Shown here in pieces: positions 1 through 64,000 of a stretch of 64,000 nt of DNA. The translations under genes and the position numbers were made by a program. The notes under the pieces were generated by a model that was not told the DNA's origin, did not search any database, and was given only the letters and a program-made list of their open reading frames with translations. Source of the stretch: Candidatus Saccharibacteria bacterium UBA1932 (GTDB lineage Bacteria; Patescibacteriota; Saccharimonadia; Saccharimonadales; Saccharimonadaceae); assembly GCA_002337095.1 (NCBI GenBank), contig DDFI01000001.1:57546-121545 (forward strand). Direction: 5' to 3'. The number at the start of each line of letters is the position of its first letter. The first letter of the stretch is position 1.

Positions 1-797
1 ACCTCCACAAAGTAATACGTCCCCTGCTGCCGCGACACAATATCAATCTCGCAGTATTTGGTGCGCCAATTGCGCGCAATAATGTCGTGCCCACGGCGCA
101 TCAGTTCGTTTGCCGCCGCGTCTTCACTGGCATTGCCAATATCGCGAGTAGAAAGGCGGTTACGCAGCTGCCGCGAGGACATCACAGAACCGACTGGCTG
201 CTCAGAATGCTGCACCTCCCGCAGGTCGCCACCGTTGGCATACCCTTGTAACGGCGCAAAACTCAATCGGTGCAGTGGCGTCACGCCGAGGTGGGCGATC
301 GCCTCGCGGTGGGCCTTGACGCCATAGCCGGCATGTCGCGCAAATCCATAGCCAGGATACAGCGCATCTTGCTCGGCCATATAGCGGTCGCGCTCCACCT
401 TGGCGATGATCGACGCCGCCGACACACTCGGAATCAACGCATCGGCTTTTGGCAAGGTCTTTACATAGTCGCCCTTGGTCGTGCCACTCAAAAAATTCAC
501 CGTGCCATCAATAATAATCTGATGATACGGTACGTGGATCTGTTCCACCGCCCGCCGCGTCGCTATGCGCAGTGCTTCGCTCATGCCAATCTGGTCCAGC
601 TCGGCGACAGTCACCCAACCCGTAGCGGTGGCAGCTGCTTGCTCGATGATCAGCAGGTATAGGGCTTCACGGCGCTTTTTGCTGAGTTTTTTGCTATCGT
701 CAAGCCCATCAATCTGCACCCCGCCCAGCACTACCGCACCCACCACCAGCGGGCCCGCCCAGGGGCCACGCCCCGCTTCGTCGATGCCAAGTATCAT
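1..797 (-). CDS. rnhB: Ribonuclease HII fused in-frame to a C-terminal YraN/UPF0102-like nuclease domain (runs off the window's left edge)
   Basis: Hand translation from ATG 797: MILGIDEAGRGPWAGPLVVGAV...DDSKKL...DG...KAD...SVSAASIIAKVERD...GYGVKAH...LHRLSF (RNase HII motifs). It continues without a stop into IGNASEDAAANELMRRGHDIIARNWRTKYCEIDIV...YFVEV (YraN-like). Absent from the ORF track because no stop codon lies inside the window. Confidence 0.92.
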   Translation of the reverse strand, partial: MILGIDEAGRGPWAGPLVVGAVVLGGVQIDGLDDSKKLSKKRREALYLLIIEQAAATATGWVTVAELDQIGMSEALRIATRRAVEQIHVPYHQIIIDGTVNFLSGTTKGDYVKTLPKADALIPSVSAASIIAKVERDRYMAEQDALYPGYGFARHAGYGVKAHREAIAHLGVTPLHRLSFAPLQGYANGGDLREVQHSEQPVGSVMSSRQLRNRLSTRDIGNASEDAAANELMRRGHDIIARNWRTKYCEIDIVSRQQGTYYFVE

Positions 798-884
798 ACC
801 TACTAGTATAAATCATTGCTTTTTCTTGCTATTTGTGCTATAATATAAATTAGTCCGTCACACCACAGCGTAGAGGAGTTCGTC

Positions 885-1190
885 ATGAACCATGACACGC
901 GTAACGCTCAATTCAAGCTGCAGGAGCTGGAGGCGGTCATCCGAGTGCACCGCGGCCTCAGTTCGATCTTCGTGGCTCCTGCGGGAGCCGAATACGACGT
1001 TGAACTGAAGCTAGCTGATGGCTTCACCGAGACGCGAACCCTATCGGAGCGAACCGTCGTAATCCTGGCGACACGTCCCGTCCGCGATGGCGGCCTCGGC
1101 CGCGAGGAGGGCGACGTAATCGCTGCACTGTGGGGCGTTCGCCATCGCGGCACGTCCTACCGTATCAAGCGCGAACGACCATCCTGGTGA
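885..1190 (+). CDS. Hypothetical protein (101 aa)
   Basis: ORF preceded by SD-like GAGGAG; no recognisable motif. Confidence 0.6.
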   Translation: MNHDTRNAQFKLQELEAVIRVHRGLSSIFVAPAGAEYDVELKLADGFTETRTLSERTVVILATRPVRDGGLGREEGDVIAALWGVRHRGTSYRIKRERPSW

Positions 1191-1244
1191 ACGGGCCCCG
1201 CGTCGAGCAACCGGCGCGGGGAGCACCCCATGCATATATTACCA

Positions 1245-1275
1245 AAAACTCCCGCGAGATTTCGCGGGAGTTTGA
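1245..1275. terminator. Hairpin between convergent genes, probable rplS/bidirectional terminator
   Basis: AAACTCCCGCGA-GATT-TCGCGGGAGTTT inverted repeat. Confidence 0.7.
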
Positions 1276-1292
1276 TTTGTTAGCAAGGGAAA

Positions 1293-1820
1293 CTAGGCAT
1301 CGTTGGCCTTGTGCGCAGCTTCGACAGCAGCGGCTTTGGCCTCGAGCTCAGCCTCGGCAGCAGCTTTTTCGGCAGCCTTGGCTTCGGCGGCCTTGGCGGC
1401 CTCTTGCTTCAGACGAGCGGCTTCTTCCTCGGCAGCTTGGTCGCGCACGGCGTTGACGCCCTCGCGGTCAAACTTAACAGCAGTCAGACGGGCAGATTTA
1501 CCGCTGCGCTGACGCAGATAGCTTAGGAAGTTGCGGCGCACCTTGCTGCGACGCACCACCTCGACACGCTCAACTAGCGGGCTGTGCAGCAGGAAGCTTT
1601 TTTCGACGCCGACACCCGAAGCAATTTTGCGCACGGTGATGCGGCTGGTGTGCTGGCCTTTGTTGTCGGTGCGAATCACGACGCCCTCGAACATCTGGAT
1701 ACGCTCTTTGGCGCCTTCTTTGATTTTTTGGTACACGCGCACGGTGTCGCCGCTACGCACGTCGACGACTTCGAGCTTTTTCTGCTGGTCGTTGACTTTT
1801 TGGATTAGTGCAAAACTCAT
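1293..1820 (-). CDS. rplS: 50S ribosomal protein L19 with Ala/Glu/Lys-rich C-terminal extension
   Basis: GDTVRV..KIKEG.KERIQ.FEGVVI..., VRKIASGVGVEKSF..HSP, VRRNFLSYLRQRSGKSAR motifs. Start placed at MSFAL (ATG 1820, GAGG upstream) rather than at the track's 1889. Confidence 0.97.
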   Translation of the reverse strand: MSFALIQKVNDQQKKLEVVDVRSGDTVRVYQKIKEGAKERIQMFEGVVIRTDNKGQHTSRITVRKIASGVGVEKSFLLHSPLVERVEVVRRSKVRRNFLSYLRQRSGKSARLTAVKFDREGVNAVRDQAAEEEAARLKQEAAKAAEAKAAEKAAAEAELEAKAAAVEAAHKANDA

Positions 1821-1963
1821 GATAATTCCTCTTGAAATTAGGGCAAACATTCGCTGGCTGGCCACGAAGCTGTACGACTCCGGCTCCACACCGCAAACGA
1901 GTGCAGTTGGTATATATACAATCGACTACTAACTATAGCATAGTTGCGCTCATTTGAAAAGGA

Positions 1964-2212
1964 TCAGACGCGAATTGCGTCGAGGTCGACACCGGCTTTG
2001 TCGGCAAGCACCTGGATGTACTTTTCGAGACGATTCAATTTGAACTGCATTCCTGCCATTTCCTGCGCATAGGTGTCAAGCTTGGCTGCGTAGCCATCGA
2101 TCACTTTCTCGAGGTGATCGAAGCGCGCGTCTACGGCCTCGAAGCGCTTATCGACTTCGTCAAAACGTTTTTCCATGTAGGTAAATAGCTTCATAAATTG
2201 ATCGTCATTCAT
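1964..2212 (-). CDS. Small coiled-coil protein (RFDEVDKRFEAVDARFDHLE heptads)
   Basis: Heptad pattern; ATG 2212 lies 6 nt after GTGG-TATACT. Confidence 0.7.
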   Translation of the reverse strand: MNDDQFMKLFTYMEKRFDEVDKRFEAVDARFDHLEKVIDGYAAKLDTYAQEMAGMQFKLNRLEKYIQVLADKAGVDLDAIRV

Positions 2213-2289
2213 ACGTCCAGTATACCACACTATGCGAATGGGGTCGGAGCGGCTCTCATGACGAAAACACGCTCCGACCCCTGTATGAA

Positions 2290-2733
2290 TCACGCGGTTC
2301 GGCGGCGAGTCACCAGATCGATGACCGGCGCCAGCATGTCTTGATTCACCGTCGGGCGACGGCCAAATGGCCGATCCTCGACCCGCGCAACGCTCGGGTC
2401 AAACAACGACGCCCGCTGGAGGTACCTGATGCGCCAGCAGCGGTAGTCACGCACCTCGGCCCGAATCAACCGCTCGATGCGCTGCATCGCAACGTGTGGC
2501 CAGCGCCCTGGGCCAGCGCAGTGGATCTCGATATAGCCAAGTGTTATCTCGGCCTTCCTGACATGCGGCAGCTGCAGCAATTGCCGCTCTAGCCGCAGTG
2601 CGTCTTCTACCTCCCACTTGGGTAGCAGATAGATACGCCGCACCAGATCACCGTGATACTTTTCAATGGTAATCTGAGCTGGCTCAGCGATTGGTGTACG
2701 CAGTACCGCAAGCAGTTCGGCGAGCATGATCAT
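2290..2733 (-). CDS. Hypothetical protein (147 aa)
   Basis: ORF with upstream TGGTATAAT and purine-rich leader; no recognised family. Confidence 0.55.
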   Translation of the reverse strand: MIMLAELLAVLRTPIAEPAQITIEKYHGDLVRRIYLLPKWEVEDALRLERQLLQLPHVRKAEITLGYIEIHCAGPGRWPHVAMQRIERLIRAEVRDYRCWRIRYLQRASLFDPSVARVEDRPFGRRPTVNQDMLAPVIDLVTRRRTA

Positions 2734-2826
2734 GCTGTCACCTTACCCTTTCATTTCAAAGGACAATGATTCATATACTATTATACCACAAATAACCTAC
2801 ATTTGCAATCGTCTATACTAGGTAGT

Positions 2827-3990
2827 ATGAACTATGACGAATTAGCCCTCGAACTTCACCGCCAATATCGCGGCAAGATTACTACCGCGCTGCGCGACAC
2901 CAGCGAGCTGGACCGCACCAAACTTAGCGCCTACTACAGCCCTGGTGTGGGCGCCGTCAGCCGCGAGATCGCTGCGCATCCCGACCAGTTAGGCACCTAC
3001 ACCTGGACGAACAACCTAGTGGCGGTCATCAGCGATGGCTCGGCGATCCTGGGCCTGGGTGACCTAGGGCCGCGCGCCAGCATGCCAGTGATGGAAGGCA
3101 AGGCGTTGCTATTCAAGCATTTCGCTGGTATTGACAGCATCCCGATCATTCTAGACGTGCACACGCCAGACGAAATTGTGGCTACGGTGAAGGCGATTGC
3201 GCCGAGCTTTGGCGCCATCAACCTAGAGGATATCGCCGCGCCAAAATGCTTTGAAATCGAAGAGCGCCTTAAGGCCGAGTGCGATATCCCCGTGTTCCAC
3301 GATGATCAGCACGGTACGGCGGTGGTGACGCTGGCTGGGCTGATCAACGCAATGAAAGTGACGGGGCGTGAGCTAGACGAGCTAAAGATCGTCATCGTCG
3401 GGGCTGGCGCGGCCGGTGTCTCGATTGCCAAGCTGATCGACCGTTACAACAACGTCACCTACCCCGAAGGTGGCGCCGGCGCGCGACTGTTTGCCGTCGA
3501 CAGCAAGGGCGTGATTGCCGACAGCCGCACCGACCTGAATGACTCAAAACGCCGCCTGCTTGCATACACCAACAAATCTGGCTTTACCGGCCAGCTGCAG
3601 GATGTATTGCAGGGCGCAAATGTGTTCATCGGGGTGTCGCAGGCAGGTGTATTGACCCCCGAACTTATCGCGCTGATGGACGACAATCCGATTATTTTTG
3701 CCCTGGCCAACCCCACCCCCGAAATCATGCCCGACGTCGCCCTGGCCGCCGGTGCCGCGGTGGTAGCGACGGGGCGCAGCGACTTCCCTAACCAAGTCAA
3801 CAACGCCATCGCGTTTCCGGGGATATTCCGCGGCGCACTCGACCACGGGGTGACGCAGATCACCGATGAGCACAAGCTCGCGGCCGCCGAGGCGATCGCG
3901 GGGCTTGTAGAGCACCCAAGTGCGGACGAAATCATCCCTAGTGTGTTTGACGATCGGCTCGTGTCAACGATTGCTGCCGTCATTGTGTAA
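2827..3990 (+). CDS. NAD(P)-dependent malic enzyme (short MaeB/YtsJ type)
   Basis: YSPGVG, AVISDGSAILGLG, PVMEGKA.LFK.FAGID, INLEDI, HDDQHGTA, GAGAAG, ATGRSDFPNQVNN motifs. Confidence 0.95.
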   Translation: MNYDELALELHRQYRGKITTALRDTSELDRTKLSAYYSPGVGAVSREIAAHPDQLGTYTWTNNLVAVISDGSAILGLGDLGPRASMPVMEGKALLFKHFAGIDSIPIILDVHTPDEIVATVKAIAPSFGAINLEDIAAPKCFEIEERLKAECDIPVFHDDQHGTAVVTLAGLINAMKVTGRELDELKIVIVGAGAAGVSIAKLIDRYNNVTYPEGGAGARLFAVDSKGVIADSRTDLNDSKRRLLAYTNKSGFTGQLQDVLQGANVFIGVSQAGVLTPELIALMDDNPIIFALANPTPEIMPDVALAAGAAVVATGRSDFPNQVNNAIAFPGIFRGALDHGVTQITDEHKLAAAEAIAGLVEHPSADEIIPSVFDDRLVSTIAAVIV

Positions 3991-4003
3991 TCTCGTGCGA
4001 GAC

Positions 4004-4027
4004 AAAGCCCCGCGAGGGCGGGGCTCG
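4004..4027. terminator. GC-rich hairpin terminator between convergent genes
   Basis: AGCCCCGC-GAGG-GCGGGGCT. Confidence 0.7.
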
Positions 4028-4034
4028 TACTAGG

Positions 4035-4181
4035 CTACTTGTCGTCTTGCTCTTGATCGTCTTGGTCGTCTACTTCGGCCGCATCATTGTCGATAAACGT
4101 ACCACTCGCCATCGTACCGGCGCCGTAGCCGCTGTAGACAGGGGTGATTGGCTGTTCTGATTGGTCATTGGTTGCTGTCAT
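4035..4181 (-). CDS. Small acidic protein (48 aa), below the ORF-track cutoff
   Basis: MTATNDQSEQPITPVYSGYGAGTMASGTFIDNDAAEVDDQDDQEQDDK*; AGGAGG lies 4 nt upstream of the ATG. Confidence 0.6.
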   Translation of the reverse strand: MTATNDQSEQPITPVYSGYGAGTMASGTFIDNDAAEVDDQDDQEQDDK

Positions 4182-4207
4182 GGTTCCTCCTGGGTATTGG
4201 TTTAGGT

Positions 4208-4660
4208 TTATAAGTACTCATTTACTTTCGTGCCCGTTGATCGCTCGCCAGGGTGATACGCCCCACGTACTCGCGGTGGCACAGCGACTGGTCCGCGGGC
4301 GACGGGCGGCGGCAGCACCTGCTTGCGTGGTTGTGGTGATATCTCGGCTGGTGGACGTGGTGCTAGCTCGGCCGATACATCGTCAGGGGCAATCTCGGCA
4401 TCGACGACATCGTCAAACCGTTCGGCAAGTGATGCAAGCCGTCCAACCCCTGGTACCACCGTCTCGGGTTCAGGCTCAGGCTCTTGCTTGGCAGTACGTG
4501 TAGGCTGCGACATCTCTGGCAATGGGCGGAATTCTGCCGCGCGCGCACGGTCAACATCTTCCTGAGACAGCCTGTGAACAAATGGCGGCTCTGATGATCG
4601 AATCACCCGAGGCAACTCGTCGCTAGGCCTATCCAACATTACGTCGATTCTTCCCTGCAT
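4208..4660 (-). CDS. Hypothetical Pro/Glu-rich, probably disordered protein
   Basis: ORF immediately downstream of pilB; TATAAT-6nt-ATG start. Confidence 0.65.
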   Translation of the reverse strand: MQGRIDVMLDRPSDELPRVIRSSEPPFVHRLSQEDVDRARAAEFRPLPEMSQPTRTAKQEPEPEPETVVPGVGRLASLAERFDDVVDAEIAPDDVSAELAPRPPAEISPQPRKQVLPPPVARGPVAVPPRVRGAYHPGERSTGTKVNEYL

Positions 4661-4667
4661 ATGCTTA

Positions 4668-6290
4668 TTATATCACCCTTCCGATTTCTTCGAGCGTCGT
4701 CTCGCCACGAAGTGCCGCCAGCACGCCCGTCTGCTCTAGCGTCAGCATACCGTGCGCACGGGCAGCTTGTTCGATGCTTTCGGGATGCACATCCTCGATA
4801 TCGCCGCGAATGAATTTTTGGATCTCGTCGTTTACCACCATTTGCTCCATAATCACCATACGGCCCTTGTAGCCAAACGGCGCATCGTCGGACGCAATCG
4901 GCCGCCACAGCTGAAACGTATCGAGGTCGGGGTGATCGACGCCATCGGGTAGGTCGGCCAGTACACGCTTCACATAATCGCGCGTGGCCGGATCGGGGTC
5001 GTAAGCCTGCTTGGTGGCATCAACCAGCCGCCGCACCAATCGCTGGGCAATCACCAGCCGAATCGCCGAGCTGAATATCGGGTTGACGCCGATGAGGTCG
5101 ATCATACGGCTAAATGCCGACGAGGTAGAATTGGCGTGAAAACTCGAGAGCACTAGGTGGCCAGTGATCGACGCCTGAATGGCGGTGCGCGCCGTGTCAG
5201 AGTCGCGGATCTCGCCGACCATCACCACATCGGGGTCGAGCCGCAGTACGCTACGCAGGCCATCGGCAAAACTACCACCATCGTTGGTGTTGATCGGGAT
5301 CTGCGCGATGCCCGTCAAGCCGTATTCGATTGGGTCTTCGAGCGTAATCAGCTTGCGATCAAGCGTATTGAGGGCATTGAGCATGCTATAAAGTGTCGTC
5401 GATTTGCCGCTGCCGGTGGGGCCGACCATGAGCACCAGGCCACGCGGATGGTGAATGATTTCGTCGATTTCGCGCCGCTGCGGTGCCGGAATGCCCAGCA
5501 GATCGAGGTTGAGCAGTGTTTCGTCAAAATTAAAGAGCCGTAGCACCGCATCTTGCCCGTACATCGTGGGGACGGTCTCGACACGTAGGTTAAGCAGATG
5601 CGTGGCATCGCCCCGCGTAATGTCGGTTTGCATATGCCCCGATTGCGAAGCCTGCGCCGCACTCGAAATGCCCGCGCGACTAGCCAGCTCACCCATAATC
5701 ACCCGGTAGCGGTCACGGTGCAGCTCGGCGACAGGGTGCAGCGCGCCATCGATACGCATACGGATACGGATCGCATCGCGCAGGTTCTCGATATGAATAT
5801 CACTGGCGCCCAGCAGATCAGCCTGATCGAGCAGATAGTCAAACACTTTGTCGCTACTCACGCTGTTGAGTGTCTGGCTGACGCGTTCGATCGTGTCGCT
5901 GTCGCCCTCGCGCGCGATCTCGATATTGTCGTAGTGCACCTGCTGCGGTGGGTCGTAGCGCAGCATAAAGGCCTTGAACCCGCTATTACTTATTAGGTAG
6001 AATTCGATATTTTTGCCATCGGTATTGTAGCTTTGGCGCATCGCCTGGGTAAGTGACTGCGGCGTCTGGGTAGTAATGCCAAACTGAAACGCCTCGGCGT
6101 CGTTGCCGCGATGCAGCGGAATAATATAGCCGCGATGCATCTGATCGACCGCCAAGATGCCATCGACAAGTGGCAGCGTCGCCTCGATATCGCGCGTATC
6201 AAGATAGCTCAGCCCCAAAATCGCTGCCCGCTGCCTGGTCGACTGCTCCTCGCTCTCCCGACGCTTGGCCTGTACATCCGCTTCGTTCAT
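4668..6290 (-). CDS. pilB: Type IV pilus/T2SS assembly ATPase (PilB/GspE family)
   Basis: ASDIHIE, RIDG, Walker A GPTGSGKSTT, TLEDPIE, LRLDPDVVMVGEIRD, GHLVLSSFHAN, AQRLVRR, GYKGR. Confidence 0.92.
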   Translation of the reverse strand: MNEADVQAKRRESEEQSTRQRAAILGLSYLDTRDIEATLPLVDGILAVDQMHRGYIIPLHRGNDAEAFQFGITTQTPQSLTQAMRQSYNTDGKNIEFYLISNSGFKAFMLRYDPPQQVHYDNIEIAREGDSDTIERVSQTLNSVSSDKVFDYLLDQADLLGASDIHIENLRDAIRIRMRIDGALHPVAELHRDRYRVIMGELASRAGISSAAQASQSGHMQTDITRGDATHLLNLRVETVPTMYGQDAVLRLFNFDETLLNLDLLGIPAPQRREIDEIIHHPRGLVLMVGPTGSGKSTTLYSMLNALNTLDRKLITLEDPIEYGLTGIAQIPINTNDGGSFADGLRSVLRLDPDVVMVGEIRDSDTARTAIQASITGHLVLSSFHANSTSSAFSRMIDLIGVNPIFSSAIRLVIAQRLVRRLVDATKQAYDPDPATRDYVKRVLADLPDGVDHPDLDTFQLWRPIASDDAPFGYKGRMVIMEQMVVNDEIQKFIRGDIEDVHPESIEQAARAHGMLTLEQTGVLAALRGETTLEEIGRVI

Positions 6291-6384
6291 AGTATTAGTG
6301 TAGCAAATTGGTTGTGGTTAGGATAGGGCCTAGATGGCTGAACTGTTAGACTATCAAGCGATGTTGTTACGCAATAACACAATT

Positions 6385-6758
6385 CTTCTTTTGCTACAAA
6401 AGAAGCAAAATACCGGGATGGCCGTCACGCTGCGGGGATGTTCCGCCCCCTCATCTCGGCTGGCTGCGCGCGGAGCAAAGCTCGTGCTCGTCATACCGGG
6501 ATGATCGGTTGTCACATCTCCGAGCTTGCCAGATCACCCCGAACCCCGTTAGCTACCTCGCTAGGCGAGATATCATTGCGGCTATAGCCACACAGTTACA
6601 TGGGCACTCTGCAGCCTCCAGGGAAACGACGACTGAGCGCCCTGGCATAGCGAGCACGAGCTTTGCTCCGCGCGCAGCTACCCAAAGAATTAGTGGCAAG
6701 CGAGACGCCGCGAGGTGAAGCCCACCCCATAGTTTTGCTTCTTTTGCGCCAAAAGAAG
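6385..6758. repeat. 374-bp nested palindromic element (MITE/REP-like or structured RNA)
   Basis: 26-bp terminal inverted repeats (6385-6410, 6733-6758), each a CTTCTTTTG-NNN-CAAAAGAAG hairpin; perfect 28-bp internal inverted repeat (6463-6490 / 6651-6678). Confidence 0.75.
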
Positions 6759-6821
6759 GGTATCTACAAAAAACACGCAACTCGGCACCCCGCCAAAATC
6801 CCGTATAGTATACTAGAAACA

Positions 6822-7328
6822 ATGCCCCGCATCATCGTCATCGCCCACAATATTCGCTCGACGCACAATGTCGGCTCGATTTTTCGTACAGCCGAAGGTT
6901 TTGGGGTGGAGCGAATTATTCTGAGCGGGTACACGCCATACCCTACTATCCCAGGCGACACGCGCTTGCCACACATTCGCGACAAACTCACCGCACAGAT
7001 ACACAAAACCGCCCTGGGCGCCGAGACGATGGTGCCGTACGAATACGATGAGCAGCTCGATACGTGGCTATGCCACAACGAAGAGCACGAGAATATTCCC
7101 ATTATCGCCCTAGAACAAACCCCCGACAGCATTAATCTACGCGACTTTACTCCTCCTGATACATTTGCGCTCTTGCTGGGCGAGGAAGTGCACGGCATCG
7201 AGCAACATTATCTAAATTATTGCGACACCATCCTCGAAATCCCAATGAGTGGCCACAAAGAATCATTCAATGTATCCGTCGCAACCGGCATCGCGCTGTA
7301 TGCATTAACGGCTTCCGGGCATGCCTAG
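6822..7328 (+). CDS. TrmH/SpoU-family RNA methyltransferase
   Basis: IAHNIRS.HNVGSIFRTAEGFG, LLLGEE..G, LEIPM.G.KESFNVSVATGI (SPOUT motifs); TATACT-7nt-ATG start at 6822. Confidence 0.93.
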   Translation: MPRIIVIAHNIRSTHNVGSIFRTAEGFGVERIILSGYTPYPTIPGDTRLPHIRDKLTAQIHKTALGAETMVPYEYDEQLDTWLCHNEEHENIPIIALEQTPDSINLRDFTPPDTFALLLGEEVHGIEQHYLNYCDTILEIPMSGHKESFNVSVATGIALYALTASGHA

Positions 7329-7577
7329 GGGCGCCGATGGTTTGCATGTGTTATTTTGAGGCTTATTTGGCACTTGATCGGCACGATACTGGAACAAAAA
7401 GTAACAGATAGGCCCTAGCAGAGGGATCAGAAGAACAAGAAGCCATAGAATTTTTCCCTTAAATCCGAGATTGCGGGATCGAATGACGCGCACTGCACAG
7501 TATACGCTCAGAGCGACCGGCAGCAGAATCACAACCAACATTACTACCTCGCTACTACCAAGTCCGTACATATCCAT
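7305..7577 (-). CDS. Small membrane protein, PLDc N-terminal-like domain
   Basis: Two hydrophobic helices with K.LW.LV.LIPLLGPI.YF pattern. Confidence 0.7.
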   Translation of the reverse strand: MDMYGLGSSEVVMLVVILLPVALSVYCAVRVIRSRNLGFKGKILWLLVLLIPLLGPICYFLFQYRADQVPNKPQNNTCKPSAPLGMPGSR

Positions 7578-7809
7578 AAAGTTACAATCCTTTTTTATTA
7601 CTTGCTTATGGTATATTCTACCATCACACTTGACAGAAGAAAAAGACTCTCGCGTATACTTACCGCTAGGTGCCTAGTTCAGTACATCTATTCATCGCAA
7701 ATGCCGCCGCCCAGGATCAATCCTGTGGAATGGCCGATGGCTGGGGGGTACACCTGTTCTGCTTCACACCTGCTGTCTGCGCCGAGACAATGGCACCATG
7801 CGCACTGTA

Positions 7810-8991
7810 TCAGCTAGCAGGCTGACATCTCTCGAGCGCAACACCTACCGCATCACGCGAATCTACGCCCATCGCCAGTAGCCGATCGTAAACAATCACC
7901 CCTTGTTCATTCATAACTGACGCGTAATACATCGTGTCGCGTTCACCCATCCCGCCATTGCTGAATTCGTATGTCAGCGCATAGCCAGCCTTGCCAAGGT
8001 TGCTAATGAGCTGCTTGTATTGTGTATCATAATCTTTTGGGGCATCATATTCGAGTGCCGCAAGAAATGCTTTTTGCTGAAGTATTGTAATGACCTCTGC
8101 CGCCTTTGTCACCGGCGTGACCTTTTGGTAGTAGTGCGGCACAGTACCCGACTCGATCCAGCGGTTAACAAGCAGTGAGATCTTGCCCGCAAGCCTGTCG
8201 TTTTTGTGGACAGGCACATAGCCTTCTGCTGTGGGATCTATGTAGCGGCGCGCGATGTGCGATGTGTCAAATTCAAGCCACACTTCACCGACTAAGCGCT
8301 GGCTGTCTGCAAATATCTCATGGCGGTACGATACCGCACTTGGGTCTGCCGCGATCACTCCTGCGATATCAAGCGGCACCAGCTTTCTCTCGCCCTCGTC
8401 AATAACATCAATCATAGGATAGTAGTAGATACGCTGGTCGCGGGGCACGCTGCGATCTGCATATGTCGTGGTAGTCTCGGGATAGTCCGCATATGATACT
8501 TGACGCGTCTCGCGAGTCTCTACATCGGCCTGCATAGCAACCGCCGCTAGCCGTATATCGTCGATCGGAACAGGCTCACTGGTTTGCAGCCACGCCTCAT
8601 ATTCAGCGCGCACTTCCTGCGGAAAATCGTCAAGCTCCCACGACGCATCCGCCCCATAAGGTAGATAGTTGGGCACTTCGACGTATTTCGCAGCGAGATA
8701 TTCTGCGGGTGAAGAATAGGTTGCAATGACGCCAAGTGTACGCATGATCGAGGTTCGTTCGCGGGTGCGGCCTTCGACCCGCGTCGGGAGCTGCTCGGTC
8801 ACGGTAATATTCGTATCGGCAAGTTCGCCGACTGATCCATCCGGGCGGAGAACGACGCGCGAGTTGATACGGTCGAGATAATACGGAAGTTGGCGCGCTC
8901 GCCTGGAGATTTCGCTACTCATCATAGCCCTCCTAATGTCTCTGGTTGCGTGGAATGTATCTTCATAGTAGCCAGTATAGCGCTTTGACAA
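7810..8991 (-). CDS. Hypothetical protein (~370-393 aa)
   Basis: Long ORF; AGGAGG before ATG-ATG at 8925/8922 suggests a later start; no family recognised. Confidence 0.7.
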   Translation of the reverse strand: MSKRYTGYYEDTFHATRDIRRAMMSSEISRRARQLPYYLDRINSRVVLRPDGSVGELADTNITVTEQLPTRVEGRTRERTSIMRTLGVIATYSSPAEYLAAKYVEVPNYLPYGADASWELDDFPQEVRAEYEAWLQTSEPVPIDDIRLAAVAMQADVETRETRQVSYADYPETTTTYADRSVPRDQRIYYYPMIDVIDEGERKLVPLDIAGVIAADPSAVSYRHEIFADSQRLVGEVWLEFDTSHIARRYIDPTAEGYVPVHKNDRLAGKISLLVNRWIESGTVPHYYQKVTPVTKAAEVITILQQKAFLAALEYDAPKDYDTQYKQLISNLGKAGYALTYEFSNGGMGERDTMYYASVMNEQGVIVYDRLLAMGVDSRDAVGVALERCQPAS

Positions 8992-9042
8992 CGATCACTC
9001 TAGTCGACATATTTTACCTAACATCTGCTATGATGAAGGGGT

Positions 9043-9690
9043 ATGTTGCATCATATCCAAAAATCTATCTTTGATCGGCTGGCCACGGCCGAATCCCTGC
9101 GCTACGGCGAAATCAAGCCGGCCAAGCTCGACGGCAATGTGTTTGGGTATCATCTCAAGTCGCTCGTGTCGGCGCGTTTGATCGAAAAAAGGGACGACGG
9201 TAGCTATACGCTCACCGCTCATGGCCGCGACTATATCGTGCATCGCTACGAGACGGCGGGCACAGCCGCGCACACGATTTTTCTTATTGTGGTGCGAGCT
9301 GGCAACCGGTGGCTTTTGCGTCGCCGCACTGTGCAGCCGCTGATCGGCCGCGTGGGATTTGTGCACGGCGAGCCAACCGCAGGCGTTACTGTAGTTGAGG
9401 CCGCCGAAGCACGACTGCGGGCCAAAACTGGCCTCGCAGCAACGCTCACTGTACGGCTGCACGCCTTGATCAGCCAGTACGTTGGTGACGAACTCATGAG
9501 CTATTCGCACGCCATTATTCTCACGGGCGAAACGAGTGAAGATGAGATCATTGCCGCCGATGCAACCGGCGAAAACTTTTGGTTAGACACGCTAGAACTA
9601 CCCCAAATCCTTCCGAGTTGTCACGATATCGTTACTGCAATCGAGTCTGGTACGACGTGGATAGAGCTGTCATACCACTCTATTAATTGA
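9043..9690 (+). CDS. Winged-HTH + Nudix-fold protein, probable regulator
   Basis: N-terminal wHTH (LRYGEIKP...FGYHLKSL...Y.LT..G); C-terminal Nudix-like region with degenerate box. Confidence 0.75.
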   Translation: MLHHIQKSIFDRLATAESLRYGEIKPAKLDGNVFGYHLKSLVSARLIEKRDDGSYTLTAHGRDYIVHRYETAGTAAHTIFLIVVRAGNRWLLRRRTVQPLIGRVGFVHGEPTAGVTVVEAAEARLRAKTGLAATLTVRLHALISQYVGDELMSYSHAIILTGETSEDEIIAADATGENFWLDTLELPQILPSCHDIVTAIESGTTWIELSYHSIN

Positions 9691-9786
9691 CCTTATAGTT
9701 GACTATCTGGCTATTTCGTGCTATAAAGTACTATTAGTACCGGTCGACCGACCACGTACCTCGACAAACAGATCGTAGGAAAAACT

Positions 9787-9954
9787 GTGGCACGTCAACG
9801 ACGCCCGCGACGTCAGGTCCGAGTGTATCAAATCGAAGAGTTCGACACCGAACTGATCAACACGCTTCTCGATATCCCACCCACGCCCGCTCGGGACAGT
9901 CCCCAGCGCAACAGAGAGGAAACCGATGCAGGATCGACGCGCAACATCCGATAA
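9787..9954 (+). CDS. Putative small protein (55 aa)
   Basis: GTG after AGGA; MARQRRPRRQVRVYQIEEFDTELINTLLDIPPTPARDSPQRNREETDAGSTRNIR*. Confidence 0.4.
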   Translation: MARQRRPRRQVRVYQIEEFDTELINTLLDIPPTPARDSPQRNREETDAGSTRNIR

Positions 9955-10214
9955 TACGTGCAGTTGCCTGGCGTGCCAGGCAACTGCGGAGAAGAATCAC
10001 GCGGCTCAGTGGGCAATCCTGGCTCGTGGCAATGAGCAGCTCAAGCGGCTGAGAGAGGAGACTGTGCGTGACCACGCTGACGACACCCCGTCACGCTGCG
10101 CGTAAGTTCTCCTCGCCGTCATCATGGCAGACACATTGCTGTCGCCAGGGTGACTCCCCGGGCGATTTTGCGATCTGTTTGTCATGATGACAACTGCCAC
10201 GGCGTGGCGGTTTT

Positions 10215-13200
10215 TTATTTGGCGACGACGCAGTCGCTGCCCAGCAAATCGGTCAGCTTGGCAAGCAGCGGCTCATCGGCCTCGACACGAAATGGCATTT
10301 TGATGGCCGAGGATTTGTCGCGGCCCAGCACCAGTACGATATCGCTCTCGCCAGGATATAAGTTACAGGCCTGCTTGAGCGCAAGCAGCGAATCGTGATC
10401 GTCTGGTTTGGGGATTTGCACGTAGAGCGTGGGGAGTTTGAGCGCAGATGGCGGCCTAACAACGGCGGTCTCCGACCTGGCCGCTGCGGCCATGGTTTTG
10501 GCTGGGGGTGATTTGCGGCGGTAGGTTTTGGCCTGGCCGGCCGGGGCGGCCATCTTGCGACCGGTCGATTCGTAGCTGCGCAGCTCTGCTTCGGTGATCA
10601 TATCGATCTCGTCGGCGATCAGCTTGGCCTCGTCGCCTAGATTGCCGTCGCGATCACGCGCGCTGACGCGTCCGGTTGCCTTGATCACGACATCCTGCGC
10701 CAGGCGAGCGCCGATTTGCTCGTAGGTTTTGGGGAATACTAAGATTTCGGACTCGCCGGTTTTGTCTTCGATGCCGACAAATGCCATTTTGCTACCAGAT
10801 TTGGTGATGATGGTGCGAACTGTCGTGACCAAGCCGCCGATGGTGACTTTTTGGCCATCGATCGAGGGCTTCATGGCGACAAGCGGCATAGTCTGTTCGG
10901 TAAAAAACGCCTGGTAATTATCAAGTGGGTGCGCCGAAATATAGAGGCCCAGCAGCTCGCGCTCCCAGGCAAGCTGCTCCTTGGGCGTGTAGGCCACCGG
11001 CGCTGACGCCAGCGTCACCGTGGGGCGAATGGCGGCATCGCCGAGTAGATTGCCGAATAAGTCGGTCTGACCGCTGAGGGCTTCTTTTTGTAATTTGCTG
11101 GCAAATGCCAGAATGGTTTCGAGGTTGAACAACAGCGTAGAGCGATCACCCAGGCTGTCGAACCCGCCAGATTTGATAAGTGATTCGTAGACGCGTTTGT
11201 TTACCTTGCTGGTGCTGACGCGCTTGGCAAAATCCTCGATGCTAGTGAATGGGCCGTCCTCGCGGGCGCGCAGGATTTCCTCGACGGCACCCACACCGAC
11301 GCCCTTGACGGCAGCCAGGCCGAAGCGGATTTTTTGCTCACCCGGCACCACGGCAAATTCCTCGAATGATTGATTGACATCTGGCGCGAGCACCTCGAGG
11401 CCCATGTGCTTGCACTCGTTGATTTCGATGGCCAAACGGTCGATGTCATCTTGGTCGCTTGTCATCAATGCGGCCATGAATGCGTCGGGATAATGCGCTT
11501 TTAGGTAGGCTGTCCAGTAGGCGATCAGCGCGTAGCAAGCGGCGTGGGATTTGTTGAAACAATAGTTGGCAAACTCTACCAGCTGATCCCAAAATTTCTC
11601 GGCCAGCTCGGCCGGTGCACCACCATGGGTCACCGCGCCCTCGACAAATTCCGGCTTGATCTTGAGCATCAGGTCCATCTTCTTTTTGCCGACGGCCTTG
11701 CGCAGCGTGTCGGCCTGGCCACCAGTAAAGCCGCACCACTCCTTAGAAATCTGCATAAATTGCTCTTGGTACACCAGGATTCCGTAGGTGTTTTCGAGCG
11801 AATTCTGTAGCCCGGGATGAAGGTAGGTAATTTTTTCTTCACCGTGTTTGCGGCGGATGAAACTGTCGATAAATTGCATCGGACCCGGGCGATACAGCGC
11901 GACCATCGCGATGATATCCTCAAACTTAGTGGGCTTGAGGCCGCGCAGATAGCGCTTCATCCCAGCCGACTCAAGCTGAAACACGCCTGTGGTATCGCCG
12001 CGCTGGAATAGTTGGTAGGTCTGCTCGTCCTCGAGGCTCAGATGCGACAAATCGATAGTGGTGCCGTAAACTTTGCGGATAATACGCATGGCGTTGTTGA
12101 TAATCGTGAGGTTTGACAGGCCCAAGAAATCCATCTTGAGCAGCCCAAGATCCTCTACTTCACCCATCGGAAATTGCGTTGCGACGACGCCTTTTTGGGC
12201 TTGCTCGAGCGGGATGTATTTGACCAAATCGTCCGGCGCAATCACCACGCCACAGGCATGCACGCCGTGGCTGCGAATCGTACCCTCGAGCCGCATCGCA
12301 AAATCGAACACTTCCTTGGCGACGGGGCTTGATTCGTATTCATGGCGCAGATCCTGATCCTCAACGACGCTGGTTTTAAGCGGAATATGCCGGCCCTGCA
12401 CGGGAGGCGGAATCAGCTTGGCCAGACGATCCGCCTCAGCATATGGCACCTGCAGTACGCGCGCTACATCGCGCACCGCTGCTCGAGCTGCCATTTTGCC
12501 AAACGTCACGATGTTGGCTACGCGTTCGCTGCCGTATTTGTTAGCACAATATTCGATCACCTCGTCACGGCGTGTGTCCTGAATATCAATGTCGATGTCG
12601 GGCATCGAGATACGATCGGGGTTGAGGAATCGCTCAAACAGCAGGCCATATTTGAGCGGATCAAGGTCGGTGATATTGAGTGCGTAGGCGATGATGCTGC
12701 CCGCCGCGCTACCGCGTCCCGGCCCAAAAATAATGCCGCGATCTTTACCCCAGTTGATAAAGTCCTGAACGATCAAGAAATAGCCCTCAAACCCCATATT
12801 CGCCATGACCCCCAGCTCCATCGCAGCCCGGGCGGCAACATCAGGCTCCAAGCATGATTCGAGCGATGCGAGGTCCATGCTAGCAGCCTCGTCGCGAGTC
12901 CTGCCCGCATAGCGTACCGCCAGCCCCTGATACACCAGCTGCTTCAGGTAATCGTGCTCGCTACCGCCACCCGGTACGGGATATTTTGGAATCAAAATCT
13001 TGCCAAGTTCGATATCGACATGACACCGATCGGCGATGGCGCGCGTATTGGCCACTACCTCTGGATGATCTTTGCCCCAGCGAGCGATGATATCGCGCGG
13101 ATCGGTCAGGTGCAACTCGAATTCTTTCAGGCTCATGCGTTTTTGGTCGCTCAGGAACGCACCAGTGCCAACACATAGCAAAATTTCGTGCGCGTCTTGA

Positions 13201-13886
13201 TCCTGATGATCCAGATAGTGGCCGTCGCAAGTAACTACGCAGGGAATATCGAGCTCGCTTGATAGCCTAAACACACCATCGTTGATTTTGCCCTGCATAT
13301 CCCACCGGCTCGGCGCGTCAGGATGACCGTGGTCCTGCAGCTCCAGGTAGTAGCGGTCGCCAAACACTGATTTATACCACTCTGCCGCCTGCCGCGCCTT
13401 GTCGTAATCGTCATTCATGAGCGCATCACCAACTTCGCCGCCAGCGCAGCCGCTTAGTACAATCAGCCCCTCATTATGCAATTCGAGTAGCTCGCGATCC
13501 ATGCGGGGCTTGTAATATTTGCCCTCGAGCTCAGCCTTGGAGGCCAGCGCCATCAGGTTAGCAAGGCCGGTATTATTCATCGCCAGAATAGTCAGGTGAT
13601 AGCGTGTTTTGTCCTTGGCGGGATCTCGATCGTGACGCGAGCGCGCCGCAATATAGGCCTCGATACCAAGGATCGGCTTGATACCCTGAGCCTGCGCTGC
13701 CTTGTAATAGTCGAGTACGCCGCTCATCGTGCCGTGATCTGTAATCGCGGCGGCCTCCATCCCTAGCGATTTGACACGCTCGGCCAGCTCATCGATCTTC
13801 GTCAGTCCATCTAGCAGCGAATGATGCGTATGGTTGTGTAAATGCACAAAATCCGATGGCTCCAAGGCCGCTTTTGTATTCCCCAT
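10215..13886 (-). CDS. dnaE: DNA polymerase III alpha subunit
   Basis: PHP domain (HLHNHTHHSLLDG), GRGSAAGS, FERFLNPDRISMPDIDID, KMDFLGL, FNKSHA, OB-fold; 1223 aa with no intein-sized insertion. Confidence 0.99.
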   Translation of the reverse strand: MGNTKAALEPSDFVHLHNHTHHSLLDGLTKIDELAERVKSLGMEAAAITDHGTMSGVLDYYKAAQAQGIKPILGIEAYIAARSRHDRDPAKDKTRYHLTILAMNNTGLANLMALASKAELEGKYYKPRMDRELLELHNEGLIVLSGCAGGEVGDALMNDDYDKARQAAEWYKSVFGDRYYLELQDHGHPDAPSRWDMQGKINDGVFRLSSELDIPCVVTCDGHYLDHQDQDAHEILLCVGTGAFLSDQKRMSLKEFELHLTDPRDIIARWGKDHPEVVANTRAIADRCHVDIELGKILIPKYPVPGGGSEHDYLKQLVYQGLAVRYAGRTRDEAASMDLASLESCLEPDVAARAAMELGVMANMGFEGYFLIVQDFINWGKDRGIIFGPGRGSAAGSIIAYALNITDLDPLKYGLLFERFLNPDRISMPDIDIDIQDTRRDEVIEYCANKYGSERVANIVTFGKMAARAAVRDVARVLQVPYAEADRLAKLIPPPVQGRHIPLKTSVVEDQDLRHEYESSPVAKEVFDFAMRLEGTIRSHGVHACGVVIAPDDLVKYIPLEQAQKGVVATQFPMGEVEDLGLLKMDFLGLSNLTIINNAMRIIRKVYGTTIDLSHLSLEDEQTYQLFQRGDTTGVFQLESAGMKRYLRGLKPTKFEDIIAMVALYRPGPMQFIDSFIRRKHGEEKITYLHPGLQNSLENTYGILVYQEQFMQISKEWCGFTGGQADTLRKAVGKKKMDLMLKIKPEFVEGAVTHGGAPAELAEKFWDQLVEFANYCFNKSHAACYALIAYWTAYLKAHYPDAFMAALMTSDQDDIDRLAIEINECKHMGLEVLAPDVNQSFEEFAVVPGEQKIRFGLAAVKGVGVGAVEEILRAREDGPFTSIEDFAKRVSTSKVNKRVYESLIKSGGFDSLGDRSTLLFNLETILAFASKLQKEALSGQTDLFGNLLGDAAIRPTVTLASAPVAYTPKEQLAWERELLGLYISAHPLDNYQAFFTEQTMPLVAMKPSIDGQKVTIGGLVTTVRTIITKSGSKMAFVGIEDKTGESEILVFPKTYEQIGARLAQDVVIKATGRVSARDRDGNLGDEAKLIADEIDMITEAELRSYESTGRKMAAPAGQAKTYRRKSPPAKTMAAAARSETAVVRPPSALKLPTLYVQIPKPDDHDSLLALKQACNLYPGESDIVLVLGRDKSSAIKMPFRVEADEPLLAKLTDLLGSDCVVAK

Positions 13887-13998
13887 ATCTTTAGTATTAT
13901 ACCGAATATGGCTATGGTTGTCTGTAGTAAAGATAACAATTGCGTTTGCAATGCCGTATTGTAACGCCCGTATTTGCCATGTGCGCTATACTATTCAT

Positions 13999-14223
13999 AT
14001 GCTATACGAATATCGTTTTCGCGCAGGTTTTTATATTTGTCTTGCACTGTCAGTAGGAGTCACCGCATTGTCTATCAACAAAGCCTTTGCCGATACCTAT
14101 CACCCCGAGGGGCCGAACGCATTTTTGCACACAATCCTTTTTGCGGTTGCCATTGTGCTTGTGATCGCCGCGATTTACTGCAAATATCGTGATACCAAAG
14201 AAAATGTCGACTCTCTGAGATAA
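13999..14223 (+). CDS. Small two-helix membrane protein (74 aa)
   Basis: MLYEYRFRAGFYICLALSVGV...LFAVAIVLVIAAIYCK; two hydrophobic segments. Confidence 0.55.
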   Translation: MLYEYRFRAGFYICLALSVGVTALSINKAFADTYHPEGPNAFLHTILFAVAIVLVIAAIYCKYRDTKENVDSLR

Positions 14224-14309
14224 TGAGAGAAGCGTTGACAGTTATTAACTTGCTCATTTACAATAAAGAGGCACGGTACTGTGCAACTGTCTCGATCGGA
14301 GTTAAGAAC

Positions 14310-14636
14310 ATGTCCAAAGTGAAGTCACGTCTTACCGCTGCCGTCACTTGTACTCTTGCCGCGGGGGCTCTCGCTGTCGCCGCTCCCAGCACTGCTCAAG
14401 CGGCAAGTAATGGCGTCAATATCGCCGCGTACTGCTCAAGTAACTACGGCGATGCTGTGGCCGTCTTGCGCGGTAACACCGTCATGGACTGGAAGTGCAA
14501 CGTCGGGTGGTGGATCATCTACCGCTGGGATGTTTCGTTAAGCGGCTCAGACATGACGCAGGCATGCCGCAATCAGGGTTGGCGGAGTGCGCGCTATGCG
14601 AACTACAACGACCCAATGAGCTGGTACTGCGTCTAG
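14310..14636 (+). CDS. Small secreted 4-Cys protein with internal two-fold repeat
   Basis: Signal peptide ending AQA-A; repeats VNIAAYC...DWKC and SDMTQAC...SWYC; followed by a terminator hairpin. Confidence 0.8.
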   Translation: MSKVKSRLTAAVTCTLAAGALAVAAPSTAQAASNGVNIAAYCSSNYGDAVAVLRGNTVMDWKCNVGWWIIYRWDVSLSGSDMTQACRNQGWRSARYANYNDPMSWYCV

Positions 14637-14650
14637 CACCCTCCATCGAG

Positions 14651-14682
14651 ATGGCCCTATCTGAGTTTCGGATAGGGCCTCT
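14651..14682 (+). terminator. Hairpin after the secreted-protein gene
   Basis: GGCCCTATCTGAG-TT-TCGGATAGGGCC (imperfect stem). Confidence 0.6.
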
Positions 14683-14777
14683 CTCATGTTGAGCGAAAGT
14701 TTGATACGTAAATCCAACGGAGGATATCAAGCCATAAGATACTTATGCTAAATATGCTACAATGACTATATATAGTT

Positions 14778-15464
14778 ATGGATGCAGGCCCTCGATCACC
14801 AATTATTCTGCTTAACTCCGTCTGCCGTTATTACAAGGTGGGCGACATTACAATTACTGCGCTGCACGACGTTAGTCTATCTATTCATAGCGGAGAATTC
14901 ATCTCTATCTGCGGCCCAAGCGGTGGCGGAAAGAGCACATTACTACAAATCCTAGGGGGTGTTGATCGTCCGGATAAAGGGGATTTAATTATTAACAATG
15001 TGTCTTTAAATAAATTAAATGATGCGGAGCTAAGCAGATTAAGGAATAGAGAGATTGGGTTCATATTCCAATCTTTTTATCTCCAGCCGTTTCTGACCGT
15101 TCGCGAGAACGTCCTTGTTCCGGCTATGTTCGCCGGTGAAGACAAGAAGAAGCGTCAAACATACGCTGATGAACTATTAGAATACATGGGCCTAAGTGAG
15201 AGGGCGGCACATCTACCAAGCGCACTTTCTGGTGGCCAAATTCAACGCACAGCAATCGCAAGAGCGCTTATCAATAAGCCTAATATTATTCTTGCCGATG
15301 AGCCAACGGGAAATTTAGATTCACGAAATGGGAAAAATGTAATCGACTTATTAAAAGCAATTCGCCAAAAATATGGCACAACAATAGTAATTGTCACTCA
15401 TGACCAACTCATTGCTCGGCAAGCCGATAGATCCTATACTCTCATTGATGGAAGGTTGATTTAG
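14778..15464 (+). CDS. ABC transporter ATP-binding protein (LolD/MacB-like)
   Basis: GPSGGGKSTLL, LSGGQIQR, ILADEPTGNLD, VTHD. Confidence 0.95.
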   Translation: MDAGPRSPIILLNSVCRYYKVGDITITALHDVSLSIHSGEFISICGPSGGGKSTLLQILGGVDRPDKGDLIINNVSLNKLNDAELSRLRNREIGFIFQSFYLQPFLTVRENVLVPAMFAGEDKKKRQTYADELLEYMGLSERAAHLPSALSGGQIQRTAIARALINKPNIILADEPTGNLDSRNGKNVIDLLKAIRQKYGTTIVIVTHDQLIARQADRSYTLIDGRLI

Positions 15465-17438
15465 ATGATTAGTATATATGATGCAACACGCCTCGCCCAG
15501 ACGAAGCTACAGATCAAGAAGGGCTCCTTATTCATATCAATTCTTATACCGTCTGTATTATTTTCAATCGTACTCGCATTAATCATGGTCGGCACAGGCC
15601 TCTCCGAGGCTGCCACCTCTTTTACTAGTTATGTCTATAGACAAGGATACCCTTTAAAGATTTCCCCCGTTATCTCTGACGAGAACCTTCTGACCTATAA
15701 GAAAATATCTCTGACGACTGCAGATGTGCAAAAAATTAAACAATTTGAAATTAGTTACAATAATGAGCAAAAAAAGCTATATGATAAAGCAGGTGTGCAG
15801 TACGCTGCGCCACTACCCGAGAATGGTCTGCTTTTGCCCGACATTACCGCCCCTGATACCGTTCCAGCAAATGAAAGATACTTCCTAAATATTAACTCCC
15901 CTATCTATGGTAAATTCGAGCAAAGTGAGCTGTCGAACTACCTGAGATCGGCACCAAATAAACTGAGCTCGCTCAAGTCGCTTGCTGGTCGTTATAATGG
16001 CAGCGGTTTTTACAAAAGTTACCCAATTAAAATCGGGCAAATACCTGATCAGCGATTAATACTCGATGACAAAGAAGACCTGCGAGACCCCCATGCTTCT
16101 CCAGCTCAAGATAATACTATGTACGGATTGTTTACTAGGGCAGTACGTAATAGCTCATATCAAGTTCAAAACGACCCCTCCTTTACAAAATACATTACAT
16201 ACACGGACCCACCTTCGGAGCTACAAGGTATACCAGTTATCATTTCCGCTCAAGAAGCCGCCATCTTATTTGGTCAGAAATATAGTATCTCGAGTACGCC
16301 GCCAGCAGATGCCGCAGCAAAGAAACAATGGCTCCAGAGCGCACAAAAGGCACTTACCGGCAGGACTTACCAAGCCTGTTATCGCAATACAGCAGAACGG
16401 TCCTTGGTTAGTAAAATACAGCAAGATACACTGAATAACCACCTACATGATAACGATGAATTATACCAGGCTCCCACCTTGCAATATCAGTTGCCCTCAT
16501 CGCCATGCGGTGATATCACTATCAAGTCTGATAATCGAACTACGGCTGAAAAACAACGAGGACTAATAGAAATCGCTAATGCAAAAAAATTAGGTGTTTA
16601 CACGGCACCCTATCACGCAAAAGTAACCTACCAGATTGTTGGGCTTATTGATGCAGAGGCCTCTAAAACCAACAATTTTATTGATTTAGCAAAAGGATTG
16701 CTAACCGACACAGTGCCCATAAGCACCGCTATCATTCCTGAGCACTTATTCAGTAAAATACCTGAGACCTTAAAGTCAGCTATTAATACAACTGGTGAGG
16801 TCTCTGATACTAATAACGCCCTCGCCGATGAAAATATATCAGATACGACTATATTTTTTCATAGCATACAAGATGCGAGGGCATTCTTAAAAAATGAGGC
16901 ATGCGAGATGTGGGTGAGCCCATGCAGTAGACTTTATAAAGCCGCACCCGTAGGTTCAAACTATCTGATAATTGAAGATGTTATTCGAATGTTTAATACA
17001 TTCATTATATGGGCGCCGATCGTAGCTATGCTCCTGGCGGCTGCCGTACTGGCCGTAACCATTACTAGGGTTATTATAGATAGTCGTAGGGAGACCGCCA
17101 TATATCGATCCATGGGTGCGCGTAAACACGACATAGTCTTGATATACAGTATCTACGCCATCCTCATATCACTTAGAGTTATTGTTGTATCACTAGCCAT
17201 TAGCTTGATTATGGCGATAACCGTGCAGATTAGTTATGGTCAATATCTCCAAGATATACTTAACTTCTATGCGAATCCTCAGGCTGGGGCAGGCTTACGC
17301 GTTAACTTGATTGCCCTATCTTCCCCTAATTTACTTTATGTAATTCTTATTATCATTTTAAGTTGTATCTCGGCGGCAATTATTCCAATATTTCGAAATG
17401 TTATGCGCTCTCCAATTGAGGATATGCGTAGTGAGTAA
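15465..17438 (+). CDS. FtsX/MacB-type ABC transporter permease with large extracytoplasmic domain
   Basis: One N-terminal TM helix, long soluble region, C-terminal TMs with SRRETAIYRSMGA and PIEDMRSE; adjacent to the ATPase. Confidence 0.88.
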   Translation: MISIYDATRLAQTKLQIKKGSLFISILIPSVLFSIVLALIMVGTGLSEAATSFTSYVYRQGYPLKISPVISDENLLTYKKISLTTADVQKIKQFEISYNNEQKKLYDKAGVQYAAPLPENGLLLPDITAPDTVPANERYFLNINSPIYGKFEQSELSNYLRSAPNKLSSLKSLAGRYNGSGFYKSYPIKIGQIPDQRLILDDKEDLRDPHASPAQDNTMYGLFTRAVRNSSYQVQNDPSFTKYITYTDPPSELQGIPVIISAQEAAILFGQKYSISSTPPADAAAKKQWLQSAQKALTGRTYQACYRNTAERSLVSKIQQDTLNNHLHDNDELYQAPTLQYQLPSSPCGDITIKSDNRTTAEKQRGLIEIANAKKLGVYTAPYHAKVTYQIVGLIDAEASKTNNFIDLAKGLLTDTVPISTAIIPEHLFSKIPETLKSAINTTGEVSDTNNALADENISDTTIFFHSIQDARAFLKNEACEMWVSPCSRLYKAAPVGSNYLIIEDVIRMFNTFIIWAPIVAMLLAAAVLAVTITRVIIDSRRETAIYRSMGARKHDIVLIYSIYAILISLRVIVVSLAISLIMAITVQISYGQYLQDILNFYANPQAGAGLRVNLIALSSPNLLYVILIIILSCISAAIIPIFRNVMRSPIEDMRSE

Positions 17439-17618
17439 TGTCTCGCCCCGGGTAGAGTAGCTGAGTCTCAGAGAATTATTTTTCGGACACAGCCCCATTA
17501 AACATATTATCTAGCTCAGGTGGGCTGGCCCGAGTCGTTAATCTCCGTGCATGTATTATTGCTAGTCTAGACCTGGTAGCAACTTATACTGTACTCAGGG
17601 CCGAATAGCAACTAATAA

Positions 17619-17646
17619 CGGGCCGCCTAGGCATTGGCGACCCGTT
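17619..17646 (-). terminator. Hairpin downstream of the YtxH-like gene
   Basis: ACGGG-CCGCCTAGGCATTGGCGA-CCCGT imperfect stem between convergent genes. Confidence 0.45.
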
Positions 17647-17667
17647 GTGTTAGAGCTTCATCCGTGG

Positions 17668-18024
17668 CTATTTTTTGGTGCCAGGAGTGGGCTTTTTGGC
17701 CTCTGACTGAGCAGCCTCGAAGGCACGCTCGGCGCGTGATCGATAGTCAGCAGCACGGCCTTTTACTTCTTCGCTTTTGTCGGTAGCCACGCGGCGAGCC
17801 TCGTCGTACTTTTCGCTCGCGACTTTGCGGGCTTCGTCATATTTTGCTTCGGCTTGCTTTTTTACTTCGGTAGCTTTTTTGGTGGCGTCTTTTTTGACGT
17901 CTTCGGCCTTAGCCTTCAGCTCAGCACGAGTTTCCTTGCCAGATTTTGGAGCGGTCAACATGCCAGCTACGATGCCGACTAGTGCGCCAAACACTGCACC
18001 TACTGCGAATTTACCTTTTGCCAT
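17668..18024 (-). CDS. YtxH-domain protein
   Basis: FAVGAVFGALVGIVAGMLTAPKSGKETR motif followed by Lys/Ala-rich helix. Confidence 0.9.
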   Translation of the reverse strand: MAKGKFAVGAVFGALVGIVAGMLTAPKSGKETRAELKAKAEDVKKDATKKATEVKKQAEAKYDEARKVASEKYDEARRVATDKSEEVKGRAADYRSRAERAFEAAQSEAKKPTPGTKK

Positions 18025-18030
18025 AGTTGG

Positions 18031-18276
18031 TTATCCTTTCTTCTTAAATTTTTTGACCTGAGAAATAATGAGCTTTGCCAGCAATGCCGGCGATGTGACC
18101 TTGGTCACGTTGGCCACCACGTTTTCGATATTCAGCGCGGCACGTTCTGCGGTCGTAGTGATGTTTTTGATCTGACGCGTCACTTTGATAAGTAGCACGA
18201 CCAGAACCACTGCGAGTAGCAGGAACAGCGCGAGAAACACCGATAGGATGATGACGAGGATGTGGGCCCAATCCAT
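18031..18276 (-). CDS. DUF948/YoxC-like membrane protein
   Basis: Long TM helix followed by amphipathic helix, upstream of ytxH; AGGAG before ATG 18276. Confidence 0.7.
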   Translation of the reverse strand: MDWAHILVIILSVFLALFLLLAVVLVVLLIKVTRQIKNITTTAERAALNIENVVANVTKVTSPALLAKLIISQVKKFKKKG

Positions 18277-18360
18277 GAGCTCTCCTTTTCCTGTTAGGTT
18301 GATACTGTTACTAGTATACACGCCTTTTGCGGCGATGAGCTGTGAAAAACTTCACGAAGA

Positions 18361-19248
18361 TCAAAACTTGCCGCGTAAATGATCGCGTAGGGCCGGCCCT
18401 AATCGCGGGTGATCGAGGCCAAAATCGATAACAGTCTTGAGATATTCGAGCTTATCGCCCGTATCATAGAATTTGCCACCGGTGATTTCGCGAGCATAGA
18501 CACCGTAGCCATCGTCGATCATTTGCTGCATGATTGGCTGCAGCATTAGCTCGCCACCACCATCATGCGTCGAGCTAGCGCGATCGATATAGTCGAATAC
18601 TTCAGGCGTGAGCAAATAGCCGCTGACACTGGCGAGGTCGCTAGGCGCGTTAGCTTTGCCGGGTTTTTCGACAAATTTTGCGACCTTGAGCGTTGATGCA
18701 TCGGCCTCGGCGCCGGCCACCACCCCATAGCGGTCGTACTCGTCGTCGCTAAGCATTTTCTTGCAAGCCAGTACCGAGCCATTAAATTTGGTATACGTCT
18801 CGATCAGCTGCTTGGTGCGTCCGGGTTTTGCCACAAAAAAGTCGTCGGCAAATGTATAAATAAACGGCTCATTGCCAATCAAATGCGCTGCACATTGCAC
18901 CGGCGTGGCGTTGCCATAGGGACCTTTTTGGCGCAGATAGATAAAATTCGCCATGTTTGCGATGTCTTCGATTTGCTGGAGTAATGGCCTCTTCTTGTCC
19001 CCGCCAGCGCGAAGATTATTCAGCAGATCCTCATTCGGCAGATCAAAATGATCTTCAATCGCACGCTTATTACTGCTACCGACAATAATAATATCGCTGA
19101 TACCGGCGTCTACCAGCTCTTCCACAACATATTGGATAATCGGCTTGTCGATCAGCGGCATCATTTCCTTGGGCATGGCCTTGGTCTGCGGCAAAAACCG
19201 CGTGCCGAAACCTGCGGCTGCAATAATCGCTTTAGTTGGTCGTTGCAT
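18361..19248 (-). CDS. galU: UTP-glucose-1-phosphate uridylyltransferase
   Basis: KAIIAAAGFGTRFLPQTKAMPKEM, KRAIEDHFD, RQKGPYG, VEKP, YDTGDK. Confidence 0.93.
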   Translation of the reverse strand: MQRPTKAIIAAAGFGTRFLPQTKAMPKEMMPLIDKPIIQYVVEELVDAGISDIIIVGSSNKRAIEDHFDLPNEDLLNNLRAGGDKKRPLLQQIEDIANMANFIYLRQKGPYGNATPVQCAAHLIGNEPFIYTFADDFFVAKPGRTKQLIETYTKFNGSVLACKKMLSDDEYDRYGVVAGAEADASTLKVAKFVEKPGKANAPSDLASVSGYLLTPEVFDYIDRASSTHDGGGELMLQPIMQQMIDDGYGVYAREITGGKFYDTGDKLEYLKTVIDFGLDHPRLGPALRDHLRGKF

Positions 19249-19258
19249 GTTCCCCCTT

Positions 19259-20713
19259 TTATTTCTGTTGGTCTAATCGTTCGCGGATGAGTGTTTGCGC
19301 AAGGCCCGGGTTAGCTTTGCCCTGGGATTGTTTCATGACTTGGCCGACGAGATAGCCGATGGCTTTGTCTTTGCCGGCCGTGATATCAGCGATGCTGGTG
19401 GCACTGGCGGGATCGGTCATCACCGCATCGACAATCGCCGCAATCGCGCCCTCGTCGCTCACTTGCAGCAGGTTCTTTTCTTCGGCGATTTTCTTTGCAT
19501 CTTCTCTGCTAGTCGTAATCATTTCAAAGAATATCGTCTCTGCGCTATTCGAACTTACCTGATTGGCGTCGACCATTTGCGACAGTTGCACCAGGCCATT
19601 GGTAATGTCAGCGCCGGCATGGTAGCCACGCGTTTCATCGCCAACACATTTCATCAGCCAAAAGCTGGTTTTGCGCGCGGCCGCGATATCGATGTCAATG
19701 AGCCGATTGACGAGCTGCGCGGCGTCAGGAGAATCAAGTAGCGTGTTTACCACTGATTTATCAAGGTGTAGCCCAGCCCACTTGGCGCGGTACTCTGGCG
19801 GCAGCATCGGCACTTCGGCCTGCACGCTCGCAATCTGCTCGGGCGTCAGGACCACTGGCGGAATGTCGGCGTCGGGCATGTAGCGGTAGTCCTGGGCGTC
19901 TTCTTTGCTGCGCTGGCTGGTTGTGATCTGCTTGGCATCGTTCCAGCCGCGAGTTTCTTGCACCACGCGCTCGCCTCGCTCCAGCAATTCCACCTGGCGG
20001 CGGAACTCGTATTCGACTGCGCGTTCGATACTACGAAAACTATTGAGGTTTTTGATTTCGGCGCGCGTGCCCAACGTGTTGCTATCCGCCGGCGCCACCG
20101 AAATATTAACATCAAATCGCTGGTTGCCATGGTATAGGTCGCCGCGCGACACACCGGCGTACATCATCAGGCGGTGCAGCTCTTGGCAAAATGCCTTGGC
20201 TTCGGCGCTGCTGTGCATGTCTGGCTCGGTGACGATTTCGATCAGCGGCGTGCCAGCGCGATTGTAGTCGGCCAGCGTATAATCACCATAGTGAGTTAGC
20301 TTGCCGGCATCAGATTCTAGATGCGCGTGATGAATACGAACCCGCACTACGCCGCCATCCTCGAGTGGCGCTTCGACTACACCGGCCAGAATGGTTGGCT
20401 CGTACATCTGGGTGATTTGGTAGCCATTTGGCAAATCAGGATAGAAATAATGCTTGCGATCGAAACGGCTGACATGCGCCACATCGGCATTGAGCGCTTT
20501 TGCTGCCCGAATCGCCAGGTTGATCGCCTCGCGGTTGAGGATCGGCAGCATGCCCGGCAAACCATAATCGATGAGGTGCACTTTGCTATTTGGCGATGCG
20601 TCGCGGGCGTCATTGTCGGCCGGGCTAAATAATTTGGTAGCAGTAGCCAGCTGCACGTGGCTTTCGATGCCAATAGTCATGCGGTACTTGGCCAGGGTTT
20701 CGGGCGTGATCAT
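19259..20713 (-). CDS. gatB: Asp/Glu-tRNA amidotransferase subunit B
   Basis: IGIESHVQL, FDRKHYFYPDLP, NRAGTPLIEIVTEP, DYRYMPD, GYLVGQVMK. Confidence 0.98.
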   Translation of the reverse strand: MITPETLAKYRMTIGIESHVQLATATKLFSPADNDARDASPNSKVHLIDYGLPGMLPILNREAINLAIRAAKALNADVAHVSRFDRKHYFYPDLPNGYQITQMYEPTILAGVVEAPLEDGGVVRVRIHHAHLESDAGKLTHYGDYTLADYNRAGTPLIEIVTEPDMHSSAEAKAFCQELHRLMMYAGVSRGDLYHGNQRFDVNISVAPADSNTLGTRAEIKNLNSFRSIERAVEYEFRRQVELLERGERVVQETRGWNDAKQITTSQRSKEDAQDYRYMPDADIPPVVLTPEQIASVQAEVPMLPPEYRAKWAGLHLDKSVVNTLLDSPDAAQLVNRLIDIDIAAARKTSFWLMKCVGDETRGYHAGADITNGLVQLSQMVDANQVSSNSAETIFFEMITTSREDAKKIAEEKNLLQVSDEGAIAAIVDAVMTDPASATSIADITAGKDKAIGYLVGQVMKQSQGKANPGLAQTLIRERLDQQK

Positions 20714-21132
20714 CAGATTGCCCCCAGGTCTTTAAGCGCACGCTTGAATGCGATCAGCGCACGCTTGGCCTCGTCGTAACTAACAGCCACGTTCGTCTCG
20801 TGCGCCAAACGATTGCGCAATTTGTGTGCCTCCCACAGTTCATTGGCGTTAGACCATGTATCGCGGGCCGATTTCAGCCTATCACCCATAGTTTCGCCCT
20901 GATAGCGGCTGTCGCGCAGGGCGCGGTCAACCAGCTTGTCGGCGTTAAGCACTGCCAAAATGTGGCTGCTCGGCTCGTCGCGCGAAAGGTTATTTTCGAT
21001 CTTGAGCCAATCCGCCTGATAACGAGCTTGGTCTACATGCCGCGGCGCGTGCTTGGTAAAAGCCATGATAGTCAAGAACAGCGCGCCCACAATCACAATC
21101 GCCACCAAGAAAATCACCGATGTCATATCCAT
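20713..21132 (-). CDS. Hypothetical membrane-anchored protein within the gat operon
   Basis: N-terminal TM helix; stop overlaps the gatB start. Confidence 0.8.
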   Translation of the reverse strand: MDMTSVIFLVAIVIVGALFLTIMAFTKHAPRHVDQARYQADWLKIENNLSRDEPSSHILAVLNADKLVDRALRDSRYQGETMGDRLKSARDTWSNANELWEAHKLRNRLAHETNVAVSYDEAKRALIAFKRALKDLGAI

Positions 21133-21134
21133 AA

Positions 21135-22535
21135 TTATACCTCCTCCATCTGATGCGCCAGCGACATAAGCAGGGCATCGGCGCGGTAGGCACCAATGAG
21201 TTGCACGCCGATCGGCAGGCCATCGGGCGTCGTGCCAGCCGGTACGCTGAGTGCTGGGAGGCCGGCCAGGCTTGGCGGCACGGTCATCACGTCGGCCAGA
21301 TACATCTTGACCGGATCGCTGGTGTTCTCGCCAATGCCAAATGCGGGCGTAGGCGCCGTTGGCGACAGCAGCACGTCGTACGTCTCGAATAGTTTGCGAT
21401 AGGCATCAATCAGCAACGTGCGAGCTTTTTGGGCTTGCTGGTAATAGGCGTCAAAATAGCCACTTGACAGCACGTAACTACCGATCATAATGCGGCGTTT
21501 GTTTTCGGTTACAAAGCCTTGGTCGCGGCTGCGGCCGTATAGTTCAGCCAGTGTCGAGGCGCTAGCGCGGCGGCCATACCGCACGCCGTCGTAGCGCGCC
21601 AGGTTGCTGCTAATCTCGGCCGGTACGATGATATAGTACATGGCGAGGGCGGACTTCATGATAGGCAGGTTGACGGTGTCGACCGTGTGGCCAGCGGCGC
21701 GCAGGCGCTCGACAAATTGATCGGTGGCATGACGCACACTATCGTCGACGCCCGTGTCGATGGTTTCGGCGATAACGCCGATCTTTAGCGGCCGAACGTT
21801 GGCAGGCAGCGGCGCAAAAAAGTCTGGCAATGTGGTGCCATCCCGCGGATCCTGGCCCGCCATGACATCCATCACCAGCTCGACATCTTCGATCGTGCGC
21901 GCGAAACAGCCGATGGTGTCGGTGCTTGATGCCATCGCCACCACGCCGTAGCGGCTGACCGTGCCGTAGCTTGGCTTAATACCGTACACGCCGTTAAAGC
22001 TCGCCGGCTGGCGAATTGATCCACCTGTATCGCTTCCCAGTGCAAACGGCACGACATCGAGCGCCGTCACGACCGCCGAGCCACCACTGCTGCCACCAGC
22101 TACGCGCGATTGGTCGACGGCGTTATGCGTGACACCATAGGCCGAATTCTCGGTGCTGCCACCATGGGCAAAGGCATCGAGGTTCGACTTGCCGATGCAG
22201 ATTGCGCCCTCGGCTTCGAGTTTTTCGACAGCAGTTGCCTGCAGTGGCGCGTGGAAGTTTTCGAGGATCTTGCTCGCGGCAGTCGTGGGGGCACCAAACG
22301 CCAAAAAATTATCCTTCACCACAAACGGCACGCCGGCCAATCGGCCAACATCTTTGCCGGCCGCCACTCGCGCATCAATATCGTCAGCACGCTTTAGGGC
22401 GCGCTCGTCGGTCAGCGCCAGTAGTGCATGATACTCCGAGATGCTACGGGCCTGCGCCAGTGCGTGCTCAACCAACGCCCGTGCCGTGGTGGTGCCGGCG
22501 GTTACATCGTTGACTAGCTGCGAAATGGTGGCCAT
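21135..22535 (-). CDS. gatA: Asp/Glu-tRNA amidotransferase subunit A
   Basis: Amidase signature GGSSGGSA...GSDTGGSIRQPA; SSNLARYDGVRYG. Confidence 0.98.
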   Translation of the reverse strand: MATISQLVNDVTAGTTTARALVEHALAQARSISEYHALLALTDERALKRADDIDARVAAGKDVGRLAGVPFVVKDNFLAFGAPTTAASKILENFHAPLQATAVEKLEAEGAICIGKSNLDAFAHGGSTENSAYGVTHNAVDQSRVAGGSSGGSAVVTALDVVPFALGSDTGGSIRQPASFNGVYGIKPSYGTVSRYGVVAMASSTDTIGCFARTIEDVELVMDVMAGQDPRDGTTLPDFFAPLPANVRPLKIGVIAETIDTGVDDSVRHATDQFVERLRAAGHTVDTVNLPIMKSALAMYYIIVPAEISSNLARYDGVRYGRRASASTLAELYGRSRDQGFVTENKRRIMIGSYVLSSGYFDAYYQQAQKARTLLIDAYRKLFETYDVLLSPTAPTPAFGIGENTSDPVKMYLADVMTVPPSLAGLPALSVPAGTTPDGLPIGVQLIGAYRADALLMSLAHQMEEV

Positions 22536-22537
22536 CG

Positions 22538-22828
22538 CTATAATACCTTTGGTACTTCTACTTGATTGTCACGCGATGTAGGCGCCAACGCCAGCAGGGC
22601 TTCGCGATCGGCGGTATCGTGCTGGATGGTGTCGTCGCGCATGACATTTTGCAGGCCCGTCACCTGATAGGTCGGCGCCACGCCCTCGGTATCGAGCGCG
22701 CCCAGCTCCCCAATATAGGCCAAGATATTGCCCAGATCCACGCGCAGATCCTCGACCTCCTGATCATCCAGGCTCAAACTACTCAGCTGCGCGAGATGCC
22801 GCACATCATCACTAGAAATATCGCTCAT
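22538..22828 (-). CDS. gatC: Asp/Glu-tRNA amidotransferase subunit C
   Basis: ISSDDVRHLAQLSSL...EVPKVL; position upstream of gatA. Confidence 0.95.
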   Translation of the reverse strand: MSDISSDDVRHLAQLSSLSLDDQEVEDLRVDLGNILAYIGELGALDTEGVAPTYQVTGLQNVMRDDTIQHDTADREALLALAPTSRDNQVEVPKVL

Positions 22829-23029
22829 TACTTCTATTATACCTCACTTGTGATGTGAGTAAAGCCGTTGCCACCATGGAGGCGAGGACTTTTGGCACGG
22901 CCCCAGGCATATAGCGTGACTCTGAATTTTCGTGATTTGTAATATAGCGATGTCCATTCCCAGGTTTTGGATAGATCAGTAGCTTGTATGGCGAAGCAGG
23001 TACCTGTGGGGTCTTTGGTGATGAGGCTG

Positions 23030-23341
23030 TTAAAACTGCATACTGCCCAGCGCTAGAAAAACTATAGACTGAGCAATAATGATGCCATTTATTACTCCAG
23101 CTAGTATCCCTGCAATACGCCACCCTTCTCGCGCATAACGAAAAGTTATCCATGCATTACAAAGAAAGACGATTACGCTCACGAGAATAACCTGTCTCGC
23201 AAGACTATTAACAGCCATTCGTTCCATACTGCTACTATATGCTCTGGAAACAATACCTAAAATGGCTGCAACAACCCACGCGGTGAGTATGGATAGCTTT
23301 GCGAAGATACTTACTTCTTTTTCATCATATTTATTACTCAC
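23030..23341 (-). CDS. Small membrane protein (3 predicted TM), candidate immunity/accessory gene 2
   Basis: Hydrophobic 103 aa; GTG start lies inside the duplicated 62-bp repeat. Confidence 0.75.
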   Translation of the reverse strand: MSNKYDEKEVSIFAKLSILTAWVVAAILGIVSRAYSSSMERMAVNSLARQVILVSVIVFLCNAWITFRYAREGWRIAGILAGVINGIIIAQSIVFLALGSMQF

Positions 23342-23397
23342 AATTCACCCCCCTCCGGTAATGTATTTAGTTTTATGAATCCAACCGGCATATAGAA
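23336..23397. repeat. Direct repeat copy A (62 bp) of the SGNH-gene 3' end
   Basis: ACTCACAATTCA-C6-TCCGGTAATGTATTTAGTTTTATGAATCCAACCGGCATATAGAA. Confidence 0.95.
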
Positions 23398-23462
23398 ACG
23401 CGTAGGAGGCTGGGCCTGTGGTATGATTCATTCAAGCCTAGTCAGCTAAACCTAGTTTAAGA

Positions 23463-23750
23463 TTACCACGCCGCCATACCTGATGAAAGCGCGATACAAA
23501 ACCATGTATAGGCACCCAGGATAAGCGACAAAGCGATAGTTACTACAGCCATACCGCCAATTGAATCTTTATAACGCACCAGACAGAATATGCCATAAAG
23601 TATAGCAAGAACAGGTATAGCCCCTACAATGTGCTTCATTTGCCGTACGAACACGGCGTGCGCCTCCGATGCAATGAGCATATTAATCAAGACTATAATG
23701 TCGACGCCCACAAGACCAACTTTATTTGCGCTCAATTTATTTTCACTCAC
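23463..23750 (-). CDS. Small membrane protein (3 predicted TM), candidate immunity/accessory gene 1
   Basis: Hydrophobic 95 aa; GTG start overlaps the end of the upstream hydrolase gene. Confidence 0.75.
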   Translation of the reverse strand: MSENKLSANKVGLVGVDIIVLINMLIASEAHAVFVRQMKHIVGAIPVLAILYGIFCLVRYKDSIGGMAVVTIALSLILGAYTWFCIALSSGMAAW

Positions 23751-26694
23751 AATTCACCCCCTCCGGTAATGTATTTAGTTTTATGAATCCAACCGGCATA
23801 TAGAAGCGGCGGTAAAGACTGAGCGTGTACATCGACTCCGAATATGGGAGCGGAATCATGGCAGAGCACACATTATTAGCTTTTGACAGGATGGTAGGAA
23901 TAGATTGGTTGGTATACATATGCATTACTACGCTATTGTACGTAGACTTGGTGTTTGCGGTCAAGCTTTTGGCAATGAGTAGTTGGCCGTCTGCATTGAC
24001 GTATTTGCGCATGCGGTCAGTCAACTGTTCATTAGGCGCGAGAATGTGATACAGATAGATACTTTTGGGGTCTTCGCCTTTGGCAACGATGCCGTTACGC
24101 GCGACGTAGGGAATGCCTGGTTTTGGTGGGACGGGCGGAGTAACGGGAGGCGTGGGCGGATCGGTAATTTGTGGATCACAAGCATCGTCGATGCCATCTT
24201 GATCGATATCTTTGCTGGATGGCGTGATGAATGGACCACATTTTTGAGACTTGTCGGGTACGCCATTGGCGTCGAGGTCGTTTGGATCTGAGCCCGTGAC
24301 GAGGATAGTTTGGGTATAGGTAATGGGTTCGCCCGAGTAGGTCTTCGCTGTAACAATCAGGGTATGGTAACCCACAGGCACGGTTTCAGGAATATTGATG
24401 GTGACGTTGGCCGACCCATCTGCACTTGGCTTAAACGTCCCTAGGTCGACCGGGTCGGAATGCAGAGATACTATGAATTCTGTGACAGGATTGACCATAT
24501 ATTCAGGTAGGCTAATAGTGAGTTTTTGGCCGCGATAGGCCTGGCCCGTAGTCAGCTCGACACTTTGCGACGGATCACTCCCCGCAAATTCTTTGGGCCT
24601 AGGTGGATTTTGTGCTCCCGTTCCAGTCTCAGGACAGACATATACGTTTGCGTCAGGGCATACTTGGTAGTCCGCCAGACTCTTGCCGTCTAACTTTTCT
24701 TTAATTGCTTCGGCAATCTTCTGCTGTCCCTTAGCATTGGGGTGATAGCTTTCTTGCACTTCGCTACTCCCCCACGCTGCGATGCCGGTAACATATGGTC
24801 CTTTGTTTTCGCATATCCTTCCACCCGATAGGGAGTGCTCAGTTTCGATATAATGCACGCCGGCAGCTTTTGCGGCAGATTCGATAACACTATTGAGATA
24901 CGTGGTTGCCTGAACAATCATAGTCAGCTCTTCGGCATTAAGCGATCCAGTATTTGACCCACAATCACCATATGGATAATCATTAACCAGCTGCGGATAG
25001 CCTAATACATATATTTTTGTTTGGCCGCCAGACGCGTCAATAAGATCTTTATATAGCTGTAGCAGGGTTGTATATTGTTGTTCTATCTCGCTGCCCAGCT
25101 TCGTTTTATTGTCTGTCGCCCAGCTACATGAGAGCAAACTCTTTAAGCAGTCGGTCAACTTATCTCCAAAATGAAGATCATTAGCCCCGGCAGTCAGCGT
25201 AATCACCTTCGGTTTGTATTTCTTCACGAATTCTATCTGCTCAACACGCCCAGGTATCATCGCGTTCAGTGCGACCGTCTGCAGCGTATCTTTGAATGTG
25301 TATCCAGCTAGTCGGTTATCTTGGCCCTGGTATGTGTAAAGATTGGCAAGGTTCGCGATATCATCAGTTTTTGCCCCGCTGCACGCTACCGAATCCCATT
25401 GACCTTTGGGCCCTTGTGTGAGGTTCATCCAGCTGGCAAGCAGGTATGGGTACGAGCGAGTGCTCTGGTGGCATTTTTCTCGCGGTTGGTTGGCGGCTTT
25501 GTTTTCTTCTTCGTCTGTGAATAGACGGTAGTATTTCTTATCGGTTGCAGAGTTTTTCTCGGTATCCCCCTCCCCGCTCGAAATTGAATCGCCGAGGGCG
25601 AGGTAGTCGAGCTGCTTGGGCTCGACGTAGTCGGCGCGTTTGATACGAATCGCCACATCTGTCCCCACGCCATTATTACTACCATCACGAAAGAACACGT
25701 TCAGCATGGCACTTGTCTCGTCATCACTAAATGCGGCAGGGATATTATCATCAAGAAAACGATACTGCGTATTGTACGTATCGGCAGCTCGCTGCACTAA
25801 TGTATCACTGGCTTGTACGGGGCAAAGTGAACTCTCCTGAGATGCCGGCAACTGATTCATTTGTATCGGTGACTGGCCACAGCTGCCGTCAATTGTATAA
25901 AAGCGCGTATTGATATAGCTGGGATTATTGCGTGCATCGCCCCGCGCGATCACAACCGACTTGCCGGTATTAGAGACTGCAGGTGACGCGCTCATACCAG
26001 GGGACCACATCGTTGCCGTCTCGAAACGTCGCGCCTGCATAGTGTCTAGATTGACAACCGCCGCGCCAGCATTACGAATATTTGTTACAAACCATTTGCC
26101 ATTAGCCGAAAAGCTGCCGTGGTCTAGATCGGACGGAGTATTAGTAGTGGGGTTCGTTAGCACATCTTGGCAGCCCTTGTAATCGTAGCTGTAGGTAGAA
26201 CCCGTAAGCGAAGTCGTACGTGTTAAATGACTGGCAAAATCCTTAACAATACACATGCTCGCGCCATAATACCCCATCGGATACGATTTCGCGATGATAT
26301 CCGAGTTTGGCACCATGCTATATGTGCCGCCATTAAGGCTATTAATCATATAGAACTGGCTGTCCGCACCAAATGATATCATATACTCCGTGCCATAGCT
26401 GTAGTTATCTGGATGAAAATATCCAAAACGCATAGCGTTGTGGCTCCAGTAGCACCCTGATTGCAGCTTTACGTACGTCGACACACGGACCATCTGCTGC
26501 GTACATTTGCTAACATCCGCAATACTCGACCGCGCTACCTCGGCCGTCAGCGCCCTATTTGCCCACGTCACCTCTGCGGCGCGTGCGGTGGTAAGCTGCA
26601 CAAGCGGCGGCAGGATAGCAAGTATGAGCGCGAGTAAACCCAGTACCGGCGTGGCTGACGTTAGTATATACTTGCGACGCAATTGTAGGCTCAT
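23743..26694 (-). CDS. Large secreted SGNH/GDSL hydrolase (lipase/esterase) multidomain protein
   Basis: Signal peptide (…TTARA-AE); blocks ALGDSISSG, VACSGA, ITLTAGANDL, YHPNAKG; Ca-binding TSP3-like DLDANGVPD / DIDQDGIDDACD; Pro-rich linker; GGAG before ATG 26694. Confidence 0.88.
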   Translation of the reverse strand: MSLQLRRKYILTSATPVLGLLALILAILPPLVQLTTARAAEVTWANRALTAEVARSSIADVSKCTQQMVRVSTYVKLQSGCYWSHNAMRFGYFHPDNYSYGTEYMISFGADSQFYMINSLNGGTYSMVPNSDIIAKSYPMGYYGASMCIVKDFASHLTRTTSLTGSTYSYDYKGCQDVLTNPTTNTPSDLDHGSFSANGKWFVTNIRNAGAAVVNLDTMQARRFETATMWSPGMSASPAVSNTGKSVVIARGDARNNPSYINTRFYTIDGSCGQSPIQMNQLPASQESSLCPVQASDTLVQRAADTYNTQYRFLDDNIPAAFSDDETSAMLNVFFRDGSNNGVGTDVAIRIKRADYVEPKQLDYLALGDSISSGEGDTEKNSATDKKYYRLFTDEEENKAANQPREKCHQSTRSYPYLLASWMNLTQGPKGQWDSVACSGAKTDDIANLANLYTYQGQDNRLAGYTFKDTLQTVALNAMIPGRVEQIEFVKKYKPKVITLTAGANDLHFGDKLTDCLKSLLSCSWATDNKTKLGSEIEQQYTTLLQLYKDLIDASGGQTKIYVLGYPQLVNDYPYGDCGSNTGSLNAEELTMIVQATTYLNSVIESAAKAAGVHYIETEHSLSGGRICENKGPYVTGIAAWGSSEVQESYHPNAKGQQKIAEAIKEKLDGKSLADYQVCPDANVYVCPETGTGAQNPPRPKEFAGSDPSQSVELTTGQAYRGQKLTISLPEYMVNPVTEFIVSLHSDPVDLGTFKPSADGSANVTINIPETVPVGYHTLIVTAKTYSGEPITYTQTILVTGSDPNDLDANGVPDKSQKCGPFITPSSKDIDQDGIDDACDPQITDPPTPPVTPPVPPKPGIPYVARNGIVAKGEDPKSIYLYHILAPNEQLTDRMRKYVNADGQLLIAKSLTANTKSTYNSVVMHMYTNQSIPTILSKANNVCSAMIPLPYSESMYTLSLYRRFYMPVGFIKLNTLPEGVNCE
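23745..23805. repeat. Direct repeat copy B (61 bp), in-frame 3' end of the SGNH gene
   Basis: Identical to copy A except C5 instead of C6. Confidence 0.95.
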
Positions 26695-26811
26695 AGCTAT
26701 CTCCCTAGTGCTTTCCCCTAGCATACCAGTATTTCATAAGCAAATAAATACTCGTGGTTATTTATACTACAACATTTGGGCAAAATACCACTTACGCTTA
26801 TAATAGAAGTA

Positions 26812-28572
26812 ATGGCCCATCAGCTCAAAAAAGATCTTGGCGTGACGCTGCACCGCGACGGTGTGGAATTCCGCGTGTGGGCGCCATTCGCGGCCGAGGT
26901 ATCGGTGTGCGTACCGTACGTTTCGTACGACATCAGCAACGCTAAGACAATGGCTCGCGACGACGAGGGCTACTGGTCGATCAAGCTCGAGGGCGTCGAA
27001 ATTGGCCAAACATACAAATACCTGATCAAAACCCCAAGCGGCGAGATTCTGCGCAAAAACGACCCGCGCGGCCGCGCCCTCACCGCCAGCGAAAACGGCG
27101 ATTCAATTATCGTCGGCGACACCTTTGACTGGGGCGACGACGTATTTATCGCCCCGCCGCACAACGAGCAAATCATCTACGAAATGCACATCGGCACATT
27201 CAACCGCAAAGACCCCTCGACCCAAGGCACGTTTGACGACGCCACCGCGCGCCTCGACTACCTACGCGACCTAGGCATCAACATGATCGAGCTAATGCCC
27301 ATCACCAACATGGCAATGAGCAACGGCTGGGGCTACAACACCGAATATATTTACTCTGTCGAAAACAGCTACGGTGGCCGCTGGGGCCTGATGGAATTTA
27401 TCCGCGCCTGTCACGAACGCGAAATCGGTGTTATTCTGGACCTCGTCTACAATCATTTTGCCACCACCGACCTCTGGCAATTCGATGGCTGGAGCGAGAA
27501 CGGGCGTGGCGGTATTTATTTTTATAATGACATTCGCGGCGATACGCCGTGGGGCGGCAGGCCTGATTTTGGCCGGCCCGAGGTGCGGCAGTTTATCGCG
27601 GACAACATCGCCATGTGGTTTTCGGAATACCACATCGATGGCATCCGCCTCGATTCGACCGCCTACATGCGCAATCTCGACGGCGGCGACAATCCCGCCC
27701 GCGAAATCGGCGATGCTTGGCAAATCTTGCAGGACGTCACACACATCGCCCACAGTATCCGTCCCGGGGCGCTGACAATCGCCGAAGACACCGGCGGCAA
27801 TACCGCCATCACGCTGCCCGCCAACATGGGCGGCGCAGGATTCGATGCGCAGTGGCGGCTTAATTTTCCACACGCGGTCAAATATGCGCTGGGCCTGGCG
27901 ACCGCCTATCCGGCATCGCTGTTGTCGGAACTCACCGATACCTATAATGGCGAGGCCTTTAGCCGGGTGATATTTAGCGATTCCCACGACACAGCCGCCA
28001 ATGGCTTCGCTCGCATTAGCGAGACCGCCAGCCCCGCTAATCCCGGCAGCGTCATCGCGCGCAAAACGTCGCTGCTGGCGAGCGCCCTTACGCTCACCGC
28101 GCCGGGCATTCCTATGCTGTTACAGGGCAGCGAATTTCTGCAGGGCGGCAGTTTTAACGATTGGCAGGTGCTCAACTGGGCAAATGTCGAGCGCTTTGCC
28201 GGCATCGTGGCGGCGCACCAGCATCTGATCGCGCTGCGGCGCAATGCCTACGGCAATACCCGCGGCCTGATGGGCCAGTCGATCGCAATATTCCATAATA
28301 ATCCAAACGATCACGTCATCGCCTACCACCGCTGGGATCACGGCGGGCTTGGCGACGACGTGCTGGTAATCGCCAACCTGGGCGGTCAGCATTTTGATAA
28401 TTATACCCTGCATGTGCCGCTGCCCGGCACGTGGCAGGTGCGGTTCAATAGCTCGTGGAAAGGCTACAGCGCGGATTTTCGCGAAATGCTATTTGATCAA
28501 ATGACAACAGATGCTAACCAAAACGCCACACTGCCGCTCGCGGCACATAGCGTGGTTATGTTGTCGCAGTGA
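26812..28572 (+). CDS. GH13 alpha-amylase-family enzyme with N-terminal CBM48 (trehalohydrolase/branching-enzyme-like)
   Basis: FRVWAPFA, IYEMHIGTF, LGINMIELMP, LDLVYNHF, DGIRLDS (nucleophile), IAED (acid/base), SHD. Confidence 0.92.
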   Translation: MAHQLKKDLGVTLHRDGVEFRVWAPFAAEVSVCVPYVSYDISNAKTMARDDEGYWSIKLEGVEIGQTYKYLIKTPSGEILRKNDPRGRALTASENGDSIIVGDTFDWGDDVFIAPPHNEQIIYEMHIGTFNRKDPSTQGTFDDATARLDYLRDLGINMIELMPITNMAMSNGWGYNTEYIYSVENSYGGRWGLMEFIRACHEREIGVILDLVYNHFATTDLWQFDGWSENGRGGIYFYNDIRGDTPWGGRPDFGRPEVRQFIADNIAMWFSEYHIDGIRLDSTAYMRNLDGGDNPAREIGDAWQILQDVTHIAHSIRPGALTIAEDTGGNTAITLPANMGGAGFDAQWRLNFPHAVKYALGLATAYPASLLSELTDTYNGEAFSRVIFSDSHDTAANGFARISETASPANPGSVIARKTSLLASALTLTAPGIPMLLQGSEFLQGGSFNDWQVLNWANVERFAGIVAAHQHLIALRRNAYGNTRGLMGQSIAIFHNNPNDHVIAYHRWDHGGLGDDVLVIANLGGQHFDNYTLHVPLPGTWQVRFNSSWKGYSADFREMLFDQMTTDANQNATLPLAAHSVVMLSQ

Positions 28573-28632
28573 GTGTGTGACCGAACGCGTAGATATAGCC
28601 GCCAACGTGAGTGATGGCTTGCCGCTAGCGCG

Positions 28633-30609
<1,977 letters not shown>

Positions 30610-30641
30610 CCTATTAGTATACGGCGTTACGGCCAATAATC

Positions 30642-31286
30642 CTACCCGCGGCGATTAGTAACGGGTGGCTCGATATCTTCATCCTCGATATTCTGCTTCA
30701 TCAGTACATCGCGAGTGTTATCGACATCGATAAAATCAGCATATTTGGCATCAAGTGCCTCAATCACCCGCGCCACCAGCCGCGCTGGATCGGCATCAAA
30801 TATCACATCTTTACCCCCTGGTGCTTCCACATTCTCAAGTAGAGTCTGGGCATAATCCGCCAATCCGCCACTACCGAGCAACACGCCGCACACTTTGCGG
30901 CTCTCGAGCGCCGTCGCTAGCTCGTGCAAGCTACCCATGCGGCCGCCCACGGTGATCACGGCATCGGCGCTGCGCACCAAGTGCACGTCGCGACCCACAT
31001 ATTGCATGCCAGTAAAATTAATATAGTCAAACTCGCGAGTCGGCAACCGATACGTGCTAACATGCTCGCGGTACGAGCTCGCCGGACTAAATCCGATCGA
31101 CGAGCCTTTGGGGTTTTTGACACTCTTGAAGCCCATCGCCGCATAGTGCGGTAGCCCCACGGTAGCACCAGTCAATAGCGTTTTGCCCGCTTTGGCAATT
31201 TCGGCACCCATCGCATAGGCCATGTGGTGGGCTTGGCGGACAGTTTCGCCCGCGGCGGCGCCAGATACGCATAGTTGATATCTCAT
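30642..31286 (-). CDS. LOG/SLOG-family Rossmann-fold protein
   Basis: [34 protein letters not shown]. Confidence 0.8.
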
Positions 31287-31756
31287 TTTTTCTCCTTTGT
31301 AGCTGATAGTTCGGGAATCCCAGCCTGCGATAATTTGGATGTGACGGTCGCGTTAACGGTGCGATTATGCGAATGGTAGCGACGCTCAAGCTCGCGGCGC
31401 AGGGCTTTTTGCATCGCCGTTACCACCCGCTCGCCAAATGGCCGCTTGATATTGCGCCGCACATCGGCCCGGCTGCACGAAATCACCTCGTCGCCAATCA
31501 CTACCCCCACAAACGTCTTATCACGAAACACCGCCGGCTCGTCGGCATGTGCATTTAGCGCTTGGTACAATTCGTGAGCAGTCGTATCGTTGGGATCGAG
31601 GCCCATCATGCGCATTGCAGTCTGGCTTTTCATTAATATCTCGCCAATGAGCAGCACATCCACGCCGGCGTTGCCGGTCGCTACCTCGAGCTCGTGCATC
31701 ACCCGCTCAAACTGCCGCGCCTCGGCACCCAATAGCCGCGCCAGCATGTGTGCCAC
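31283..31756 (-). CDS. Hypothetical protein (157 aa)
   Basis: ORF coupled between pfkB and the LOG gene. Confidence 0.75.
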   Translation of the reverse strand: MAHMLARLLGAEARQFERVMHELEVATGNAGVDVLLIGEILMKSQTAMRMMGLDPNDTTAHELYQALNAHADEPAVFRDKTFVGVVIGDEVISCSRADVRRNIKRPFGERVVTAMQKALRRELERRYHSHNRTVNATVTSKLSQAGIPELSATKEKK

Positions 31757-31758
31757 GG

Positions 31759-32757
31759 CTAGAGTTTCTCCTCGGCAAGCGGCATATCGTGTAGCGGTGT
31801 ACCGCGGCGCAAAATCCCGGCTTTGGCGCCGATTTTTGTCACCACAGAGGTAGAGTTAGCGCTGGCAAATATAATCGATTCGCGCAGGCTGCGGCCCATC
31901 GCCCACTGGCTCAAGAACCCACTCGCAAACGCATCACCCGCACCAGTGCGGTCGAGCACCGGCACATCCTCGTACATGCCGGCGGTCACAATCGTCTGGC
32001 CGTCGCTCGCCACCACGCCATTTGGCCCATCACTCACAATCGCCACTGGCACATAATTGAGCGCGTGCCGCACCAGCTCTTCACAGGTGTTGCCGTGCAC
32101 GATCATCTGCATCTCCTCTTTGTTCATGCAGAGTACATCCACATCATCGAGCAGCGCCTTCAGTTTGGCGGGGCTCGACAGCTCGGGCCCCGCGGGGTTG
32201 AGCATCACCTTAGTCTTATGCTTCACCGCAATCGCCAAAATATCCTTGAGTAATGTCAGCGAATTATCAGCAAGCGACGTTGGATACACCCAATCGGCGT
32301 CGCGAATCGAGGCAAAATCCAGCGGATTATGTGCTGGGGTAATGGTCGTGCCGCGGTGGTTTAGGATGGTCCGCTCACCGTTGGTCGCGATCAGAATCAC
32401 CGAATACCCCGCCTGATAGCGGTCGTCGCGCAGTACCGCACTGGTATCTACGCCCTCGCGGTCGAGCTCACTCAGGATCGCCTGCGATGCCGGGTCGCTG
32501 CCCAGCGCCCACAGATATTCACTCTCGAGCCCCTGCCGCGCAAATGTCACCGCCACGTTGCTGGCATTGCCGCCAGTCGCAAACGTCACGTCTTCTACCT
32601 CCATCTTGAGGCCAAGCGGCAAATGCGTATAGACATGCGCGCCCTCGGTATGCGGATCAAACTCGTCCGACCTCAAGAATACATCTTGCGTACCCTTACC
32701 AATGGCCACGATTCGTGGTCGCTTATTATTTTTGTAGGTGTGCAGGCCCTCTCTCAT
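31759..32757 (-). CDS. PfkB-family carbohydrate kinase
   Basis: GGNASNVAV, NGERTI, DRTGAGDAFASGF; directly downstream of fba. Confidence 0.93.
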   Translation of the reverse strand: MREGLHTYKNNKRPRIVAIGKGTQDVFLRSDEFDPHTEGAHVYTHLPLGLKMEVEDVTFATGGNASNVAVTFARQGLESEYLWALGSDPASQAILSELDREGVDTSAVLRDDRYQAGYSVILIATNGERTILNHRGTTITPAHNPLDFASIRDADWVYPTSLADNSLTLLKDILAIAVKHKTKVMLNPAGPELSSPAKLKALLDDVDVLCMNKEEMQMIVHGNTCEELVRHALNYVPVAIVSDGPNGVVASDGQTIVTAGMYEDVPVLDRTGAGDAFASGFLSQWAMGRSLRESIIFASANSTSVVTKIGAKAGILRRGTPLHDMPLAEEKL

Positions 32758-33662
32758 ATTGCTTTTCCTGCGCTGCCAAAGGCGCGAATTTTGTCCTCTA
32801 CTACCTCTTGCACCGCGCCATAGACTGCCGGCATCAGCTTGATCACCGCGTATTCGTCGGGGTGCGCCGCCAGCTGCTGCTCTAGTGTCGTGCGAAACGC
32901 ATAGCGCATATCGCTATTAATGTTAATTTTGCTCACGCCAATGCGCGCCGCGTCCTCAAAATAATGCAGTGGCGTGCCGCTGCCGCCGTGTAGGCTAATT
33001 TGGCAGTCCAGTGCGTCGCGAATGTCCTGTAGCAGCTCTAGGTCGAGCTTTTTGGGTACAGGATATTTGCCGTGCAGGTTGCCAATGGCAGCCGCAAAGG
33101 TATCGATGCCGGTTTCCTCGGCAAAATATTTGGCATGTTCTGGCGTGCTAAAGGTTTTTTTGATTTCGTCGTAGTCGATGTTCTCGGTGTGTAGGTTGCT
33201 CGAGCCGCCAAAATAATGCGGTTCACTCTCTACCAGCGCCCCCGTAAAGCTAGCGTAGGCCACAACTTCCTTGGTGGCATCGATGATTTCCTTCTCGCCG
33301 GCATCGTGGTTAGCCATCGAGACGTCGATATGGATAAATTCGTAGCCCGCATCAATCGCGCGCTTACAATCATCGATCGTCGGCGCATGATCGAGGTTCA
33401 GGAATATCTCGACACCGTACTCAGCGCGGTAGTTATCCACCAGATCACGCACGTTCTCGAGGCCCAGGAATTTATATTCTGTCTCGCCCACCTCTACCAT
33501 CACCGGTGAATTCAGCTTTTGGGCGGCCCGGCAAATGGCAATCAGCGTTTCTTGGTTATCGACATTAAACGCCCCCACCGCAAAATGCTGCGCTCGGCTG
33601 CGCTGCATCAGGTGCCGTGCCCGCGTCGTCCTGTCCCTGATTTCACTAATTGTCAGTCCCAT
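32754..33662 (-). CDS. fba: Class II fructose/ketose-bisphosphate aldolase
   Basis: AVGAFN, LNLDHA, FAAAIGNLHG, SLHGGSG, KININSD. Confidence 0.93.
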   Translation of the reverse strand: MGLTISEIRDRTTRARHLMQRSRAQHFAVGAFNVDNQETLIAICRAAQKLNSPVMVEVGETEYKFLGLENVRDLVDNYRAEYGVEIFLNLDHAPTIDDCKRAIDAGYEFIHIDVSMANHDAGEKEIIDATKEVVAYASFTGALVESEPHYFGGSSNLHTENIDYDEIKKTFSTPEHAKYFAEETGIDTFAAAIGNLHGKYPVPKKLDLELLQDIRDALDCQISLHGGSGTPLHYFEDAARIGVSKININSDMRYAFRTTLEQQLAAHPDEYAVIKLMPAVYGAVQEVVEDKIRAFGSAGKAI

Positions 33663-33859
33663 CCTGGCCCCCATATCACAAAAATTATTATGCTTATCTG
33701 CCACTAGTATACCATCTCTGTTAATTGGGGGTAAAGTATTGACATTTATAACTAAGTATGCTATTATTACAAAAGCTTTACTTGCTACCCTTCCCGGGCA
33801 GAATTCTCGCCCGCATCAACAGAGGTACGCCATAAAGCGCACCTCAGAAAGTAGGAGTC

Positions 33860-34165
33860 ATGAGCTCGATCCTCACTGCAGTTAACTTCGGACTGTTCGT
33901 GGCCAGTTTCGCCGCACCGGGTTGTACAGCCTATCTCGGCGCGTACAGCGCCGGTAGCAAGGAGCAGGCGCATGTCAGGATGGCGGTCGGGGTATTTATT
34001 ACCCTGACAGTCACGTTGAGCTTCCACTACTGGACGCTCATGCAGCACCCTGGGTGGAGTCTTAGCGGCTTCATCATGCTCCCCTACGTAGCCGCACTAT
34101 TCTCGAACACTGTTGCATGTGCGGTCAGTGTGGACTATGCAGACGAACGTACCTACATGAGGTGA
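33860..34165 (+). CDS. Small membrane protein (3 TM)
   Basis: Hydrophobic ORF with AGGAG SD; opposite strand to its neighbours. Confidence 0.65.
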   Translation: MSSILTAVNFGLFVASFAAPGCTAYLGAYSAGSKEQAHVRMAVGVFITLTVTLSFHYWTLMQHPGWSLSGFIMLPYVAALFSNTVACAVSVDYADERTYMR

Positions 34166-34173
34166 GGCCCATC

Positions 34174-34241
34174 GAAAACGGTTTGCCGAATTGGTTCAAT
34201 CTGAACCGATTCAGCTTGAGCCCTTTCGGTGGGCCGTTTTC
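34174..34241. terminator. Compound hairpin at a convergent junction
   Basis: Outer GAAAACGG…CCGTTTTC stem enclosing an AATTGGTTCA/TGAACCGATT hairpin. Confidence 0.55.
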
Positions 34242-34251
34242 ATTTTTGTGC

Positions 34252-35247
34252 TCAAAAACCAGGCTTGTACTGTGGCACTCGTGCCACAAAGGCCTGTACT
34301 TTGGTGGCGATGGAGTTGGCATCCAGGCCAAAATGCGCCACCAGCTCCATCGGTGCGCCGGATTCGCCGTAGCGATCGTTCATGCCGATACGCAGCAGTG
34401 GCGCGGGGGATTTTTCGCCTAGTAATTCGGCCACCGCACCGCCAAATCCGCCCGCGATTTGGGCCTCTTCGCCGGTCACAATTCGCCCTGTTTTGGCCAC
34501 ACTGGCCAAGATGGTCGCCTCGTCGAGCGGCTTAATCGTCGGCACGTGCAACACCTCGGCATGAATACCCTGAGCAGCGAGCGCCTCGGCGGCAAGCAGC
34601 ATCTGGCTGGTCATAATACCGGTGCCAGCCAGCGTCACATCAGTACCATCGCGCAACACATAGGCCTGGCCAAGCTCGAATGGCGACTCTGGCGTACTAA
34701 ATACCGGTGTCTTGTCGCGGCCCAGCCGCAAGTAGCTGGGCTTGCCATTGTTCGCGATAGCCCGCGTGGCTTTTTCGGCCTCGACGCTATCGCCCGGCAC
34801 CACTACCACTATGCCTGGTAGTACGCGCATCAGTGCCATGTCCTCTAACATTTGGTGTGTGGCGCCGTCGGGCCCGACGGTGATGCCAGCATGCGATGCG
34901 ACGATTTTGACCGGTAGCTCGTTCAGGCAGGTAGTTGTTTTGATTTGCTCCCAGTTGCGGCCCGGGCTAAACGCCGCGTAGCTGGCGGCAAAAGGAATCT
35001 TGCCCGCGCGGGCCAGGCCAGCCGCCACGGTTACTAGGTTTTGCTCGGCAATGCCAACCTCGATGTAGCGATCGGGAAATTCCTCGGCAAACAGGTGCAT
35101 TTGGACGCTCTCTACCAGATCGGCGCACAGGCCGACAATGGCCGGATTGTCGGCGCCCGCAGCCTTGAGCCCACGGCCAAATCCGGCGCGAATTGGCTCG
35201 AGCAAACGCGCATCGGTGTATATATCTGGGTGTAATTGGTAGCTCAT
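34252..35247 (-). CDS. Transketolase, C-terminal (pyrimidine-binding) subunit
   Basis: EVGIAEQN, GPDGATHQ, YLRLGR, TIKPLD, GEEAQIAGGFG. Confidence 0.95.
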   Translation of the reverse strand: MSYQLHPDIYTDARLLEPIRAGFGRGLKAAGADNPAIVGLCADLVESVQMHLFAEEFPDRYIEVGIAEQNLVTVAAGLARAGKIPFAASYAAFSPGRNWEQIKTTTCLNELPVKIVASHAGITVGPDGATHQMLEDMALMRVLPGIVVVVPGDSVEAEKATRAIANNGKPSYLRLGRDKTPVFSTPESPFELGQAYVLRDGTDVTLAGTGIMTSQMLLAAEALAAQGIHAEVLHVPTIKPLDEATILASVAKTGRIVTGEEAQIAGGFGGAVAELLGEKSPAPLLRIGMNDRYGESGAPMELVAHFGLDANSIATKVQAFVARVPQYKPGF

Positions 35248-35248
35248 G

Positions 35249-36109
35249 TTATTCGTGCTCCGCCCGTATTCGGCCATCTAGGGTTCGTAATTTTTTGAGC
35301 GCTTCTCGCGCTTGTTCGTTGTTTGGCGCGACACCGTGCCATTTGTAATCGTACTCCATAAAATCAACGTTTTTGCCCGGAATCGTATGCATAATGATGA
35401 CGCTTGGGCGATTCTCGATCGCTTTGGCCATACCGACGGCGTCGATGATGCTTTCGATATTGTGGCCATCGATTTCTTGGACATGCCAGCCAAACGCTTT
35501 CCATTTGGCATGCAGATCCTCGAGCGGCATCACGGTCTCGGTTGGGCCGTCGATTTGGATATTATTGCGATCGACAAACACCACCAGCTGCGACAGGCTG
35601 TATTTGCCCGCAAACATCGCCGATTCCCAGATGTTTCCCTCGTTTAGCTCGCCATCACCGGTGACACAATACACCCAGCGGTGGCGTTGGTGGTCGAGAT
35701 ATTGCAGCGCATAGGCGTAGCCAGCCGCTTGGCCCAGGCCCTCGCCCAGTGGTCCGCTGGTTGTCTCGAGCCCCGGCAGGCGCACTCGCTCTGGATGGCC
35801 TTGTAGCCGACTGCCCAGCTGGCGCAGCGTCATTAATTCGTCGACCGCAAAAAACCCGCGCTCAGCCATCGCGGCATACTGCACCGGCACACAGTGGCCG
35901 TTGCTTAGCATAAATATATCGCGATCTGGCCATTCGGGATTCTCGGGATCGATGCTTAGAATCTCAAAATACATCGCCGCCAGCAGATCCGCCAGACCAA
36001 GCGGCCCCGCCGAATGCCCGCTGCCGGCGCGCTCCAGCATCCTGATGACATCTTCGCGAATCTTGCCGGCTTTTTGCTCTAATTGTCGTAGCGTGAGTTG
36101 CCCACCCAT
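35249..36109 (-). CDS. Transketolase, N-terminal (TPP-binding) subunit
   Basis: GSGH, LSNGH, LQGHP, TSGPLGEG, GDGELNEG..WE. Confidence 0.95.
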   Translation of the reverse strand: MGGQLTLRQLEQKAGKIREDVIRMLERAGSGHSAGPLGLADLLAAMYFEILSIDPENPEWPDRDIFMLSNGHCVPVQYAAMAERGFFAVDELMTLRQLGSRLQGHPERVRLPGLETTSGPLGEGLGQAAGYAYALQYLDHQRHRWVYCVTGDGELNEGNIWESAMFAGKYSLSQLVVFVDRNNIQIDGPTETVMPLEDLHAKWKAFGWHVQEIDGHNIESIIDAVGMAKAIENRPSVIIMHTIPGKNVDFMEYDYKWHGVAPNNEQAREALKKLRTLDGRIRAEHE

Positions 36110-36175
36110 TCTGGAATTCCTTGGTTAATTAGTTTGATTATAGCATAAGTACTTTGAATTGTGCTATTTTATTGC

Positions 36176-36480
36176 CGCGCCACCTATCTCGCTGGTCATT
36201 TGGAATGTGGCGATGCTAGCCTCTTGCGCAAAGCGGGTGGCGCGAGACGGGGCAACTCCCACTGAGACAAAATTTCTAATTTTGTCGAGGATGGGGTGGC
36301 TCGAGCGACAGGCCACGATCCGCGGCCCCGCAAGTCAGCCAGCGAAGCATAGCTTCGAGGTGACGTTGCCTTGCGAACTGCCGACTGGCAGTTCTCACCC
36401 GCGTGTAGCGACCTACGTGCCGAGCACGGGCTACGCCCGAGCGCAGGCGACGACGGGAGCGGGGAACGAAGAGGAAAAAT
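36176..36480. repeat. Multi-hairpin intergenic element between rpe and transketolase
   Basis: Hairpins CGCGCCACC…GGTGGCGCG, GACAAAATT-TCT-AATTTTGTC, CGAAGC-ATA-GCTTCG, GAACTGCC-GACT-GGCAGTTC, CGTGC-CGA-GCACG, CGGGC-TAC-GCCCG. Confidence 0.65.
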
Positions 36481-36483
36481 GAG

Positions 36484-37116
36484 CTATTCTTTTACCGCGC
36501 GTTCAAGTAGCTGATACGCCGTATGCGGATCATCGGCGCGGCTAATGCAACCGCCGACATTCAGCACGTCTACGCCGCCGCGGGCCAGATCACGCGCGTT
36601 GTCCAGGTTCACCCCACCATCCCAGCCGATTTCGGCGTGGGGATTACTATCATGGATCTGACGAACTTTGTGTAGTAGCAACAGATTAGCCGTACCGCCA
36701 TAATGCCCCAAATCACCACTAAATATCATCGCGCCGTCGCTCTCCTCAATCTCGTGCCTGGCATCGCGCGGGTGTGTCGGCGCCAACAATCCCACCGCAA
36801 CCTTGATGCCCGCAGCTCGCAGTTGTCGCAGTGTGGGCAGGAGCGGCTCCTTAGCTTCGGCATGAAATATCACCAAATGCGGCTTCATTTGGACAAGTTT
36901 GGCGGCGTAACGACTCGGGTAGTTGACCATCATGTGTACATCGGCGATCCACTCACGCGGCCACCATATATCATCGAGCGTCACGGTTTTGCTTGGAGCA
37001 AATTCCTCATCTGTAATATCAATATGAACACGGCGCGCAAACGGCAACAGCGTGCGCACATACTGCTCGTAGGCAGCGGGCATGTCGACCAGAATAGCAG
37101 GCGCGATCGTGGACAT
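36484..37116 (-). CDS. rpe: Ribulose-phosphate 3-epimerase
   Basis: VHIDITD..F, DVHMMV, FHAE, GWDGGVN; start placed after the rpiB stop. Confidence 0.88.
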   Translation of the reverse strand: MSTIAPAILVDMPAAYEQYVRTLLPFARRVHIDITDEEFAPSKTVTLDDIWWPREWIADVHMMVNYPSRYAAKLVQMKPHLVIFHAEAKEPLLPTLRQLRAAGIKVAVGLLAPTHPRDARHEIEESDGAMIFSGDLGHYGGTANLLLLHKVRQIHDSNPHAEIGWDGGVNLDNARDLARGGVDVLNVGGCISRADDPHTAYQLLERAVKE

Positions 37117-37117
37117 A

Positions 37118-37570
37118 TTACAGGTCGTCCAGCTGATCGTTGCGGCGTTTGTAGCGCGCGGCACCAGCAAATGGCGTGGTGAGCCAGGTGTCGATGATTT
37201 CTTTCCAGGTCTCATGCTCGTCGTCGACGACGCGGGCAGGCAAACACAGCACGTTGGCGTTGTTGTCGTTGCGCGATTCGTGCGCCTCAAACGCGTCCCA
37301 AATCACCGCCGCGCGAATCCCGCGAAAGCGGTTGGCCGCCATGCACATGCCCTGGCCACCAGTACAGATTAGGATGGCGCGCGGATCGGTTTTTTCGTCC
37401 TCGCCCAGCAATTTGATTGCCGCCATCTGTGCAAACTGCGGAAAATCATCGCCCGGATCGAGCTCGCGATCACCGACGTCTTCGTAGGGAAGGCCCTTTT
37501 TTGCAATGTAGGCCTCGATTTTTTGCTTGAGGTGGAACCCACCATGATCTGCTCCAAGAAATATCTTCAT
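37118..37570 (-). CDS. rpiB: Ribose-5-phosphate isomerase B
   Basis: LGADHGG..LK, ILICTGGQG, ANRFRGIRAA, NNANVLCL, RY.RR. Confidence 0.95.
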   Translation of the reverse strand: MKIFLGADHGGFHLKQKIEAYIAKKGLPYEDVGDRELDPGDDFPQFAQMAAIKLLGEDEKTDPRAILICTGGQGMCMAANRFRGIRAAVIWDAFEAHESRNDNNANVLCLPARVVDDEHETWKEIIDTWLTTPFAGAARYKRRNDQLDDL

Positions 37571-37671
37571 ACTATTAGTATACCCTAGTTATGGTTATGG
37601 TCTCAAGTTTGAGCAAACTGTTGTGCTGCGCCACGTTTTACTATTTAGGTTGCGGATGTCATAATAGAGCT

Positions 37672-39198
37672 ATGCATAAGCGTGAGTTGGTACAATTTGC
37701 GGGCGAACACTACAGCGAGAACGACGTGTTGGAGCTCGAGCATGCCATCGACTACGCCACCGACAAACACCGCGGCCAAAAACGCAAGAGCGGCGAAGCC
37801 TACATCACTCACCCGCTGGCTGTGGCGTACACGCTGGTGGAATGGGGCATGGATATCGACACCGTGCTGGCGGGCGTATTGCATGACACAGTGGAGGATA
37901 CCAACGCCACGCTCGAGCAAATCGAAACGCTGTTTGGCCGCGACGTGGCATTTCTGGTCGATGGCGTCACCAAGGTTGGTCGGGCGCGCGCCGGCATGCG
38001 CAACCTCGATAGCTACCTGCCCCAAACCAAAGACAATCTGACCAAGCTACTCATCGCCGTCGGCCAAGATGTGCGTGTGTTGATTATCAAGCTGGCTGAT
38101 CGCCTGCACAATATGCGCACACTCAAACACATGCCCCGCGACAAACAAAAGAAAATCGCTCGCGAAACCATCGAGGTATTTGCGCCGCTGGCCGACCGGC
38201 TCAATATGGGCCGGGTGCGCGTACAGCTAGAGGAGCTGAGTTTTCGCTATCTAGATCCACGCGAATTTGCCCATATCAAACGCCTGATGGACAGCCGGCT
38301 CAAAAAATCCCAACGCCGCCTGGCTGGCGTGCGGCGGGCTGTTGATGAAGAATTAACGCGCGAAAAAATCCCCCACGAAATCGATGGACGCGTCAAAAGT
38401 GTCTATAGCCTGTACAAAAAGCTCGATCGCGTCGGCGACATCGACGAAATTTACGACCTGATTGCGCTGCGTATTATTGTCGACGATATTTCGACCTGCT
38501 ACCTGGTGCTTGGCGTGCTGCATGGCATGTACGTGCCGATGGTCGACCGCATCAAAGATTACATCGCTCAGCCAAAACCCAATGGCTATCAGAGTTTGCA
38601 CACCACGGTCGAAACACCAAACGGCCAGATTGTTGAGTTTCAAATTAGAAGCCGCGAGATGCACGACTACGCCGAGCGCGGGTTGGCCGCGAGTTTTCAT
38701 TATAACGAGCAAAAACTCTCCGACGCCTACCGCAAAGGCACTATCGCCGAGCTTCCCGCCGACCTACACTGGATCCGCGACTTACAGTCGGCCGCGTCGC
38801 AAGCCAGCGAGGGCAAAGAATTCGATGTCGAGCGGCTCAAGGTCGATCTATTTGGCGACCGGATATTTGTATACTCACCACGCGGCGATATTTACGACCT
38901 GCCACGCGATGCCTATCCGCTCGACTACGCCTACCGCGTGCACAGCGATGTCGGCGCCCGCGCGAGCGGATTCATCGTCAATGGCAAGATGGAGCCATTC
39001 ACCTACCGGCTTAATCACGGTGATATTATCGAGGTTCTTAAGTCGAAATCTGCCAAGCCAAAGCCCGACTGGTTGGGGCTCGTCAGCACCAATCACGCCC
39101 GCGAAAAAATCCGGGCCCAGCTACGCAAAGAAGGCGGCTTGCTTGGCCATATCTCGCGTACCGCCGAGCGTATCCAACGACGGGTGATCCGTAAGTAA
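37672..39198 (+). CDS. relA: RelA/SpoT (p)ppGpp synthetase/hydrolase (HD + synthetase + TGS, no C-terminal ACT)
   Basis: RKSGEAYITHP, LHDTVED, KLADRLHNMRT, YQSLHT, EFQIRS, TGS (LDYAYRVHS). Confidence 0.93.
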   Translation: MHKRELVQFAGEHYSENDVLELEHAIDYATDKHRGQKRKSGEAYITHPLAVAYTLVEWGMDIDTVLAGVLHDTVEDTNATLEQIETLFGRDVAFLVDGVTKVGRARAGMRNLDSYLPQTKDNLTKLLIAVGQDVRVLIIKLADRLHNMRTLKHMPRDKQKKIARETIEVFAPLADRLNMGRVRVQLEELSFRYLDPREFAHIKRLMDSRLKKSQRRLAGVRRAVDEELTREKIPHEIDGRVKSVYSLYKKLDRVGDIDEIYDLIALRIIVDDISTCYLVLGVLHGMYVPMVDRIKDYIAQPKPNGYQSLHTTVETPNGQIVEFQIRSREMHDYAERGLAASFHYNEQKLSDAYRKGTIAELPADLHWIRDLQSAASQASEGKEFDVERLKVDLFGDRIFVYSPRGDIYDLPRDAYPLDYAYRVHSDVGARASGFIVNGKMEPFTYRLNHGDIIEVLKSKSAKPKPDWLGLVSTNHAREKIRAQLRKEGGLLGHISRTAERIQRRVIRK

Positions 39199-39216
39199 TA
39201 CGCAGAGAATAAGCGT

Positions 39217-39334
39217 AAAACGGCCCGCTGTTTGTGAGATGTGACTTATGCGACTGCAGCCCAAGAATTTACATCGCTAAGACGTGAAATTCTTGGCGCG
39301 AAAGGGGCACATCGAATAAATAGAGGGCCGTTTT
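39217..39334. terminator. Long compound hairpin between convergent relA and ppa
   Basis: AAAACGGCCC (39217) / GGGCCGTTTT (39325); inner CCAAGAATTT (39261) / AAATTCTTGG (39287). Confidence 0.6.
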
Positions 39335-39353
39335 GCACGGCTCTCTAAATAAA

Positions 39354-39884
39354 TTATTGTTCGCCCCAGCGCGCAATCGATTCGTGAATGACCGCCTGAG
39401 CCTCGGCAATATCGCCCCACGATTTGACAATGGTCGTGCCGGATTTTTTGAGGTCTTTGTAATGATTAAAATGAAATTCGATCTGGCGAATCAGCTGCTC
39501 GGGCAGGTCCTCGAGGCTACGATAGGCATTGCCGGTGTGGCGATCATCTGCCGGCGCGGCGACGATTTTGTCGTCAGCTTCGCCATCGTCCTCAAACTTC
39601 ATCACGCCTAGCACACGCGCCTCGACCACCACGCCGGTCGGCAATGGTTCGTCAGTCACAAGCAGCACGTCTAGCTCGTCGCCATCCTCGTCAAGCGTCT
39701 GCGGAATAAATCCGTAATTAGTTGGCTTTGCAAAAATAGCTGGTTCCACACGGTCGAGCTGCATAAATGCCTGTTTGCGATTCCACTCGATCTTGTGGCT
39801 CGATCCTTGGGGAATCTCCACTACCACATTAATTACGCCCCCGTCAACGTCACCCGCATCCAGAATCTTGTTGTAATCTGCCAT
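39354..39884 (-). CDS. ppa: Soluble inorganic pyrophosphatase (family I)
   Basis: VVEIP.GS..K.E, NYGFIPQTL..DGDELDVL, DDK, FNHYK.L. Confidence 0.96.
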   Translation of the reverse strand: MADYNKILDAGDVDGGVINVVVEIPQGSSHKIEWNRKQAFMQLDRVEPAIFAKPTNYGFIPQTLDEDGDELDVLLVTDEPLPTGVVVEARVLGVMKFEDDGEADDKIVAAPADDRHTGNAYRSLEDLPEQLIRQIEFHFNHYKDLKKSGTTIVKSWGDIAEAQAVIHESIARWGEQ

Positions 39885-39999
39885 GACAAATAGCTCCTTT
39901 TATTTACGATTACTCCCATTATATCACTTCGCGCGCCAGCCCCCATACTCAGCACAGTCCACCCCGATCCGCCTCACCGATTATGCTATACTATGGAAT

Positions 40000-40989
40000 A
40001 TGAATTCCGAAAAAACGCTGATGCGGCCCAAGACCTATCTGCGCGACCTGATCCGACATATCAACAAAGCCCAGCACCGCGTGTACCTACTGGCGCTGGT
40101 CATTGCCGACGAGGACGAAACACGCACGCTCATGACTGCGCTTGAGCAAGCCGCCCAGCGCGGCGTCAAAGTCTCGGTTGCATCCGACATGGTATTTACC
40201 TATCGCGAGCTTGGCGTAACCGGCCGAAAAAAACATTACGTCCGTACGCAGCTAGCACGCATGCGCTCGATGCGCAGCAAGCTCCAGGCTCAGGGCGCGA
40301 GCGTCACTTGGCTCGGGCAGCACGGTATCACGCTGTACTCGCGTCGCACTCATGCCAAATGGTCAATCGTCGACAACACCGTCTATACTTTTGGCGGCGT
40401 CAACCTCTACAGCGTCGGCGTCGAGAATCTCGACTACATGTTTCGCATCGACGACACATCACTCGCCGATCACCTCGCATCACAGCAGGATATGTTTGTG
40501 CGCGAAAACAAATCTGGCCGCGCCCAGCCCAGCCATGATTTTGGCCTGGGTGACAACGTAGCACTGATCGACGGTGGCATGATTGGCGACTCCATTATCT
40601 ATCGGCATGCGCGCCGCCTGGCGTCAAAGGCCGTGCACATTATCTATGTATCGCAGTACGCACCAACTGGCAAGCTTGGCAAGATTATTCAGTCGCGCCG
40701 CCACGAGCTATATTACAACCCAGCCGCGAAGGTCGAATTCTTTGGCCGCTCACTCATCCACTGGATGGAATTTCTACGCGGTTTTCGCTCGCTATACACA
40801 CGCCGCCCCTATATCCACGCCAAGTTCATGATATTCACCATGGCCGACGGCGAGCGAGTAGCAATCACTGGTTCACACAACTTCCTGGCAGGCAACGCCA
40901 TCGCCGGCGCGCGCGAAATCGCCCTAGAAACCCGCGACCCTGCGGTTATCACCCAGCTCGAGACGTTTCTCGACAAATATATCAAATAG
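40000..40989 (+). CDS. Phospholipase D-superfamily protein (two HKD motifs)
   Basis: HAKWSIVD…GGVNL and HAKFMI…GSHNF. Confidence 0.88.
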   Translation: MNSEKTLMRPKTYLRDLIRHINKAQHRVYLLALVIADEDETRTLMTALEQAAQRGVKVSVASDMVFTYRELGVTGRKKHYVRTQLARMRSMRSKLQAQGASVTWLGQHGITLYSRRTHAKWSIVDNTVYTFGGVNLYSVGVENLDYMFRIDDTSLADHLASQQDMFVRENKSGRAQPSHDFGLGDNVALIDGGMIGDSIIYRHARRLASKAVHIIYVSQYAPTGKLGKIIQSRRHELYYNPAAKVEFFGRSLIHWMEFLRGFRSLYTRRPYIHAKFMIFTMADGERVAITGSHNFLAGNAIAGAREIALETRDPAVITQLETFLDKYIK

Positions 40990-40990
40990 T

Positions 40991-41932
40991 TTATGCCTGG
41001 CGCTGTGACGCTAGATATTCGCGAATCGTCAGCGCGGCGGTAGCGCCCTCGCCCACAGCGGTGGCCACCTGCATGGTTGCGCCGCTGCGTACGTCGCCGC
41101 TGGCAAATACGCCGGGCATGGTAGTCATGAGGCGCACGTCGGTAACGATAAAACCGTGAGCATCAAGCTCGATATCGCTGCCCGCCAGGAACGCCGTGTT
41201 TGGTTTTAGGCCTACGAATACAAATACGCCATCAACCGGCAACAATTCAGTCATGCCGTTTGTTGTTGTTTTTACAGCAGTTACTTTGCCGTCGGTATCG
41301 ATGATTTCGTCGGTAGCGGTATTGAAGTGCACTGTGATCGTACCTGCCGCGACATGCTTGGCAAGCTCGTGCTGCAGCACCTCGCTGGCTTTGATTTCGC
41401 TACGCACCAGCAGATCAACATGACTGGCAAAACGAGTAAGGAATATCGCCTCTTGGACGCCGGAATTGCCGCCGCCCACCGCTGCAATGCGCTTGCCGCG
41501 ATAGAATGCACCGTCGCAGGTGGCGCAGTAATGAACGCCGCGACCGTAGTATTCGGCTTCGCCAGGGATGCCAAGCTTGTTGTAGTCGCTGCCAGTGGCG
41601 ATGAGGACGGCACGGGCTCGCAGCTCCTCGCCGTCAATCGTGACCACGATATTGTCGCCATCGCGGCGGATGTGTGAAGCCTCGCCGAATGCGATCTTGG
41701 CACCAAATCGCTCGGCTTGTTTTTGGAGCTGCTCGGCAAGCTGTAGGCCGGCGATACCCTCGGCAAAGCCTGGGTAGTTATCGACTTGATCAGTGGTAGC
41801 AGCCAGGCCACCAATGACGGCTTTTTCGTACAGGATCGTCTCGATATCTTCGCGCGTGGTATAAATCGCCGCTGATAGCGCGCTGGGACCAGCGCCGATC
41901 ATGATAACATCGTGCAATTGATCAGCCATCAC
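40991..41932 (-). CDS. trxB: Thioredoxin reductase
   Basis: IGAGPSAL, CATCDG, VGGGNSG, VFASGDV. Confidence 0.96.
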   Translation of the reverse strand: MMADQLHDVIMIGAGPSALSAAIYTTREDIETILYEKAVIGGLAATTDQVDNYPGFAEGIAGLQLAEQLQKQAERFGAKIAFGEASHIRRDGDNIVVTIDGEELRARAVLIATGSDYNKLGIPGEAEYYGRGVHYCATCDGAFYRGKRIAAVGGGNSGVQEAIFLTRFASHVDLLVRSEIKASEVLQHELAKHVAAGTITVHFNTATDEIIDTDGKVTAVKTTTNGMTELLPVDGVFVFVGLKPNTAFLAGSDIELDAHGFIVTDVRLMTTMPGVFASGDVRSGATMQVATAVGEGATAALTIREYLASQRQA

Positions 41933-41939
41933 GTACCGC

Positions 41940-42554
41940 CTAGCCTAACCCCGGATATGGTACCGGTGTTGGCGTGGGAATAGCCAGCACAATGAACTTG
42001 AGTGGTGTGTTGGGCGGAATGATTTCCCTGCCCGTAGGATCTTTTTGACCCTTATCGCCATAGGCTTTGTCCGAATCGATGCTGATCTCGCGCACGCCGC
42101 CAAGCTTCATGCCCTTGACACCTTCGGTCCAGCCAGGGATAAGCCCGCTACCCGGAATTGGCTCCTTAAGCTGACCACTCATAATCGACTGGTCAAAGAT
42201 CTTGCCGTCTGGCGTCCAGCCGATATAGTAGGCGCTGTACTGCGTACTGTCGCCAATCACCTCGCCCTCGCCAACCAACAAATCCTCGCTCGTCACCGAC
42301 GTCACTGCGGCCGCATCAAACGCCGCAACTCGCGCAGCATACTGGCTGATGACTGGGTAGTATTTGGTATTGAGCTCGCTCTGCTGTGCGTTAGTTTTTG
42401 CCATATATTCGTCGTACTGCTTCTGCGCGACAGCCTGATCGCGCTGCGCGTTATCGTTGGCAATTACCATCACGATAAACGAACCGAGTGTTCCCACAAT
42501 CATAACAATCGTGATAATCAAGATGCCGATACGCTGACTTTTGGGCGTGGCCAT
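41940..42554 (-). CDS. Membrane-anchored FKBP-type peptidyl-prolyl isomerase
   Basis: N-terminal TM; FDQS, LIPGWTEGVKGMKLGGVR.I.I....AYG, IPPNTPLKF. Confidence 0.9.
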   Translation of the reverse strand: MATPKSQRIGILIITIVMIVGTLGSFIVMVIANDNAQRDQAVAQKQYDEYMAKTNAQQSELNTKYYPVISQYAARVAAFDAAAVTSVTSEDLLVGEGEVIGDSTQYSAYYIGWTPDGKIFDQSIMSGQLKEPIPGSGLIPGWTEGVKGMKLGGVREISIDSDKAYGDKGQKDPTGREIIPPNTPLKFIVLAIPTPTPVPYPGLG

Positions 42555-42604
42555 AGTAGTAAATCTCCCTCTCTAGTTGCTACAAATTATTATAGCATAT
42601 GTGA

Positions 42605-44386
42605 TTATTTTTCGATTTCGAACTGGGCAAGTCGGCGCTTGTCGTGCTCGGTCTGGCCGAGCTGCAACTTGAGTAGCTGTGCGTAGATACCGCCGCTACG
42701 GGCAAGCTGGCGCGGCGTACCGATCTCGTCGATGGTACCGCCGCTCAATGTGATAATCCGGTCAACATCAGCGATAGTGGAAAGCCGGTGAGCAATAATT
42801 AGCGTAGTGCGGTCTCGCATCAGGCGTTCGAGTGCCTCCTGAACCAGCTTCTCGGCACGGCTATCCAGGCTGCTCGTAGCCTCGTCGAGGATCAAAATTG
42901 GCGCGTCCTTTAGGATGGCGCGAGCAATGGCGATGCGCTGTTTTTGGCCACCACTCAGCTTGAGCCCACGCTCGCCAATCTGTGTATCGAACTTGCCGTC
43001 AAGCTTCTCGATAAATTCGTAGGCATTGGCAGCCTTGGCGGCACGAATCATGGCAGTCTCGCTGGCATGCGGCTTGGCGTACATAATATTCTCGCGAATT
43101 GTACCGCTAAATAGCGCCGGATCCTGAAACACCACCGCAATATGCTCCCGCAGCGACCGCTGCCGCACATCCTGGATATTGGTGCCATCAATATAAATAC
43201 CGCCGGACGTCACCTCGTATAGCCGCATGAGCAAGCTGGTAATCGTCGTCTTGCCGACGCCGCTTTCACCGACAAGGGCGATTTTTTCGCCTGGCTTGAT
43301 AGTAAAACTAATATCGCGCAGCACCCCAGCGTCCTTGACATAGCTAAACTCCACATCTCGGTACTCAATCTCGCCACGCGGCACCTCGAGAGCTGGCGCA
43401 TGCGGCTTGTCGGTGATACTCGGCAGCGTCTCCATCACCCTAAAATAATCCTTGCAGCCCGAAATAGCGCGCTGGGTATTGTCGACAATAAAGCTCATAC
43501 TATAGATCGGCACCCGCGCCAAATTCACCAGCTGCACCAGTAGCACCATCTCGCCAACCGTAAAATGACTGCTAGCGGTGTTGACAAATATATACGCATA
43601 AATCATAAAGAAAATCAGCGCCATCACCAGTCGGCGAGACATATCCATGCGATGCCAGTAGCTAGATTGGTGGCGCGTGACGTCAATGGCGTGCTGGTAA
43701 TGCCGCTCAAAATGCCGAAATTCTAGCTGCTCCTGCATGAAGCTTTTGACCACGCGAATTTGCGAGATCACTTCGGCAAATCGGCCACTAGCGAGGTCGT
43801 AGGAATGGTTTTTTTCGTCCTGCCATTTCTGCCATTTTTTGCTCGTGAGGGCCGTCAGCCACATAAATACCGGATAAACAATAAACACCAGCAGCGTCAG
43901 CTCCCAGCTATAAAACAGCAGCACCACCAGTACAAATACGACCTGCAAGATCATCTGGAAGAAGTTGTTGGCAAACATGTTGAGAAACTGCGTAACATCA
44001 TTGATTGTGCGGTTGAGCCGATTAATAATCTGGCCGGTGAGCTCGGTGTCATAAAAACTCTGAGGCATCTTAAGCAAATGTGTGTAATAGCGCTCGCTCA
44101 GCTGTTTGCGCAACCGCACGCTCATAATATCGCCCAGGTAGCCGCCGGTGTTTACAAATAGTGCATTCGCCGCATCCGTCACCAAGAATATCACAGCCCA
44201 AAACAACGCCTGCTGCACCTCGGGCGATTTGTTAGCGATCGATGCCATTACCACATCGGTAGCGGCTTTCGAGATAAATGGCTGCGCCAATACCGTCAAC
44301 GACATCAATATCGACAGCAGGGTGATGCCGACATAATATGGCCACAAATCACGAGCGTAGCCAAGGACCCTCCACAGAATATGCAT
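42605..44386 (-). CDS. ABC exporter (fused permease/ATPase, MsbA-like)
   Basis: Six-TM N-terminal half; GESGVGKTT, LSGGQKQR, LDEATSSLD, IAHRLST. Confidence 0.95.
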   Translation of the reverse strand: MHILWRVLGYARDLWPYYVGITLLSILMSLTVLAQPFISKAATDVVMASIANKSPEVQQALFWAVIFLVTDAANALFVNTGGYLGDIMSVRLRKQLSERYYTHLLKMPQSFYDTELTGQIINRLNRTINDVTQFLNMFANNFFQMILQVVFVLVVLLFYSWELTLLVFIVYPVFMWLTALTSKKWQKWQDEKNHSYDLASGRFAEVISQIRVVKSFMQEQLEFRHFERHYQHAIDVTRHQSSYWHRMDMSRRLVMALIFFMIYAYIFVNTASSHFTVGEMVLLVQLVNLARVPIYSMSFIVDNTQRAISGCKDYFRVMETLPSITDKPHAPALEVPRGEIEYRDVEFSYVKDAGVLRDISFTIKPGEKIALVGESGVGKTTITSLLMRLYEVTSGGIYIDGTNIQDVRQRSLREHIAVVFQDPALFSGTIRENIMYAKPHASETAMIRAAKAANAYEFIEKLDGKFDTQIGERGLKLSGGQKQRIAIARAILKDAPILILDEATSSLDSRAEKLVQEALERLMRDRTTLIIAHRLSTIADVDRIITLSGGTIDEIGTPRQLARSGGIYAQLLKLQLGQTEHDKRRLAQFEIEK

Positions 44387-44405
44387 AGATAGTATTGTAG
44401 CAGCC

Positions 44406-44951
44406 CTAGCCGAGATGCGCTACTATTTTGTCGAGCGAGGCATTGACTTTTGCCAGCACCGCGGCTTCGTCGAGCATACTGCCGTCGGGTGCCAGATCTT
44501 TTGCAAAAAACAAATTGGCCTGCGTATCCAGCACCTCGGCCTTGAGATTAGCCGCCAGTGCCTCACGGGCCGTGGCGTGCGCCTGGGCCGCACCGCTGCG
44601 CCAGCCGTAGCCAATCAGCGCCACAAGCTTGCCCGCCCATCCCTTGTAGATCCAGTCGATCGCATTCAACTGCACCGGGCTCATGGTGTGGTTGTATTCG
44701 GGCGTCACTAGCACCACGGCGTCAGCATCTGCCACCATGGCCGTCCAGCGCCGTACGCCTGCATTGGTCGGGACAAACTCTGGATGAGACGGCGGCAGCG
44801 GATCATCATAAAACGGCAGCTGCAGCTCGCCTAAGTCGGCCACCGCGACGATCAAATTACGTTGCTCGAGCAGCCGCACCACCAATGATACGACCTTGCT
44901 ATTCACGCTATTGGGCCGAACACTGCCGGTAACTACGAGTATATTGCTCAC
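44406..44951 (-). CDS. NADPH-dependent FMN reductase (flavodoxin-like)
   Basis: VTGSVRPNS, VTPEYNH, NAIDW. Confidence 0.9.
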   Translation of the reverse strand: MSNILVVTGSVRPNSVNSKVVSLVVRLLEQRNLIVAVADLGELQLPFYDDPLPPSHPEFVPTNAGVRRWTAMVADADAVVLVTPEYNHTMSPVQLNAIDWIYKGWAGKLVALIGYGWRSGAAQAHATAREALAANLKAEVLDTQANLFFAKDLAPDGSMLDEAAVLAKVNASLDKIVAHLG

Positions 44952-44969
44952 TATTCCCTCCTATTGTTG

Positions 44970-45428
44970 TTATTCGACACGCCGGGCAAATAATTCATCG
45001 ATGTCACGCATGAATATTTCGGCAGTCTTGGGCCCTACGCCATGAAATTCGCGCAGGCGCCGGGTGCACTCGTCCTGGTCGGCGCTCGAATCAATCAGCA
45101 GCGTCAACGAGCCGTCGTACATCTGAATGAGCTGTTGCATACACCGCTTGAGCGCCGCTGTCATGACGTGATTGTAGCGAGTGTATTTGCCCTCGACAAA
45201 CAGCCGCGACAATGCATAATCGCTCGCGTCAACGATCGCCCACGGCGTATCCAGCCCGCGCTCCACAAATAGCCGCCAGGTTTGCACGGCCACGCCCGAT
45301 TGGATTGGTTTGCCAAGCAGATACACTAGCAAAAACCATCGAAACACGTCGTCGTCACCACGCGTCACATCCAGGCCAAAATCCTCGGGATGGTGCTCGG
45401 GTTTTTTGCTTGCCGTCATACTGCTCAT
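44970..45428 (-). CDS. HhH-GPD/endonuclease-III-like fold protein
   Basis: C-terminal helix-hairpin-helix LREFHGVGPKTAEIFMRD; WFL...L.GKPI motif. Confidence 0.65.
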   Translation of the reverse strand: MSSMTASKKPEHHPEDFGLDVTRGDDDVFRWFLLVYLLGKPIQSGVAVQTWRLFVERGLDTPWAIVDASDYALSRLFVEGKYTRYNHVMTAALKRCMQQLIQMYDGSLTLLIDSSADQDECTRRLREFHGVGPKTAEIFMRDIDELFARRVE

Positions 45429-45446
45429 TATACAGCAAGCCGGCTG

Positions 45447-46037
45447 TTACTTCTCGTGCTCAATATGGCGACTATTAAGATCATAGTCGAAGCGCCAAGC
45501 AAGCGCTGCGCCTAGCATCGCCCGCTCGGCGATAGAGCCGAACAGCCGCCCCGCTGCCTCGCCGACGATTTCAGTGGCATGTGGCATTTGCGTGCGATAT
45601 CGCTCAAATGCCTCGTCAAAATATCGACGGATTTCATGCGGCTCAAGCGCGAGTAATATTCCGCCGCGCATCGATACCTGCCCATGATCCTCACGTCCTT
45701 CGGCGGCCAATATTGTACTCATCGTTTCGTGCAGGCTAATACCATGGCTGAGCGGCGACACCATCGCCATGTCGCCATCATACACCCTCTTCGCCAGCCG
45801 AGCGAACGTAGGGTGCCCCACACGAAACAGCCACCGAATCTGCTCGGCGCTCCAGTGCGTTGCCTCGACGAGCTCTGGACTGCTCACCGCTACAGCGAGC
45901 CCAGTCACGTTATGTTCCCACACATCTTCGATCGGAAATGCGTGCTGGCTTTCGAGTGATGGCAATTTGATGATATTCATACGCGCGGCCTCCAGATATA
46001 GGTATACTACCACGGCCACATATGCCGGCACAAACAT
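45447..46037 (-). CDS. Hypothetical protein
   Basis: ORF; true start may be ATG 45980. Confidence 0.55.
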   Translation of the reverse strand: MFVPAYVAVVVYLYLEAARMNIIKLPSLESQHAFPIEDVWEHNVTGLAVAVSSPELVEATHWSAEQIRWLFRVGHPTFARLAKRVYDGDMAMVSPLSHGISLHETMSTILAAEGREDHGQVSMRGGILLALEPHEIRRYFDEAFERYRTQMPHATEIVGEAAGRLFGSIAERAMLGAALAWRFDYDLNSRHIEHEK

Positions 46038-46067
46038 AACCGTATTGCAGGTTGGTATCCCCGCTTG

Positions 46068-48569
46068 CTATACAATCGTGGCGCCCACCGCCCGCTCGGT
46101 ACGCGCGGCAATGTCGTCCATCAGGGGCGTCACATCCTCATCACGCAGGGTGCGCTCACTGCTTACGATGTCTAGATGGAACGTGTAGGTTTTGTGCTCA
46201 GCTTGTTCATCAGGCAGGTAAATCGACGTTAGTTCGGCCCGCACTTGCAGATCATCATGCTGCTTGATGGCTTGTTGCAGCGCATCGGCCACCGCACTGT
46301 AGCTTACATTCACCGCTGTGCGCAGTGATACGTCGCGCGATATTGCTGGGAATTTGCTGAGTGGCGCATAGTTGATCTGTTCGCGAGCGCCTACTTTAAT
46401 TAGTCCATCCAGATCAAGCGTTGCGGCCGCCACATACTCGGGCAACTTGTATTGCTTGCGCACCGAGCCCTTTAGCTCACCGATCATCCCAATAAATGTG
46501 CCGTCCATTGCAGTTACCAGCGCACTACGCGATTGGTCAAACGGCGCCGTCACTGGATAATCGAGCGGTTCATCAATCGGGCTAAAATGCAGCTCAAAGC
46601 CAAGGTCAAGTGCTAAGCGAGTCACCATCCGGCGCATCCGGTAGAACGCGGCGCCGTCGCGCGGCAGTCGGCTGGTATATACCATATCTACAAATTCTAG
46701 CTCACGCGGCAGGCCGTCATCGTCCTCGCGATGATAGCGCTTGTTGTGGCCTTTGCCAATTTCGTACAGTGCAAATTCGTCATAGCCAGCCCGAATATTC
46801 ATCTTCACACGCTCTAGCAAACTCGGCAGCACGCTCAGGCGATAGTACTGCAAATCAGGGCTCAGCGCATTCGAAAGCTGAAACGCCTGCGACACGTCCT
46901 GTTCGGCTTTTTGCATGGTGTGTTGGTGCACAAAACTATACGTCAGTACTTCATTCGCGCCCATGCGGCGCAGGCTATCGCGGATTTTCTGCGTATATGC
47001 AGTGTACGGATTTACTGCCGCCGGCGCAATGCTGCGTGTTGGCAGCTCTTGCGGCAACGCGTCAAACCCATACAGACGGCCGATTTCTTCGACGAGATCC
47101 TCGGGTAGCTCTAGGTCGGTGCGCCAAAACGGCGGCGTAACAACAAGATCCTCCAGCTGCGCCTCGACGCCAATTTCGACATTCGCGAGCAGCTTGCTCA
47201 TTTGCGCCACATCAAGCCCAAGCCCCAAGCGTTCATTGACAAACTGCGCCGAAATCGCAATCGGCTGGCTGTGTGCACGCAGATCAGCCTGTTTGTCGTG
47301 CACCACGCTCGCCTGCTCGGCACCAGCCAGCTGGGCAAGTAGCTGCATGGCACGCCCAAGGATGCGGTCTTGTTGAAGCGGCGACTGGCCCTTGGTAAAT
47401 CGCGTCACTGCGTCGGTAAATAGCCCATGACGCATGCTGGTTTTGCGGATCGTATACATATCAAAACACGCCGCTTCGAGCACAATAGCGGTAGTACCAG
47501 GCGACACTTCGCTACTGCCGCCGCCCATAATGCCACCCATACCGACCGGCCCGGCGCCATCGATAATCACGATATCGCCATGCGTCAGGTCGTAGGTTTT
47601 GCCATTAAGCAGCGGCAAGGTTTCGCCCTCGCGCGCCATGCGCACGCCAAGCTGCTGGCCATCAAGCTTGTCGTAATCGTAGGCATGCAGCGGCTGCCCC
47701 GTCATCAGCATCAAGTAATTAGTAACGTCAACGACGTTGTTGATAGGCTTGCACCCCATCGCCACCAGCGCACACTGTAGCCACATCGGGCTAGGCTTTA
47801 CCACGATATTCTGCATGGCTACGGCCATAAATCGCGGCACGTTGTCGCCCGCTTCGTTGACGACGGCCAGCGGCAGGCTTTGCACTACCTCAAATTCTGG
47901 CTGCATAATATACCAATCAGGGCTGGCAAATTGCTCGTGCTGAATACCGGCGATCTCGCGCGCCACGCCAATCTGGCCAAAACAATCTGGGCGGTGAGTG
48001 AACATTTTGTTTTCGATGTCAATAATAGCGTCTTCGAGGCCAAATACTTCGGCGAATTTTTGGCCGGGCTCCAGGCTTTGATCGTGTAGCTCAGGCGGCA
48101 AGTCGTCGCTGGTCAGCGCTATAATGCCGCTATGATCAACGCCAATCCCTAACTCATCGGCCGCGGCGAGCATCCCACTACTCATCACGCCGCGCAGCTC
48201 GCGGGCGTCAAGCACAAACGGCTCGTCATCATTCCAGGTGCTCGGCACAGTCGATTGGGGCGGCAGCCATACCGCCATCATGTTCTGAACTACATTCGGC
48301 GCGCCGCAAACCACTTGCACCAGGCCATTGTCGTCGCGTTCGACCCGAGGCGTTACGCCGCCGTCGTCAACCATGCATATTGTGAGCTTGTCGGCATTTG
48401 GATGTTTAGTGGCGCTTACCACGCGCACGATGGTCGCACCGGCATAGGCGGCCCCAAGTTCCGTTACTTCTTCTACGCCACCCAGCTGCTGATTGATGCG
48501 CGCAACCAGTTCATCAACCGTGCCGCGGATGCTGGTGAGTGATTTGATGATGTGTAAGCTGACTTTCAT
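46068..48569 (-). CDS. pheT: Phenylalanyl-tRNA synthetase beta subunit
   Basis: HPNADKL, VVCGAPN, THRPDC, NNVVDVTNY, PFWR.D, DLVEEIGRLYG, ferredoxin-fold anticodon domain. Confidence 0.97.
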   Translation of the reverse strand: MKVSLHIIKSLTSIRGTVDELVARINQQLGGVEEVTELGAAYAGATIVRVVSATKHPNADKLTICMVDDGGVTPRVERDDNGLVQVVCGAPNVVQNMMAVWLPPQSTVPSTWNDDEPFVLDARELRGVMSSGMLAAADELGIGVDHSGIIALTSDDLPPELHDQSLEPGQKFAEVFGLEDAIIDIENKMFTHRPDCFGQIGVAREIAGIQHEQFASPDWYIMQPEFEVVQSLPLAVVNEAGDNVPRFMAVAMQNIVVKPSPMWLQCALVAMGCKPINNVVDVTNYLMLMTGQPLHAYDYDKLDGQQLGVRMAREGETLPLLNGKTYDLTHGDIVIIDGAGPVGMGGIMGGGSSEVSPGTTAIVLEAACFDMYTIRKTSMRHGLFTDAVTRFTKGQSPLQQDRILGRAMQLLAQLAGAEQASVVHDKQADLRAHSQPIAISAQFVNERLGLGLDVAQMSKLLANVEIGVEAQLEDLVVTPPFWRTDLELPEDLVEEIGRLYGFDALPQELPTRSIAPAAVNPYTAYTQKIRDSLRRMGANEVLTYSFVHQHTMQKAEQDVSQAFQLSNALSPDLQYYRLSVLPSLLERVKMNIRAGYDEFALYEIGKGHNKRYHREDDDGLPRELEFVDMVYTSRLPRDGAAFYRMRRMVTRLALDLGFELHFSPIDEPLDYPVTAPFDQSRSALVTAMDGTFIGMIGELKGSVRKQYKLPEYVAAATLDLDGLIKVGAREQINYAPLSKFPAISRDVSLRTAVNVSYSAVADALQQAIKQHDDLQVRAELTSIYLPDEQAEHKTYTFHLDIVSSERTLRDEDVTPLMDDIAARTERAVGATIV

Positions 48570-49180
48570 GAGGTGTTCCTATTATTGACTTTTTTGCTCG
48601 ATTTTGCTATATTTGGAGTATCACCAATGGAAGATTTCCCCTTCAAGGTTCCGTCCTTGCGGGGGTTCTTCTTTTTTTGATCATACTCAAGTTTTTTGCG
48701 CAGATCGCTCACGAAGCGATGGTATGGCTTGAGAAAATCAAATTTCAAAAGTGCCGAAAACTTGTGTTGATTCGGAATGAGCAACGCAGCTAGCTTGTTT
48801 TGTTCGTGTAGATATTTTGCGAGGCATTGAAAGTCACCATCACCTGTAACGATCACTGCTTTGTCGTATTCATTAAAATCAATCATCGCCTGCAAAACTA
48901 ACTCCGCGTCGCAATTTCCTTTCGTTGTACCGTCTTTATATACCAACGTTGGCCGAAAGATACAAATAAATCCGGCGCTTTGCAGCCTAGCATATAGTTG
49001 GGCATTTTCTGGCAAAAACCCGATGAAAATATACGCCTTGTCGACGTGATATTTGTCAGTCAAATAGTTGCGAAAACGTACTTGATCGATTTTCCAACCC
49101 TGTTCTTTGACGCCAAGATTGAGATTTTGGCTGTCGATGAAAGCGTAGACTGTCGGCCTTTTTTTATTCCCGGTCATCAA
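48566..49180 (-). CDS. NYN-domain (LabA/DUF88, PIN-like) putative ribonuclease
   Basis: YAFIDSQNL, KGNCDAEL, IVTGDGDF..L. Confidence 0.88.
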   Translation of the reverse strand: MMTGNKKRPTVYAFIDSQNLNLGVKEQGWKIDQVRFRNYLTDKYHVDKAYIFIGFLPENAQLYARLQSAGFICIFRPTLVYKDGTTKGNCDAELVLQAMIDFNEYDKAVIVTGDGDFQCLAKYLHEQNKLAALLIPNQHKFSALLKFDFLKPYHRFVSDLRKKLEYDQKKKNPRKDGTLKGKSSIGDTPNIAKSSKKVNNRNTS

Positions 49181-49745
49181 CTAGCTCCTGCAACAGCTCC
49201 GGAAAAGCATTAGTTCCCAGACTTTTTCGCGTAAAATGTCCGTTGCCGCTAAACTCTTTGTACTCAATATTGTCGACCTCATTGCGGATACGGTCAATCG
49301 ATTGGTGAATAACGTCAAAATCATCATCAGAGCTCATAACTGTGATGCCGGCAGTTTTTTGCACCACATGACGATCAAGTCTAACATTAAAAAAGTTCTT
49401 ATCAAACGGTTCACCAAATGTTATGCCCAACCACGGCGCCACAAGCACGACTTTCCCGACTGTACGATCGCTTTCAGACAAATAGCGCAAAATAAATCCT
49501 CCACCGCAACTATGTCCTACAAGTACCGTTTCTGGTGTGATGTCAAAACGCTCAACTTCGCGCTTCCATGACTCGTATATCGTAAAATCATATTGCGTCA
49601 TTTCTGGCACATCAACCTTATATCCCCTGAGCATCAGCTGTTTCGTGAGCCAGGGAAACCAATGATCATTACTCGCTGTCGGCTTGTCCGGATCAAAAAA
49701 TTCCTCTTTCGTATTCCGCCCATGGATAAGAATTGCGTTTGTCAT
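49164..49745 (-). CDS. RBBP9/YdeN-family alpha/beta hydrolase
   Basis: ILIHG, WFPWL, VGHSCGG, LVAPW, SDDD, GHF. Confidence 0.9.
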   Translation of the reverse strand: MTNAILIHGRNTKEEFFDPDKPTASNDHWFPWLTKQLMLRGYKVDVPEMTQYDFTIYESWKREVERFDITPETVLVGHSCGGGFILRYLSESDRTVGKVVLVAPWLGITFGEPFDKNFFNVRLDRHVVQKTAGITVMSSDDDFDVIHQSIDRIRNEVDNIEYKEFSGNGHFTRKSLGTNAFPELLQELVDDRE

Positions 49746-49747
49746 CG

Positions 49748-50782
49748 CTAAAACTGCCTCAAAAAATCTAACTTTGCAGATTCAAAATGCCGGACGTCTT
49801 CGATGCCGTATTTCATCATGACCAGGCGGTCGATGCCGCAGCCAAAGGCGAAGCCGGTATAGACTTCAGGGTCGATGTCGGCGGCGCGTAGCACATTCGG
49901 GTGGATCATGCCACAGCCGAGCAGCTCGATCCATTTACTCTGCGAGCAGACATTGCAGCCGTGTTCGCAGAATGGGCACGACAGCGCAAATTCAAAACTT
50001 GGCTCGGTAAACGGAAAATAAAACGGATTGACACGCACCTCAAGCTGGCGACCGTAATATTCCTCGAGGAATTTCTTGAGCGTCGCCACCAGCATGCCGG
50101 CATGCACGCCGCGTGCCACATAGATGCCCTCGACCTGATAGAATGTATGCTCATGACGCGCATCTAGGTCTTCGTTGCGAAACACGCGGTCGGGCACAAT
50201 CGCCGCAATCGCTTCGCCGCGTTCTAGTTGGTCACGGTATTTGACCAAGGTGCGATTCTGCATAGTACTGGTGTGCGCCGGCGCAATCAGCGGTTCCTGC
50301 TCGCGGTCGGTCTCGACCGTCATGAAGGTATCGTAGTCGTCGCGCGCCGGGTGGCCTTTTGGGAAATTGAGGCTCTCGAACATATGGTATTGGTCGTCGA
50401 TCTCGCGCGACTGCTCCGTAACAAATCCCATACGGCCAAAAATCTCCGAGATCCTCGCGATCTCGCGCGTCAACGGATGCTGGCTGCCTTGTTCGGCCGG
50501 CAAGAGCGCTGGCAGTGCGGCGTTGACGTCCATCGGTGCCGTGACATCGATCGGCGGCAATTCCACATAATCAAGCTCGGCCTGACGCGCCGCGATAGCT
50601 TGCTCAATCGACAGTTTAAGCGCATTGACCCGCGCGCCAAACTCCGCTCGCTGGCTAGCATCAAGCGTACGAATCTGGGCGTACAGCTGGCGAATCTCGG
50701 GCGCACGCAGCACCTCACTCGGCTGAGCACTGGCGTGGACGCGCGCGGTAAGTTGGCGCTCTAATAACTCAATATCTGGCAT
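49748..50782 (-). CDS. pheS: Phenylalanyl-tRNA synthetase alpha subunit
   Basis: HPL, F.SLNFP..HPARD..DTF, HTS.MQ, H..TFYQVEG, FPFTEPS.E, GCGMIHP, GFAFG.GIDR. Confidence 0.97.
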   Translation of the reverse strand: MPDIELLERQLTARVHASAQPSEVLRAPEIRQLYAQIRTLDASQRAEFGARVNALKLSIEQAIAARQAELDYVELPPIDVTAPMDVNAALPALLPAEQGSQHPLTREIARISEIFGRMGFVTEQSREIDDQYHMFESLNFPKGHPARDDYDTFMTVETDREQEPLIAPAHTSTMQNRTLVKYRDQLERGEAIAAIVPDRVFRNEDLDARHEHTFYQVEGIYVARGVHAGMLVATLKKFLEEYYGRQLEVRVNPFYFPFTEPSFEFALSCPFCEHGCNVCSQSKWIELLGCGMIHPNVLRAADIDPEVYTGFAFGCGIDRLVMMKYGIEDVRHFESAKLDFLRQF

Positions 50783-50802
50783 ACTATCTATAATTATATC
50801 AT

Positions 50803-51045
50803 TTAGTATTGATTTGCCGTGCGCACGATGAAATAAATGGCTAGTGCAATCAGGGCGATCACGACCAGCACCCACACCCAGGCAAGGCTAGTGGTCGACT
50901 TGGTGCCCTCGAGATACGCAGTCTCGTGATCGGCATCGGGCGCGGCGGCGAGCTTTTGGGTCGACTGGGCTTTTTGGCGCAGCTCGGCATCAAGGCGCTG
51001 TTGCAGCTCGCTACGGTTTTCGTTTTGTTGTACATATAATCCCAT
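50803..51045 (-). CDS. Small C-terminally anchored membrane protein
   Basis: MGLYVQQNENRSELQQRL…LAWVWVLVVIAL; TATACT-6nt-ATG start. Confidence 0.75.
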   Translation of the reverse strand: MGLYVQQNENRSELQQRLDAELRQKAQSTQKLAAAPDADHETAYLEGTKSTTSLAWVWVLVVIALIALAIYFIVRTANQY

Positions 51046-51116
51046 GCGTCAAGTATACCACTCATGTACCGCCTATGGTATACTGGGCGTATATCACTAA
51101 AGGAGGGATATACTGT

Positions 51117-51962
51117 ATGGCTACCAAAAAAGCCGTTGCTCCGAAAAAATCGGTTGCAACATCGACTAACAAAAAGCCTGCGACTGTCACTCGCGTTGTG
51201 ACTCGTGAGCCACGCGAAGCAGTCCGCTACAACAAAACACACCGTCCAAACTTTACCAACGAGATCAATAGCTCGCGCTACCTCGCGACACTGGTCGCCG
51301 AGTTTATCGGTACCTTTACGCTGGCGTCTGCGGTGGTTGTACTCCAAGGACAGCCGTTCTTTATGCTATTTGCACTAGCTGGGCTGGTGCTGATGTTCGG
51401 CCAGATTTCTGGCGCGTACCTCAACCCCGCGCTGGCACTGGCTGGCTGGGCAACTAAGCGACTAACTGCAGCGCGCGCGCTCGGCTACGTGCTGATGCAA
51501 GTGCTCGGTGCATTGCTGGCCCTAGTGGTCATCACGTCGGTCATGAAACAAGCTCCGGCTACCGTCGGCGCCATGGGCGCGCTTGCTGCTGCCGAACCGT
51601 TCAAGCTTGGCGCACTGCCTCTGGGCAAAGAATGGTTCGTGATGCTCGGCGAAGTGCTCGGTACCATGCTGTTTGGTTTTGCGGTTGCTGGTGCAACTCG
51701 CGAGAAAAACGAACGCGTTGGCGCAGCCCTTACGGTCGGTATCGGCCTTATGCTCGGTCTGGTCGTAGGCGGCTACCTGGCTTCCACCATTGGTGGCGCC
51801 GCGGTACTCAACCCAGCTGTAGCATTTACACTGCAAGCCTTTGGTACTTGGAGCGCAGTATCATGGTGGGCGGTCGGAATCTACATCCTGGGCAGCAGCC
51901 TAGGTGCAGTCGCAGGCTTCTACCTGTACGACCTGCTTGCTCGTGCTAGCCAAGAAAAATAA
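51117..51962 (+). CDS. Aquaporin/MIP channel with Lys-rich N-terminal extension
   Basis: AEFIGTF, SGAYLNPA, LNPAVA; six TM helices; AAGGAGG SD. Confidence 0.92.
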   Translation: MATKKAVAPKKSVATSTNKKPATVTRVVTREPREAVRYNKTHRPNFTNEINSSRYLATLVAEFIGTFTLASAVVVLQGQPFFMLFALAGLVLMFGQISGAYLNPALALAGWATKRLTAARALGYVLMQVLGALLALVVITSVMKQAPATVGAMGALAAAEPFKLGALPLGKEWFVMLGEVLGTMLFGFAVAGATREKNERVGAALTVGIGLMLGLVVGGYLASTIGGAAVLNPAVAFTLQAFGTWSAVSWWAVGIYILGSSLGAVAGFYLYDLLARASQEK

Positions 51963-51983
51963 CAGCTAGTATACTCAAACAAC

Positions 51984-52010
51984 ATAACGCCGGGTTCGCC
52001 CGGCGTTATT
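51984..52010. terminator. Bidirectional hairpin terminator
   Basis: ATAACGCCGGG-TTCG-CCCGGCGTTAT. Confidence 0.8.
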
Positions 52011-52023
52011 CGTGTGGCTGCGG

Positions 52024-53097
52024 CTAGTCGTCGGCCGCGGGACGATCAATCAGCAGCGGCGCGACACTCGGGTCGGCGTCGGCAATCTTGATCACGTCTT
52101 TGTCTACTTTGGCAAGCTCTTTGTGGGCGGCGTTGTAGTGGTTAACGGTAGTGCCCAGCGCGTTACCAAGCTTTTGCATGTAGGTTTCGAACTTCGCAAT
52201 ATGCTGGCCTAGCTTGCTCACGCGTATCTGAATATCCTTGGCCTGCTGCTCGATCTGCAGGCTGCGCAGCCCCTGCAGCACCGTCTGCAAATACGCCATA
52301 AAACTCGTTGGGCTGACAATAATAACATGCCGGTCGCGAAACGCATACTCAATCAAATCGCGCGAGCTACCGCCAGTGCCAATGTTGTTGATCAGTAGGT
52401 CGTAGTATAGCGACTCGCTCGGGATAAACATAAAGGCAAAATCCATCGTGTGTTCGCTCGGACGAATATATTTGCTGGTTTCGTCGATGCGGTTTTTCAG
52501 ATCAGCTTTTACTTTTGCCATCAGGCGATCACGCTCGGTTTTATCGCTGGCTTCGATCATGCGGTTGTAATTCTCAAGGCTAAATTTGCTATCGATCGAC
52601 AGCACTTGGCCACGCTCCAGGAATATCACGGCATCAACGATTTCGCCATCGGCAAACGCGTACTGCATCTGAAAATTATTCGGCGGCAAGACATTCTCGA
52701 GCACACTTTGCAGGTAATATTCACCAAATACCCCGCGCTGCTTGGGGTTTGATAGTACATTTTGTAGGGTTTTCAGCTCGTCGGCAACATCGACAACGCG
52801 CCGATTCGTTTCGTCGAGCTTGGCCAGGCGTTCGGTGACATCAGCCACCAGTTTGGAGCTGACCGCCAGCTGCTTAGCAACCGTTTGCTGCATGCCCATG
52901 CTACTACGCTCGATACGATCACCCATCGAGGTATTGAGCTGCGTGATCGATCGCGACAGCTCGGTCACGTCGGTCTTGAGTAGCTCGACTGCACTGGCGC
53001 TGCGCAGCTCACGCATGCGTTGATTCATCACCACAAGTACGGCGCCAAAACCGAGCACAATCACCACTAGCAACACAACCACAAGTACGATATCCAT
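52024..53097 (-). CDS. rmuC: DNA recombination protein RmuC family
   Basis: N-terminal TM, coiled coil, KQRGVFGE..L, IDSKF, FAFMFIPSESLY, IVSPTS. Confidence 0.92.
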   Translation of the reverse strand: MDIVLVVVLLVVIVLGFGAVLVVMNQRMRELRSASAVELLKTDVTELSRSITQLNTSMGDRIERSSMGMQQTVAKQLAVSSKLVADVTERLAKLDETNRRVVDVADELKTLQNVLSNPKQRGVFGEYYLQSVLENVLPPNNFQMQYAFADGEIVDAVIFLERGQVLSIDSKFSLENYNRMIEASDKTERDRLMAKVKADLKNRIDETSKYIRPSEHTMDFAFMFIPSESLYYDLLINNIGTGGSSRDLIEYAFRDRHVIIVSPTSFMAYLQTVLQGLRSLQIEQQAKDIQIRVSKLGQHIAKFETYMQKLGNALGTTVNHYNAAHKELAKVDKDVIKIADADPSVAPLLIDRPAADD

Positions 53098-53118
53098 ACT
53101 CGTAGTATACCACTATCG

Positions 53119-53631
53119 CTACAGCAGAGCGAGCCGCGCCAGAAACACCACAACGACGGTCAGCACGAGTGCCAGGATAAACGATTTGCTGCGATTAATC
53201 CAGCCAAACACCGCATAGGCGAGCACCCATAGTACGATAAATGCCAGCAGCGTCCAGCCCCACGCCAATGGTGCGAGGGCAGCGCCGAGCGGCCACAATG
53301 CGATCGATGCCGCCAACACCACCAGTAGTGGACGCGCCAGCCGTAATCGTACCAGCGCAATCAACCCGCCAATATTTGCGATAATCAGCCCGGCGATCAG
53401 CCCATAGGCGGGAGCAGCCGCACAGTCAGTCGGGGCGATGGGCCGGCAAAGTACCGGTACAAATACAAACTTAAATAGTAGCGATGCGACCACCCACACC
53501 AGCAATCCCACGACGGCGCCTACGGCCATAATGCGCCCCAAATCGCCCAGCGCCAAGCGGTAGAGCGAAGTTGATTCTTCGTAGCTGTCGGTATCAATAA
53601 TGACTTGTTCGGTGCGTTTACGTGCGAGCAT
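53119..53631 (-). CDS. Multi-pass membrane protein
   Basis: Five hydrophobic segments. Confidence 0.8.
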   Translation of the reverse strand: MLARKRTEQVIIDTDSYEESTSLYRLALGDLGRIMAVGAVVGLLVWVVASLLFKFVFVPVLCRPIAPTDCAAAPAYGLIAGLIIANIGGLIALVRLRLARPLLVVLAASIALWPLGAALAPLAWGWTLLAFIVLWVLAYAVFGWINRSKSFILALVLTVVVVFLARLALL

Positions 53632-53656
53632 AGATAGTCCTCAGATTAGCTAAAGC

Positions 53657-54181
53657 CTATTTTACTACTTTTTTGTGTGTTTGGCTAGCCTTGGGCATCA
53701 GTTGCGCCACCAGTGCGGCCAATCGCACACGTACCGGCGGGTACCACAGCGCACCGATACAGGCAATCGCCATGCCACCCATCACGTCAAGCGGCGTATG
53801 CACCAGTGCCAGCACGCGCCCGACGCACATCAGAATCGTCATAATGAATAAGGCCAGCGTTACCTTGCGGCTACGTGTCACAAACCACACCGCCAGCGTG
53901 AGCGTCATCGCGAATACTGCGTGGTCAGAGGGAAAACCAGGGTTATTCAGCGACAACGCCCCAGCCTCGACGCCAAGCTTTTCGAATGGTCGCAGCCCCT
54001 CGAATTGCAGCCACAGCCCGGCAAATTTGGCTAGTACATAGGTAGTCATGCCCGCCATCACGATATAGCTATAGTCGCGGTACCAATGTCGCCGATCGAC
54101 GCGAAATAGAAGCATATAAAGAGCGACGAGCACGATGATGAGAATCAAACCATCAGCGATAAGTTTTGTAAGCATATTCAT
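53657..54181 (-). CDS. PAP2-family phosphatase (undecaprenyl-pyrophosphate phosphatase-like)
   Basis: K…RP, GFPSDHA, GRV…HTP.DV motifs. Confidence 0.9.
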   Translation of the reverse strand: MNMLTKLIADGLILIIVLVALYMLLFRVDRRHWYRDYSYIVMAGMTTYVLAKFAGLWLQFEGLRPFEKLGVEAGALSLNNPGFPSDHAVFAMTLTLAVWFVTRSRKVTLALFIMTILMCVGRVLALVHTPLDVMGGMAIACIGALWYPPVRVRLAALVAQLMPKASQTHKKVVK

Positions 54182-54229
54182 ACAACCTAGTATACCGCTC
54201 ATTTCGATCCTATGCAAAAAGTGCGCACA

Positions 54230-55561
54230 TTAGCGCACCTTGAGGCTCGTATCGATATGCGTCATAAGCGGATCGAGGAAAAATTCGATCAGTCGGCGCT
54301 GGCCAGTCGTAATCTCACCCGTGACTAGCATGCCGGGAGTAAGCGCCAACGTGGTGCCTTGGGAGGTTTTTGTATCGTATAGCTTGATACGTGCTTTATA
54401 TATGGGGCCTTTCTTTTCGTCATTGATAGCATCGGCACTGATCTTTTCGACCGTGCCATGCAGTAGGCCGTAGCGCTGGAATGAAAAGCTATCGACTTTT
54501 ACCGCCACTGGCTGACCCTCGTGTACAAATCCCACATCACTCGGGCTCACCGACGCTTCAACATACAGTGTCGCGTCACTCGGCACGATCGTCACCAGGG
54601 GCTGCGCCAATGTGGCGACTCCACCGATCGTGGTCGGCGTAACTGTCAGCACCGTGCCATCGACGGGGGCAATAAGTGTATGCCACGCCAGCGTTTGTTT
54701 GGCTTCATCGAGCGATTTACTGAGTTCCACGATACGCTTGTCGGCATCAATCGTAGAGGTAGTATCGGCAGAGGAGGTATCAGCATTAAAATTCTGCAAA
54801 TTTGCCGAAGCTTGCAATACGCTAGATTCTGCCTGGGCGGTACGCTGCTGTTGTGCGCCCAGCGCTGCTTGCTGTGTGGTAATGCGCGAATCGATATCGT
54901 TTAGCTGCGCCTGCAAGCGGATTTGGTCGACGCTATCTGCTGCTGCGAGTTGTTCGGCGATATGTGCACGTGCAGCACGAGTAGCGTCTAGCGTGTCAGC
55001 CAGCGTTTGCTGGTTTTGACGTTCAGCCGCGAGCTGCGACTGCGCCTGCGAGATGCCGATACTAAGCGCACTGCGACGCACCGCCGCCACAGATTTACGC
55101 GAGTACGCCAGCTGCATAAAATCATCTTTTATCTGTTGCGATACCTCGGCATTGGCAATTAGATCAGCCGCGCTGGTGCCAGTATTGATCGCCATAATCA
55201 CCGCGCGTTCCAGCCTGGCAACGGCCAGCGCCTGCGATGCCGCGTCAACGGTTTTTCGGGCAAGCGTGGGATCAAGTGTAATTAGCGTTTGGCCTTTTGT
55301 TACTTTTTGGCCCTCGCGCACATCGATAGTGTTGATCATGCCTCCCACGGACGCCTGAATTGTCTTGACATTGCCATCAGGTACGATCCTGCCCGCGGCC
55401 GTCGCGATAACATCAATCTGCCCTACATACGACCATACGAGCGCAATAACAACCAGCGCAATTATCAGCCATAGCACAATGCGGCCAAATGGTGAGGCAG
55501 GTGTCTCGACAATTTCTTCTGCCGCAGGCAAAAATTCGTACTGAGCATTATTTCGTCTCAT
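54230..55561 (-). CDS. HlyD-family type I secretion adaptor (membrane fusion protein)
   Basis: EFLPAA.EI.ETP.SP, single TM, lipoyl half motifs (V.EGQ.V.KGQ.L / APVDGTV), PGM.V..EI.TG.RR.I.FFL.P. Confidence 0.93.
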   Translation of the reverse strand: MRRNNAQYEFLPAAEEIVETPASPFGRIVLWLIIALVVIALVWSYVGQIDVIATAAGRIVPDGNVKTIQASVGGMINTIDVREGQKVTKGQTLITLDPTLARKTVDAASQALAVARLERAVIMAINTGTSAADLIANAEVSQQIKDDFMQLAYSRKSVAAVRRSALSIGISQAQSQLAAERQNQQTLADTLDATRAARAHIAEQLAAADSVDQIRLQAQLNDIDSRITTQQAALGAQQQRTAQAESSVLQASANLQNFNADTSSADTTSTIDADKRIVELSKSLDEAKQTLAWHTLIAPVDGTVLTVTPTTIGGVATLAQPLVTIVPSDATLYVEASVSPSDVGFVHEGQPVAVKVDSFSFQRYGLLHGTVEKISADAINDEKKGPIYKARIKLYDTKTSQGTTLALTPGMLVTGEITTGQRRLIEFFLDPLMTHIDTSLKVR

Positions 55562-57719
55562 GCTCGCCCCCTAGCTGTTGCGCGTGCAAATGTGCGTACA
55601 AGCCGCCACGTTTGAGCAATGTTTGCGGGGCTCCGTATTCTACCAGCTGCCCACGATCAATTGCCATAATTTTGTCGACGTCGCGTAGTGTTGATAGCCG
55701 ATGCGCAATGATAATGACGGTACGTCCCGCGCAGATCTGGCGCAAGTTTTGCTGGATAACGTTTTCGGATTCGTAGTCGAGCGCCGAAGTGGCCTCATCA
55801 AATATTAGTATGCGTGGATCGTGCAACAGTGCCCTCGCAATCGCAATCCGTTGTTTTTGGCCACCGGACAGCCCCTCGCCTTTTTCGCCAACCATCGTGT
55901 CGTAGCCTTCGGGTAATTCCAGTATGAATTCATGCGCACCAGCCACACGCGCTGCCGCCACAACCTGCTCTATACTAGCAGCCGGCATGTGTACGGCAAT
56001 ATTGTCGCGAATCGATGCATTGAATAGGAAGTTTTCTTGCAACACCACACCAACTTGCCGGCGCAACCACGCTGAATCAGTCAGCGAAATGTCGACACCA
56101 TCGATCATGATTTTGCCAGCCTCAGGGATGTATAGTCGCTGGATTAATTTGCTAATCGTACTCTTGCCCGAACCGCTTCGACCCACGACCCCCACAATAT
56201 CACCTGGGCGAATCCCAAATGTCATGTCACGAATCACTTCGGCTGCATCTGGGCGGTAGCGAAAACGCACGTTTTCGAAGCGAATGTCTCCAGTGATTGC
56301 CGGCAACCGCGATTTCGACGGATCCATACCAGGCTCGGGCACAGAGTTAAAAATATCACCAAGCCGCTTAACCGAAATGCCCGTTTGCTGAAAATCTTGC
56401 CATGATTGGACAAGCCGTAGAACCGGTCCGCTGACGCGGCTCGACAACATCCGAAACGCAATCAGTGCACCAATTGTCAGACTAGCCGACATCACCAAAT
56501 GTGCACCAAACCAGAGGATTGCGAGGTCCGAAATTTTTTGAATTAACTGCCCGATTGCGCTGGCGTTACCAGACAAAATAGCGGTGTTGTAACTGGCCTG
56601 CGTGTAATGCGCAAGCTTACCCTCCCAGCGCTTTTGGATTTGTGGTTCAAGCGCAAATGATTTGATCGTTTGCGCACCAGAAACCGATTCTACCAGATAC
56701 GATTGCGAGTCGGCACCGGCATTAAATTTTTCGTCCAAACGATGCCTAAATAGCGGTGTGACCAGCATAGACAACCCAACAAAAAACGGCAGGGTGCCAA
56801 GCACAACCCATGTCAGGGTCGGACTGTAGGCGAACATGACAACCACATACACCGCCATAAATAACACATCGATCAATGTATTCAGCGGCGTGCCGGTCAG
56901 AAAGGCACGAATTTTTTCGAGCTCCATGACACGAGCAGTCGTGTCGCCAACACGACGCGTTTCGAAATAGCGCAGCGGCAACCGAAATAGATGGTGAAAC
57001 AAGCGCGCACCCAGCATCACATCGATACGATTGGACGTATGCGTGAATATATAGCTGCGCGCAACACTCATCAGCGCCTCAAATATCGCCACAATCACAA
57101 GGCCCGTAGTGATCACGTCGAGCGTCGAGGCGCTATGGTGTACTAGCGCCTTATCAATCACCACCTGCGTGAGGATCGGCGCAAAAATACCGAGGACTTG
57201 CAGCGCAAAAGCAGCCGCGAGTACTTCCATGAGGGGCTTTTTGTATTTGATGATAGTCGGAATAAACCATTTGATATCGAATGTGCGCTGGGTATCTTGC
57301 CCGAATCGCTGCGCGCATAGAATTACACGGCCATTCCACTCATCTCGAAATTCGTCCGCGCTCATGACCTGCGGCGGCGTACCGTCGGGCATAAGCATCA
57401 GCAGTTTGTCGTCGTTGATCTGGGCGAGGATGGCAAATCGCGCAGTTTTCATGCCGACGATCAGCGGCATTGCGAGCTTTGGCAGTTGCGTATAGTTTGT
57501 TGTTAGCGCCCGCGTTTTGAGCCGCAGGTCACGACCCGCTCGTACAATGTCCTGCTCGCTGGCACCATCGGCACCAATCGCCAATGCATGCGTGATCTGC
57601 TCGACATCGGCCGCCACGCCGTGGAATCCCGCGACATTGACAAGGCAGTACAGCCCAGGATCGATAGTTGCGTGAGCCTCGGCGGACACGGTGGTTTTTT
57701 TGCTCGGTTTTTGAGCCAT
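55548..57719 (-). CDS. HlyB-family type I secretion ABC transporter with degenerate C39-like domain
   Basis: DPGLYCL (no catalytic Cys at the DCG position), WFIP.I.KY, IDKALVH, YFETRRVGD..ARV.EL..IR.FLTG, GRSGSGKST, LSGGQKQR. Confidence 0.95.
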   Translation of the reverse strand: MAQKPSKKTTVSAEAHATIDPGLYCLVNVAGFHGVAADVEQITHALAIGADGASEQDIVRAGRDLRLKTRALTTNYTQLPKLAMPLIVGMKTARFAILAQINDDKLLMLMPDGTPPQVMSADEFRDEWNGRVILCAQRFGQDTQRTFDIKWFIPTIIKYKKPLMEVLAAAFALQVLGIFAPILTQVVIDKALVHHSASTLDVITTGLVIVAIFEALMSVARSYIFTHTSNRIDVMLGARLFHHLFRLPLRYFETRRVGDTTARVMELEKIRAFLTGTPLNTLIDVLFMAVYVVVMFAYSPTLTWVVLGTLPFFVGLSMLVTPLFRHRLDEKFNAGADSQSYLVESVSGAQTIKSFALEPQIQKRWEGKLAHYTQASYNTAILSGNASAIGQLIQKISDLAILWFGAHLVMSASLTIGALIAFRMLSSRVSGPVLRLVQSWQDFQQTGISVKRLGDIFNSVPEPGMDPSKSRLPAITGDIRFENVRFRYRPDAAEVIRDMTFGIRPGDIVGVVGRSGSGKSTISKLIQRLYIPEAGKIMIDGVDISLTDSAWLRRQVGVVLQENFLFNASIRDNIAVHMPAASIEQVVAAARVAGAHEFILELPEGYDTMVGEKGEGLSGGQKQRIAIARALLHDPRILIFDEATSALDYESENVIQQNLRQICAGRTVIIIAHRLSTLRDVDKIMAIDRGQLVEYGAPQTLLKRGGLYAHLHAQQLGGEHETK

Positions 57720-57808
57720 ACAACTTTTCGTGTGCCCCACAAAGATGTTACAAATCTTCGTCGAACACAGAACTCCCTTTTATTGCCCACCGACTACTGT
57801 TCTATTGC

Positions 57809-57825
57809 TGCCAGTATACCAAATC
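57809..57825 (-). promoter_or_regulatory. Putative extended -10 promoter for hlyB-hlyD, separate from the RTX gene
   Basis: Minus-strand TGGTATACT about 95 nt upstream of the hlyB ATG. Confidence 0.45.
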
Positions 57826-57862
57826 CTTGGCGTGCGCCAAAGCATGAGCACCGAGGTAACAT

Positions 57863-64000: not shown

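Follow-up and report, generated by a model that had tools for sequence, protein, structure and literature searches.

How does the end of a large hydrolase gene come to be present twice, once at its proper place and again downstream in front of a different small gene, and what are the small genes doing there? The question is raised by a locus of Candidatus Saccharibacteria bacterium UBA1932, contained in a stretch of 64,000 nucleotides (contig DDFI01000001.1, positions 57,546 to 121,545), here called the window, whose numbering is used throughout. An initial annotation had described the recurrence of the SGNH gene end together with the ribosome binding site and GTG start of the following gene, and this was confirmed by direct-repeat search, 48-mer scan and blastn. 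The features of the locus are collected in Table 1.

Table 1. Features of the hydrolase locus in the window.
Feature	Position	Strand	Description
Exported SGNH/GDSL hydrolase	23743..26724	minus	993 aa; Pfam, PDB profiles, Foldseek, AF2
Repeat copy 1	23737..23808	minus	Last ~21 codons of the hydrolase, Shine-Dalgarno and GTG of small gene 1, first codons M-S-E-N-K
Small gene 1	23463..23750	minus	95 aa with basic N-terminus and three hydrophobic helices; translation coupled to that of the hydrolase
Spacer	23401..23462	minus	62 nt between the stop of gene 1 and the stub
Repeat copy 2	23329..23400	minus	Orphan 65-nt stub of the hydrolase 3' end, frameshifted (six G)
Small gene 2	23030..23341	minus	103 aa, three helices (residues 4-34, 38-70, 75-101)
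Lower-GC island	22850..26750		42-53% GC vs 55-62% in the flanks; hydrolase and both cassettes

The direct repeat is about 72 nt long and was found as a segment of 52 nt (23349-23400 vs 23757-23808, 98%) and an adjoining segment of 22 nt (23331-23352 vs 23740-23761, 91%). Its exact core of 48 nt occurs twice, at 23349-23396 and 23757-23804, while none is expected by chance and none was matched in 100 shuffles. By blastn, the segment from -65 to +8 around the hydrolase stop matches the copy lying 343 nt further downstream (93.3% identity, 75 columns). On the coding strand the copies carry runs of five and six G, respectively (C-runs 23737-23741 and 23348-23353). This had been taken as the sole difference, which is correct for the 61/62 bp originally compared; over the full repeat there are two more, a single C/T difference at its 5' edge and an indel of three nucleotides (GAA) directly after GTGAGT. 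The 5' junction is sharp, since upstream of the copies there is no significant similarity (p = 0.10 for 30 nt; 0.99 for 40-60 nt). Remnants of an older homology ahead of the stub would have suggested gene conversion, but any such decayed similarity was not significant and the idea was dropped. At the other end, homology between the copies stops where the two small genes start to diverge.

In the hydrolase frame copy 1 translates as FYMPVGFIKLNTLPEGVNCE followed by the stop, and copy 2 reads FYMPVGFIKLNTLPEGGEL, likewise up to a stop. The Shine-Dalgarno sequence of gene 1, GGAGGGGG, is built from the P-E-G codons of the hydrolase, and its GTG start overlaps the hydrolase stop by 8 nt. The stub provides gene 2 with the same ribosome site and GTG start and, being frameshifted, is not translatable as a hydrolase tail. 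Each copy had been said to launch a different protein with three transmembrane helices, and this holds: both products, of 95 and 103 residues, have three helices and they do not align with each other. A frameshift fusion of the hydrolase with the small protein, which would have given a sortase-like LP.G plus membrane helix signal, was discarded as runs of four and of six G both lead to early stops.

Repeats can be collapsed or duplicated in short-read assemblies, and the possibility of an assembly artefact had been raised from the beginning. The repeat region, including the five and six G, is identical base for base in three independent assemblies, among them contigs from ENA (85.8 kb) and JGI. 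Four public runs were compared as Logan contigs; in each the depth of the 49-nt repeat node is roughly double that of the flanking sequence (92 vs 51, 63 vs 36, 25.6 vs 14-16, 20 vs 10-12), and in the unitig graphs of at least four runs left flank, repeat, middle and right flank are all present. As far as the contigs show, an artefact is virtually ruled out. One and the same array is present in every sample, across the runs of 2013 to 2023 and in both strain backgrounds, with no cassette variation within the species. The exact 48-mer has no match among GTDB-representative genome contigs, a set that does not include this genome, and a 31-mer scan and a protein scan of metagenome contigs gave no match either.

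This constancy also bears on the idea that the repeat pair together with the G-run acts as a programmed switch, in which deletion or slippage would change the coupled small gene or the strength of translation. An exact repeat of 48 nt is long enough for RecA-type recombination, and in runs X12 and X3 the depth of the middle segment relative to the flanks falls to 0.78-0.82, but the ratio is 0.97-1.04 in the other three runs covering it (X1, X8, X13) and the difference is within noise. No deletion variant was seen in these runs; they are k=31 contigs, in which the repeat exceeds k and a deletion creates no new words, so that depth ratios of 0.78-1.04 are a weak test. The G-runs show no length variation in any assembly or contig set examined, which leaves the proposal that they tune translation without support, and at five to six G they are short for phase variation. 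Recombination between the repeats, said in the initial annotation to delete gene 1 and couple gene 2 to the hydrolase, can also alter the hydrolase end: if the crossover fell within the 43 nt preceding the G-run, the extra G would pass into the hydrolase, changing its end from ...EGVNCE to ...EGGEL with loss of the nearly invariant Cys992. Most crossovers would have this frameshifting effect, and the deletion is irreversible. A switch is thus very improbable.

The hydrolase starts with a hydrophobic leader followed by ARA-AE (Sec-type), and the AF2 model continues with a beta-propeller, the SGNH domain, a beta-sandwich, Ca-loop repeats and a C-terminal beta domain ending ...LPEGVNCE, whose last beta-strand (residues 980-983) falls inside the copy 1 segment. 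Its SGNH/GDSL membership is given by two Pfam profiles above their curated cut-offs (PF13472, E 5e-13, 50.4 bits vs 32.9; PF00657, E 1.1e-10, 42.4 bits vs 23.6) and by the four catalytic blocks, with Ser380, Gly450, Asn515 and His661 invariant in 19 homologues. Across the same 19 homologues the tail motif Y.PRGF.KL..LP.G..CE is conserved. The best PDB profile matches are the phospholipase A1 4HYQ (1.8e-23) and the lipase 5MAL (9.4e-21), and the fold matches 4HYQ and 5MAL (Foldseek TM-scores 0.72 and 0.75) as well as 1ESC. From sequence and model the protein is predicted to be an exported phospholipase- or lipase-like enzyme nearest to Streptomyces phospholipase A1 and lipase. By profile as well as by fold, no solved structure is closer to the catalytic domain than these Streptomyces enzymes (5MAL, 4HYQ and the esterase 1ESC). 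In distinction to the 993-aa multidomain protein described here, with propeller, beta-sandwich, Ca-loops and C-terminal domain, they are secreted single-domain proteins of about 235 aa, and we know of no partner gene for them.

The two small proteins are without detectable relatives. Among 5.8 billion proteins there are none for the gene 1 product, which weakly matches only one cassette protein of a related locus, L026_1 (hhalign 60%, blastp E 0.007), while for the gene 2 product the same 5.8 billion proteins, and likewise 1.84 billion representatives searched in full with HMMER, yielded nothing but the protein itself. Scans of both against Pfam, NCBIfam and PADLOC gave sub-threshold noise (LiaF-TM, Erv26, CSP membrane domain) or nothing. 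Both proteins stop a few residues past helix 3 without a charged tail; a holin-endolysin pair was rejected on this ground and because the hydrolase carries a leader of its own. Evidence from RNA is sparse and confined to gene 2, to which RNA-library contigs from four runs map (23114-23295). The spacer between the cassettes contains no promoter-like or terminator-like site and shows no resemblance to what precedes copy 1. The low-GC island is flanked by gatC and an alpha-amylase-family gene in a neighbourhood of gatCAB, the amylase-family gene and uvrB, and the order uvrB-amylase-SGNH is also found in a related wastewater contig (L087). No recombinase ORF is present between 18 and 29 kb of the window and no inverted repeats flank the cassettes. 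An integron or other site-specific cassette array was dismissed, as there is no integrase and the repeat is hydrolase coding sequence and not an attC-type site of imperfect inverted repeats.

The comparison was extended to 21 related Saccharibacteria loci whose hydrolases have the ...LP.G..CE tail. A small multi-helix membrane gene lies directly 3' of the hydrolase in 20 of them, overlapping its stop in 19. This overlap, with the ribosome site placed in hydrolase codons, persists between hydrolases that have no more than 33-47% identity. Stubs of the hydrolase tail (40-309 nt, 71-100% identity), typically extending to the start of a small gene, occur downstream in 17 loci, where they separate one to six very diverse small membrane genes; the variable cassette number that the initial annotation had proposed to look for in relatives is thus found. 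Several cassettes are present per locus, and their proteins fall into more than 20 families or have no detectable relatives. They follow one architecture of three helices, with a basic N-terminus and a further basic stretch in the loop that leads to helix 3. Homology of all of them, as a single superfamily, was not shown (hhalign probabilities up to 69%).

Cassettes are also exchanged between otherwise similar genes. In three pairs of loci (L006/L008, L018/L023, L017/L018) the last 600 nt of the hydrolase are 91-95.5% identical and identity drops to about 50% right past the stop, so that genomes with nearly identical hydrolase tails have different first cassettes. Displacement is indicated by one module in an oral clade: the last 60-124 nt of the L023 hydrolase, its cassette F4 and the next gene are colinear (89-92%) with a stub, F4 and the next gene in L018, L016, L015 and L007, in which one to four other cassettes now adjoin the hydrolase. 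The initial annotation had proposed a recombination-built cassette array, and the stubs, the swaps past 91-95% identical tails and the displaced colinear module bear this out.

In the oral clade (13 loci) the hydrolases contain an internal variable segment with a sharp boundary, made up of the second half of the SGNH domain and the beta-sandwich, while the extreme C-terminus is conserved. This segment exists in five types with 30-69% identity between them, and the type matches the family of the first cassette in 13 of 13 loci, a small and phylogenetically non-independent sample. The N-terminal half and the C-terminal tail group otherwise than the variable region. Block transfer of linked DNA is an alternative source of the co-variation; the linkage is broken only in L009, which combines a variable region and cassette of L006 type with a tail of L016 type.

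Taken together, the downstream copy is very probably a scar and the array very probably grows by addition of cassettes at the hydrolase 3' end, as judged from the sequences compared. The incoming DNA would have consisted of a hydrolase 3' part and a different small membrane gene, now gene 1. Upstream, the crossover would have used homology within the conserved hydrolase gene, and downstream the end would have been joined illegitimately about 65 nt ahead of the resident stop, leaving behind the last ~65 nt of the earlier hydrolase 3' end. Natural competence of Saccharibacteria is documented (PMC10633639), which makes such homology-facilitated illegitimate recombination plausible. Gene 1 would be the most recently added cassette, the spacer donor DNA that arrived with it, and gene 2 the older former partner, shifted downstream, which keeps its ribosome site and GTG because both sit inside the hydrolase's own last codons. 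Repeated rounds would produce arrays growing at their hydrolase-proximal end. Among the sequences available the next best relative has 47% identity, and the direction of the event in this genome is therefore taken from the oral clade.

As to the small proteins, our tentative reading, not far from an even call, is that they are protective, immunity-like partners, for which the co-variation of variable region and first cassette in the oral relatives gives indirect support. They would be matched to enzyme variants and would most likely shield the producer's own membrane, the first being made in step with the enzyme through translational coupling, and displaced cassettes may be retained against the enzyme variants of neighbours. 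The lipase immunity proteins so far known to us are soluble or lipid-anchored binders and not three-helix membrane proteins. The small proteins might instead serve to dock or anchor the secreted hydrolase at the producer's surface, or to regulate its activity there, with the same history of the array. They would then stand in for the C-terminal membrane anchor of other family members, with contact through the C-terminal domain or the variable region. Hydrolases with the CE-type tail lack a membrane anchor and almost always have a small gene (20/21), whereas homologues with their own C-terminal anchor (hydrophobic helix plus basic tail) mostly lack one (present in 7/34; other classes 1/12; Fisher p = 1e-9 for phylogenetically non-independent loci), a distribution that fits docking as well as protection. 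Translational coupling would suit a stoichiometric partner, and the closest relative carries at the same junction a 254-aa single-pass protein with an ectodomain. However, an anchor for a conserved tail would be expected to be conserved itself, and the cassettes are too diverse for this; several are present per locus, they are swapped between near-identical tails, and keeping displaced copies makes little sense for an anchor. We consider docking unlikely.

It is decidedly less likely still that a single insertion or duplication left a neutral stub and that the small ORFs are unrelated accessory membrane genes hitch-hiking at a recombination-prone spot. The absence of relatives of both small proteins, the low-GC island and the lack of variation within the species would agree with this, but the stop/start overlap with its ribosome site is maintained between distant hydrolases, the cassettes are of one architecture, and their family follows the variable region of the enzyme. 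As a whole, a scar origin combined with enzyme-matched protective partners seems the probable, and best, explanation.

The arrangement resembles CdiA-CT/CdiI, Rhs-CT/RhsI and Neisseria MafB/MafI, in which a small partner gene directly follows the gene of a large exported protein, orphan modules consist of downstream partner genes each behind a fragment of the 3' region of the big gene, and new modules recombine in at conserved sequence and displace older ones. Both marks of an orphan module are found here, the partner directly downstream (8-nt overlap; overlapping in 19/21 related loci) and the fragment ahead of the downstream partner (65-nt stub; 17/21 loci). A comparable co-variation of a variable segment with the first partner is seen in the oral relatives. 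Unlike in these systems the extreme C-terminus is conserved and the variable part, as seen in relatives, is internal; the stub in the window comprises 21 codons only, without a toxin domain; the leader is Sec-type without a two-partner, T6SS or T7SS apparatus; and the partners are predicted integral membrane proteins with a putative protective role. With T6SS Tle/Tli and S. aureus T7SS TslA/TilA it would share a lipid-attacking enzyme with adjacent, often multiple partner genes. In distinction to Tle, the fold is SGNH and not of the alpha/beta-hydrolase classes, and Tli and TilA are periplasmic proteins or lipoproteins, unlike the three-helix membrane proteins without family match found here. 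The likeness to T6SS Tle and T7SS loci drawn in the initial annotation does not extend to the hydrolase, since domain scans of its 993 residues returned only GDSL matches and no LXG, PAAR or Rhs domain. An effector of Tle/Tli or LXG/TslA type was rejected for want of a targeting domain (PAAR, VgrG-linked, LXG/WXG) and in view of the neighbouring gatCAB, amylase and uvrB. Immunity proteins of pore-forming colicins and some bacteriocins are, like the small proteins, of about 100 aa with three to four membrane spans, toxin-adjacent and highly diverse. They neutralise pore-forming domains within the membrane, whereas the neighbour here is a soluble esterase-type enzyme, and the small proteins have no sequence or profile similarity to them.

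Patescibacteria are unable to make lipids, and the route by which they acquire them from their hosts is open. A recent perspective states that no mechanism of lipid uptake or breakdown has been identified in Patescibacteria, and phospholipases are there merely proposed as envelope-damaging factors (PMC11665869). For Saccharibacteria, no paper was found in the literature that deals with SGNH/GDSL hydrolases in such a role, with lipase immunity, or with polymorphic toxins that they themselves carry. It is possible, though less likely than not, that Saccharibacteria have a polymorphic phospholipase-like enzyme, exported by Sec to the surface, in which the conserved last ~20 codons double as recombination arm and built-in ribosome site, the cassettes being variant-specific protectors and the displaced ones a record of past or neighbouring enzyme types. 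If so, any small membrane-protein cassette landing at the hydrolase end would have its expression tied to that of the enzyme, which is not how CDI, Rhs, T6SS or T7SS loci are known to be built. This would be, as far as the literature was searched, the first effector/immunity or kin-discrimination system in Patescibacteria, and it would tie competition between epibionts to the harvest of lipids from the host. Polymorphic toxin loci have orphan-module arrays as a hallmark; here such arrays are seen to arise beside an enzyme that is exported by Sec and conserved at its C-terminus, and they appear to need only natural transformation and a conserved gene end. With the window, the pattern of the oral lineages is found also in a lineage from activated sludge (wastewater), in its simplest form of two cassettes. 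A few Saccharibacteria can now be manipulated genetically, and a large conserved exported phospholipase-like enzyme beside fast-turning partner genes offers a handle on the self-protection and competition of these epibionts.

The 3' end of the hydrolase gene is present twice in the window, as copy 1 at the intact gene end and as copy 2 further downstream, and each copy precedes a small membrane-protein gene (gene 1 and gene 2). The initial annotation had described this repeat from inspection, and the observation is confirmed: an exact 48-mer is present twice (0 in 100 shuffles) and by blastn the homology between the copies spans -65 to +8 around the hydrolase stop, with 93.3% identity over 75 columns. 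Upstream of the repeat no alignment better than that of shuffled sequence was obtained. Between the copies, the G-run differs in length (G5 in copy 1, G6 in copy 2), the 5' edge has one C/T substitution and GTGAGT is followed by a GAA indel. The protein tail of the hydrolase is FYMPVGFIKLNTLPEG and copy 1 translates as FYMPVGFIKLNTLPEGVNCE; the extra G makes copy 2 read ...LPEGGEL, so that copy 2 is a dead stub of the hydrolase gene end. It retains GGAGG, spacer and GTG ahead of gene 2, the Shine-Dalgarno site of the next gene being formed by the P-x-G codons of the hydrolase.

Coordinates of the features of the hydrolase locus (window positions, or residues of the hydrolase for the domains of its AlphaFold model)
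Feature	Position	Strand	Remark
Hydrolase ORF, 993 aa	26724-23743	minus	
Gene 1 ORF, 95 aa	23750-23463	minus	GTG start overlaps hydrolase stop by 8 nt
Spacer, 62 nt	23401-23462, between gene 1 stop and copy 2	minus	
Gene 2 ORF, 103 aa	23341-23030	minus	
Direct repeat	23349-23400 and 23757-23808		52 nt, 98%; repeat search of window
Second direct repeat	23331-23352 and 23740-23761		22 nt, 91%; repeat search
Lower-GC island	22850-26750		hydrolase and cassettes; GC 42-53% vs 55-62% in flanks
Leader helix	N-terminal part		AlphaFold model
Beta-propeller	residues 61-362		AlphaFold model
SGNH domain	residues 374-680		AlphaFold model
Beta-sandwich	residues 719-810		AlphaFold model
Ca-loop repeats	between beta-sandwich and C-terminal beta domain		AlphaFold model
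C-terminal beta domain	residues 873-983		AlphaFold model; last strand (980-983) within duplicated tail
Second strain vs window	17000-22946		240 differences (3.8%)
Second strain vs window	22947-25652		0 differences
Second strain vs window	25653-26582		10 differences
Second strain vs window	past 26582 up to about 29000		no differences
Second strain vs window	29000-30610		68 differences

The repeat is no artefact and is fixed in the species of the window. A contig of 85.8 kb from ENA and one from JGI carry the locus without a single base difference, and it is present in public sequencing runs from 2013 to 2023 from wastewater, bioreactor and activated sludge. The unitig graphs of four runs lead from the left flank through a 49-nt repeat node and a 419-nt middle segment to the right flank, the depth of the repeat node being about twice that of its neighbours. 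Four runs (X8, X12, X13 and X15) contain a second strain that differs from the window in a mosaic pattern over 17000-30610; its array is identical to that of the window. Its zero-difference tract includes the 3' half of the hydrolase gene and both cassettes, and suggests a recent recombinational exchange between strains. The proposals that the G-run tunes translation and that the repeats mediate switching found no support. Middle-to-flank depth ratios were 0.78-1.04, within noise; contigs cannot reveal a deletion between the repeats, since it creates no new 31-mers. If a crossover fell upstream of the G-run, the end of the hydrolase would be damaged.

By profile search the 993 amino acid protein is an SGNH/GDSL hydrolase, whose catalytic domain is closest, in profile and in fold, to the phospholipase A1 (4HYQ), lipase (5MAL) and esterase (1ESC) of Streptomyces; the domain layout in the table comes from an AlphaFold model with a pLDDT of 68. 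The organism is a Saccharibacterium, and its hydrolase shares about 40-47% identity with the nearest ones in other genomes. The tail motif Y.PRGF.KL..LP.G..CE is kept in 19 homologues with an overall identity of only 33-47%. The related wastewater contig L087 carries uvrB, an amylase-family gene and the SGNH gene in the same order as the window, with a hydrolase only 40% identical, and ends 146 nt past the hydrolase stop, as a contig broken at a repeat would.

The proteins of genes 1 and 2 share a short basic N-terminus, three hydrophobic helices (4-34, 38-70 and 75-101 in a single-sequence structure model of gene 2) and an R-Y-rich loop before helix 3, but they do not align to each other. Neither has relatives among 5.8 billion proteins, and HMMER, run in full against 1.84 billion representatives, returned for gene 2 only itself. 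Five separate stretches of a 1219 amino acid protein (P0099) match gene 2 residues 26-83 (E 3.7e-5), probably because it is a repetitive membrane protein of similar composition. Gene 2 is transcribed: four runs have RNA-library contigs that contain part of it and one run has such contigs with part of the hydrolase, a coverage too sparse for more. In two metatranscriptome runs (X27 and X28) the same insert of about 62 nt, window 23231-23295 inside gene 2, was found with adapters on both sides. None of the RNA libraries yielded contigs of gene 1. The fragment may be a stable one, or the pattern may have arisen by chance from the low depth.

The association of hydrolase and small gene was counted over the 67 loci in which the hydrolase is intact and is followed by sufficient sequence. 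A small multi-helix membrane gene lies directly downstream of 20 of the 21 hydrolases with the ...LP.G..CE tail, 19 of them overlapping the stop, of 7/34 with their own C-terminal membrane helix and basic tail, of 1/4 with a hydrophobic or amphipathic end and of 0/8 with another C-terminus. Among the Saccharibacteria SGNH hydrolases (L003-L082) three kinds of C-termini are found, the LP.G..CE beta-domain tail, a hydrophobic helix with basic tail serving as membrane anchor and an amphipathic helix, and the small membrane gene is near-universal only with the first. Arrays comprise one to six small membrane genes of more than 20 sequence families, for which profile comparisons did not prove common ancestry. 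In the closest relative (L085, 6093-6857) a 254 amino acid single-pass protein occupies the same overlapping junction and starts MSSNKL..., as compared to MSENKL... in gene 1; its ectodomain contains Cys, and it matches no family. Another locus (L090, 6367-8108) carries single-pass ectodomain proteins of 118, 200 and 94 amino acids and, following an '...ECE' stub, a three-helix cassette.

Downstream of the hydrolase, one to three stubs of its 3' end per locus were detected by blastn in 17 of the 21 loci with the LP.G..CE tail. They measure 40-309 nt, are 71-100% identical (99-100% in L022 and L013) and typically extend to the start of a small gene. Genome pairs whose hydrolase genes agree at 91-95.5% in their final 600 nt fall to about 50% directly past the stop. 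In locus L023 the hydrolase is coupled to a cassette of family F4, and its last 60-124 nt, F4 and the next gene are colinear (89-92%) with stub, F4 and next gene in L018, L016, L015 and L007, where one to four other cassettes lie between the hydrolase and the F4 stub. This colinearity indicates that cassettes are added on the hydrolase-proximal side and older ones pushed away, each retaining a fragment of the former gene end. In the window, gene 1 would by analogy be the newcomer and gene 2 the displaced resident. Natural competence of Saccharibacteria, with recombination of incoming DNA (PMC10633639), makes it plausible that cassettes are gained by homology-anchored illegitimate recombination. 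The stubs, junction replacement and displacement in relatives support the initial view that recombination builds an expandable array of cassettes on the 3' end of the hydrolase gene. Membership in a T6SS or T7SS system fails. No description of this type of locus was found in the literature searched; how Patescibacteria acquire lipids is listed as unexplained in a recent perspective (PMC11665869).

The hydrolase itself is a mosaic in 13 loci of the oral clade. Within the SGNH domain, the first half has 70-100% identity across all of them; the second half, together with the beta-sandwich, falls into five types, with identities of 30-69% between types and of 81% or more inside a type. Type A is followed by a first cassette of family F1 (6 loci), B by F3a (3 loci), C by F4 (2 loci), D by F12 and E by F3b (1 locus each), an exact match in 13/13, in a small sample of loci which are not independent. 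Across L005-L023 the polymorphic segment occupies alignment columns 650-950 (residues ~589-880 of L016) and has sharp boundaries. Grouping the loci by N-terminal region or by C-terminal tail gives a result other than grouping by variable type: L005 and L009 have N-terminal parts similar to L016, yet carry type A and F1, and in L009 the L016-like last ~140 residues are preceded by a variable region and followed by a cassette that both resemble L006. Such a match of type and cassette would be expected of small proteins fitted to the enzyme variant, as in toxin/immunity pairs, and it could also stem from block transfer of linked DNA. A docking role for the small membrane proteins fits the distribution of the anchor classes about as well as protection does. 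The co-variation in the oral relatives lends indirect support to a putative role of the small proteins in immunity, which would be plausible.
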